In this document: positions 1 through 64,000 of the stretch, one piece after another
How positions within the stretch are numbered: position 1 is the stretch's first letter
Layout: each line of letters starts with the position of its first letter
Assembly (NCBI GenBank): GCA_046563655.1
Contig: CM102283.1
Coordinates: forward strand, 9,610,001-9,674,000
From: Yuukianura sp. NJ FZ-2021
Taxonomy: Eukaryota
Length of the DNA: 64,000 nt
Reading direction: 5' to 3'
Program-made: the position numbers and the translations under genes
Notes under the pieces: generated by a model
The model's input: the letters and a program-made list of their open reading frames with translations, nothing else
Told to the model about the DNA's origin: nothing
The model's database searches: none

Positions 1-109
1 CAAAACCCTAACTTTTTTTTTTCAAAAACCTGACTTTTTTCAAAAACTACAACTTTTTTTTTCAAAAAAAGCTTCATCCCATTTTCCAAGGTTCCTTGAC
101 AACGAAGAG

Positions 110-338
110 TTATTTTTCTTTAACAGGTTGGGTACCACCTCGCTTGTTAACAAAAAAGTCAAAAAAAAAATTAGCACCACTTTAGTACCAATCCAAAAAA
201 TTGGTACCAATTGGTATGCAAAATTTAATAAAAATTGACTGCATTGTTATGACTATGATGCCCCGGAATGAAAAGGTACTTTTTTTTTTGCAAAATCGAA
301 AAAACATTAGGTACTACCCAACCTGTTAAAGAAAATAA
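110..338. mobile_element. MITE-like element with ~30-bp terminal inverted repeats
   Basis: Left end TTATTTTTCTTTAACAGGTTGGGTACCACCT (110-140) is the near-perfect reverse complement of right end AGGTACTACCCAACCTGTTAAAGAAAATAA (309-338); interior is non-coding. Confidence 0.65.
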
Positions 339-1742
339 ATCTAAAAGTCAACAAACCTTGCCATTTCCCGTCGTCCCCGTGGGCTGCAGAAAGTCGAAAA
401 AGTGGAAATGATTCTCGCCCAACCGTTTAGTGTTGTGGAGAGCCCGGGAGAAAGTGCGGAATCCACTTTAGCGATGGTTGTGGGTTCGAATCCCGCTGGC
501 TGGAACTCTGCCGACAAAAGAGACAAAGTTTGTTCAAAGTTACAAGTCAACCATTTCATCCGCCTAAGTTCATAGAGATTAGACACACAAAAAGTAGAAA
601 TGAAAAACAGAAGAAGCTGGAGAGTGTTGCAGGGACTTCCAGGGGCCTGGAACGAACTTTTGAGAATGAGCGCTTAAGAGGAAGCGTCTCGCTTAGAGCT
701 GCAAGAAGAGACTTGTAGTCTCTCCTTCACACTAGGAGAGAGGAGGTCTTAGGAAAAATAAGATGAAGAGAAAGCCCAGGTAAATCGATAGTGCTTCCCA
801 GCTACTTTCTCCACATTAGGCTTTTCCCTAACTGAATGTGCTTGTGCCCAGGAAATCCTAATGGGCATGGAGAGTACCTGTTTGGGCTTCTTCCTCCTCA
901 CACTGCACAAAAACACACAATTTTCCGTTTTTTCGGTTTTTTTGTGAAATGGAAGAAATGACAAAAAGACAGGGAATCCTCCTTGTCCTGTCAAAGAACA
1001 AATTCTCTCTCCACTAACTTTCTCTCTCCCGCGTGACAGGAAACACAAAAAAAGAGAAAGTTTTTGGTTCTCCAGTGAAAGTGAAATAGAAAATGTATTT
1101 ATTGACCGCGGTGGACCAAACATTCTTACTACAAAAGAAAAAAAAAACATATAATTCATTATTATCGATCTCTCTTTTGTTGAGCGTAACTTCAACCGGT
1201 ACATTACCTTACTTACATGATACATAAACATCATTCAGAAATTACACAAGTTACATAAATTACATAAATTACATAATACTGCTACTTATATAGATTACTA
1301 CACAAGGAGAAAAGAAAACTTTAGAGAAAGCAAGCCGGAAAATCAGTACTACAATAACAAAAAAAAGACACTTAAAAAACCGGGTTTTAGACAAAAAAAA
1401 TTGGAAGTAGAAAAAAAAAGTTAATCTTCGTTTCTGATTTAAATTTTGACAAAAATTTTGAAAATGTTGGCCAAAAGTATTAAAATATCACAATTTTTTT
1501 CCGAAGACTTTCTTTTCTGACAAAACTTGAAAAAACTTTCACTTTGTGCACCCATTGTCCATTGGCTTTTCTTTTATGTTTATGGAACTGTTTTTTGCCG
1601 CGCCGCGCATGACTCTTCCCGAAGGTACTTAAGTGTCCTTTAGTCCGTACTTATGGTGATCCTCAAGAGTACTTTTTGTACAACACAAAAAGCTTCCCTT
1701 TCCGCACAAAAAGCCTCCTGCTGCTCAAGTACTTTATGCCGA

Positions 1743-1847
1743 ATGCTGGAGCAGCATTTCTTTTTGAAATGTAACTTGATGCTGGATGCTGGAGGACCAT
1801 TTCTTGTTGAAATGTAACTTAATACTGGATGCTAGAGGAGTATTTCT
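1743..1847. repeat. 43-bp tandem repeat (~2.4 copies) just downstream of the CDF stop codon
   Basis: ATGCTGGAG..CATTTCTT.TTGAAATGTAACTT.AT.CTGG units start at 1743, 1786 and 1829. Confidence 0.85.
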
Positions 1848-1852
1848 GAAAA

Positions 1853-3368
1853 CTACTGTTGCCATAGTTCCCGTTGATGTTCTGGCGTATGGACAGATTC
1901 GTAGTCTACATGGACATATGCTCTCTCCACATTCGGTAGCAATTCCAACCGATTTTGTAAAGATTCTCCAAGGTCATGTGACACTTTTAAAGTCGTGTCT
2001 GGATGCAGTACAATGTCCACTTCAACGATGACTTTCTCCCCAGCATGATATGCTTTGCAAGTATCTACTTGCAGTATTCTGTCGTCATGCGTCATGGCAA
2101 TATAAGTCACTCTCTTGATGAACTTCGGATCAGCACATTTCCCAACAATCAGACGACAATGTTTCAGCACATTGCGACTCCAAGAGTACAGAATGAAGAG
2201 ACTGATGGCCAAACCCCCCAGGGGGTCAATGACCCCGCTGACCTTTGACCCCAGCAAGGCCAATATCAGTCCAAAACTGTTCAGGAAAAGGTCATTCCGA
2301 TGATCTTCTGACAAAGCTTGACAGGTTAAGTTATTAACCAGTCGACAGTAGACAAAAAGCACCAATTTTAGCACTATGGCGACACTGACTAAGGCGATGG
2401 ACCAAACCCCAAGGTCGGGGGGTTCGGGGGTCCCTATAAGGGCACTCATGCTGTGTATGATCAGTTGAAGGGACAGTGTTGTCATAAGGGACCCCAGCAC
2501 GACTATTCCTACAGTCTCAAAGCGCCCTTTGCCTGAAGGGTACCTGTAGATTTCAGTCTCCCGGGAGAGGTACTTAGTAGTGATGATGATTCCTGATGAA
2601 ATGAGATCCATCAGTCCATCAGCCATCGTGGCAAAAATTGAGAGCGATCCGGAAATCAGCGCAGCGCTGAGTTCCAGTCCAAAAAGTAAGATGCTGGCAG
2701 TTGCTGTTCCGTAAATGGCTATATTCACTTTTAAATTTTGGCGCTGAGCGTCTTCGACTTTGATTGGAGCAACGGGAGCCAACATGGAGTCTATTAAATC
2801 GTTTTGACTTTGGTAAAATTTGTGCAATTTTTTGCATTCGGTGTTGCTTAGTTCTTGTTCCGATTTTTTGAAATCGACGAGATGCAGAGGATCTGGAAGC
2901 GGGAGGGGAGAGTAAGTTAGCAGTTTGGAGTTTGGCTGAGGTGGGGAGGGGTCAAAGGTCATGTCAATCACACTTTCAGTCTGACTGTTGTTGTTTCGTG
3001 CAAAATCGCTGCCATCGCTGGATAAGCGTCGGTGACCATCGCTGGAACATCGCTGATTTTCAAATTGGTCGTCACAGTCCAACTGATTGTAAACTTTTCC
3101 GCCATCGTTTTTTGTGGAAGCACTGAAAAAATCAAAAATAAGAAAAAAGGAGGATTTTGACTTTTAGGGAATAAAATATTTTTTTTTGTATGTTTTTGCA
3201 CAACTTTTTCTTTGAATTTGTCATTTGAAAAGAGTTTGTGTTGTTTATTTTGTAAATGTGTTTGATCTGCTTTGATGTTAAGTTTGATCTTTTAATTGGG
3301 TTTTACCTTGTTCCACCACCGACAATCAATACATGATGAGGACTCGACGGAGACGGCGTTCTGCTCAT
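1853..3368 (-). CDS. Cation diffusion facilitator, Mn-CDF / plant MTP8-11-like metal transporter; exons 3368-3307 and 3122-1853
   Basis: Motifs FYQSQNDLID, GSLSIFATMADGLMD (TM2 DxxxD), YPSGKGRFET, DHRND (TM5) and C-terminal EVDIVL...SHDLGESLQ...VERAYVHVDYE. The ORF-track start is not an ATG. An upstream exon MSRTPSPSSPHHVLIVGGGT (ATG 3368) splices in frame through a GT-AG intron at 3306-3123. Confidence 0.92.
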
Positions 3369-4583
3369 TATGGAAACTCAGCTTTTCAAAATTTTGAAAA
3401 GTTCAGAATTTCTGGATAAAAATGAGTTCTCGTGGAAGTTGTTGAATGTTCTGTCAGAGACTAATTGGAGTCTTCACATGGAGGTTTTTCTTCATTTGCA
3501 GTAGAAGTTGAGCAGAACAGAGTAAGATGAAGACTAAAAAGACTAAAAATAGGCCTATGGAAGTCGTCCAAGCCGACTAATTTGAGTCAGTTGCTATACA
3601 TGATGTTAGCCTTCCAGTAAGTCCATGGACTGTCCATGCACAGTAGACTAAAAAGTGACTAACTTTTTACCACAAATGACTGAATGTAAGTCTGAGACGG
3701 GTAAAATGTTCTTTTCCGAGGGATATATCGTGGTGTATTGATTTTTTGTTCTGGAAGTCTTTCCTTATACTCCGTTCTGTACTAAAACCTACCGTACATT
3801 TCCAACCCGGGGTACTAATTTTTTAGCACTTTTGGGGAGGGGATTGCATAGCTTTATTGAAAATCGGGGTACTAGTTGTAAACTTACGGTACTAACAATT
3901 TTATGTCACTTTTAACTTAAGTCCAAGGTCAAAGAACAATGGAAAAGTTTTTTTTTAAAATGGGGCAAGTCGATAAAGTATGTTTTTAGAGTTAAGTTAA
4001 GGTTATGTTTAAACTGAAACAACAAAAGTAGTCACTAAAAGTGAAGTTATGAGTTCATGATGATACTGCAATTTCATCTGAAGGCTAATTCAGAAGTAAT
4101 TTGTTTTGGTTTTCGTGGTTTTGATTAGACTTAACAACAAAACGAATTATGCCTAATGATTATTAGTCATAACCGTTTTGCCAATAATCAAAACAAAAGT
4201 AGTTTTTGAACAGTGCAGACGCTGGAGAATCAAAATGACAAACGGATGTTGATGAATTGCAAATTGAAACTAGATTGTTTTGGAGAAAATGGATTTGGAC
4301 TAAACATAGTTTGGCTTGATTTTGATAAAAGTTTATAAAACTTCGTTTGTTACAAGGTTGGATGATGAATTTCGGAAGCGTTTGAAATTTAATTTTGAAG
4401 TGTTCTATAAAACGAGAAACAATGGACTTGGAAATAGCAGAAATGAATTGTTTCTTCTTAACCTACTTTTAGTTTAGACTTTCTCCATTTGAAAAAAAAT
4501 AACAAATCAAATAAAGTGGACTCTACAAACGAAAGTTTCGCAAAAAAAGGTAGACAAAAATTTGTAATTTGGGGCACTTTGAG

Positions 4584-5999
4584 ATGAACGCTTTTGAAGA
4601 TTTCAAAGACTATTGGCCCGCGCTTTTGACCAAAATTCAAACAAATTCCAAATACGAAGACATTCCACAGTCACTAGCCTGGTTGGAAAGAGTTCTCAAA
4701 GAAAATGTACCTTTTGGAAAATTAGTTCGGTAAAGACTTTTTGAAATTTCAAAAATTACAAAAACTAAACAAAAAAGTTCCAAACTAACTTAATTTTGGA
4801 CATTTTTGAATTTAGAGGCCTAACTTTTTTGGATTTCTACCGAGAATTGGTTACGGAAAGAACTAAAGAGCAAGACGAAGTTTCTTATGTGATTGCATGG
4901 TGCATTGAAATGGTCAAAAATTAGAAATTTTAGTACTATTTTTGTAAAAAGCGTCGCAAAACTATAATTTGTGTGTGTTTGCGCAGATGCAAACTTCGTA
5001 CTTGATAGCAGATGATATGATGGATGACTCTGAGACGCGCAGGGGCCGTCCATGCTGGTTTCGTGTTCCGGATGTGGGCACAATTGCTGTTAACGACACA
5101 CTGCTCCTGGAGAACTTGGTGTATCAACTGCTGGAATGGACTGTCCAGGACAAAGAAATACTGCTCCAGTTGACTCAAATGTTTCTCAATACGACATTCA
5201 AAACGATACTTGGACAGACATTGGACACTCGCTCCAGTTTCCTCAAGAACTACGATCAGTAAGGTTTCAAAATTTCACAAAAGAGTTTCAAAATTCAAAA
5301 GTTCAAAAAATTTTAAATTTAGATTTACCATCGATACATATGCGGCCATTGTTAAATACAAAACTAGTTTCTACACTTTTTACCAACCGTTGGCTCTAGC
5401 TCTAATTCTGGTAAGTAAACAAAGTTTTAGCACAAAAATGAAAATTATGCACAGCACAAAGTTAACAGAAAATGTTAGCGTACAATGTTTTTACAAATTG
5501 CATTTTTTTGAAAAGGCGGGAAAAACTGAGCCAAAATATTTGAATCCAGTGGAAGACATTTCTCTAAAACTGGGTCATTTGTTCCAAGTTCAAGATGATT
5601 ACATCGATTGCTACGCAGATCCAACTTTTTCTGGGAAAATTGGCACAGACATCATCGATGCCAAATTAACATGGTTGGCTGCTACTGCTCTGTCACTGGC
5701 AACTAAAGAACAAAAAGCGACATTTCAAGTAAAACATTCAAAATTTTGAGAAAAAAAAATGGACACTGATTATTTAACATTTTTGATAATTTGTACAGGA
5801 GTACTATGGAGTAAAAGATAAAAAAGCGGAAACAATCATCCGGGGATTATACGACACTCTGAACATCCCGGAAGCTTTTCAGAAATTTAAAAATTTGTAC
5901 TACAATCAAATCCTGGAAGCCATTAGCAAATTGGATCCAGAAATTCGCAGAAACTCTTTCGTCAATTTACTACAATTAACTTATAACCGGGAAAAATGA
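4584..5999 (+). CDS. FDPS: Farnesyl diphosphate synthase family short-chain trans-prenyltransferase, ~338 aa; exons 4584-4729, 4816-4912, 4987-5258, 5323-5410, 5516-5728, 5799-5999
   Basis: NVPFGKLVRG, FARM DDMMDDSETRRGRPCW, GQTLD, YKTSFYTF, SARM FQVQDDYID, GKIGTDI and basic C-terminus YNREK. All introns are GT-AG and keep the frame. Confidence 0.93.
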
Positions 6000-6292
6000 A
6001 AATGGCGCCAAAGTCTTTCCATCATTTTGAATTTGAAAATTCAAAAATTTTAAATTCCCACCAAATTGTGTACGACTAAATCTAACTTTTAATTCGGCTC
6101 ACAATTCCCTTACAATAAAATATTTGATTATAGCAAATTACAGAAACGAAACACGAACGTGCCAGTCACAGCGACGGCGCGTTTGGTTAAATTGACTTTT
6201 TGGTATGTAAAAGTGACCAGTGTATCGGAGCCACTTAGATTGTAATTTCAATTGACAATTTGGGTGTTGACAACTTTACGTGTTGACAATTG

Positions 6293-7153
6293 TTACAATA
6301 CCCAAAAGTAGAGGACAAATACAAATAGTACTATACATCCGGCAGCAGCTTTGGCATAGACTGACTGGAAGTTGAGGTACGTCGCATCTTTCTTGTACTT
6401 TTGCGACAACACACTCAAGTTCTGTGCTTTGTAGTCAATTTCTGACAGAACTGCGCCACGGTTGATCACGTCGTCGATATTTTGGAGCATAATGCGTTGA
6501 ACGTCTTGGATTTCGTTATTCAGTGCTGTCAAGTTTCTTCTACTTCGAGAATCCAGAATGTTCTTTCTCGCCTTTTGGATGTACGTATCTGAAAAGTAAA
6601 AGTTAGTAACACTTTTAGATTGTAGATGAGTTGTAACTGTTTTGATTGGTTCGTACCGAACTCGATGAAGAAGTAAGGCCTGGAAACACTGTGTATTTTG
6701 TTGGCATACTGGGACATGAACTCTCGAGCTAAGTCTTCTAGGTATGTGAATGCCAAACGTCTGGAGAAACTTTTCTCACAGAGCGTGAGGTAGATGACAT
6801 CGTTCTCAATGAGGTAACTGTCAAATGTCAATATGCACAGAGTCCACTTTAGCACAAACATCAATGTTAAATACTGGATTAGATAACTAAACTTACTGAA
6901 AAATGTAAGTGCCGGATTCCAAGGAACATCTAGCTGGACTTTGGGAGTTGAGACGACGAAACAGCAACTTTGCTTGTTGTTGATAATCGACCAGACTCTT
7001 CTCATACTAAAAATCAATCAGAAAGTAAAATTTGTCAATTAAAACGTTTCCAACTAGAAGTAAATCGTTTTCGCTCACCTCTTCGTCGTTTTGCATGGAA
7101 GCAGCCAGGGGCATGGAGTCTCTCAGCCGAGAAATCATTGTAAACAGCACCAT
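6293..7153 (-). CDS. SEC22B: Vesicle-trafficking longin R-SNARE Sec22 (4 coding exons)
   Basis: MVLFTMISRLRDSMPLAASMQ start, YQQQAKLLFRRL, LAFTYLEDL, RPYFFIEFDTYIQK, SNARE motif EIQDVQRIMLQNIDDVINRG and a C-terminal TM segment. Confidence 0.95.
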
Positions 7154-7774
7154 TATGACCTAGTTTCCTTCTTCCTACAAAAGAGTTAAATAAAATGTTA
7201 ACAAGTGTTAATTAATTAACTTAACTGCTAATTTTAAATGATTACCGCCACCGATTGACAATCAGACGGTAGTCCGGTACGGACTTAAGCAACCAAGTGG
7301 GACAGCTGTTTCAGTTAAAATTAGGAGCGACGAACGTCAGATGAAAACGTTGGATGTAACGATTTAATTTGGAAAAGATGTACTTTTAGAATCGCAGTTT
7401 AAGAAATCAGGATTGTAAACTTTAATTCACTTTTTTGCAGTTAATTAAATACGAGAATGAGAGCGACTATTTAACAGTTATGATTTAACCTGCTGATTTT
7501 TTGACAGAGACAAGTCGACGTGTCACTTTCCACTTTCTCTCGTTTTTTTTCATGTGTAGAAATTTTCCAATTCAAACTCAAACCTTCGCGCGGAATTTTT
7601 TTTATTTCTGTTGCTTATTACCGTATTTCGTGGCAACTATTTTTTCAGTAAATTGAAACGTTTCGGCAATTACTTTGAACTTGGTCTTGAATTACAGAAT
7701 TACCTTGAATTACTCGTAATTTTGTGTTACTCAGAAATGATGTCAATTTAGTTTGCAGTGCTTAGTTGGAGCAA

Positions 7775-8769
7775 TTATGGGCAGCATGGACGACTGGGGC
7801 ACTGCGGTGGCCAGCAGGCGCCATGTTTTTGTTGCCACTTGTACTGCATTTCCTGGCACTTGGCAACTCGCTCCTCCTCCTTCTTCTTTTCGTAGGCTTT
7901 ACACTCTTCGTACTGTTTCTCCAGAAATTCCGGGTCGACATACTTCGTTCCAGCACAAATGGAAGCGTTCAGCTCATAATTCGGTTGGTGAGTGTCAATC
8001 AGCTGTTGGCGGGGAAAACTGAAAACAGAAACAAACTTTAAACCAACGTCTTTTATGATTTCAGAGGTCAAAGGTCAACTTACTCAATGACTCCGCGACA
8101 CGGATAAGGACGGAGACTTGCTCCGCATGGCTGCCAGAACCGGTCACACTTTTCCCGCAAAAGTTGTTCAGTCGTTTTGTTGTCGTCGGGGTTAAACGTT
8201 CCGGACAAAATGTTCGTGCGAACTGGAAGGTCAACCATGACATAACGATCTCTTTCTCTGGCCCTGGAGTAAAAATTGGTAAAAAGCGAACGACAGTTGT
8301 TAACATTTGAAGAAAAAAGTTAAACAACATTGTTTAAGTTACATTTCATCTTCGTTGACGAGGCAAACAGGACGGTCGCAATTGTTCGTCACTTGGACGT
8401 AGGGAGTGAGAGAATTTCGCCACGTATTGTACTTTTGGCAACATTCCTCTTGTTCCTTCCCGCCACATTTCTGTTGCTCATTTTCCAAATTACAGGCTTC
8501 AGCTTTCCCTCTGTCAAAACCACAAGTAAAAAGTCAAATTTTTGAAAAGTTTGAACAAAAACTTTTGGATTTTGTGTTAGATTAGAGGGTGCTTTCACTT
8601 TTACTTACTCATTGGAATGTGGCTGGCCTGTTCGTATGGCATCAGTTCGCTCGATGGCTTCCGCCAGTGGATTCCGACGTACGAAGTAATTCAGTGGATT
8701 AGGCACCCACCCCCGGAAACAACTTTTGCAATTTGTGTAACAACCGATTGATGGATTCCAACCTTCCAT
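7775..8769 (-). CDS. Uncharacterised Cys-rich protein, ~250 aa; exons 8769-8609, 8510-8343, 8263-8084, 8018-7775
   Basis: Three GT-AG introns join four segments into one uninterrupted 753-nt frame (MEGWNPSIGCYTNC...CWPPQCPSRPCCP*). No recognisable domain and no signal peptide. Confidence 0.7.
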
Positions 8770-9330
8770 CTTCTGTCCAAAATTGCTCAAAGTAACTCAA
8801 AAACTTCCAAGGTCAAAATTTCAATTTGATCAGGTCAAAGTTTCAGTTTGACCGGATCGGAAAGAGGATCGGAAACGAGTGCGTGCGGACGTTGTTGTTG
8901 CCTTCTGAAAAGCTCTTTGAACAAAAAAGTTTTCAGTTTTCAATCATAACTTGAGTTCCTTCAAATCGCTACTGTTGCCATGGTTTCCAAAAATGCCCAA
9001 GCCTAGTGTTTTTTTTTTCTGAGAAAAAAAAGTAAAATTTTTTTAAATTACGAGTTTCCGTACATAAGATTGCCCTCCTAAGGAAGATTTTTCTCACGCT
9101 TTTATTTCTCTGCGTCATTACCGTTAATTTTTTTTTTTGAAAGTGACCTTGAGTGCCAAAATAAACTTCCAAATTGACATTATGACTTTTATGGTGTTCA
9201 GTTAATATTCTTGAGTCATTCCATTGTTAACGCAAAGTCATTATGTTCCACTTTGCCAGAGTCAGCACATTATCAAATTCCAATTAACAAGTCAGTTTCA
9301 AATTAGGATTTGAACTAAGAACATTTGGAC

Positions 9331-10054
9331 ATGGCTGTACAACTATTTAAAGGAGCGACCACTCTCCTGGCGACATTCACTTTCACTGTTCTCCCAACTG
9401 TTGTCCATGGTAACGACGACTGCTCAAACTTATTTTTCACTTCCGCTTGGCAACAGTGTTTCTTCAACAAGTTCAGAACTAACTGGGTCTTCAACCAGAA
9501 TCCACTCGACGCAGACGCAGACGACGGATTCCCAGACGCAAACGACGGATTCGCAGACACGGACATGTCCTCCGGCTTCAATTTTCCTGCTATGCCGTAA
9601 GGAATTCCGAAATTTCAAAACACAAAATGAAATTTTATGAAATTTATGAAAATGAAATTCTATGAAAAACGGAATTTGTAGGAACATGAACGACATGATG
9701 AACCAAGCAGCCCAAGGTGGTTGGAACGCACAGTCGCAGTCCCAAGTTTCTTCTAGTTCTGGCGGTACAACGTCAAGCACTTTCTCGACCAATGGCCATA
9801 CTTGGGTCGTAGAATCCAATGGTCTGTCCATGTCAACTCACAGTGACGGCAGAGTGGCCACGGTCAAAGTTGACATAGGCCAACCCACTTCAGTGGCCAA
9901 CTCTTTCGGGTCAGACAACAGTTTGCTCGTGACCTTGAAGTACCCCGACGGCATTGACAAGTGGCTCAAGGTCAAACTGGACTCGTCTGGAAACCCTAAA
10001 AATTTGCTAATCGGGCGGGAAAATGGAATTTTGACCATCACAGGTCAAGTCTAA
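9331..10054 (+). CDS. Uncharacterised probably secreted protein, ~212 aa; exons 9331-9596 and 9682-10054
   Basis: Hydrophobic N-terminus ending ..TVVHG|ND; CC|GTAAGG...TGTAG|G intron preserves the frame; beta-rich C-terminus ends ENGILTITGQV. Confidence 0.75.
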
Positions 10055-10540
10055 CGAAATCTCCACCCTATAAAAAAAACGAATAATTAAAAAAAAACTT
10101 TTGAAATATTTATTTACAACGTTACACTCCCACAAGAAGAGAAAATGTTTGAGTTTTACCCTTGTACAACATATAAGTCAATTTGTAATTAATTAACTCT
10201 AGTTAATTAAGTAATTAATTTAGTAATCGACTAAAATCTAACACTTCCACTTGAATCCTAATATTTAGTTCTGGATTTTCTACACAACAAAAACAAATTT
10301 TAGTCAATGTGTAATAAATTAATTACATTGCTTACAAAACAATAACTTCTCACCAAACCTCATCTGAGAAAAATTGAAAACTAAAAACTTTTTAGTAAAC
10401 TAATCCACAAAAACTATTTACCCTATTTATCGGCGTATAACGCACACTTAAACATCCCTAATAATAGTTTACGGTAATTTTTTGAATTTACCGTAATTCG
10501 TCACTTTCCTGCACTAAAACAGTTGGAACCTCCACTTTTT

Positions 10541-13500
10541 CTAGACATTGGGCTGTGTCTGGTGCTGTTCCTGTTGTTGGCCAATCGCTTCCATTCCCTG
10601 TACTTGCAGTTGTAGTTCCTGTTGCTGCTGATCCTGTTGCTGTAGTTCCTGTTGCTCCAGTTGCAGTTGCTGTTGTTGCAGAGCAAGTACTTGGGCAATG
10701 TCCACTTCCTGTGTAGGCATGATCAGAGTTCCATCGTCCTGCAGAATGTAAAACTGCTCTCCCTCCAGCCCCGAGTAGTCGTATGTCACGTTCTCACCAC
10801 CCTGAAACGCCAAGTTGTAATTCAATAATTCAAAGTATTTCAAAGTAATTAAAGTATTTCAAAGTAATTCAATTACTTCTGTTGTCGTAACTTGAAAATA
10901 AGCTTGTTGGTTGGGGTCAGCTCCAACAAATCCTTCTGGAGCCACATAGTACTGATTTCCATCTTCTCCAGTCACAAGCTGGAGGTAGTCTTGCATCTCC
11001 AGCGGAATCTCCAGGTTCATGCCCTGGATATCACCCAACTCACCCGTCTGGGACTGAATGACATAGTGAACTTGTTGCTGTTGATCCTGTGGCTGTTGCT
11101 GTAGTTGCCCCTGCATCACTCCTCCAGCATCGCTCACCTTCGTCTCAATAAGTGCCTCCAAAAAAAATGTACAAAAAAGTTAAAATTTCAAAAATTTCAA
11201 AATTTCAGTTTTTCAATTCACTTTTCTTACCGGCATCTGAAGTTCTTGAGGCTGTGTGGCCTGAGTCATTTGGAGTTGAATTTGATCCTGCGCCTGCACA
11301 GATTGTTGCGGTTTTTGTATCGGTTGATCCATCGTCACAGAAACGGAGGTGGTCGGTGTAGATTGAATCAACTGCTGAATTTGGAGATTCCGCAAATCCG
11401 GTACAGTCACAGCCGTTGCCGTGGGAGTAACAGTTGGAACGGCAGTGCTGGCAGTAGTCAGATGATGCTGGGCAAGTGTTGGTTGCTGCTGAGTGACAAA
11501 TACTTGTCGTTGTTGGACAAGTTGCTGAGCAACAGTAGTTTGTTTCTGGGCAACAGCAGTTGAAGATGCTGCTGGTGCTTGACTTTGGTACTGGTGGGTG
11601 GTCGTCGTGGGAGCTTGGATTTGGAGAAACTGCTGTTGAATAAGCTGTTGTTGCCCCACCACAGCTTGTCTTGGTTGTGCAGTGAGTTGTTGTCTGGGTT
11701 GTGGTGGGACAGTGGTAGAAGCAACTAGTGATTGTGCTTGTTGTGTCACAGGGACCTTGGCCCTTGGAGCCACCGGAGTTCCCTTCACCGGTGGCTTCCG
11801 AACTGCTGACTTCTTGGCTGGATTTTGTTGAATAATTGTTGCCAGTAGTTTCTCTGCTGGGACTTCACTCTCAACATAAATCGGCTCTATCGATCCAGTA
11901 TGCGTCGCGGCAGCTATTTTTTTCAAAAACCAAAATTCAAAATTTTTGAAAATTCGAATTTCAAAATTTTTAGTACCTTCAGCATGGTCTAGCCGCATGT
12001 TACCACTTTCGTCCAACTGGACAAGCATGTAGGTTACAGTTCCATCCGGATTTGCAATTGGCAGCAAGTGGACCACTTTCTCAGCAGTCAAAATCTTTTC
12101 CGTTTTCTGTCCCGCCTAAAACCAAATTCAAAATTTGATTTATAAGCTCAACAAAAGTCAAAATTTTAAAAACTTTTTTCTAAGAAGTTTTTTTTTTACC
12201 AAAAGTGCTTGACGAATCTTTGCTGAATCTGGATTTTGGTTCAACTGCTCCTCTTCGCTTAAAGTGGGTTTGACTGCTGCTGTTGGTTTCGGCCTAACTT
12301 CGGGCACTTTGAAAATGGGTGGGCCTGGAACTGCTCTCTTGATGACCGGCGACTTCCTCCTGGCCGAAGTAATTGCAACTGCCTGTGGACTCGGCATCGT
12401 CGGAGGAGCAGAAGTAAACAAAAACTGCTGTTGTGGTTGAGAATGCTGGGCTGATGCTGATGCTTGAGAGATTACCACAAATTCTTGTGCTGGTGCTGGA
12501 GCAGTACTGGCAGTAGTTGTTGAAGTAACAATTTCGTAGTGAGCCCCTGATTGGAGGAGGGCCGGAGCCGGCTGCCTGGGTTGTCTGTAACTCTGGGCCG
12601 TTTTAGTCAAAATCGCTGGCGACGCTGCTCTCTGCTGCAGCTGAGACGGAAACTTCGGTGGAGTTGATGCTTGTCTGACCATTCCAGTACTTCCAGTATT
12701 CGGTGGTCGTACTGCTACTGTCACAGCATTTCCGGTAGTCGGCGGTCGTACTGCTACTGTCCCAGTAGATGCTGGACTTGCAGTTCGTACTGATGCTGTT
12801 CCAGTATTAGTTCCTGGAGCGGCAGTTCTTACTGCTACTGTCCCAGTAGATGCTGTTCCAGTATGTACTTTCGTTTGCAGACTCTGGACAGTTTGTACTG
12901 GTCCGTGGATCCTCGTGCCTGGAGATGCTGACAAGTACTGCGCCGTTGTGAGTGCTGTCAGTTGTCCCGTCAAGGTGGCAGGAGTGGGGGGTTGTGCCAA
13001 ACCCCCCGGAGCAACCCCCACCCTCTCCCCCAAAGTTTGCTTTTTAGCTCGTACTTTCTTGAGCGCAGTAGGAGAAGTAGGAGTGATGATAGTGGGAACC
13101 TATAAAAAAAATTATAACAAATTATTTAAATTATTTAAATGATGTACAGAATAACTATAAAATTAATAATTTTCAAACCGGTTGTCCAGAACTTTGTCCA
13201 GATCCAATGATTTTCACAGCCTGTTGAGTCTGGAAGGCACTCTTTTGCTGTAACTGTTGCTGCAACTGGACATGTAATCCTGGAGGAGTTGACTTTACTC
13301 CAGTTGCAGGTTCTGGAGGCAGGATGACAACTTTTTCTTGAACGACGACATTTGGTTTAGTCATTCTCAGAATTCCAGTAGTTCCTCCTGGTTGCATAAC
13401 TAATTCTCCAGCAGAGTTGGCTTTGATAGTCATAGCCTCTGCGCTTGTGATTGGTCGACCTCTCGGTGATACGCTCACATTGGACATGATAGATTCTGAT

Positions 13501-16018
13501 TGGCCAATTCGAGAAGGACTCTGATTGGCCGGTGAACTTTTTACTGCCGATGGTTGAATTGGCGACGTTTTGGGAACGGCAACGGTGACAATTTTTTGAA
13601 GTGGAGGTTTTTGAGTTGAAGGTGCAGCGGAAACTGGATTTGATTTGAGTTGAGTTGGGCTAACTTTGAACTGAAGATCGGGACGAGTTGAAAAAAGTTG
13701 TTGGTGAGAGATGTCTACTGGTTTAGTGGCAGCTAGGAGAGCATCTACTTCGTATTGCAACTGATCAGCGTCGTCTAGATTCGAAGTGTCCAGAGTGGTC
13801 GGAGTTTGTTCAATTTTTTCTGGTTGAGGTGCAGCTTTTGTTACGCCGAGTACTTTGGCAGTAGGACTGCTTTTTACTGCTTCCACGATGGGAGTTGGAT
13901 CGGGATCGTCCAGAATCAGCAGCGTGTCGGAATCGATTTTCTGTTCTTCTTCGGCTGACACAACAACTTGAGTCAAAATATCTTCTTGTGAGTCCAATGC
14001 CGGTTCCGGAACGGTTTCCGATACTGGAGTGTCCGGTCGGAGTTCGGATTCGGTAATAAGAGCTGACGTTTCGGCGGCAGCGACAGATTCTACAGTAGGC
14101 CCGAGAACTTCTGAAACTTTTTCAGTAACTTCTGGAGTCTCTTGGACAATTTCGGGTGACGTTTCCTCAACGTTTTCAACTTTTTCTGAAGTTTCTTCTT
14201 TTACTGTCTCACAAGCAGCGTCTTTATCTTTAGCGGGTATTTCTGGAACTTTTTCAGAGTCTTCCAAAGTTTCGATACTTTCAAGTTTCTGGGTTTCTGC
14301 TGCTGATTGGGTATTGGCGGGTTCTTCAAATTCAACTTTTTCTTCAACTTTTACGTCAATTTCTGTCTTCTCAACTTCTAAGGTTTCACTCTCTTCTGCC
14401 TTTGGTACTTTTTGCTCTACGTCTTCCTCTTTTCCGTCTTCCGGCGATTCGTCAGCCTCCTGCTTCAATTCAAAATCTTCTTCGACGTCACTCGGTTCAT
14501 CAGCAATAGGCTCTTCTGTTGATTCTGACTTTTCGCCAACTTGAGGAGGTTTTGTTGTTTTTAGTAGACTCTCAAAGGCGTCGGACAATTCCTTGTCAGT
14601 CCTGGGCTTCTTTGGCTCAAGATCCTCCTCTGGATGGGGACTGTCAGCACTTCCTTCAGCGTCACTCCAGTCAGCCAAAATATCTTGTTTGTCAGCTGCT
14701 GGTACTGCGGGAGTAGTTTCAACTGCCGCTTTTCTTTTCTTGCCTCGCCTGCCTGCTGTGGCCTGCAAAGTAAAAAAAAATTATACGTTGGTACTAATAG
14801 TTTGACTAAAACATAAAATGCACCGTTTGCACTGCAATTACCTTCACTGGAGAGGACTTCTTAGGAGTTTTTTCGGGAGATGTAGATTTAGCAGGAGATT
14901 TTGCCTGTGTTGGAGACAATTCCGGTGGGGAGGAAGTGTGGGATGAACCGGGGGCGTGTGTCTTGCGATGTGATGTAAAAGCGTTCAATCGATCAGTTGT
15001 AAAGGAACACTGATCGCAATTGTATTTTCGGCCTTCGACGGTTGTGGATGGTGAAGACTTTTTGGACGGTGAAGCTAAACAAGGATTCAAAACTTATAAA
15101 GTTTATCTACCATTGGCACTTACGAAAAAACACGAATCGGAATCAGTCATACCTAGCTTTTTGAAGTTTAATTTGACCAAACCAGCGTATTCGTGTGCAG
15201 ATTTCTGAGGTGACGGAGTGGGCTTGAAAAGTCCGGCGTAAGCAGGAGGTTTCTTCGGTGTAGTCGGGGCAGTGTCCAAGGAGTCAATGAAATCAACTGT
15301 CCCTGAAATTTAAAACGGCAAGTATAGTATTGTAATCAAATCATTAGTTAATAGGGACAACTTCAACAATTTTCGGTATTATACCTCCAGTAAGTGTTTC
15401 TGCTTCCTTGCAATCGGATATAAACTTGTTTAGAGTTGGTTTGTCCTTGGCAAGGTGGACTAGAAACAAACAGAAAACGATAAGTTGACATGAAATTCAA
15501 TTTTTCAAATATCGATTAACTTACGTTTCCCTTTTCGGATGAATTCCTCCTTTTTCGGACAGTTGTACTCAACAATTTCAGCCGGTTTCTTCACCACCTC
15601 ACTGGAAAAACAGAATAAAGTTGAAGTCCAATGCCCAACTAACCAATGAAACCATGAATACAAAAATTAAGGTTGCGATTAGTGTTATTCCCATCCCGGC
15701 CGGTTAATTAAGGTAAATACTAAAGGAAGTGGGTGGACATGCAGAATGTACTGGCAGGGTTTAACAAAACACCAAAGGAAAAGAGCCCCAGCCGGGTGCT
15801 TAACCATACATTCAGAAATCATTCAAACTGTAAGGTCAAGTAATCCGAATGACTTACAATTCAGTGTCATCACTAAAGAACTTGACCACTGCAAGTGGAT
15901 CGGTTCGATGGCCGTCAAGTAAATCTTCGGGATAGTCGTTGGTCACTTGTCCAACCCACCAGATTCTGCCGCCACCCTTTAGTTTGACCCACACGACAGA
16001 CCCAGGGTCATAACTCAT
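10541..16018 (-). CDS. Large multi-exon chromatin-type protein with N-terminal PWWP domain, one C2H2 zinc finger, and long acidic, Thr/Pro-rich and Gln-rich low-complexity regions
   Basis: MSYDPGSVVWVKLKGGGRIWWVGQV...AVVKFF (PWWP, with WWV variant), next exon YNCPKKEEFIRKG, C2H2 finger YNCDQCSFTTDRLNAFTSHRKTH, then long minus-strand ORFs at 14768-10541 linked by short AT-rich introns. Confidence 0.85.
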
Positions 16019-17234
16019 CCTTCCTTTCCCACAAAAGTACAAAAGTTATACCCAATTAGTCTGGGTAACTTAATTTACATCCTAATTTACGTAAGATTGT
16101 CATTTGATCTTACAAGAGTTAATTGGTGAATATTGTGGATGTCAGCCGAACTGTTGCTAGTACGGTGCTAATCCCGGGATAATCGGATAAATAGAGATGA
16201 ATGGACTTGATTGTTAATTAGTTTTTGTTTTCCTTTTGACTTTGTGATGAATGGAATTTGAAAGTTGACGGGGTAGGACGTAGGCGGTGTAGAAGGCGTC
16301 TCTGAATGTTCCCAAGAGTCTCAAGGTCACTCTGTCCTCCCGTGACCTTTACGAATCCGTGTACATTTGAGGTGTCAAGTGGACCGATTACTCAAAGTGG
16401 ACCACCCAAAGATCAACTAAAGTGTTGAGATATGTCCGGAATTCAGAAAGAGAAAAAGAGTTGGCTCGGATTTCCGGTTCGTCCAGTACTGCGTGCCTCT
16501 GCAGAGTCCAGCTGCCCTTGTACTCGTACCCGCCGAGTCCCGCGTTGCTAATTACTAATAGTGTTAAACCTATAAGTTTTAAAGCGATTCATTGAAAATT
16601 AATTATCTTTAACTGTAATCTCCACATAATATTTCGAATTGTCAGTATTTACAATCTAATTTACTTACTACTACCCAAGATTTCAAACAAGAGATTTCAA
16701 ATAACAACTCTCGTCATTTATTTTCTAAGAGCTCCTGCCGCCTCGGGCTTACACCAAAATGTTGCCACGAATGGTGGGATTACGTTTTGGTGGGTTTCAT
16801 TTTCATGTGAAATTCCAAAATAGAAGCACTTGAACTTACGAATTTTCAAAAATTTCAGATCCAATTTTGAAAATATTTGGTGGCTAATTTGATACTGGCG
16901 CATAACTCTTAAATTTAGTTGTTCCGATATCGTTGACGACCCGGTACTGTACCGGTACAGTGATACTCGGAATCGGATTCGACACTCCAATCTTTATTCA
17001 AACGGTTTAGGCGCGTAAATAAATCACAGCTGTTGTTCATCTAAGTAAAAATAACAAATTAAAATTAGATTAATTAGCCAAGTTAGTCAATTGCCCCAAC
17101 CAGGGAATCGTTCAAAAAAATCCACGTAAGCAATAAATTAACACTGATTTAAAAAACGTCGAAAACGTTTTGCTTTCTTTTTGAATCCGGCTTTTCATTC
17201 TTTAGAACGTAATTAAAAAAAGAGAGTAGTAAAG

Positions 17235-18269
17235 ATGAGTACTGGCGAAGAATCTTTGAAGCAAGAGGATCTCCAGGCACAGATTTATGCAGTACATGAA
17301 ACATTAAGGAAGAAGTTCAAAGGATTCCAGCAAGAACAGGGAAGGGATGAAGAGAACTGGCAAAATGCTTGGGCAGCTCATACCGGAAATAAGAAACTGT
17401 TAGCTGACTATGCAAATGCCATGCATCAACTGGCCACGAAGATCTGGGCTCCACGAAATACTGACATTTCATCAGATACTTTCGATACTAGTACTGCTAA
17501 AGTTAAATGCAGAATCGAATGGGTCATGATCAAAATGAGGCAACATTTTAGTCAACTGCTGAGTCAAGGAACAAAACTGAAGTTACTGGATGTCGGAAGT
17601 TGCTACAATCCGTTCTCTGTCCACAGTGACCTTCTGGATATCGTTCCAGTTGACTTGTGTCCTGCCAAAGACTTCCGTCATGTCATATTCCAAGGAGACT
17701 TCTTGAATGTTGACATTGCCCATGAAGGGTTGACGGATGGATTGACTTTTCACCAGAATGCAGATGGAACTAAACAATTGGACCAACTTTGTTCAAACTA
17801 CTTTGATGTCGTCGTCTTTTCGTTTTTCTTGGAATACTTGCCATCGACCAATCAGCGATTCGAAAGCTGCCAGCGTGCTTACAAGGTCCTTCGTCCTGGC
17901 GGGATGCTGTTCATTCTACGACCAGACTCCAATTCAGTTACTCCCGCTCGTATGAAGTTCATCAAGCAATTGAAAGTTGGATTAGCTTTTACTGGATTCA
18001 AAAGACTCTACTGCGATAAGTTGCAGCATCTCTGGGCCATGGGATTCATTAAACTAGATGAACAAGAGCGATCCAGCTACTTAAGTTCCAAAAAGTTTGA
18101 ATTTGAAACAAAGAGAGTCGATTATTCGGTGGATGCTTTGCACAAACTTTTCGCGATTCCTCAAGATTCTAAGCAGTTTGACGAAACTAGTTCTCCAGCA
18201 CATTCCACTACAAACCGTGATGCTGCCAGTACTTTACTATTCGACGAGCTACCCGGTTATGATTCTTGA
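17235..18269 (+). CDS. SAMTOR: SAM sensor upstream of mTORC1 / BMT2-like class I methyltransferase fold, 344 aa, intronless CDS
   Basis: YANAMHQLATKIW, RIEW, LLDVGSCYNPF, VDLCPA, GDFL, FDVVVFSFFLEYLPSTNQR, AYKVLRPGGMLFILRPDS are characteristic BMT2/SAMTOR motifs. Confidence 0.9.
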   Translation: MSTGEESLKQEDLQAQIYAVHETLRKKFKGFQQEQGRDEENWQNAWAAHTGNKKLLADYANAMHQLATKIWAPRNTDISSDTFDTSTAKVKCRIEWVMIKMRQHFSQLLSQGTKLKLLDVGSCYNPFSVHSDLLDIVPVDLCPAKDFRHVIFQGDFLNVDIAHEGLTDGLTFHQNADGTKQLDQLCSNYFDVVVFSFFLEYLPSTNQRFESCQRAYKVLRPGGMLFILRPDSNSVTPARMKFIKQLKVGLAFTGFKRLYCDKLQHLWAMGFIKLDEQERSSYLSSKKFEFETKRVDYSVDALHKLFAIPQDSKQFDETSSPAHSTTNRDAASTLLFDELPGYDS

Positions 18270-18388
18270 TGTACGTTTAATTGAAGCTGAAAATGAATTT
18301 CATGAATTTAATTTTGTTTTGTTGCAGATTGTGGTGCTGACAACGAGCCGTACTGTGACTCGGGAAGGAATCAGCCAATCAGCGACAA

Positions 18389-19604
18389 ATGACCTCCATT
18401 GGCTGGAGAAGTTTCTACGTCAAGAGGACAGAACTTGAGCTCGGCACTGTTCTTGCCTGCGGCCAGAGTTTTCGGTAAGAAAATTTAAAATTTTATACAG
18501 ATTTTGATTTTTTATACTTGTATAATTTTTTAATGAATTTTGTTTAGCTGGAAGAAAGAAGGGGAAGAATGGACCGGAGTGTTTGGTCATCATGCCTGGA
18601 GCCTCAAGCAGGACAACGACCATCTCTTCTACAAAGTTCATGGACAGAACTCCAGCATTTCAAATGAGAACGATGCTGCCGAAGTACTATTGAAAAAGTA
18701 CTTTCAACTTGACATTCCCCTTGACAAGTTATACGAAGAGTGGTCCAGCAAGGACCCGAAGTTCGCCAACTTGCCTCTCCAGAACGCCCGAGGCATTCGG
18801 ATCTTAAAGCAAGATCCAATCGAGACAATCTTTGCCTTCATCTGCTCAGCCAACAACAACATCAGTCGCATTAGTCTCATGGTGGAGAAGCTCTGTACTT
18901 TGTATGGTGCCAAAATCTGTGATGTTGAAGGAAAGGCTTACTATGACTTCCCTCCAGTTGAGAACCTACAAGGGCCAGAAGTGGAACACAAATTGAGATC
19001 GGAAGCATTCGGATACCGAGCAGCATATATTGCCAAATCTGCTAAGATGATCGTTGATAAGGGAGGAACTGCTTGGATAAAGGAACTGGAAAATATTGGA
19101 TACGCAGAAGCATGCAAGCAACTTCAGACGCTGACAGGAGTTGGACGGAAGGTAAATTGTTTCAAATACTGTATAATTAATTAAATGATTAATTAAATTA
19201 ATTAATTAGAAGTGTAATGTTGATTTGATTAATTTTAGGTGGCTGATTGCGTGTGTCTGATGGGCCTGGGCTACCACCAAGCAATTCCTGTTGATACTCA
19301 CATTTACCAATTGGGTAAAGAGTATTTACCGGAACTAAAAAGTACAAAAACAGTAACAGATCGAGTCTACACGGAAATCAGCGACCATTTTAGAAAAATC
19401 CACGGCCAATACTGTGGTTGGGCACAGTCGGTATGCTCAAAATCAAACTTTTCTGCCAGTTTTTCAAAAAAAAAGAGGTGTTTCTTTTTAAATAAGTTTT
19501 TTGTTGCGCAGGTTCTGTTCACCTCAAGACTCAAATCATTTGGCAACATTACAAGCAAAGATGAATGTCAAGTTGGCAAAAAACGAAAACGCTCCAAATC
19601 CTAA
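18389..19604 (+). CDS. OGG1: 8-oxoguanine DNA glycosylase/AP lyase; exons 18389-18474, 18548-19151, 19239-19430, 19512-19604
   Basis: ELELGTVLACGQSFRW, GIRILKQDPIETIFAFICSANNNISRI, FGYRAAYI, HhH motif LTGVGRKVADC (catalytic Lys), PVDTH (catalytic Asp), GWAQSVLF and a basic NLS-like tail KKRKRSK. Confidence 0.96.
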
Positions 19605-20190
19605 ACTGGCATTAACTTTCTGGCAGAACAATTTTTTTAATTAAAGTTTAGCATTTTTGTACTTTTTTGAAGAAATTAAACGCATTTTAAATTAAAGTTG
19701 TGTTTTCTGTGGAATCCAATAACACTGGAAACTTTTTTCCGCATGTTGCGAATTTGAAGTTGATTTGTGTTTGAGTTTGAGTGAATTAATTCCGTGTTGC
19801 TTTCCCCTGAGGATTGAAGATGCGATTGGTCCATGTCACCCTCATCCCTCTGCGGTGGATGTGGATCTGCTCAAGTATCGGCTGAGGGGGATGCTGATGC
19901 TGGATGCTTAGTGTCACAGTGGAACTGTGTTGAATTTTGGTAGGAAGATCATAAAAATATGTGAGAGGCCATTCATTCCCTCCAGTTCCCTTTCACTCTC
20001 CAACCAAACACTTTCACTTTTCAACTTCCATTGTTATCCAAACCTCCATTCAACACCACATGTTACACTTTCATAAACCACAGTGTCACATTTTCAAATT
20101 TTAGAATTTTTAAAAGTGGAAGGAGTTGTGCGGTTTCCGTAATTTCAGCCTCTGGTTATTGTCATCTTTGAATTTCAAATTCCAGGAATC

Positions 20191-23100
20191 ATGGATTTCC
20201 ATTTCAAAATTTCAGTTGGTCTGGTTTTGCTTCTTTCAATTTCAAGTAAGTTCCAAAATTCTTCAATTTTTATTATATTTTTAGAAAAATGGAAATATTA
20301 AATCCTAGTTCTAGCTTCTGATTCCTGATTCCTGAAAATGAGATCCTGATTTCCTGATGCTATTGAATCTTCCTGAATTCAATAGAGATCAGTGACAATA
20401 GGAAAAGCTGAAAAGCTTATTAGAAGTTGGCTCTTGGATTCCACATACTCTTTTCACAAATAACTTTTGATTACGTTTTTTCATAAAAGTCTAATAAGAA
20501 TTCGTGAAACTTATCTTTTGCTGCACACGCTTCTCAATCACGCTCAAAAGATTTCTGTTAAAAGATTATTATTATACTACTCAGCTTAAAAATTAATAAG
20601 CGACACTGTTGCGAATAGTTTGTGAAAATTTTAAATTCTGGATTTGGAAATTCGTAACTTCAAAATTTAATATTCGCATTGGTTCATTGATCCTCAATCC
20701 ATTTTTTTTCCATTGAATTGAATTTGGTTTGAATTGTGTGTGGATACGGTGGCGGTGGATTTTGAAAGTTGAACAATGGAAATGGCGCGTGCAGGGGGAA
20801 GATGTGAGGATGGGATATTTTTTGTTATTGTTGAGGCGTAGTGCCTGTCCGGCCTCACCAATTGCCCATATGCCGTACTTTGGGATTTGAAATCTACATC
20901 GTGGGAAAGAATCAAAATAGGATCAGATGCAAAGTTCATTAGGCCCACTTCACAAATTTCAAAACAAAGTATGCCCTAGATTTCAAAATTTCAACCAAAA
21001 CTTTCTTCAGTTTTCCTAATTTCAAAATTTCAAACTATTACAATTTTAGTAAAACTTTCCCGGAGAAAGTCACGCCGGATTTTCGAGCGACAAAAATCAG
21101 GAATTCTTCTTGTACGATTTTCTAATGTTTTCCTGGAGTTTAGGATTTTTTACAAGGTTTGTTCAAAATTCAAAAAATTTAATTTTTGGATTGAGCGGGA
21201 TCTGCTCAAAGTCTTTATTCAAACAGACGCTAAGCCCTTGTACATATGTTAAGAATAATTGGAAACAAGAGGGCCCTTATTAGATTTGTGCAGAATCAGT
21301 GGATTAGGCAACCTGCCTCAAGGGATCCCTCAAGGGCCAAGGGGGCCCTTAGATCCAAAACTCTCCAGATCACATCTTCCCCCCAATTTCCAAAATGCTA
21401 TTGTCATAAAGAGGAGGGAAAATTAGAAAAAGTTAGAATGGGAGCTTAGAATCATTTTGTACCCCATTTTCACTCTATCTTTCCCATCTAACTTTATTTT
21501 TTCCGTAACCATGGCAACAGAATACATTAGGCTAGGCAGAGGGAGTGTCTTTTTCCAAAGTACTCAACATCTTTTCTGAAAAGTTGCAGTTTGCGGGAAT
21601 TTGAAGTGACGCGGGAAGTTTCCCGGGAGCAAAAGATCTTCGTGACTCATGTTATTTAATCTACTTTTTCCCTCTTCCGGATTTTATGGCACGAAAAGAA
21701 AAAGATATCAAAAGATCCCGCTTTTTTTTGAAAGTGGGGAGAAGATCAGGAACCTTATCATTTTCTTTTTCATTTTTGGACTTAGAGAGAACGACACTTC
21801 ATTGAACTTGTCTTCACTTTTACGTCTTTTCAAAATCTTTTTCCAATTTTTCTTTTTCTGAAAAACCAACTTTCCCCTTGAAATGAGTCTGAATGGGATT
21901 TGTGAGAGCGGTAAAGTGAAAGCGAGCTTTCACTCTCCATATTTCTTCTTTTCATGCACAATTAGGCTTCAATTCCGAAAATTCCACCCCCCGTTTGAGT
22001 GTCGTGCACACTTCGATGCTTTCTAGCTCTTCATACTTCAAGTGTCAAAATTTTGTTACATTTTGAACACATCAATTTTTCTTTTATTCAATTTGTGGCA
22101 TAACTGTCACTTTGATTTACTTTCATTTCTTTATTTTGCAAGTGTAAAGTGAAAAGAAAGAACATTGATTTTTTTAAAAATACGTTTTCGAAATATGGAA
22201 AGAGTTCCCAACTGGATTTATTCCCTTAAGCTAAAATAGGTTTAGACAAAAATTTATTTTCGGCGGAAAAGTGGCTCATGTGTAAAAGTGGATTTTGCCA
22301 AGTGAGTAAAAACTACTTTTCACTCTTTCAACACTTTTGCATTTTTACACTCAATTTCCCCCCATATTTTTTCTAACTTCAACAGATAATGAATTTTGAC
22401 CAATAAAAAACTTTTTTCCGATTTTGATTTGAAAGTCGTTTCTTTTGTGTTAAGTTTAAACATGTCACATATGATATGTCAGATTTTGGTAAATTTTGAA
22501 AATGAGAGCTAATTTTTCGTTGTCAGATTGTTTAGGTTATTTAGTATGAGGGGAGAAGATTGGCAATTAACTTTGTTTTTTTAAACTTCGATTTCCCATC
22601 TGCACCCTCCTAACTTTCCCTTATCAACTCCTGCACACTTCGCTTCAACTGCTTAAGTCAACATCCTCAGGGAGGGAATGTTTCCAGAAAATGACGGAAA
22701 CGGAACATAATAAATAAGTTTCTACAGAGCTCCACTGGCAATGTATCTTCAAAAAAAGAATCGAAGAAACTTTGAACAAAAATTGATGTTAGTGTGGACT
22801 TCCTCTGAAAACGTTTTCTCCCCTCACAATTTCCCGCTTTTTCTACTCTCACTTTCACCCTCTTCTGTTTCAGTTTTTATTGACTTTTCCTTGAAGTTTT
22901 GTCTGTCCTGCGGTAATCTCCTTGTTTCTGGACATGACATAAGAGGCTCCTTTGGATCTGCCACATCCACAATTACTCTTATTTGATTGACTCATCTTCT
23001 AATTTCCTTGTTAGGTTGGATTTCATGTCTCAAGCTAACTTCCACGACAGTTCCTTATTATGGAGTGGTTGGTCGTGCAGAGGCCCTGCAGTGTCACTTT

Positions 23101-24361
23101 GATCTGGGCAATGACACTCTCTTTGTGCTCAAATGGTACAAAGATGGACACGAGTTCTTCCGCTACATGCCAAGGGAACTCCCGCCCATCACGGTCTTCC
23201 CTGTCAACGGAGTAAATGTGCATGTAAGGTCAGCCAAATCAAAAAGAGCCAATGCCAAAAGAGCCAAATGAAATTCCATGATTCATTTATTATAACAATC
23301 GGTGATTTTGGAATTGGCTCTTTTGGTGCCACCAGATTCCAAAACTTACAGAGTTCCATGTCATAAGAGCCAAATAAAAAAGAGCCAATATCCAAAAAAG
23401 CCAATTCCAAAATCGCGGATTGTTAAAATAAATGAATCATGGAATTTCATTTGGGTTTTTTTTGGTATTGGGTGTTTTTGCATTGGCTCTTTTTGATTTG
23501 GCTGTTATGACAAGGAAGCCTGTAACTTTTGGAACCTGGTAATTTGGACTGTGGAGATGAAGTTGGGAGTCAATTGAGCATAAAGTGGTGATAAAAATTG
23601 GATGACTCAAGTTTTTGTGTGACCTTCCAGGAAAACAGTTCGTCTCTCCACAAAGTTCAACTGGAGCGAATTACTCAAGAGAGTAAGGGGGACTACCGCT
23701 GTGAAATTTCAGCAGACGCACCGAGTTTCCAAACTGTACATGAGGAAAAGTACATGAGAGTCATGGGCAAGTGGAATGAGTCACTTTAAAAAAAAAGTTT
23801 TTTTTAGTTTTTAAAAACGTTTTTTGATTTTTAGTTTTACCGCCAACTGGACCGAAAATTTTTGGAATTTATCCGTGGTACAACATTGGAGATAATTTGA
23901 CGGCGCAGTGCAACTACAACCAAACTTTTCCCGAGTCCAAACTCACTTGGTTCATCAACTCCGCCCAGGTTAGTTTCAGAATTTAGAAAATTTTCATAAT
24001 TTCATAATTTTCATAATTTGAAGTTTTTTTTTAGATTGATGCTGTTGAGTGTGGCTGTATAAGTTTTGAGTCGTCCAGTTCTGAATCAGACAACACTACT
24101 CTGCACTCTTCCTCCACTCAAATTAAGTTCCCAATTGACTCCAATTACTTCCGGGATGGCACAATTTCAATTGAGTGCAAAGCCACTTTCAGCAGATCTC
24201 CAGTCACTCTCCAGGATTCCATCGTCACTAATGTCAAAAGTGGACTGGGACTCCAGTATGCCATGCATTCTGGACAAAACTTCCAGAAATTAACACAAAT
24301 CCAAATATTAGCATCAATGTTCCTTGTAACACTTGTAGGATTCCAAATTACTCCAATTTAA
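20191..24361 (+). CDS. Beaten path (Beat)-family two-Ig-domain cell-surface protein; exons 20191-20245, 23015-23223, 23631-23766, 23835-23968, 24035-24361
   Basis: Signal-peptide exon MDFHFKISVGLVLLLSIS splices in frame to LQCHFDLGNDTLFVLKWYKDGHEFFRYMP, GDYRCEISADAPSFQT, VLPPTGPKIFG...YNIGDNLTAQC...LTWFINS. Hydrophobic GPI-like C-terminus. Intron 23767-23834 is GC-AG. Confidence 0.88.
23231..23540. mobile_element. Compound fold-back / MITE-like insertion in a Beat intron
   Basis: CAGCCAAATCAAAAAGAGCCAATGC (23231) pairs with GCATTGGCTCTTTTTGATTTGGCTG (ends 23504). A second inverted pair links ACCAGATTCCAAAACTTACAG..TGTCATAA (23331) and TTATGACA..CTGTAACTTTTGGAACCTGGT (ends 23540). Confidence 0.75.
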
Positions 24362-24682
24362 AGTTACACTTTTTCAAAATTTAAGAAATCTTCAACTTTT
24401 TAGAACTTTTTGAAGAAACATGAGCAGTAAGGTTACCTCAATATTTTATAGGCTGTAGAATCGCGGGCGCATGACAAAGAGAGCTTGTGAATTAATTAAT
24501 TAGACTATAACTTTTTAATTTTAGTCCATTTCTATAAAAACATATTTTTTCTAGTCATGCTAACACAACATACTGTGCTATGGGACTTGTCATGCTTTTT
24601 AATATTAATAATATTACATAACATTGATAATATAATATTATATTGTACTTCTTATTTATAAATATTTGGACTGTTTTGAATT

Positions 24683-25442
24683 TTAGACAGATGCACTTGA
24701 TGAGTTGGTCACTCTGTGTCCGAATCTGACATTCAGTTGTTTGAATCCATTTTCGAAAAACCAGTGCATGAAAAAACAGACGTCGTCTCGTTTTTGAGGG
24801 CGCGGGATTTTGCAAAATCCGAGTCTCAAGAAACCATTCGAAGTTCCGATGCCTTCAATTCCGTAACGCAAACGAAAGTCTCTTCTGAGCAGAGCCAGAA
24901 AATTTTCAAATTTTCTTTTGAAATTAAACGGCCCAATGTCGTTTTTTGAATTTGGAGAAGTTGAGCCATAAATGTCGTTTTCATGTTCTATAATGTCAAT
25001 GACTTCGTTTGCTCTGGAAACGGAACAATTTGTGGCTAAACAGTTACAAGTGACCATGGATCCAACATAGTCACACGAAGATGTAATACCCGAACATCCC
25101 ATTCTGAAAAACCAACAAAAGACTTTTAAATGACTTGAGTTTTACCAAAATTTTGAAAAATTTCAACGTACCTCCCAAGATCTTGTTCGCAGTCTCGTTT
25201 TTGTACTAACGCTAACTCATCTGTAAAGCATCACACAAAAATTTACTTTTTGAGCACCAAGCACAAGGATTACCAATAAAAGTAACTTGGAAAAACAAAA
25301 CTTTAAAAAAATTTTTTAAAATTTTTGATAAAAAATGCAGACCTGAACTTGAGGTCAAGTGATTCCCAATCCAGACGCACAGTATGAAAACACTTAGGAA
25401 AAATCTGGTTTTCCAATCTACCAAATTGATTGAGCGTTTCAT
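24683..25442 (-). CDS. Uncharacterised secreted Cys-containing protein, ~189 aa; exons 25442-25343, 25220-25172, 25103-24683
   Basis: N-terminal hydrophobic stretch FFLSVFILCVWIG; two GT-AG introns give a continuous 570-nt frame with a six-Cys cluster (KRDCEQDLGRMGCSGITSSCDYVGSMVTCNCLATNC). Confidence 0.65.
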
Positions 25443-26664
25443 TCTTAAAAATTTGAACTTTTGAACTAAAAACCTAAAGTCACTTTTTGTTTTTCAACAC
25501 TAAATGTCTTTTTTTATAAATGTTTGTATTTAAAAGTTTTGTGTAAGCAATTTGTAAGTCACACTTTGAGGACTTTGTACTCCACTTCCCACGGACAATT
25601 TTAATTTTTTTGCTTCTGTTCTGTAAATGAAAAGTGGTAAAAATGAATTTGGTTGAGGAGTTAACTGAACTAGGTTTGTGGTGTTGATTAATCCGGTAAG
25701 TCTTAACAATGTCACATCGACATAACATCTCAAAAGTGTAACTTAAAGTGAACTTTGCCTGGGGCGCAGGCGCAAGAACTACATAAAAACGAGTTTGACC
25801 ACAAGACTCATGCGCCGTTAGCCCATAATCACAGTCACCCTATTCATTTTTGAGCGGGGTGATTGATCAATGAACATTCCAGGCACAACTACAACTCTAA
25901 CGGCAAACAACGCACCTTCAGCAATACAAAATTTAACATCCACTTTGTCATCCTCAAAATATTAACAGCCATTCAAGAATTTAACATCATCCACTTCATC
26001 CATTTGAACATGTTAAAACCCACTTCAATAATTTCGATCAACATGTTAAAATGTAATTCAACATATGCTACATGTTGAAACCGAATGCAACAATTTCAAC
26101 ATTTTAAAAGCCAGTGAAAAATTTAAAAAATAACAGTAAATACTCCAGTTCTAAGTTTTTAAGGTTTTCTCCTCTCTCGTTGTTCAGCAACTTCTTCTTT
26201 CATGATATTTTTTTTTTGTAACTTTTTTTGTTATTAGTGTTGCGTTGCTGGGGTGAAAGTGTGTATTTTTTGTTTTGACTTTCACTGGGTGATGAGCAAA
26301 ATGGAAAAATCAATAAAAACTTGTCAGAATTGAAACGTTGCTTTATTATAGTGCACGGAGCCAACTGTTCCGTATAGACTGTATTTTTGTACACTGCATT
26401 TTGTAATTTTAAATTAGCGTTTTAACTTGAAAGAGTGTTAAATTTTAACTTAGAAGGAACATATCACATCAAAGTGCCTCGAGTTACTCAAAGTTTTAAC
26501 TGAACTTGCTCCAATTTAGACAGCATTCCTTTCACCTTTGACCTCAAGTGTTCCTACCACAGTGTTTAGCTTTTACTAAAAATCGAATTTCGGTGTTAAA
26601 ACTGGATCGCTACTCACGGTGCCTTATTCGGAGTTGTGGATGCTGTAAAAATCGGAGTCAGCTG

Positions 26665-29600
26665 ATGAAGGGCCACTTCAGTCAAAGACTCTACGAGCGA
26701 AACCAACACTACAACGCTACAACTACTGTAAGAAATTTTGAAATTTTCAAATTCGGAGTTTTTTTGAAAACGGAAGTTCCGACAAGTCCGAGTTTTGTTA
26801 GATCCATACTGGCATGCTTAGAACTTTTATGAAAGTGAGTTCCTTGACATGGATATTGATGACTATTCCACCGTTTTTCGGGAATTTTGGAGACACGAGC
26901 CCTTTGTGTCTTGTTTCCAGAGTTCCAGGGACAAAGAACTTTTTTTCTTATTCAAATGCTTATTTCGCACGCAGATTCCACTTTCTCTCATACACGTATG
27001 CTCTGGAATGTGTCCAAGCGGAAGTCAACTTGTGACAATGCGTTACTTCACATTTCAACAACTTGGTTTTCATTTCTGCGTTCCCTAGTTCCCTACAACC
27101 ATACTTTTCTAAAACATGGAATTCATTTTGATTTTGAATTTCAAAATTTTGGTTTTTTGACATTTTGAGTTGACCTATTGACAAAGTTTAAGTTTATGTC
27201 AAGGTCAACGTACAGTAGTTTAGTGCTGCCCAGGTCAAGAACTCCGCTCATTCTTCCTTCTGAGGTGGAAATGGACGTTGACCAACTCCAGGCAAGTTTT
27301 TAAAAAAAATCCCGGGAAATGGTATATTCCCGGGAAATTCAAAATGAAATGGTCTTTTCCCCCCGGGAAATTCTAAACGGTTTCTGGGAGTAACAAACTT
27401 TGTGTAGATGAGTTTCGTTTTATAGAGACAAGGAGGTTGAGGTCGTGATGACACTGGACACCGTGAATGTTGTCCAGACAGTGGAAATTGTACTTTGACA
27501 CGCCACGGTGTCACCATAATTTGTCTATTGTCTTTTCAAATTGGGTATTTTGTTTTTTCCAATCAGGGTATAATCACATGTCGGCATGTAAAAACCAGAT
27601 CCAATTAAACCATCTGCCCAACTTCTCATAGACATTATCATTTTCTGTCTAAACTTTCTTTTTAATAAGAACCGTCTAAAAGTCTAAAAACCTAAAGAAG
27701 CGATGAATTAGTCCAATCTGAGGTTAGTCTGCATTCTGCAACTCCAAGGTTTAGACACACTTCCGTTCCAGGACGTCCAACCTTCATTTTCTGCCAATTT
27801 TCAAAAAATACGTTCAAAAAAGTTGGTTTTTCATAAAAAGTTGAAAGGTTTTAGTAAGTGGAACAGCCTACACCTAGCTGAAGCTGTGCAGCATGGAGGG
27901 AAGAAGGCCAAGGCCAAAAGTTGTGAAAATTTACATTTTGAATTTGAATTTTTAAATGACTAAATCTTGAAAATTTTTGTTTTAGAGTCTTGTAAAATTT
28001 CGAAAAGTTAACTTTTATGCTTTTTTTTTGTTTCAGTCCTTGGCCTTGCCGTCGTCAGGAACGTTGAGCACTACTCCTGGACCGTACTTGGGCGGTGGGA
28101 CAATGACTTCCGGTGGTCCCACGTCAATTTTACGTAATACCCGGCATGTCCCAAGTGCTGGAGCACTGGAATCGGATGTTCGAGCTAGAACTGCTCTTGC
28201 GCATGAACGATTAGAGGAAGACACTGCAACTTACAAAAGACGGCTCGAAAGTTACCGCCAAGCTCAACATCAACAAGCTCTTCTCGTCGCTAGACTTCAA
28301 TCTAAGGTAAATCTTCCAAATTCAAACAAATTTTAGACTACTGCACCCAATTGTGACAAAATTTTGACACTTAGCTGTTTTCTCTAGCTTCTGCAATACA
28401 AACAACGATGTACAAACTTGGAGTCAAAGTTGGGCACCAGTCCAGGACAAGATTTGTACTTTGGCTCCACCTCTGGAGTGGGCGGAGCTTCTGCAGGAGG
28501 CGGAGCTTCTGAATTTGGCGGGAGAACGGCCACTGGCCCACCAGCTGATCTCGAAGATGCTTTGTGGCGACTGGATCAAGAAAAAGTGCGAAATGACAAC
28601 TTGATGCACTTGAACCGCGATTTGCGTGCCGAACTTGAGGAGAGCCGAAAAGTGAACGAATCGCTGTCAAGCGATTTGCAGCGTCTATCGGACGACTGGG
28701 AAAAATTGACGCGCCAAATGAGCGAGCGCGAACAAATGTGGAAGGCTGAAGAGCAGGCGTACTCTGATTACTATCATTTTGAACACACGAAGTTGCTCAG
28801 TCTCTGGAAAAATGTCGTTTCGATCAAACGGGATTTCAGCGAAATGAAATCAGCGACAGGCAGAGACATGGCCACACAACGAAACGCACTTGCGAGGATG
28901 GCAAATCAAATTTCGGCCGGAGTCATTTCAACCATGGTCACCGCACCGTCACCGCAACAGGTAAAATTTACATTCATTTTGGTCACTAAAGTAAAATTTA
29001 CATGTATTTTGGCCAATAAAGTAAAATTTACATTCATTTTTGCCACTAAGGTAAAATTTACATTCATTTCGGCCACTAATGTAAAATTAACGTTGATGTG
29101 CCCACTAAAGTAAAATTTAGATTCATTTTTGGCAACAAAAGTAAAATATTATCAAATTGATCAAATTATGAAAAAAAAAAATTCAGTCGTGTAGGAATTT
29201 TGAAACTGGAGAAACAAATAAGCTTATTAAAGTTTTTAATTTAAAAACTTTTACGACTTTTGATCATGCCATGAACAAATTGTTTCTAATCAACAATTTT
29301 CTTCAAAATAGTTTTTCGTAATTGTGGGAATTTTGAATTTTAGGAAGCACAGCAGTCTGCTTTCATTGGTCAATTGACCCAAGAAGTTCATCTTGCGCAG
29401 CAAAATCAAGAAAATCTGCGCAAACAAGTTAAAGATCGAGATGACAAGATTGCTGGCCTGGAGGGAACGATTATCGACCTGGAAGGAAGAATGCAATTAA
29501 TCGACGCCAGTTTTCAGCGAATCAAAAATCAGGATTTGGCACAACTGAGCAACAGTTTGAAAGAAATTGCCAAAATGTTGATTTCTGACTTTGACCAGCA

Positions 29601-32600
29601 TGGATTGGGAGATGGACATGACATTCACTTGACCTCGTCTCCAGGAATCTTCACTTTTGATGAAACTAACGAAAATCCAACAATTTTTGCAGAATCAGTT
29701 GTCTCTGCCGTCCAAGCCATTTTGAACAAACGCCAACTTCAAATTCATCAACTTCAGGTACTAAAAACATGAATCCTGAAATTTCAAAATTTCAAAATTT
29801 GAAACTTTTTTTGGTCAAGGTCAACTTGTCTTCAGCCAAAGAGCAGGGATTGGTTGGTCGAGGTCACGTGGAGGCTCTGGAGACGGATTTGCACAAAAAC
29901 GAAGAACGCTTGCGCCAAGTTGTTGAAATTAACGAAAAACTGAAGGATGAATTGGCTGGAATCAAAATGGAAAAAGAACAAGCTCAGCGTGGACTAGAAA
30001 ATGCGAAATCCGAAAAAAATATTTTGGAGGCACAAAGAAAAACTTTGGCATCCGAACTGGAGTCGGCGCTGAAAGTGAAGGCAAACATGGCCGCCAGTTT
30101 GGCCAAGGTTGGTTCAAAAATGTTCAAAATTTTGAAAAAGCAAGTTTAAGTTAACTTTTTTTTTTGAAAAGTTGGAGAAATCGATGGAAACGACTCGAGA
30201 TGAGGCTAATGCAGTGACAGCAGAGTTGGACCGATCGCGTGACGAGCTGAGTTTAGTTCTGGGAAAACTTAAATTTGAAAGTGATTTGAGCGGCAAACTT
30301 CGAGACCAACTTCAAGCAGCGACGGAAGACAAAGAACGAAACTCTGCCGAAAACAAAAGTCTCAAGAATCAAGTCAACGAATTTGTAAGTTTTACTTTTT
30401 TCAAATTGCTTTACACATTTTATTATTAGTTCCATACATTGATCCAACAAAACACAATAGAAATTTTCTTTTGTATTTTTTTTTGCTACACGCTTAAGTT
30501 GTCACTGTCATTTTTTTCAAAAACTCCCGCGGCGTCATTTCTTTAGTAGAAGCACGAACAAACACCAGTAGTGCAATATCCTCCGCGTTTCCGCTTTTTA
30601 ACACAACTTTCCCAGCACAAAGATTCGCCATCATCCAAAGTACAAATTGTTTTTGAATTTGGTTCAACTTTTTCAAAATCAAGAGCGTTTTCATCCATTT
30701 CAGTTTGAGCCTCCTCTACAAACAAATTTTAAAAGACAAGTTTTTCAAAAAGTTTTTTAAAAAATTTGGACATTGAACAAAAAAGTCTTGTGTTTACCCT
30801 CTCGAATCTCGTTTTTTAATTCTTCTCCAAAACTTCCCCGGGCAAGCACAGTAAGCACAAACAGAAAAACCAAAATTTTCATTTTTGAAAACGAATTTTT
30901 GAGTTGGTTTACTTCAAAATTCACAATTTTCGCTTTTATCACCAGACTTTTGATGTCAAAAACAGAAGAAATTTAAAATTTCACGTGACTATAAAATTTT
31001 TGGAAATCGTCATTGTTTTTATGCAAGTTTGATGATTTGCCAATAAACTTTTGATTCGTGCAGTTACCATATGGTCGTAAATTTGAAATTTGCATTTGGA
31101 AACCATAATTTTGAAGTTTTTTGGTGTAATTGATTTCCAAATTTTATTTTAGGTAAACAAGTACGAAGATTTGGTGTTTCAATTCGAAAGAAGTGAAGAT
31201 TCACTCAAAAAGTGGAAGCTAGATGCTGAAATTTTGGCTGAAAAGTTGAAATCAGCTTCAGAACGAAACGAAGTGATGGAAAAAGAGAAGAAAAAGTGGC
31301 AGGAAAAAGCCCGTCAATTGGAAGAAACTAAAAAGCAAATCGAAGCAGATTTGACCGACGCACGAAACGATTTGGGCAGTTTGAGACGCGAGACGCTTGA
31401 TGCCGAACGAAACCGAACTGACATGGAGGCCAAGTTGGAAAAACTTGTTGCTCAGGCAGACGGCGCTGAAAACCGGAAAAGCGTTTTGGAAAATCAACTT
31501 GAGACGCAACGGGACGAATATTTGCGTGAAATGAACTTAATGGGAGATCGAATCGACATGCTCACAGAAGAACTTGGACAAAATCGGTAAAAAATAAGCT
31601 TTTTAGACAAATTTTTCAGCTTTTGTGCCAAAATTTAGTTTTTTTTTTCTAAATAGACGTGAATTTGACGAGGCCATGGACAAACTGGAGCGTACAAAGG
31701 CAGATTTGCAAAGTACAGAGAAGATGCACACAGAGGCTGCGCAGATGCTTGAAACTAAAGACTCTACAATTCGAAATCTTGCAAATTCCTTGGAAAAATT
31801 GAAAGATGAAAAATACTCTTTAGAAGAATTGGAACAAACTCTCAAATCAGCTTTGTTAGACAAAGATCGCAAAATTGATTCTCTGGAAAAGCAAATCTCT
31901 GAACTCAAAACACGCATGACGAGTGACCTTGGATCACTCAAGGAAAAACTCTCTCGGTCCGAACTGGAAACCAAAGTGGCTAGAGACAAAGCAGAACAAG
32001 AAAAATCCGCATTAGAAAACAAATTGACAAAAGAAATTGTTTCACTCAAAGCAATTAATAGTTCAAACGAAGAAAAAATGAAGAGTGACTTTGAAGCTAA
32101 AATCAAAGCACTAAAAAGTGAAGCTGAAGGAGAAAAGAAAACGGAAAGTGTAAAATTCAACACCGAAATTAATTCACTCAAGCAACAAATTGAGAATTTG
32201 CGGGTTCAGTACGACGAGGCTTTGCTTAGAGCAGAAAACGACAAACAGCAAGGTCTGCTTTTGGCACAACAAGATCAACAAGGATTGGCAGACAAAATTC
32301 GACTGCTGGAAAGAGAATTAGACGACGCTAAAAACGACCGCGGTAAAATTCAAAAATTTAAAAGTTTTCAAAAACTTTTTGCTAAAAGGGCTCAACTTTT
32401 TGCTAAAAGTGTTCAACTTTTTAATGTTTAATGCATTTTTTAGAGCGGCTGAAACGGGAATGTGAGTCGAAATGTTCACATGAGCGGTCTAATGCAGCAA
32501 CACTCCGTTCTGAAGTCATAAAATTGAAAAACGAACTTGAAACCACCAAACAAGACAACATGGACTCCCTAAAACAAATTGAACTGCGTCTTCAAGATAT

Positions 32601-35398
32601 CGAACGCGAAAGAGAAGAAGCTTTAATGCAAGTGGAAGACCTTCGAACTAAATTGCGCTCCACAGAAGAGCGGGAAAGTGAGGTCAAACGCGAATTGAAC
32701 GAAATTCATCGTCGTTTACGCGACACAGAGGCGTCAGGCGATCATTGCAAAAAAGAACTAACCGAAACACGCCGATCTCTGACTGAACTGACGGTGGAAA
32801 AAGAGAAAACCAACAGCATTTTGGATCAACTCAAGGAAGAATTAAATCGGCGTGAGCAGGATATCGTGACGCAAAAACGCGAATTGACGAGAGTTCAAAA
32901 TCAAGTTAAAAATTTGGAACGTTTGAAGCAAGAATTAGAGTCCGAGGTGACTTCGATGATTTTGAAAGTTGATGCAGCTTCGAAAGAAAAAGCTGAGCTG
33001 GCTAAACAGTATGAAGACTTGGGAGATCAGCTGAATCAGACCAAGTCTCAATCGGCTCAAGCCGAATCCGAAGCCGCTGAGTTGAAAATGAAGCTGGAAG
33101 CGGAGAGTGAGCGTCGGGATGAAGCTGAAGCACAGTGGCGCAATTCTAAGAAAATGTTGGACGACTGTGAACTGCAATTGTCTCAGACTAAACAAGAGGA
33201 AGAACGACTTGCGCAGAAGTTGTGCGAAACTGAAGAGCGTTATGCTTTAAAAGAGGGACACTTTTTGCAATTGGCTGATGAATATAAACAGCGTGAGAAA
33301 AAATTGTTAGATGAAAAACACAATTTGAATGTCGCTCTGATGTCGCTTCAGCAGCAAATGGAACAACAAATGGTAAAATTCTTCAAAAACGAAAATTTCA
33401 AAAATTTTAAAAATTTCAAATTTTTCAATTTTTAGGCTAAAGTCGCATCGGCTGAACATCGGCTCAAACTTCTCACTGATGAGAAGATCGGATTGGAGCG
33501 ACAGAAGAAAGAAAGTGAAACTAAGCTCAGCCATATTCAGTCCGGCTTCAAACGGCTCGGAATCGGCTCGGGATCACTCGAGAATCCCGAATCGGCTCGG
33601 CGTGCAATGACTTCCCTGCAGACCCAAATGGCTTCACTGCAACAAGATCGTGACACAATTGCTTCTCAGTTGAGTTCAACCCGAGATGCTTTGGCGACAT
33701 TGGAACAAACAAAATCTCAGATTGAAGATCAATTTACGCAGATGAATCGGTCGTACCAATCGGCTCGTGGAGAAAACAAAGCAAAAGATGTCGTCATTTT
33801 CAATTTAGAAAAAGAAGTTGGGCTGAAAAACGCTGAACTTTTGCGCATGGCTGACAAAGTGCGGGAAATGGAAGAAACCGTCAAGACATGTCAAGATACA
33901 ATTCGGTCAGTGCGGACCGAAAAGGACCAACAAAAAGAGGAACTCGAAAAAGCAAAACACAAAATCGAAGAATCGAGGGTTTCTGGAGATTCGAAGTTAG
34001 CAAAAGCCGAAGTTCAAATTCGAGCTCTGGAGGGAGATTTGAATCGCTTGAGTTTGGTTTTACAACAAAAAGATTCCAGCATCCAAGCACTGGAGTCAAA
34101 ATGTGCTGGAATGCAGCGTCAGGTGACTGACCTGGAAGAGCGCTGTGGATCTTTGACTTTGACTGTGGAACAATTGAGTCAATCGCTGGACAAAACTGGA
34201 CAAGCAGAACAAGATTGGAAGGAAAAGTACAACAATGCGAGTCGTACTGCCAGTGAAAATGCTGTTCAAAATAGTTCGTTGAACGAAAAACTTCGGAGTC
34301 TGCAAAGAGACAAAGCGATGCTGGAGCAAGATCGAAACACTTTGGCAGAAAAATTTGAATCTTCGGCAGCCGCCGTTCAAGATTTGAAGCGTCAAATTTT
34401 ACTTTTGTCTGAAAAAAATCAAAAGTTGCGATACCAATCGGAAGAGATGACACGGAATGCAATTGACAAACAACTCAAAATGGTGGTAGGTTTCCAAAAT
34501 TCAAAATTTGGGGAAAAAAAATGATTTTTTTCGTTTTTTTCAACTTTTCAGTTTTCTGACTCTGGAAAAGAAGATTTAAGACAACTGACGGCTGACAAAT
34601 TGGAACTCCAGCGTAAAGTTGAATCGCTGCAAGATCGGATTCGGGATGCCGAACGTGAGAATCGTGAGCTGGAACGCTTGAAGGAGTCCATGTCAGCGAA
34701 AACGCTGTTGTCAAGCAGTCGCAGTCCACAACTCCATGACAACGCAATGAAAGTGCTGGAAGAAGAGAACTCTGACCTGCGCAGAAAAATTATCAAAATG
34801 GAGGCTGAAATTCGTGACCTGGAACGTCGTCACTCCAAGCACATTTCTGAAGTTACTTTGCAAGTGAAGCAGGTATACCTCAAAAATCTGAAATCATTTA
34901 AAAAATCTGACATTTTTCAAAATTTTTGAATTTGTAGGAACGTGATTTTGAAATGGAGAGAGCCCGGACAGCTAAAGTCCAAGCAGAGCGTCTTCTGGAG
35001 GCTCGTGAAGGAAACTACAGACAACAAATTCAGCGTCTGGAAGTTCAAGTGACAAATTTAAAAGAGCAACTTGGAGAGGAGATTCGGCGTCGTCAAACTT
35101 TTTTGACGCGCAGCTTTCGCACGGCCCAAGACGTTCGTCAACTTCGTCAGGCGGTAAAAGACTGAAATTTAAAAAAATAGTTGTAATTTCGAAATTTTGA
35201 AGTTGATTTTTTGAAAAGCTGAACGACTCTCTTCGGAATGTCGCTACGGATCCGAATACACTGGAACAAGAAACGCGTCGACTGGAATCTGTCATGGAAT
35301 TCCACAAAAGCGGATCTCAGTCGTCTCTTTTGAGTCCAATGAGAGATAGAATGTCGCCTGGAATGGGACTCAAGAGTGCCACGCCCACTCCCAAGTAA
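26665..35398 (+). CDS. CROCC: Rootletin (ciliary rootlet coiled-coil protein), many exons; first exon 26665-26727 is tentative
   Basis: YKRRLESYRQAQHQQALLVARLQSKVLQYKQRC, DLEDALWRLDQEKVR, YYHFEHTKLLSLW..V..KRDFSEMKSATGRDM, ALLRAENDKQQ and C-terminal QAERLLEARE.NYRQQIQRLEVQV..LKEQL.EEIRRRQ; heptad-rich ORFs over ~7 kb. Confidence 0.9.
28961..29148. repeat. 30-bp minisatellite (~6 copies) starting at a rootletin splice donor
   Basis: GTAAAATTTACATTCATTTTGGCCACTAA(A/G)-like units at 28961, 28991, 29021, 29051, 29081 and ~29110. Confidence 0.9.
30543..30882 (-). CDS. Arthropod-type CS-alpha-beta defensin precursor, 85 aa; exons 30882-30798 and 30715-30543; nested antisense in rootletin intron ~30385-31152
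   Basis: Signal peptide MKILVFLFVLTVLARGSFG, acidic propeptide, mature region ICTLDDGESLCWESCVKKRKRGGYCTTGVCSCFY with C-x8-C-x3-C-x9-C-x4-C-x-C spacing and GGYC gamma-core; phase-1 GT-AG intron. Confidence 0.88.
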
Positions 35399-35815
35399 AA
35401 ACGAAAAATCTCAAAATCAAAATCAAAATTTGTCGAAATTTTGGAAAAAATTTCCACCTCATGTCAATTTGAAGTTGTCTAGCACTGCCATCAACACAAG
35501 CCTAAAATAAAATTAAGTAGATCTAAAAGTCAATTTCAAAATTAAGCAATTGTTTAAAATTCGGTGCTTTTTCACAAAGTGCTAGAAATGTTAGTTAATT
35601 AAAAATTAATTAATGTGAATGTAATTAGTATTTAACTTGAATGTAATTTAGTAATTAATGTGAATGTTAATTAGTAATTAATGTTCCTACCCAAACTTGT
35701 AGACTCTTGCCTAAAGATCTCACCAAGTTTTCAGTGCTTTTGTATTGAAATTTAGCGCCTCAGGCTTCCTTTTTTAACATTTGAAAGAATTGACAGAAAA
35801 AGACGTGCCCTGATG

Positions 35816-35898
35816 GCATCATCGCATCATCAACATCATCATGATCATCGCATCATCATGATCATCAGCATCATCATGATCATCAGCATCATCATCAT
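35816..35898. repeat. Imperfect (CAT)n / CATCATGATCATCAG microsatellite between rootletin and TBCB
   Basis: Run of CAT/CAG triplets read directly from the sequence. Confidence 0.85.
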
Positions 35899-36184
35899 GG
35901 AAAACGAAATGGAAAGGCAGAACTTGGTTTGGTGAAAACGTAACAAACGTTAAATGACAGATTCCGTCCAGAAACCGGTTAAAAGTTGTGTTCTTATTCA
36001 CAGTTAAAGCTATTTTAAGTTAAAACTTAAGTTAAACTAATAAGTTACTTTAAGTTAAAACTTAAGTTTTAACAGATTGATTTGATTCAAGGCCCTTGCT
36101 ACAATGACTGCCATTAAACAAAAGTTGTGAAATGTGAGAGATTATCGCAGATTATTGACGTTAATTTTAAGAATTTAGCTGGTT

Positions 36185-37012
36185 TCAGATTTCGTCTAAA
36201 TCTTCCAGCCCAAGTTCCGGAAAATCCCCGACTTCCACAGCACTTGGTCTAACAAATCCACCGTACTTGGGCCGACACTCAAAGTATTTCTTTCCATCAA
36301 TCGTTCCGTTGTTCTTCCCAACCGGTTCGTCATACTCCACTCCCACCCAGTCGCCTGGTTTGAAGTGCACTTTTCCTACGTATTTCACTTGTCCACGACG
36401 ACTGGGAGCCCCAGACACTTTGACTTCACATCGGGAGTTAACTGGAATGGTCAAGGCAAGGCTGGATTCGCGAGCTTCCTCTTCTTGCTTCTTTTCAACC
36501 TTCGTTTCATCATACTTCCCCAACTTGTTTCTCATCAAAAACAGCCGAGCACTTTCTAAAACAAAATCAACTTTACTTTTAAATTCCTGAATTGCTTCAA
36601 GTTCAAAATACCTTCACGTTTGGCATACTCTTCTTCACTCAATTGGAAAGCGACATCGGGTGACTCCTCCAGATTGTTATGGTCTGAGACATGCAGAATC
36701 ATGCCATCTTCCATGCCACATTCTCCGAGTGTCCTTGACTCATCTGCGAGGTTGCTTGATATGCAGTCTCCATCTTTATTCCTAAGTTCCAACTGCATTG
36801 TGGCCATGTTACCGCCAGTCAGCAACTCCAATTTGCCCTGTTCAAAACAAAATGTCACACTGTATGTAACAACCGAATTCTGATATTGAGCTGTTTACCT
36901 TTAGATCCCGCAGGGTGATGCGTGATGAAAATCGACGTTCGACGGTAGACGGACTCAGGTTGCTTGTGACTGTCAGTTTAATGTAATCGTTTATACTGTC
37001 ACCGGGCTCCAT
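36185..37012 (-). CDS. TBCB: Tubulin-folding cofactor B (Ubl plus CAP-Gly), 3 coding exons
   Basis: IKLTVTSNLSPSTVERRFSSRITLRDLK|GKLELLTGG, LSEEEYAKRE, FLMRNKLGKY, CAP-Gly WVGVEYDEPVGKNNGTIDGKKYFECRPKYGGFVRP, and terminal GDFPE...LDEI. Confidence 0.96.
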
Positions 37013-37539
37013 TTGTTATACCAAGTCCACTCGGATCAACTGTAAAAGTAAACCGATTTAAACAACAAACAATGTAACTTTGGAATTAAGGACACTTCAT
37101 AGTCTTACCAGTACTAAATCCAAGATGCTTCGGGGATGCCGAACGGATGAAATCAGCAAACAGAGGCCGTGAATCACTAATTCCTAGAAATTAACAACAA
37201 AAATTAATTCAATGCAATTTTTTTTTGCGAATTTCGATCTTGTTTTCTTGTTTGAAGTTTGACAATTCATTTTTCATCTTTTTAAAATTTTAGTTTCCCG
37301 CCAATGAAGGGAGAGTTCGCAACTGTCATGAACTTTAAATTGAAGTAATGCTGAACAAAAGTTGAATTAGAATAATTCAACAATTCAAATGTTTGTTCAA
37401 ACAAATTAAACATTCTATTCTACATTTATATTTTTAAAATACTAAAAGCAGTAATTAAACGCTAATGTTTTAGTTTTCTATAGACTTTTAGGCTGTCATT
37501 GGGATAACAAATTCTATGTAGGACTCGAAACTTTAGTTG

Positions 37540-37621
37540 GCAATCGTAGCCAAGTGGTTACGGCGATAGACTTGAAATCTATTGGGCTCTGCCCGCGCAG
37601 GTTCGAATCCTGTCGATTGCG
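37540..37621 (+). tRNA. tRNA-Ser (anticodon TGA)
   Basis: Acceptor stem GCAATCG/CGATTGC+G, anticodon arm ATAGA-CTTGAAA-TCTAT, long variable arm GGGCTCTGCCC, T-loop GGTTCGAATCC, followed by a T-run Pol III terminator. Confidence 0.95.
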
Positions 37622-38053
37622 AAATTCTTTTTTGCAATTTCTTTTCCATGTTTCTGAACGTTTTGCAGCTTAATTGGTATTTTTATGCATAAAACACGCT
37701 TCAACTGTACAATTAATAATATTTTACTTGTTAAACTCTAATTTATCACATAAAAATGACGCTCTTGTTCGAATATTACGCCATTTAATTTTTTCGTTCT
37801 AAGAATCTTAGAAACAGAGAATTATGTTTCAAACTTATTTTAAGCCCCCCTTCCCCCCAACACTCTATCGGACGGATAATTAAAAATTCATTGAAAACAG
37901 TTTACGTTGGATGTGGTTGAAAATTTGGACCACTGGATTTAATTAAACTTAATTCCCCCTACCTCAAATTGCTCTTAATTAATTTTTTTTAAGTTGCTTC
38001 TTCCATAAAATCAATTGGTCAACTGGGTTGCTTTTTAATTTGAAAGTTGCATC

Positions 38054-40032
38054 ATGGGAAGCACAACTCTAATTTCGGCCATCTTGGCCTTTGTTCTTCT
38101 AGCATCTGCGCATGGGTTGAAAACTAGTCGGACCAGTTCGAGCTCAACTACGACCACTTACGAGTCAACTAGCTCCTACCATCGACCAGCATCCACTTCG
38201 TCTTACTCGAGTCACAGCAGTTACGCAACTCCCGGCGGGGCAACTTCCTACCAACAAAACTACTACGCTCCCACATATGCAGCACAAACAAGTCCAGGAG
38301 GGTCGAGCTACAGCAGTCACAGCAGTTGGAGCAGCAACTCTGGCGGTACTGGAGGTACCTCTGCTGGATTTATGGTACCGTCGACAGCATCTACGACATA
38401 CTCACATAAAACTTCAACAAGTGGTACCTCTACTCCTGGATTTGTACTTCCATCGGCATCGACCTACTCTCAGAAAACTTCATCCAGCGGAGGTACCGGG
38501 ATACCTCCAGGCTTCATTGTTCCTGGATCAGGGGTATTCTCTGAAAAAAGTTCAACGTTTACCACGCATGATAGCGATGACTCCAGTACCTCCATGGCAG
38601 GGTACCACCAACCAGCAGCATACACTCAAAGGCCTTCATTGAAAGGTGGCAACAGCGGATCGTCATCCACCTATTCTCAAACCACTTCATCAAAAGGTGG
38701 CAACGCTGGAAGATTTGTGGTACCTTCATCATCATCATCCACCTATTCTCAAACAACTTCATCAAAAGGTGGCAACACTGCTGTATTTGCGGTACCTTCA
38801 TCATCGGCATCCACCTATTCTCAAACAACTTCATCAAAAGGTGGCAACACTGGATTTGTGGTACCTTCATCGTCATCCACATATTCTCAAAGTCAAACAA
38901 CTTCTTCAAAAGGTGGCAACACCGCTGCATATGTCTATCCACCCCCGATAACCAGCAGCGGTACCAAAGGCGTATCTACAACAACCACTTCCACTTCTTC
39001 CGGAATTGACTCAGGCCTTCTAGCTCCATACCCCGCCTATAACGATTACGGCGGGTCAAAAGGCAGTAGTGGATTTGTGGTACCTTCTTGGGCTCCACCG
39101 TTGCCATCTAGCGGAAAATACACCTCAACCACCACAACCACAACAAGTACCGACGGCAGTACCGCGTTGCCACCTGGATTCATAGCTGGTGGGTCATCGA
39201 TCTACTCAAAAGGTGGATCATCCAGTACCTACGACACTGACTCCAGCAGTACCTCCGTCGCTGGACTTCGGGTACCTTCTGGTTCGGTTTCCCATTCGTC
39301 AACGACTTCATCTTCTTCGTCGAGAGGTGGCTCTGGCGGATTTGTGGTACCAATGGCGCCACATACGACATCTACCGGAAAATACTCCACTTCGACAACA
39401 ACTACGACAAATGGAGAAGGCGGGGCTTACTACTCTTATCCTTCTGGACCTAATGGCTACATGTATACCACCAACTACGAAATGTCACCACAAAATGTCA
39501 TGCACAACGTCCAGCAAAGTCAGACGAATGTCAACCACTCTCCGGTTTTTCTACCGGCTTCCGGAACGAGTTACTCTTCTAGCGGTACCAGAAACTACTA
39601 CCACACGCAGTACATCTACAGAGACCAAGCGGTAAATCGGAACAGAGCGGACCAATCAGCTGAAGAGAAAGGCAAATTTTTAAAAACTAGGAAAAAATTT
39701 TTTAGAAAAGTTTTAATTTTTGAAATTTTGTAGCAATGATTGCTCGGATGACGGCGGCTGGAGAAGCTGGATCGAAACCGATTGTGCTTTACGAACACAC
39801 AGACCATAGTGGGCGTGGCCTAATTTTGTTGGTGGGCAAAGGTCAATGTCTCGACTTGCCCCCGGACTTCAACGACATGGTTTCTTCAGTTAACACTTTT
39901 GGCGCCTGTTTTTCACTGTGTGAACATTCGGATTGTACCGGAAGTTGCAAAAAAATTACATCCGGCAATGGACAACACACTTACGTCGGGGATTTGTACA
40001 ACGACGAAATCACTTCTGTCAAACTTTGCTAA
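38054..40032 (+). CDS. Secreted Ser/Thr/Gly-rich repetitive protein with C-terminal beta-gamma-crystallin-like domain; exons 38054-39671 and 39734-40032
   Basis: Signal peptide MGSTTLISAILAFVLLASAHG; repeats STYSQTTSSKGGN..FVVPSSS; last exon IVLYEHTDHSG...DFNDMVSSV...LCEHSDCTG...YNDEITSVKL forms two Greek-key motifs. Joining in frame requires a GC donor at 39672. Confidence 0.78.
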
Positions 40033-40142
40033 ACTTTCTATTTTTCAAAAAATACTTTCCTTTAACTAAAAAAAAAAAACAAATTTCTAAATTGTCGGAA
40101 TTCAAAACTGTCGAAATTGGAAATTGTAGAAATTGAAAATTT

Positions 40143-41512
40143 CTATTTATTTGTGTAGTACTTTCCTTTGATAAACGGCATTTTCGTGATTTCTCCACTT
40201 ACCAAAGTATTTCTAACTTTGATTTTGAGTTTAGTTCCAGCAGTGGCCACGCCCTCGACGTATCCCATGGCAACATTGTACCCCAAACTAGGTGATGGAC
40301 AACCGCTGGTGACCTCTCCAATTGTTTTGGCGGGGTCATTGAGGTCAACTATTGGCATGTGTGACCTTGGCGGTGGACCTTCCCGGGTCACAATTCCGAC
40401 GCGGCGCCGAAAAACTTTTGATTTGTCTTTAATTTGAGCCAAGATTTTTCCCGCTCCGGGAAAATCTTTCTTTTCTTTGCGTGTTTTTCCCAGGAGCCAT
40501 CCAAGTCCAGCTTCAATTGGCGTAGTGTGTTCGTCCATGTCGTTGCCATAGAGACAAAGTCCAGCCTCAAGCCGCAGAGAGTCCCTGGCTCCTAGTCCAG
40601 CTAGTTGCACCTAAAATCATAAACTCAAATTTAGAAATTTCTGAAAAATGAATTTCGGAAAAAGTGAAATTTACATTTGCGACTTTTGATTCGAGCAACA
40701 TCCGGGAGAGGGCGACTGCATGTTCATTTGGAACTGAAATTTCCATGCCGTCTTCTCCCGTGTAGCCACACCGTGTGATTCTGCAGCCCTTGATTCCACC
40801 AACAGTCGTGTTTTGACCATTCATGAAAAAGAGTTTGGACAGGTCAAGGTCAGTCAAGGGCTGCACCGCGGCGGCGGCCAAGGGCCCTTGAACGGCCAAA
40901 AGGGCCAGGTCATCACGGGTGACAAAAGTTACGTCTTTCCCTTTAGACTTGAACGCTGCTTCGGCATTGCGCATGAGCGGAATGTCCTTGTCACGACATC
41001 CAGCATTCGACACAACGTAGAGATAGTCCTGAAAAATGTCAAAAAAATTTTTCAAACCAAAATTTTTGTCGAAATTTTTTCAAAATATTTTTTTTTACCG
41101 ATTCCGTGTTGCTGACAATCAGATCGTCGATGATGCCGCCGTTTTCGTTGGTAAAGAGCGTGAGACTGCCGGTTCCCGGTTTGAGCAGCCCAATGTCGCC
41201 GGTGACCAGCGACTCCATGAAAGGAATTCGGTCTTTTCCCCGAATTTCGGACTGGAGCATGTGACTCACGTCAAAAACAGAAACAGCTTCGCGGGTATGC
41301 AAATGCGACTGCGTAATGGAGAGATTGGAGTACTGCACGGGCATCAAGTACCCTGCAAAGGGCACCATCTTCCCGCCTTGTTCAACATGGAAGTCATACA
41401 GAGGAGTTTTCAAGGCCGATGCTGGAGCTGCTGCAGAGTAACTTCTTAAACCACTGAAAATTAAACTGGAATTTAACTTTCCAAGTGACACACGACCGAA
41501 ACTGCTCAACAT
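40143..41512 (-). CDS. AMT: Mitochondrial aminomethyltransferase (glycine cleavage T protein); exons 41512-41099, 41028-40675, 40610-40143
   Basis: Basic transit peptide, [87 protein letters not shown]. Confidence 0.97.
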
Positions 41513-44500
41513 TTTTCAAAAATCTGAAAAAAAAACACTAGAACAAAAATTTAAACTTTGCCACTACTAAATGCAAAGTGATGACTGATGAGTAGCAGTG
41601 AAAGAGTTTCAAAAGTTTATGAAATTTGAAAGATAATCTTCAGTTGTGGCCCAATCTTGGTTCTAGACTCTGAGTATACTCTACGTGACGAGAGTCGGTG
41701 ACCTTTTGACCTCTCAGATGATTTGGACTTAATCTTTCAAAACTAAAACCAAATTTTGTCATTTCAACTCACCAGCTTGGTCAGTTACTTTTAACTTTTA
41801 ATTTAAGCTTATCTAAATGACACGTAGAAATCAGGTCAAGTACTGATTTTTAGAGATTTTTAAAAGATAAAAAAAATCTGGATGGTCGGAGGTTGTTTTT
41901 TTTTTAAATACACAATCTTCTTTGTCGAATGAAAATTTTGAAAATTTTCGAAATTTTTTGAAAAGTTTAGTTTCTGTAGTTATATCTTGTAAATGTCCTT
42001 CCGTAAACAAGTCGTGTTTAGCGTTGTGAAACTGACTGGGTTTTGGATGTTTCAAATTTTGGACAAAATTTTGATTGTGTGTTAGTATGATCACATACTT
42101 TTAACTTAAAGTTAAAACTTGAGTTAAAATCCATTTTTTGTTGAATTTGGGTGAAATGTTATGTTAGTTGTGAAATGTTAGGGTGAAAGTGATCATTAGA
42201 GAAAGTAGAAAGTGATGACGAAGGACATTCTTGGTATCCTCCTGAGAAAGGACACACTTGGTTTCAGTCTTTTCAAATCTCCCGCCTTTTCTAAGGGGGA
42301 ATTAAGTGCCCGGCAGAATTTGAAAATTCACACACAGATTAAGCACTCTTTACGATCCAACATCTTCAAACCTCCCCCTAGCCAATCAATCATCAGTCTT
42401 TACTCTAACATCGACGTATCACTAATGTTACCTAACATTTTCATTAGCTTTACTCTTTTCAAAAAAGTGTTCCAATTATTTTTCAAAAAACAGTTTTTTT
42501 CAACTCCTAGTTCCATTTAAATGAAAAATGAAGCTACTTAATTGATTTTTGGTAGCACATTGCTCTTCCGCTCCGAAACACAGAATACCACTTAATCCCT
42601 TAATCTTCAAACTTTGCCGCTTACTCAACTTACACCGAAATTAGGCAACTTTTAAACTTGATGAACATCCAGTCATGCCCATGTACATAAAATTTGAAAT
42701 TTCCCGCGGCTAATTACCACCTACATTTTAAGTTTTGTTCAAAATTAGAGTAGTTTTTGGAATTTTCAGAAAAATTTAAACTTTTCAAAAACCCCCTGCG
42801 GACGTCGGAGCGTAATTTTTGGCAGAATTTTAAGTGGCAAGTTTTGTGGGGGATGCAAAAAAAAAGTTTACAGTTTCACACCCTCGTAAGTTTTTCACCC
42901 TCATAGTTTTTTTTTAAATGCAGAAGCAAATGAGTGCCTTCAAAAATGGTTTCAAATTTCGAAAAATGGCAAATTCCATATGATTTGGTTGTAAAGTGGC
43001 CTGATGGACTGAGTGGCATCATTATCGGTTGTTGAAGTGAAAAGTGTCATAGCATGGGGGGAGAGTAAGTGCTTTTAACAAAACATTTTCAAAAGTTCCC
43101 TCCACTTTGTGTAGGGTTGAGTCACGTGCCATTTAAAATCATTTCCATGTGCTCCATTAAATATGCAATTCCTCATTATTTCTCCAACAAAAGAAGAGAT
43201 GAAGATATGAGGAGGGTTGGGAAAATAATCGTGAGAATACAGCTTATTTCCAACTTATCAAAATTTTACCTCCAAATTCCCCGTCCAGAATTAGCAAAAT
43301 TGCAGCTTCTAATTGCCAATTTAGAAAATTTCAAGGTTAATTGCCAATTAGCAAAATTTCAAGTTTAATTGCCAATTTGGGAAATTATGACCTCTAATTG
43401 CAAATTTTAAAAGCTGCAACCTTCCAATTATTTCCGCGCCGGGAATCCCCTCATACTAAAAATTTTGAAAACGAAGATTCTAAAGGTGACCTCTGACCGT
43501 GACCAATGATGGTAAAGAAATATAAAATGGTTGAAATTAGGCTGATTTCGCACTAATGTTCCCGTGTAAATTTGCGGTTGAAGTGAAGTTGACTACGTCC
43601 TGTACCCACTAGGATGAAGTGAATTGAGTAAAATGAGGGAACAATAGGAAGTTAATTAAGGGTGTTATGATCTCCAATGTCCTTGGACACAAAAATGCTA
43701 ATTTACAACAATCATGGAACTAATCAAATCGTATTCTCCCGCAATTTTTTTGTCCAGAAAAAAAGAGGTAAGATGACACTTTTGAGTTTCTTACAAAACG
43801 CAAATTGCTCATTACGCACCTTCTTGTTCTGGACAAGGCCAGCTTCATTCCAGAAAAAAATCTCAAATGTGTCCTGGCTAACGTTTAATAAAAAACGCCA
43901 TTTTTGAAATTTTGAATGTTTAGAAAATTAGAATTTCTCACTGTTGAACAAAGGAGAGCCTGATTATCCTTAGAATTGAATTGTAACAAGATTGAAGCAG
44001 TTTTTTTTAAATTGAAATTTAGATGACCGAAACCATGATCTGGGCGTCCATTGTGCTAAACAAAGGCTCAATTCCCCCTTCGCGCGCTTTTTCTCCGCTT
44101 AATTGTGTCTAAATCCTAATGTCTAATTGCCTATTGTACTTTTAGCAATGGACACAAGAGACTTTGAACAATACGCTAATGAAAATCCAATACAAATAGG
44201 ATCCTGATTGGTTCAAACGCAAAATAGACGATTGTGATTGGTCCAAATTTGTAACGAGTCTTTTATTATTTCTAGCCCTGATTAACTTAGGATTACACAA
44301 GGATTTATTTCGTGCTAACGGACCAGTGTCTGCATGTTGACAGAATCACGCGCTTGAAGCGCGAAAGAATAACAAAAGAGGAATCTGGTTGTGGCGGGAG
44401 TTTTTGAAATTTTGAAATTTTCCCGGGCAGAAGCTCACAAGAGGATATCCGGACACGAACAAAACAGGCCACCATTAAAACAATATTTTTACAAAGATTT

Positions 44501-47500
44501 AACACGTTTCATTGTCTCTGCTTTGTGAGGAGGGGTTTAGAAGTTGAAAAAAATTGAAGCGGGAGATTTAAAAATATAGGGGGCCCTTAATGTGTTTGAA
44601 AATAGTTCAAGTACCCCTGGTCCCTTAGAATTGAAACAGGAAGTGCTTGGGTACCTTATCATTACAAAGTGTGTTATGTTTAGAGCGTATTAAAGTGGGG
44701 ATTAGCGTGTTTGACATCCACTTAGAGGAGAAAGTGCGAGGTTTTCGTAATTTGTGAAATTGAACCTTGTACCAGGAACTGCTGAGTTAGGTTTATGTTA
44801 GGCTGGAAAAGCAATCAGTCTGAGAAGTTCTAAATTAAATCCTAAAATGGAATTTTCAATTAGAATGAAAGGAAACAAATGTGATCAAGATGTGATGGAG
44901 AGGTGGCGGTTGCTTTGTAGGGGTACTTAAGTGCCCTCACGCACTCCACTTCCCCCGTGGAGGGCTAAGCTGTACAGATGGTGCCCTTAGAACCAATCCA
45001 CTAATGCATTACGTCTTCAATTGATCTCTCTTGTCACTCACCACCACTCACACACAGCCACTTACAACTTCAATTAAACCATCTTACTACTTCATTACTT
45101 CCACTAATTACAAACTTCATAGCCTAACTCAAACAGCGTCAGCATCAGCCATCACAACCCAGCAGCATCAGCATCAGCCATTCTGCGCAGCACACTTTTC
45201 AGCTACAACAAACTTTTAAAAAAATTCATCATTTGGTGGAACCGAAAATGTCAAACTTTCTTAGAAATCTGCAAAATTCTCAGAAATTCTGCAATTTAGC
45301 GCTGGAATTGCTCGTACTGCAGTAAAATGCTTAGTTTTCAGTGCTCATGCGTAGAACTGGTTATGATTCAACTCCACTTGAGTTTCACTCTTTTTGCATT
45401 ATGTCCCAAGGCATCGCCCGAGGCAGTGCAGTTGCCAGGTAATTGAATAAGGAGCAGAGTGACACTAATCCCCGGAGAGCCCGGAAGCAGCAGCAGTTGG
45501 TCTCTTCTCACTTTAAGCATTCATTACGCAACAAGAGAAGAATTAAAAAGTGTTGTGCGCATGAGCATTTGAGTAGACTAATAGATTGACACTCTGGTGA
45601 ACAGGCGGGAATTGGATTTTTGAATTTCCAGAATTAAGAGTGTAGACAAAAGCGGGGTGGATTTGGAGCAGAGAGGGGTGGGTTTTTAGAGTGGATTTGT
45701 GTAATGACATGGAAATGTAATCCACAACACTCCCAATCAAGAGGAAATTGGAACAGCACAAATTGCCCCTCCAAATCCATACTCAAATGATTCAGCAGAA
45801 GGAGGAGGGAAATTTCAAATTTCAAAATAATTGAAACAAAGAGAAAGTTTCTGACAAAAGAGAGAGAGAAAGAGAGGGGTTGAGAGAGAGAAAACATTAA
45901 ATCCACATTAAACCTTAGCCTTAATCAGAGAGAGAGAGGAGTATAATCTACTTTTCAAAAAAAAAATGAAATTTTGAAAAAATTGAACCATGATTAAGAT
46001 TTGGTTTGAAAAAGCTGATTTTGAATGAATCAATTTTTGGAGAGTGGAGAAAGTGGAAGTTTTTTTGCACTTTCTCCGATGAAGACAGTCGCTCCATCAT
46101 TCTACAGCGGTGTTTCTACTCAAATAATTTTTTAAAAAAAACCAAACTTTTTTTTAAACATTTTTTAGAACAAGGCTCTTACGGAAATTACAATTGAAAT
46201 TGAATTAGTTCAGTGTGCAAGTGACTTTTCTAAAAAAATGGCGGATAATTTGAACCGGGGAAAAAGTGAAAGTCGGAGTTTATCGGAAATGGAAATGCCA
46301 TTTGCCTTCTGTTTTACTCATTTGGTTATTAGGCTTGATTTTTCAAAATTTCAAAATTTTCAAAATTTACCGCTTTTTTTTTCGTAATGGCGTACCATAC
46401 ATGAAGCGTAGTCCGGAAGAGCACAAAGTCTCAAGCTGTGCCCAAATCAGAATTCAATTATGACTCTGCGTTCCCTTTTCCCGGATGAAAACAGTTGACG
46501 CTTGGCGGGAGTAACTACGAAGTTTTTTTTTGGCGGGAGTAACTACTTTCAATTGCTTAATGGTTGTTTGTGAACCTCTGGAAATATTCTGTGTTGGGGA
46601 AATTGAACATTGATCGATAGGAGTTGGGCACATTGCCAGAGAGGGGGAATTTAGAATCAAGTGGCCATAATGTTATTAGCCAAAAAGTTTTCGGTAACAA
46701 TTCAACCACTCCGCATGCTACTTGAACTTCCGGTTGAAGTGAGGCGTGCTCTCCACCTTGTAATCACCTCCAAAATCATCTCCTGGAACTGGCTAATATG
46801 ACCTTAATTTTTCTAGTTTTCTTGATTTGATTTTCAAATGTCAGGAAACGGTGAAAGCAGGCGGCGGCGGCACACGTTCACGTCCATGTTCTCCGACGTT
46901 GGCTTAATTTATTTCCGTTCCTAATTTCACAAGTTGTTTCTTGAACGTAAAAAATTGAATACGGCTGTGGTACACCCAATGTACCCATCCAGTCTTGTGC
47001 AAAAATCAGCTTCACCCAAGTGTTACAAATCACCGTACTTCAAGACAACCTTTAATGTATCCGTATTAAAAATTGAAATACGGCTATTGTACACCCAATG
47101 TACCCATCCGATTTTCTCCAAGAATCAGCTATAAAAAGAGGTCACAATTCGCCTTACTTCAACCGAAATCTAAATTTGAATACTCCGATGCTAAAATTCT
47201 CCACAAAAATCAGAAATCTTTAAATTTAATCAACCCAATTGGAAACTTTTCTAAGGGCTTTTGAGTTATAATTTTTACAGTTACGGTTTGAATGAAGCAC
47301 AGAGGTACCCTTAAGGGTACTCAAGGCTTCCGTAGGTTTCTAAGGGCTCCTTTCTCTTTTCCATTGTTAGTATCACAAGGTTATGCTGTTAGCATACCTA
47401 CGGTATTACAACAATAGTATTTTGAAGAATAGCTCCACTCCTGGGTTCAGTTGAGGGTTGAATTGAGAAAATGTTTAGAGGGGAACCGGATTTCATTCCA

Positions 47501-49087
47501 GAACCGAAAAACGCTTCTTTGGATCTGCGCCTGTGTCCAAAATTCAAAAAAAAAATGTGTGAGGGGTTCGCGGGAACGAAGGCTGGTTGTGTTACTCCAA
47601 ACTCTGCTTCAGCCGCACTTCGTCGTTCTTCCTTAGCGTCTCTCACAAAAAAAGAGTTTTTTGTTCGTAGATTTGGAGGAGAGAGATTCAGTTGTTAGTG
47701 AGAAGCCGATTGGGAGAGTTGTGTAACCGCCCTCTACTGTTCCAGTAAACGCAGATTAACAAACAATAGGCTCATTAAATTCCAAAAGAACAACTTTTAA
47801 TCTCACATTTTAACAGAAACTTTAAAAAGAGAGGTCACCGAAAGGTCAAAGGTCAGCACGTGAAAAGTGACTCTAAAGTTTCAGCTGAATTGTGTAAACA
47901 CGTGGAAGCTGAAAGGTTAATCACTTGAGTCATTAAGTTAAAATTAACTTTAACTTGGTTTGACAGCAGTTAAAAAGTGTGTGGATTCCAATTAAAAAGC
48001 TGATTACTTTGTAGTTATTGTGTGTCCCATTAAGGAACTCATTTGGAAGTTGACCGGCACTTAATTAATACAATTTGGGAATTGACACGATTGGAAATCC
48101 GCTTTCTGCGGTTACTCCTATTGGACTTTGACAGCAATTAGCAAACACTTTAACTTAACTACACAGCAAAATTAAACTTAACTGCACAACTAAACTAACT
48201 GGACACTTCAAACATTCAAGTACAATACAACTTAAAACATTTGTGCAAAAAAGTTACAAAACTTGAGTTTTTACAGTAGTGTTGAGAGTGCAACCTTCCA
48301 ACGGTTGTAACATTCCAAGTTACAGTTATTAAACTCGTTTAAAGTGAAATTAATTAATACGCCAAATTCATCATCGCCAAAAGGTAAGCTGCAATTTCAA
48401 ATTTTTCAAGTGCTAAAAACTTATTCAATTAACTTTTTCATTTTTCCAACTTTTTTTACATGCTCATTTTTTTCTCATCAACTAAAAGATGATTTTGGTA
48501 ATGAGAAGCTCAGCAGGGTAGAAGTTGACTAGACGTTGCAGTGTTGTACTCATGTTAATTTTTTTCACTTTTTCGTTTTTTGTTTCTTTTTTAAAAAAAT
48601 TTCAATTTCTTTGACACTAAAGCCTCGTCCTGGTTTTTGTTGGCTTTCGGTCTCATCTCAGATTCTTAGTTGTCTCCATGTTTCATCTTTAATTTGCTTA
48701 CATCATCGCATTAAATTTGCCCCACACGAGACCAAAGGCTTCATATATTTTGAAAAAGACGGTGGATAAAGTGTCACAACGCCAAATATACTAAAAGTGA
48801 AACATAAAAAAATATGTGTGTTATAACATGTATTTATATCTACTCATTAAAACTCCTTTGGCTCACTCTCTAACTAGCTACTTTTTCATTTTTCCATATT
48901 TTTTTCAAATTTTAGTTTTTTAAAAAGTGTCATTCACATAACGAAATGCTTGGTTTTGGGTTGAAGTTTAAATGGAACTAATGAACGACTTTTCCATAAA
49001 TTCAACCTCACTTTTCTCATCTTTCAAAAAAGTTGTTTCTTTTTTAATTAAAAGCTCTCAGTGTGTCCTTTCTCTCTCTCTCTCTGC

Positions 49088-49147
49088 ATAGTTACTCCCT
49101 CCACTGCCTTGGCGGGAGTAACTATGAAAAGTGGAGGGAGTAACTAT
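49088..49147. repeat. Perfect 18-bp inverted repeat built from the dispersed TAGTTACTCCC motif
   Basis: ATAGTTACTCCCTCCACT (49088-49105) and AGTGGAGGGAGTAACTAT (49130-49147), with a third copy GGCGGGAGTAACTAT between them. Confidence 0.85.
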
Positions 49148-52100
49148 TCAAAAGTTTAGTCTAATGACTACTGCAGGGAGGAAGAGTAATGACGACGTGT
49201 CATAATCTTTTTCATAATTTTGGAATATTTGGAAACAGGAAAAAGGAAAATTGGTTTTTGGGCCTAAACAAAATTAAAATTGGAAAGTGTTTTTTGATTG
49301 TCATTTTCATAAAGTGAGATGAAATCTGTAATTTTAGTAATGTTGGAAATACGGTGTTGGTTGAAGTTCGGGTGAACCATGCTGTTTGTGACAAGGAGAG
49401 TTGATGTATGGGTGGAAAGATATTCCATAAAGTAAAGCTCCTCTATAGGACCCTTATTTTAATTAAACTTGCCAAATATCAACAAACAATGAAATTGAAG
49501 AGGACACTTCTTCCCCCAGCTAGGAGACTATAAAGTCTACTTTGAGTTATAGTCTTTTGGTTTAGAGTTATAGTCTCCCATGTTCACTCTGTGTCAACTT
49601 AATTAAAAAACCAATCAATGTCAATTGGACAAAGGGGAATTGGATGATAGGGAGCCAAATCACTAATAAACACCAACTCATTATCACTTCTTCATTAACA
49701 AACTTCACTTTCAATTTCACTCTTCTTCAATTACAAAACTCAAGTGAAACAAACACTATGGGGGAAAAGTTAGGCTATGTGGTGGACTAAATTTAGTTAC
49801 TCTCTCATTGCAGTTAATTAGACTCAAAGTCAATCAAGAGAGGGGGGGGTCACTTGACGGGGGTGGGGGTGGGATTGAGGGGGAGGGTAAATTGATGGTG
49901 ATCTGCTGAGAAGGGGTGGGGTTGAGTTCATCAGTCAACGTTATCCGGATGCAAAGAGTAATTAAACTAAGACTTAATTTTACCTGGCACCCTGCATGTG
50001 GCGCAATTTCCAAAAATTTTCCAAGTTTTTTTTTTCAAATTTCGAGGTATAAAAAAAAGTATTTTTTAAAATTTGTTTAAAACTTTTTCTAAAAAATGTG
50101 TGAAATGCTGACTAATTTGGTAAATTGGGATACTTCATGTGGGGGATTGATTTATGTACTAATTGTAACTATGTAAATGATATATTTTTCACACCTTCTT
50201 CTCTCCTCAAGAGTGAATCTTTGGCTGAGTGTCAAAGTAGAGTGAGTATGTTTTTGAATTCATTAATTAAGGGAGTAGTGTTGGAGATGTAATGGTGAGC
50301 GATGTGTTGCCAAATTCTGCATTTACGCCCTCAGCAACTTACCAAAATAATTGGAAGCCGCTTTACAGCCTCCTTTGTGGCTCTAACACAATTTCCTCTT
50401 CACTCTTCTCTCTTCTGCGCAAACTCCCTAATACAAAATACATGTTCCTGCAAATCTTTCACCAATTTACTCCTGTTCCCACTCTCTCAATAATTAGAGT
50501 TATGCTCTCAGTCCACTTCAGCCTCATTATCACCTCCAAATTCATATCACACATTGTACTTTTTAGCATTAGAGGCAGGAAGACCGGGATTAGTTTTACA
50601 AGGACTCGGATTAGATTAAAAAATTTTAACTTTTGAAAAAAAAGTTTAGTAGTGCTTAAAAAAATTTAGTAGGGCAATTTAGGCGTTTGGTGTTCGGGAA
50701 TTGTTAGAGTAAAAGATTTAGATTTTTTCTATTCCGAGACGTGACCTCGATTAGACAAATTTTGATCACTTCAAACTCTCTTGACTTTTTGACGCTAACT
50801 TTGGCACACACAAATCAGAGGAAGAAGATGATAAAAACTATTTATAGACTTCCAGTTTTTTTCAAGAGTGAAGTCAGCAACGACAAAATTTAAGTCATAT
50901 TGTTGACTTTGAAACAAAATAGAACTTTTAGGAGGTTTTTCTGAAATTTTTCTCAAAATTTCAGAGAAAAATTTAAGCTTTTAAACTGAAGCTTTGGTTT
51001 TAAAATTTGGGAAATGTTAGAGTGATTGATTCGTTGAGTATGGAGGAATTGTTAAGTCGATTGAAATGTTAGGTTATTTTGAGACGATGTGAAACTAAGT
51101 TTGTAAGTTTATTGATTAATGTTATGTTTTGAGTCAAAAAGTTTATAGTTTGTGAAATGTTGGAGTTGTAGTGGTTGAGGAGCACTTTGAGAGATGACTT
51201 TGGCTGTAGATTATTAGAGTGGTTTTGTGCTCTGGTTGTCCATGTTTTTGGCAAGGAGGAAAGCAGCAGAGTGGAGTTTGTGCTGGTTGTGTTTGGAGTT
51301 GACGCGGGTTCAAAGGCTAGTTCAGGTGTTTTGATTTATTCTTTTAATCTTTCTTGACATGACAGGAAAATGGAATTGGGGGGCTTCGAAAGTCCCGCAA
51401 CGGATTAAATCCTGGGCTACACACGAAACATACCTATACTTAGCCTTAACCTAATCTTAGCCTAACCTTATAGGAAAAGTACTTTAAACCCATCAAAAGT
51501 TCTACACTTTCAAAATGACTCACTTTCGCGCCATTTTGATTCCTTCCTCACCCTTCGGCCTTTAATTAACCTCCAATCGTTGGTTCAATTTCAAAAGTGT
51601 GCACGAGTCTGATCGGAAATTTCAAAATTGGATTGATTGAAACACACCATTCTGGATTTTGGTTTTTTGAATTTCCAATTTTTTTTATTGAACTTCTTTC
51701 TACCAAGAGAAAGTTTTATGATTTGTTTCCGCGTCGTAGGCGCGACTTTTGACTTTTGTTTTAAGTTTTAGAGAAAAGCTGTAAGGTTTGGCTTCATGTT
51801 GTTGATTATTTTGCTCATTTTAGTTTTCAAATTGTGACTAAATGGTGACCTTTGTGGACATTGTCGTCTGCATCAGAGTGAACAATGCCCTTTGTATTAC
51901 TGTTTAGCTTACAAAAAGTTATGCTTCAATGGAAACTGTGTTCGTCACGATGCGAAAATATCCAGTTCATGGCTACTCCTTCATTTCATCTTCACAACTT
52001 CTCTGAACAATTGTGAATATTCACAAAAAATGACAAAATGATTATCGTTTCGTGCTTTTCTTTCAAATACGTCAGTTTCTGATACAATAATTACGCTTTT

Positions 52101-52570
52101 TACAAAATCTTTACAAAAATTTATGCATGATGGAATTTCAAGTTAGGCTGTCAAAATTTTTTAAACTTTAAATTGTAGTATCCAGTTTCAAAATGTCAAA
52201 ATGTAAGGCCAACGTAGTGTGGTTGTCAACAAAAGAAATTTTTTTTAGTTTCTAAATTTTGTTAGTAAGTTTTTTTTGTTACGTTGAAATTCCAAGAAAG
52301 AATAATAGTTATTGTATTTTTTGTGTTCTGCTGCGTATTATGTTCTCATTCACTTGAGAATGAATTTTGGATTAAATTTCTTGTTTAAGTTTCTTTTTTA
52401 AAGTTGAAGATTCGCTGCTTCAGTTTAACTCTAAACTCGTTATGAGCTTATTTTTTAACGTTGAAACTTGAAACTTTTTCCAAACGCTCCTTTCCTAAAT
52501 AATAGGACAAAAAATCACTTTTTCAAAAAAAAAATGGAACAGGAGTAAAGTTGAACAAGCTATCGTGAAA

Positions 52571-52650
52571 GAGCTGGTAGCTTATAGGTAACGAGACTGA
52601 AGTTGTTTGGTGTAGTAGTTGTGGGTTCGAGTCTCCTCAAGTGCACTTTT
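52571..52650 (+). other. Degenerate tRNA-like / SINE-head remnant
   Basis: A-box-like TAGCTTATAGGTA and B-box GGTTCGAGTCT followed by TTTT; no proper cloverleaf; shares GTTGTGGGTTCGA with positions 477-494. Confidence 0.4.
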
Positions 52651-53984
52651 CTCCTCGCCCCTTATTAGCAGCAATGCAAATCCACCAACGAAAAACTGCA
52701 AAAAAAAAATTCTTCGAAAAAAAATGGACAGCTTGCACTTTTTAGCTACTCAAAATAATTGCACATTTTGTATATTTTTAATTAGAATTTTTTGAAAACC
52801 TAAAAAATTAAGTACTTTCTACCTTAAGTCCCTTCGGCTACCGTATTCTTTTGAGCAGTTTATGCACGAAGGGGCTCCAAATTTTTATTTTTGTGTTTGA
52901 ACATGCAAGCCCGCGTACTTTTCAAAGTGTAAAACCTTGTTTTCTTTGTGTGTAAAAGTGTTGAAGGGAGCCTTGAAGGGTACATGTGACGTGTGTAGGT
53001 TCGTTATAACATTTCAAAGGGCTCATTAAATTAATAATAATTGAAGTTAGCTTTTGATGGAGCCTTGTGTAAGGTTCAAACAGGGTCTGATTGCATGCAA
53101 AGTTTAAAAAGGGCGCCAACTTTTCCTCTTTCTTCGTGTCTCCGCCTATTATTTCCAGCTTCATGTCGGCTTCTGCCTGTCGTCAACTTGCCACTCTCCA
53201 ACCTTAGCTTCACTCTGACATTTCAAATCCCCAGTTCCCATTCCCTGTCTCCTTAATTAGAATATTTCTGCAACTATTCTGCAAACTTTGCAGTATAATT
53301 TAGTTTTAATTAGATGTAGAGAAAGAGGGGGCTCTGCATCTGCCTCCTAACCCCCCCCCCCTTCTCTCATACCCCCCCCCTGTGTTCTTAAGTGTTAAGT
53401 GTCAAAGGGGGAAGACACATGTCAACTCCAAAGACAGGTTTTGGCTGAATTAAGGGTGAGCTACACCAAGACAAACTTAGGTTTTCACTTAAGTTGAAAA
53501 CCATTTTGTTCTTTCGCGGCTTAAAGTGACATGAGACTAGGCTGGAGGGAAGTTTTAATGAAGTCTTTTCAATAATTAGGAGAAAACATGTGTGGATACA
53601 AAGTCTGTACACACGCTAGTATTCAGTTTATTAAGGTTGAAGTAGGGCGGGAAAGTACTGGGTGTAACCAGGACCTGCCACTCAAGATGTTGAAAGAACC
53701 TTTTTAGTTTGCATGATTATTACTAAAAGTTGTACGAAACAAAAGGTTCATTTGGTTATTATTTTCGTGAGTCATGTGACTCGTATAAAGTGTTTGATAT
53801 AATTGTGTATTCTGACAAAGAACAATCCCTTGTTACTTTTAATGAGGCTAATTTGAGCCTTTTGTTTCACTCTGCACTCGACTCTAACAACACAGTGGAA
53901 TTCAACCAATTATTTTAAATTTCCCGCCCAGAAATATTCAATTTTAGACGCAAATCTAAAACTACGCATTCAAAATTTAATATT

Positions 53985-54120
53985 TAAAAAATGGCAACAC
54001 CGGAAAGGCAGTTTTAAAAAGCGAAAAATGGCAACGCCGGAAAAGCAGTTTTTTTTTAAAAAAAAGTGAAAAATGGCAACACTGGAAAAGCAGTTTTAAA
54101 AAGTGCAAAATGGCAACACT
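53985..54120. repeat. ~37-bp tandem repeat (3-4 copies)
   Basis: AAAAATGGCAACAC(C/T)GGAAA(A/G)GCAGTTTTAAAAAG units. Confidence 0.85.
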
Positions 54121-56640
54121 GTGAACTTTTGCGAAATCATGAGTCACAGTGACAGTTCTTGTGACATGTGACACCTCAAGTTCCTTGCGTGACACCAAAG
54201 TTGACATGTCCAACAAAGGTCACACCAGGAAAAGGTCAACTCTTGAAACTTGTTGACAATTTAGGCTCTCCAATTAGTTTCGGTTGACAAAACCCGTTGC
54301 AGGAGGAAAAGTCAAAACCTTGTTGTCAATTTATCATCTTTTTGTCTAAAAACTTAAGAATCCTGTGCGTTTTATTGTCATGTCTGTCAAGTTCAACGGT
54401 CCGAACGAGTTTAAAAGTCCTAGGGCGGGTAATTTAAAATTTTGAATTCTTTTGTACTGTGGTTGGTGGCAGTTAATGTCGAGAGACAATTAGGCTTGTC
54501 CCATTGTTCCCAGGGACAACTTGTCCAGTTTAAGGATTTTGTTCAAATTTATTGGGGATTAAGGTAGAACATGTCAGTGACGCACTGACCCTGCGCAGGA
54601 ATGTCACAAACCCCGGCATTTTTCAAATTTTAAACACACCTCATTACCAAAACGAACCATTTGTGTCTTAGGATTCAAAAGTTGACTGACAGGTTTTGGT
54701 TCTTTTCAAAAAAAATGAAAGGAGTCGGAACTTATTTGTTCAAAAAATGTCAAAAACTGTGTTTTTATGATCCACAACTTAACTTTTTCAGGTTTTAGTC
54801 AAGTGTGGGTAGGATTAGGACGAAGTGACTCTAATGACCTTAAAGAGAGCGCGAAAAGTCGTTTGGCAAAAGACCAAGTCATGGAGGTCGGTGTCACTTT
54901 TTGAAAAAAAATAAAATTTCAAAAAAAACTTACTTTTTTTGAATTTCTTAAATGGAGAGATGACGGATGAAGTAAATCGCACTTTGTGGTTTATGTAAAG
55001 CGTAGGTGGACGAGAGTGGTTCAAAATTTAAGATTTTGAAGATTATGACAAAGAGACAAAAGAATTCTTTTGAATTTGAATTTTTTTTTCTTGAAACCAC
55101 TTGCATCTGCGCAGTAATTGTTTATTTTTTGTCCATAAGTGGAACTAAGATGACATTACACTCCTTTGTTCACTTGGGAGACAATAGAATTACTTTTTGA
55201 AAGCGGTAAAAGCTTTGAGTTGTGCGCGGCCTTTTTTGAAACGAGTTTCAACGTGCTTTATTTGTTCGGTCTTAGTAGTTTGAATTTTGTGAGGCATGTG
55301 GATGAGATCATTAAATTACTAATTGGGAAACTAAGGATTGGGCAAGACTGTGCTGACTAATCAGCGGAATGTCGTCTCTACTTTTAGTTTTGTGAGGTAG
55401 AGTACTGCGCAGTTCTCTTTTGTGTCACTGCGGTCGTTAGTCGTTAAGCCTAACCTTATTATAAGTTAGGGCAGGAGATGAACTGGAACCTATTGTGTCC
55501 TGTACAACAACCATCCTTTCACATTTTCAAAACTTTTAGAAATTCTGAACTAATGAGACTTTTTGAAACAAAAGTGTCCTTAACACTCAAAAAGTTAAAA
55601 AAAAACGGGGTCAAAATCCGTGAAAACTGGAGTCAAAATCGGTCAAACCTGAGAAGTCAGAATCAGGAAAATTTGATTCTTTGTGCAAATGAAATTTTTT
55701 TGTCAATTTTTTTAACTTTCTGCGGTAGATTTAACATTTTGTTGAACGAAGGACTTAACATCTAACCAGAATTTTGTTTAACTTTTTTTGATTTGTTTGA
55801 ATTTTAATGCAATGTAAGTTGAAATTTAAGTCCACGAAGGCTGACACTTTAACTCCTAAAAGTCTGCATTTTAAGTGGGTCTTGCAGTGTGGAATGTTGT
55901 TGGAAGCTCGTTTAGCTTGTGGTTTTGGTTGAGCATGAGCACAACTCTAACTTTTTTGTTCTGTAAAATCTGGTTTTGTTAATGAAATGAAATGTAATGC
56001 CTGTCGCACTGAGGTTCAAAAAAACATTCGTCAAAATGTCATCTTATTAGTTTAGCAGGTTTTGCTCTCTCGACTGACTGTCAAGAGTTCAATCATGTTT
56101 TCTCTGGGAAGACGTTCGTTTAGTCATATGGTGGACCGAGTGCTTGGCAAAAACTTGTTCAAAATGGCGCACAGTGACTCAAAACTTTAAAAGTTGGACT
56201 AACCGCCACAAAGGAATTGTTTTCTCTTTGAAACAAGAATTTAGGAAGCCAGGAATTTAATAATTGCAATTACTCAAAAGAAGAAGCGCAAGCTTGCTTT
56301 TCAAACAACCTTGTTTTGAAAAACAGATTTACAGAAAAAGGCGGATCTTTCAAAGTCGTTCATTAGTTCTAATTACTCATTAACATAGTTTTGGAAAAAC
56401 ATTTTAAACTTATGCAACTCAAAAGCTAGTTTCTTTTGTGTACACACAAAAGCCACTGTGTGGTTCAGTAGCCAATTTCTGTGGATTAGTTAGGTCGAGG
56501 GCGGAGTTTTCCGCTTTTGTCTCAGTTTTAGACAACATTCCTTTTGGAGTGGTGATAGTGAAGACTAATTCCTCATTACGATAGCCTAAAACTCAGATTT
56601 TTCTGATTCCTACTTTTGCACATTTCTCACTTCCTAGTCA

Positions 56641-56762
56641 TTAAAATCTTAGTTACTCCCGCCAAAATTTTTTACTTGAAAGTAGTGCACTGGAGATGTG
56701 TTAAATCTTAGTTACTCCCGCCAAAATTTCTTTCACTTGAAAATAGTGCACTGGAGATGTGT
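56641..56762. repeat. ~60-bp tandem duplication carrying TAGTTACTCCCGCC
   Basis: TTAAA(A)TCTTAGTTACTCCCGCCAAAATTT..ACTTGAAA.TAGTGCACTGGAGATGTG occurs twice. Confidence 0.9.
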
Positions 56763-59700
56763 TTTTCAAAAAGTTTGAATTTTCGCGCGTCTTTTGTGTT
56801 ATCTTGTTCTGTTTGGCATCCGGCAGACTTTGGCACTGAATCAATGTCTCATTTAATTCTTGTGGAACATCTTAAGTTGGAGTCTGGGATCCATAAGTCT
56901 CTGCGTGTGGTTTTATTGTGGACACTTATAATGGTCCAGATCCTCTGATCTCTCAACTTATACTCTCCTTAGCCTAATGTTAACCTAATGTTAGGCTAAA
57001 GCTAGGCTACAAATAACCTAACCTTATCTTGGTAGTTTGGAGCTGAGACTAAACCTATTTGTCTGTTTGTCGCAATTTTTGTCACTCATTAAAAGTTAGA
57101 GTGAAGGAGATGAAGTTAGGTTCTTTGTAATTCCCTGGATGAAGATCCAACCGTTTTAATCACGCAGACTAAAGAGCCTTGTTTAGAAACAGTCGTAGTT
57201 ACTCCCTCCGACTGTCCTAGTTACTCCAAAAGACAAAGCATAAAGTGGATCCTCCTCATTAATTTTGAAAGATTAGATTTAATTTTGAGGAAAGTTGAAA
57301 TTGGTTACAGGGGAAAGGACTTTAAATCTTCCCGCAAAAGAGGAAGGGGGAAACAGATTCTGTCATTCTCTCAAAGTCTTTGTTCTCTCCCGCATTCCTG
57401 TCTCTGGAGGCGGCAAAAGGACGGGGAAATTTGAATTTTCAAAATGCATAACTTTATCGTACTTTCACTTTTGAAATGTTAACGGGCAAAGTGACACTTT
57501 TACTAACTGTCAAGCAGAGAAAGTGATATGCTCAATTCCTAATGAACCTTATTTCCGAAAATTCTTGGCGGCAAATTACGATTTGACGTGATTTTTGGAT
57601 GACAAGTTTCCAATTTTTGAAAAAAAAAATGAAAATTTTTGAATTTTTAACTTTGAGTTTGAGTCTCACTGTTCCGGTTTTTCGGATTCAAATTTTGGCG
57701 CTGCAAAAAAGACATCGAGCAGCAACAAGTTTTTTTCTTTTTTTTTTGAATTTTTTTCAAACCTGTAACACCTTATCTGCAATTCTGACTAAAAGTCGCA
57801 CCCATTTGCAAAAATGTCAGCTTATCAACAACGTTTATTTACAATCAAATGACTTTGAGGTCAAAGGTCAAAGGCCTTTGTATTTTCCAATTAAAATTGA
57901 GGTCAATTAATTAAAAACCAACATTTTTTTTGTGGAAATGCAATTAAGTTTTTGCAAAGGAACGCTATGGGATTAACCTACTTTTGTGATGCTATGAGTC
58001 ACTTCGAAGTTTAGATCTGCACAGATCTTCAAATTTAATCAAACCCTCCCGCCATTCATCATGATTACGCAGGAATAACAATAATCAAGAGGGGCAATCT
58101 GATTAGTTTGAAAGTACACAATGGACAGCCTATTCCACAGAATTTACAGAAACACCGCCTTATACTCCATTCTTCATCTTCTGTGAGGAGTCGTTTTGTC
58201 CCGTATAACTTATACTGCACGAAGAGCTACCTTGGTGGAAATTAGAAGATCAGAAACCATAATCACGTCACAATAATATTTTAATTAAATCTTCCCTCGC
58301 CTTGAAAACTCATCTTGAGCCTCCCTCCGACCAAAGTGAAATACCTTCCTCATTTTCAATTAAGAAATAATTGGAATTTTTTTTGTACTTTCCCGCGTGT
58401 CGCTTATAAGCTTCGCACGAACATCTCATCACATCTCTCTCGTCTCTTAAACCTTCTCTGTCATCCGCATCTAGAGACAGATTCACTCATCTCCAATGGA
58501 AACCCGCCTTTTCCTTCTTCTTCCCTCGAAGTTTTGAAATTTAAGCGATTGGAGTGTCCTTGGACGTGAGAACGAGTCCAGCAGTTAGGAAATAACAATA
58601 AGTACTCAGCACTTCAAGTACCACCACCAGCACTCCCTTAAGTGCTAAATGCATGATCAAAAGTCTACTCTCCGTTTCCGTTTTAAGTGCTTCCTTTCAA
58701 TTTTTGTACGCAACCAAAAGCTTCCTTCTAGCAGCTCCTTAAAACGTTAAAAAAGGAGAACCTTTTTGCCACTTACAACTTCAAATTTGGATGTTTAATG
58801 GAACCACACGATTTAGAAAATGGAAGGGCACGATTTTTTGAAAATGGAAATGGAAGATTTTTTTCGAAAATGGACTTAAGGTGTTGTAGTGTTGTAAATT
58901 GATTTTTAATAACACAGTAGAGTGTGTACATGGTTTACATTTTAGACAAAAAGTGTTGATGGAGGAACCTTTTTTATACTAAAGTGGCCAAAAGTGTGTT
59001 GGCGGAGGAGCCTTTTTGTACTAAAGTAGCCAAAAACATACGGTTAGGTTAGGATTAGGCTATCGCTGGAGAACAAAGGAAGAGAGGCTAAGTTGTTTGT
59101 AAGTGGATGATGACAAACATTCCAGATCACTTTCCCTCATGTACAATTTAATATCGGAGGCTTCATGTCGTCGTCTGGATTGACGTCGCTCATTTTCCGA
59201 CAGCCGAAGCGACATTTCATTCATTTTGGCTCAAGGAATGTTTGATGTTATTGGACATGTCGAGGGACATTATTGTCACCCAACTCCAAATTACATCATC
59301 ACTTAAAATCTCCCGCCAAATTACAAATGTCAAGAGATATTCGTCTCACTTCGCCCCGAAAATGATCTCAGAACATTTGTTTTTGATCTGGAATCTTTGA
59401 CCTGACAAATTAAGGAAAAAGTTGAACTTTTTTGTGGATTTGGTGTTCAAGGGTACTTTTTTGTTTTGTTAAGTACCCCCATCGATTCCATCTTTGGAAG
59501 ATGAAATGTTAAGGGCCCCTTTACGTCCATTACTGCTTCTGGTTCTGTTCAAAAGATTGAAGGTGAAGATGAAACAAAGAGGAGGGGGAACAGCCCGGGA
59601 TTTTTTGATTTTGACTCAAAGTGACTGATGGGCTTGTCTAACTTTTCATGTTAATTTTCCTCCCTTGTCTTTCATTTCTTGAATCTTGGCGCTTCAGGGC

Positions 59701-61388
59701 GCAGGTCACAACGCATCACTGCTTTTTTTTGTACGAAGCAAAACGCTTCTTAACAAAAAAGTTTTTATGTACGGAGCAAAACGCTTCCTTACAAAAAAGT
59801 TTTTATGATTTAATGGACATAATGGTTACGTCCATATGTGATTATGGCTGTTGCGCAATGGAAGACAAGCAACTAAAAAATCTTGAATGGTTTTTAGAAA
59901 AGTAAACAAAAAGGGAGCCCTTGAGAAGCCGTCCTTAAGGGTCCACCATGAATCCTTCTCCCCTTGTCTAAAACTCCGGCAGCAGCAACTTTTCAAGAAA
60001 TGTTTATTCAAAATGTTGCTGCCGTTTGGCCTTGAAGTACCCCTGGGCCCTTTGGATGTTGCTGAGGGTTGTTGGAAGTGTCGTTGTACCTTACTTTTTG
60101 TTATTCCAACTTTCTGTTGCTCCTGAAGGTCAATCTTCTCCTTCTTTTCTTCTTCTTTGGCTTGTCATTTCTGTTGAAAAGATTCTGTGAGAAGATGAAG
60201 ATGAAACGATGAGAGATGTTGAGAAAATGTTCGCATCTTACAACTTGATTCTTCATTTCTTTTATTTCTTGGACAAAAGAGCAAGATGAAGCCGTAAAGT
60301 GTTAAATGTTCCAAAGGAATTAGTACCCCCCCCCCTTTATTCAACCCCCCCCCCACTTACATAGATTTTCTGAGGGGGGGAGGGGGTGAGGAGAATGTTG
60401 TAATTGGTTGATGTGGAGGTGGATTCATTTCTTTTAGTTTTTTGAAGTAGACACGTGAGTCAGGACTTTCTGATAATTCTGAGGAATGGTCTATTATTTG
60501 TAGCCCCCCTGCAGCCATGCGCAGGGCCCTCCTGAGTCATTGTGTTCTAAACGCCCAACATCTCATTGTTAATCTTAATTTAATTTAAATTGTTCAATTA
60601 CGAAGCAGAAAATAGGATTTGAAGTCCCCCCTCCTCCAGAACGGGGGGTACTTGGCAGGGGAGGGGGGCTTGGGAGGTGGATTAAGGGGGGCAAATGTCT
60701 CATTTCAAAAGTTCCCGCCGTTTTGAGGGGGCCTGGGACAGTTCCCACGACTTTCCGGCCTAAACTTTACAGTGGTAGGTTCGTTTCTATTGAAATTTGA
60801 AATTGAAAATTGTACGGGCCAAAAAGCTTCCCTTGCTTTTTCTCGTGCTGAGGACAAATCCCTTTTGGTTAATTATTAAACGGCAGGAGGGCTTGGGAAG
60901 GTGAAACTTTTTAATTAACTCTTTTCTATACTTGCATCCAACTCTACTTTTTAAACAAAGATTACAAATACGATCCGAAAGAACCAAATTTTAAACAAAT
61001 TCTAAAAAAAGGAAGCTTTTTCATGAAAACTGTACTGGAGAGTAATTTTTTAAATGTTAAGGGGGAGGTTGACATGACGGCAGTTAGTGTCAAGTTCCTT
61101 ATGGCTTGCGACTTGCGACCACACCTTGACTTTTTTTGAAATTTTAAATTCTGGTGTTTTGAAAACGAAAACTGTGTTTGGAAAACATTTGGAAAAGTTG
61201 AACAATACTGAAAAGGCGTGTCCCAGTCAAAGCGAGGACTTTTTCAGATTGAAAGTAGCGATATGAAGTGAAAAGTTGTTTTAGAATATAAGAAAATGTA
61301 AAAAGAACATGAAAAAGTGGTAATATTTTATAATTTTTTTGTTGTTTTCTTACAGGGGTACTTAAGGGACAGCACCAACAACGCCACA

Positions 61389-61479
61389 TCAGTTTGTGGT
61401 TTTCGAAACAGCAACACTAAATTTCAAAATTTTGAGATGTCAGCGTCACTGGATTCAACAGGAAAATAAAAAGGTAAGA
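61389..61479 (+). promoter_or_regulatory. Candidate initiator plus short non-coding first exon of a gene continuing beyond the window
   Basis: Arthropod Inr-like TCAGTT at 61389, strong donor AAG|GTAAGA at 61473/61474, followed by the A/T-tract texture seen in the other introns here. Confidence 0.35.
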
Positions 61480-64000
61480 ATTTTTTACTTTTAAAAAAAT
61501 TATCAGAGTTGAGAGAAAATTTTTGGCTAAATTCCTGGGAAATTTTTGGCGGAAAATGGTTTTTAAAAATCAAATGAAAGAGAAGTGATGCGGTTAGTTT
61601 AATTTTTGCAACTTTTTGGCTTTAAGATAAACTTTTTTTTTTCAATTTTTTTTAATGTTAAGGTTGACAATTTTAGCGGAAAAAGGTGGGTTTCTCACGA
61701 CCTAATTTTTGTGGATGAGGTTTTAAGATTTTGAGTATTTCAAGGAAAAACTGGATTTGTGTTCAAACTGAAAAAAAAATTAACGCAGGAAGCTCGTGTA
61801 TCCGCCGTGGTTTACCGGGAAAACTCAGCATTTCTACGAATTCTTTTAAACTTTTTTCACTTACATTTTGGCAATGCCAAAACTTAAAAAAAGTTAAAGT
61901 TTTAACTCAAGAAGTTACCGCTTAATTAAAATTTGCAAAATAATTTTTGTTGGTTTCCGATAAACAAAGAAATTGCCATTTTTTGAAATCCATTTTTGCA
62001 AAACTTTTTCTTCTTCTCGTTGTGGTATGTTGCAGAAATTTTTCCAATTTCAATATATTTTTATTAAAAAGTGAAAATGTGAGAAAGATGATTTGATTTG
62101 TTGTTTGTGTAAAATTGGTCTCTTGGTTTAGAGTCAAGTGGAGAAAGTGGATCGGGAGTGGAAGTGGATTGGATGGATGTGGATTGTGGATTGAGGTTCT
62201 GTGCGTTATTCACTTACGTGCTGTTTAGACGTACGTGAGTAATGGAACAAGCTGTTGTTGAGCTTTCCTCCATGTCAAAAGGAATGAATTCATTGAAGCA
62301 AGTGGAGAAAAGGCTAATATCGCACAAATGATCATTTCATCCCCAACTCATGTGTGGAGGGAATCAATTTCACAATAAGCTCTTGGCCTTACAAATATTA
62401 CAAATGTCGACCTCCTCCTCCTCCTCCTCCGCCAAAAGAGAGGAGGAGGAGGAGGATGAAGAAAAGTACGAGTGAACTGAGCGCGCTATTTCAAATTAAA
62501 CTCTGCCACATGGAGCCAACTGCTTTCTGTTCCTAGACGCAAGGAATGATCGAATTACTTCACTGGATCCGATATTAGTACACGTTACACCTCCTCCCTG
62601 CCCTGTCCCGCTTCCTAATATCAAAAATACCATAAATCTCCTCACAAATACCGTAAATCTCCGCACAAGTACCGTAAATCTCCAACTTTTGCCCGACAAA
62701 ATCACAACTCTCCGCTTGGTGTTATGATATGACCAATCCTGTTTCTAGTTTTCGCAGATTTCTCTTTTTTTTCTCCCGATTTTTTGGAACCCGGGGTTGT
62801 AAGTCGGAGTTTTACGGTACTGCCTGTCCAGAAGGGTTGTATACAGAGAGCTGAATGTAATAGAAGTCATAACTGAGGAAAGATTGGTTGTAGGAATGGA
62901 GGGCACATAAAACGGAAGACAAAGGAGAGTAGGAGTCATTTACTAGGGTTGTACAATATGTTGCTTTCTCTGCTCCACTTTCTCCGAGACATGGACCAAA
63001 AGGAAAATTACTTAATCTATAATATGGAAAGAACGCTCTAATACTTTCTCTTTTTTCAAACTCCTTTGACTTTCTCAACTTTCTATATTTTGGATAAGGA
63101 GGAGGTAGGACTCGAACTGGAGAGCTATTACTCCTGCTAGCACAAACTGGAGTTATGGGAGGGAGAAAGTCGGAAATTTATGGGTTTTATGCTTGTGCTT
63201 TCTGCGATGTATCCAATGCTCAATCTCATGGAAACACAGCCACTCTTATTATAAAATCAATCTCCAATTTGGACACACAAATTGGAAAACGAAAAACTAC
63301 TGCTTCATTTTTCCAACAGAAACAAAATGAGAAAAGAGATTTCAAAATTTCCGATCATGAAGACATTTCAAGTCGAATTTTAGAAAAAGAGAATCAAGTT
63401 ATTTTGAGATTCTGAAAAATTTGGTGTCAGAGGATTTAGAACTGTTTGAACAAAGCTCAATTTTTTTCGACGTTTGAAAAGTTGAAGCTTTTGAGATTCT
63501 ATTTTGGGCGAAAAGTGAAGATGTTGTTGTGGGTGAAGTGGAGGGATTTTGGCACTAAATATTCCAAGGATCATTGCGTGAGTCAGCGGTTCTGTTTAAA
63601 CAAATAGGGTTCGAATCCTGCACGGCGCATGAGCATCCATGTATGTGTGTGTTTGGAGGACGCGGTTCAATGGAGAATTAACCTATTATGCACTCAATCG
63701 GAACTTTTTTTTCGTCTTGGGCACCAATTTGTTCAAACAGCTCCGTGACAGGGAAGAAATTTAAAAAAAAGAAAACAGAGTAACTCCTTTGTGTCTAAAT
63801 TTTGAATTTTCCCGCCAGAATCTCTACCATCTCTATAATGTATCAAGCCCAATCATAATTTGTCTCTCAAGTGCCAACTTGAATTTTCCCGCCTCCGTTT
63901 TTCAAACTAAAAAGCACCACAATAGAGCCATTGTTTTTTTAGTTTCAAAAAGTTTTTAAAACGGAAGTAAGCACAGCAGGTGCTTTTTAAAAAAATAAAA

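Follow-up and report, generated by a model that had tools for sequence, protein, structure and literature searches.

The window analyzed here, a stretch of 64,000 nucleotides from contig CM102283.1 of Yuukianura sp. NJ FZ-2021, contains a rootletin gene on its plus strand and, on the opposite strand within one of the introns of that gene, a short two-exon gene predicted to encode a defensin precursor (Table 1). The host gene matched the Pfam family Rootletin with an E-value of 3.5e-43, and the mapped chain, when compared with the five proteins returned, was 58% identical to the rootletin of Folsomia candida over 1893 columns and 31%, 30%, and 22% identical to the proteins of the wasp Leptopilina, the beetle Cylas, and the spider Stegodyphus, respectively, which makes a springtail the probable source of the sequence. 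With the acceptor at 29819, the host frame was open across all 12 exons, and the exons flanking the intron at issue matched residues 547–615 and 618–761 of Folsomia rootletin. The interval from the defensin ATG at 30882 to the putative poly(A) signal ending at 30419 lies wholly inside this intron on the antisense strand, so that the antisense nesting described in the first-pass annotation held.

Table 1. Features of the rootletin host gene and of the defensin gene nested in it, in window coordinates.
Feature	Position	Strand	Description
Host gene rootletin	28037-35401	plus	12 mapped exons, 1857 codons open; mapped part excludes the 5' end
Host intron containing the defensin gene	30385-31152	plus	768 nt, GT..AG ends, phase 0; follows residue 586 in the mapped chain
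Defensin exon 1	30882-30798	minus	85 nt (28 codons + 1 base), phase 1 end; signal peptide and first 9 propeptide residues
Signal peptide	30882-30826	minus	About residues 1-19, from hydropathy and basic N-terminus; cleavage after Gly19 (or Gly16) inferred by eye, -3/-1 rule
Defensin intron	30797-30716	minus	82 nt, phase 1, GT-AG, inside the propeptide; predicted from sequence
Acidic propeptide remainder, exon 2	30715-30651	minus	Ends with a single Lys; pro/mature boundary inferred
Predicted mature CS-alpha-beta defensin and stop	30650-30543	minus	35 aa; Pfam PF01097, fold model
Likely polyadenylation signal AATAAA	30424-30419	minus	119 nt past the stop, within the host intron; putative

The proposal that two minus-strand open reading frame pieces are spliced into an 85-aa prepropeptide was reproduced exactly in its coordinates, with the frame kept across a GT-AG intron at a predicted junction. 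The start codon at 30882 lies in the context CAAAAATG, the codon split by the intron encodes Glu, and exon 2 (30715–30543, 173 nt) comprises 2 bases, 56 codons, and a TAA stop. On its own, neither exon makes a gene: without splicing, exon 1 runs into a stop after 41 aa, and the frame of exon 2 has a stop five codons upstream and no Met. The GC content was 0.39 in both exons compared with 0.22 in the defensin intron, which resembles the host introns in this respect, and with a range of 0.22–0.29 over the flanks and the intron. When scored with a splice matrix derived from just 11 host rootletin introns, the predicted 30798/30715 junction ranked first among the 12 frame-compatible donor/acceptor pairs, narrowly (10.4 vs 10.0), and the runner-up (donor 30771, acceptor 30714) would give a 93-aa product with an identical mature domain. 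On the same matrix, 128 of 3546 minus-strand GT dinucleotides scored as high as the donor and 287 of 3665 AG dinucleotides as high as the acceptor. The end of the host intron is about 270 nt from the ATG, and within this upstream segment neither a TATA box nor, on the sense strand, a kappaB-like site was found. An intron of phase 1 close to the signal region is common in secreted-peptide genes (PMC5308243).

The host intron is the largest of the 11 mapped, nine of which span 62–101 nt and one 383 nt, and its size among mostly short introns fits an origin in which a short intron gained a small gene by insertion. Nested structures hold nearly 10% of Drosophila genes, 71% of the nested genes being antisense to their hosts, and the usual origin of such genes in that genus is the insertion of duplicates (PMC3814207). 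The nesting is most likely to reflect a gene copy inserted into a short intron, without a functional tie to rootletin. In the surroundings of the defensin gene, neither terminal repeats nor a target-site duplication were conspicuous, and a search of Rfam with positions 28000–36000 gave no match. Those repeats that were listed around the gene, 17 direct and 45 inverted, were all short and AT-rich. A tandem repeat was also observed in the 383-nt rootletin intron. In the literature searched, which covered few subscription journals, a springtail defensin nested in rootletin was not found.

The precursor is laid out as a signal peptide, an acidic propeptide, and a six-Cys domain, which is the usual arrangement in defensin precursors (PMC5506212, PMC4996505, PMC2853521). 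The N-terminus encoded by exon 1 carries a basic residue followed by a hydrophobic core (hydropathy of 3.38 over 11 residues), and the precursor would be secreted via this signal peptide. The propeptide of about 31 aa has a net charge of −8, and the predicted mature peptide of 35 aa has a net charge of +1 or +2. Its Cys spacing of 8/3/9/4/1, with G-G-Y preceding Cys4, agrees with the six-Cys CS-alpha-beta pattern and the GGYC core noticed at first and satisfies the insect defensin consensus C-X5-16-C-X3-C-X9-11-C-X4-7-C-X-C (PMC4996505). From this spacing, the disulfide pairing would be C1–C4, C2–C5, and C3–C6.

Two features of the precursor had been regarded as unusual in the first-pass annotation, namely the absence of a dibasic site before the mature region and the polarized charge of the mature peptide; both were present as described, and neither turned out to be unusual. 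As for the former, there was no dibasic pair before Cys1 in the precursor, and exon 2 contained no RxxR. Insect defensins as a rule carry a dibasic site (PMC5506212; PMC11116330). In the available text on locust defensins, such a site is named only for LmDEF5 (PMC4996505), and none of the three defensins of the springtail Sminthurus viridis given in the supplement of PMC10051947 carries one. The acidic spacer of Sminthurus viridis defensin 1 ends in EPSPK (PMC10051947), where that of the peptide here ends in EPNSK. Cleavage inside KKRKR was also considered as the maturation step and rejected, because this stretch is not an RxxR site, falls inside the core held by the disulfides, and recurs in Tribolium defensin.

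As for the latter, Tribolium defensin 1 has the segment KRKRGGYC, identical to that of the peptide here (PMC5506212), and Anopheles defensin aligns Arg-rich residues to the basic stretch, which is the usual helix-end patch. The acidic loop is also precedented: the defensins of Spodoptera littoralis and Plutella xylostella have acidic n-loops, a spacing of 10/3/9/4/1, Cys-Ser-Cys ends, and net charges of −5 and −1, respectively, and they are antibacterial (PMC5506212), although these net-negative moth defensins, when compared on features, lack the basic patch of the peptide. Heliomicin and drosomycin, which are antifungal with a net charge of +1, resemble the peptide in having acidic residues near the start of the helix and basic ones at its end (PMC5506212). 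They differ from it in being 44 aa long, in having an extra N-terminal segment, and, in the case of drosomycin, in having eight Cys, and neither was among the sequence matches. In the model of the peptide, acidic residues lie at the start of the helix and basic residues at its end. An acidic start and a basic end fit the ordinary stabilization of a helix dipole.

The assignment to a family was supported by profile and sequence searches. PF01097 (Defensin_2) was the sole Pfam family to pass its cut-off, with scores of 23.9 and 25.4 bits against a curated value of 20.4, and no scorpion-toxin family appeared at E-values up to 1 in one scan or up to 0.01 in the other, so the profile search suggested at the outset favored the arthropod defensins. 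In the sequence search of the PDB, the top seven matches were insect defensins or engineered variants of Anopheles defensin, with a best E-value of 4e-4, the eighth was the defensin-derived fly venom peptide Dg3b (PDB 6px8; E-value of 0.02–0.07), and scorpion toxins were at 0.6 or worse. A HMMER search against 1.84 billion representatives gave five matches passing an E-value of 0.001, the best of which (P0003, 8e-7) strings together five defensin precursors in an array and has the identical 8/3/9/4/1 spacing. The other four (P0004–P0007, 1800–4366 aa) were rejected because they align mostly to the acidic propeptide; the two of them that were scanned with Pfam were both bacterial Ig-repeat proteins. 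By every sequence test run, the peptide belongs to the arthropod CS-alpha-beta defensins.

Word-based searches, in which exon 2 and a two-row alignment served as queries, and scans of metagenomes and prokaryote genomes found no close homologue. The exact exon-2 peptide was likewise absent from a 15-billion-entry collection, an outcome that a single exon of a spliced gene would be expected to give. One metagenome match, the only one of 272 pattern matches to pass, was rejected as chance, since it covers 13 residues, its frame lacks CxxxC, and the contig is prokaryote-like, and the two prokaryote genome matches that passed out of 185 were rejected as a DGESLCWE-like stretch in a long, unrelated methanogen protein.

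The predicted structure is consistent with the CS-alpha-beta fold that had been put forward for the peptide, more clearly for the last 38 residues than for a longer segment. Single-sequence AlphaFold2 modeled these 38 residues as a helix (residues 11–21) and two strands (26–30 and 33–37) with a pLDDT of 82, so that the helix with CxxxC and the two-stranded sheet with CxC are present by prediction; in a 56-residue model that included part of the propeptide, the pLDDT was 68, the helix was shorter, the last strand was unclear, and the propeptide had no secondary structure. With Foldseek, the top match was a defensin (TM of 0.71) and the second a scorpion toxin, with none reaching an E-value of 0.001. 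In the wide fold search with VIA-align, the best Z was 5.3, and drosomycin ranked second (Z of 5.1, rmsd of 1.1 over 35 residues). Both fold searches returned defensins, drosomycin, plant defensins, and scorpion toxins intermixed and, because this fold is common to defensins and toxins, they support the fold without separating the functions. In the ESM Atlas, where scores below 0.9 are to be taken as leads only, defensin clusters came first for the 56-aa query (0.79–0.84) and scorpion short-toxin clusters for the 35-aa mature query (0.86–0.88).

The peptide found its best sequence matches among the classical insect-type defensins, a group that includes Anopheles defensin (PDB 2ny8), sapecin, phormicin, Tribolium defensin 1, and Chironomus defensin A. 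They share with it the layout of signal peptide, acidic propeptide, and mature peptide, the basic end of the helix, the RGGYC segment, and a short hairpin with four residues between Cys4 and Cys5. The spacing of Chironomus defensin A is 8/3/9/5/1 and its net charge is +2 (PMC5506212). In contrast to this group, the peptide has no dibasic site, no Asp immediately after Cys1, and no basic tail after Cys6, its n-loop of eight residues is acidic and shorter than most of those listed, and its net charge is +1. It was not filed as a classical insect defensin in the narrow sense because it lacks a dibasic or RXKR site. A classical precursor combined with a short n-loop is found in navidefensin3 (PMC2853521), as in the peptide.

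The published springtail defensins are of another kind. Sminthurus viridis defensins 1–3 are CS-alpha-beta peptides without a dibasic site, the acidic spacer of defensin 1 ending, as here, with a single Lys; they are 63–72 aa long, have a spacing of 5–6/3/9–10/7/1 and Phe/Leu-Gly before Cys1, and group with chelicerate defensins (PMC10051947). When compared by eye, the precursor here, with 85 aa and 8/3/9/4/1, looks insect-like and does not fit the Sminthurus-type spacing, having 8 and 4 where that type has 5–6 and 7. In the available part of a survey of five species, defensins were reported in only one of the five springtails, all of them chelicerate-like, and loss was inferred elsewhere (PMC10051947). 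The insect-like character of the peptide, judged from its spacing and best matches, and its dissimilarity to the published springtail defensins are taken as a lead.

Taken together, the gene is real, well formed, and easily overlooked by annotation, and it probably represents an intact, independently transcribed innate-immune gene for a secreted antimicrobial defensin. Within a well-known family of antimicrobial peptides, it looks like a divergent member of the ordinary sort, and, as far as the sequence can tell, the peptide is not a scorpion-type toxin. The gene would be transcribed against its host, spliced, and polyadenylated within the host intron. In the precursor, the acidic propeptide could shield the basic patch until cleavage at the single Lys, or close to it, removes this segment, and three disulfides would fix the helix on the beta-hairpin. 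The basic end of the helix might then bind anionic microbial surfaces, and killing could occur by membrane damage or by attachment to a target lipid (lipid II or a sphingolipid, for example), both of which are known for the defensin family (PMC5506212, PMC2853521). Gram-positive bacteria are tentatively favored as the likelier target because classical insect defensins gave the best sequence matches, and fungi, suggested by a low net charge like that of heliomicin and drosomycin, come next as a rather unlikely one. The net charge of +1 or +2, which is low for antibacterial insect defensins, speaks against this antimicrobial reading.

The low net charge, together with the strong divergence of the peptide, could also indicate a secreted peptide that retains the defensin fold and serves a purpose other than killing microbes, such as a reproductive or cuticular role, protease inhibition, toxin neutralization, or signaling. 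The fold is also used by protease inhibitors and others (PMC2853521), a Drosophila defensin duplicate has become toxin-neutralizing (PMC11116330), and the nested genes of Drosophila have narrow expression that is frequently biased toward the testis (PMC3814207). However, the precursor retains the complete layout of a defensin along with the RGGYC core and an acidic propeptide, and defensins with net charges of 0 to +2, or even negative ones, are antimicrobial (PMC5506212), so a non-microbicidal role is regarded as improbable.

A link to scorpion K+-channel toxins had been hinted at in the first-pass annotation and was not borne out. These toxins and Dg3b share the fold of the peptide, which lacks the alpha-KTx signature Lys-Cys4-X-Asn (PMC8252768), having Tyr-Cys-Thr-Thr at this position, as well as any match to the Pfam toxin families. 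A defense peptide whose main action is to block K+ channels, or ion channels of another type, in predators, parasites, or fungi would be consistent with the short n-loop of eight residues and the dense basic patch, with the mixing of scorpion toxins and defensins in both fold searches, and with the toxin clusters that lead the Atlas results for the mature part. In addition, plectasin blocks Kv1.3 weakly with an IC50 of 2.8 μM (PMC4303811), and the Lys-aromatic dyad is not strictly needed in all toxins (PMC8252768). Against such a main function stand the missing signature, the profile result, and the gap in the PDB search between insect defensins and scorpion toxins, and the Atlas toxin clusters consist of records of 36–38 aa, a length similar to that of the query, with scores at the level of leads. 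Furthermore, springtails are not known to have a venom apparatus. Channel blocking as the principal activity is thus very improbable, whereas the peptide may, by analogy, have a weak side activity on channels. A wider version, in which a short-loop, insect-like lineage of springtail defensins has been missed by surveys and acts mainly on ion channels via the basic patch in place of the scorpion signature, as a non-venom chemical defense against predators, parasites, or fungi, is a long shot; if true, it would represent a natural, non-venom case of the transition from defensin to channel blocker.

There is a slim chance that the gene is a silent or decaying duplicate, recently inserted with its frame kept and without expression. 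The approximately 270 nt between the ATG and the end of the host intron, in which a TATA box was not found, and the failure of the homologue searches run to find an orthologue would fit such a copy. However, all six Cys are preserved, the frame continues across the intron, the start context, the two splice sites, and the poly(A) signal are likewise undamaged, the GC content of the exons is above that of the intron and flanks, and no defensin paralogue, and hence no near-identical parent copy, was found within the window by tblastn or blastn.

A chance arrangement within AT-rich intron DNA has a negligible probability: dinucleotide shuffles of the window gave a loose Cys motif in 2 of 100 cases, so that a few would be expected by chance genome-wide, but the strict motif in none of 100, no second Cys motif of the CS-alpha-beta-like type occurs when all six frames of the window are read, the domain exceeds the Pfam cut-off, the excess length of the host intron is close to the length of the gene, and a rare signal-like start (one of two on both window strands to pass a strict signal-peptide filter, 238 nt upstream of Cys1) is joined to the motif in frame through good splice sites.

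As a secreted antimicrobial defensin, the gene points to no new mechanism, and the peptide represents a small, easily synthesized candidate antimicrobial from a soil animal. Its wider importance is modest and lies in the distribution of the family. The finding of a divergent, insect-like defensin within an intron suggests that some of the reported absences of defensins in springtails may be missed genes. It is possible, though we hold this only tentatively, that an insect-like defensin lineage exists in springtails and that the reported losses are partly due to such genes. The gene bears on the timing of the origin of insect-type defensins.

Between 4948 and 41515, the genes neighbouring the predicted defensin gene are ordinary ones by their Pfam assignments, and no second immune gene was recognised by Pfam among these neighbours.

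Positions of genes, frames and repeats in the window (a single number where one position is given)
Feature	Position	Strand	Source
CDF (cation-efflux) transporter frame	1853-3163	-	
Polyprenyl synthase	4948	+	Pfam
Synaptobrevin-family SNARE	6296	-	Pfam
Small gene with Ser/Gly-rich stretch	9314-10054	+	
Bmt2-like methyltransferase	17217	+	Pfam
OGG1 glycosylase	18537	+	Pfam
30-nt repeat, rootletin intron	28961-29147	+	
CAT trinucleotide repeat	35817-35898		
CAP-Gly protein	36188	-	Pfam
Ser/Thr/Gly-rich frame and next frame	38039-40032	+	
Glycine cleavage T protein	40146	-	Pfam

The CDF transporter frame runs for 436 codons without interruption in a region whose long genes have many short introns; it might be a retrocopy or a product of horizontal transfer. 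The small gene, which starts with hydrophobic residues and contains a stretch rich in Ser and Gly, is probably spliced; a Pfam scan of one of its frames (9656-10051) gave no match. The long Ser/Thr/Gly-rich frame has a signal-like start and internal repeats and gave no match in the Pfam scan, and the frame after it matched beta/gamma-crystallin weakly and below the cut-off, with E 4.5e-4; the two possibly form a single secreted protein. At 42000-64000, none of the frames in the open-frame listing exceeded about 120 codons, and this part may be either gene-poor or occupied by long introns belonging to some gene.

In rootletin, the host gene, the 30-nt repeat (6.2 copies) lies at the start of the second mapped intron and makes up about half of its 383 nt. 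Its unit begins with the splice donor itself, and the donor-like GTAAAA is therefore present again in several copies. The CAT repeat, of about 28 units, lies a short way beyond the rootletin stop.

The best protein-database match to the defensin, P0003, is a sequence from outside the window, labelled as coming from the jellyfish Sanderia malayensis. Its 443-aa gene model comprises five complete, near-identical defensin precursors, each with a signal, a propeptide, an RRKR site and an insect-like mature peptide with 8/3/9/4/1 spacing, and is probably a tandem defensin array joined into one model by gene prediction. That a cnidarian data set should contain a defensin of the insect-like type reflects either contamination or a wider range of this type.
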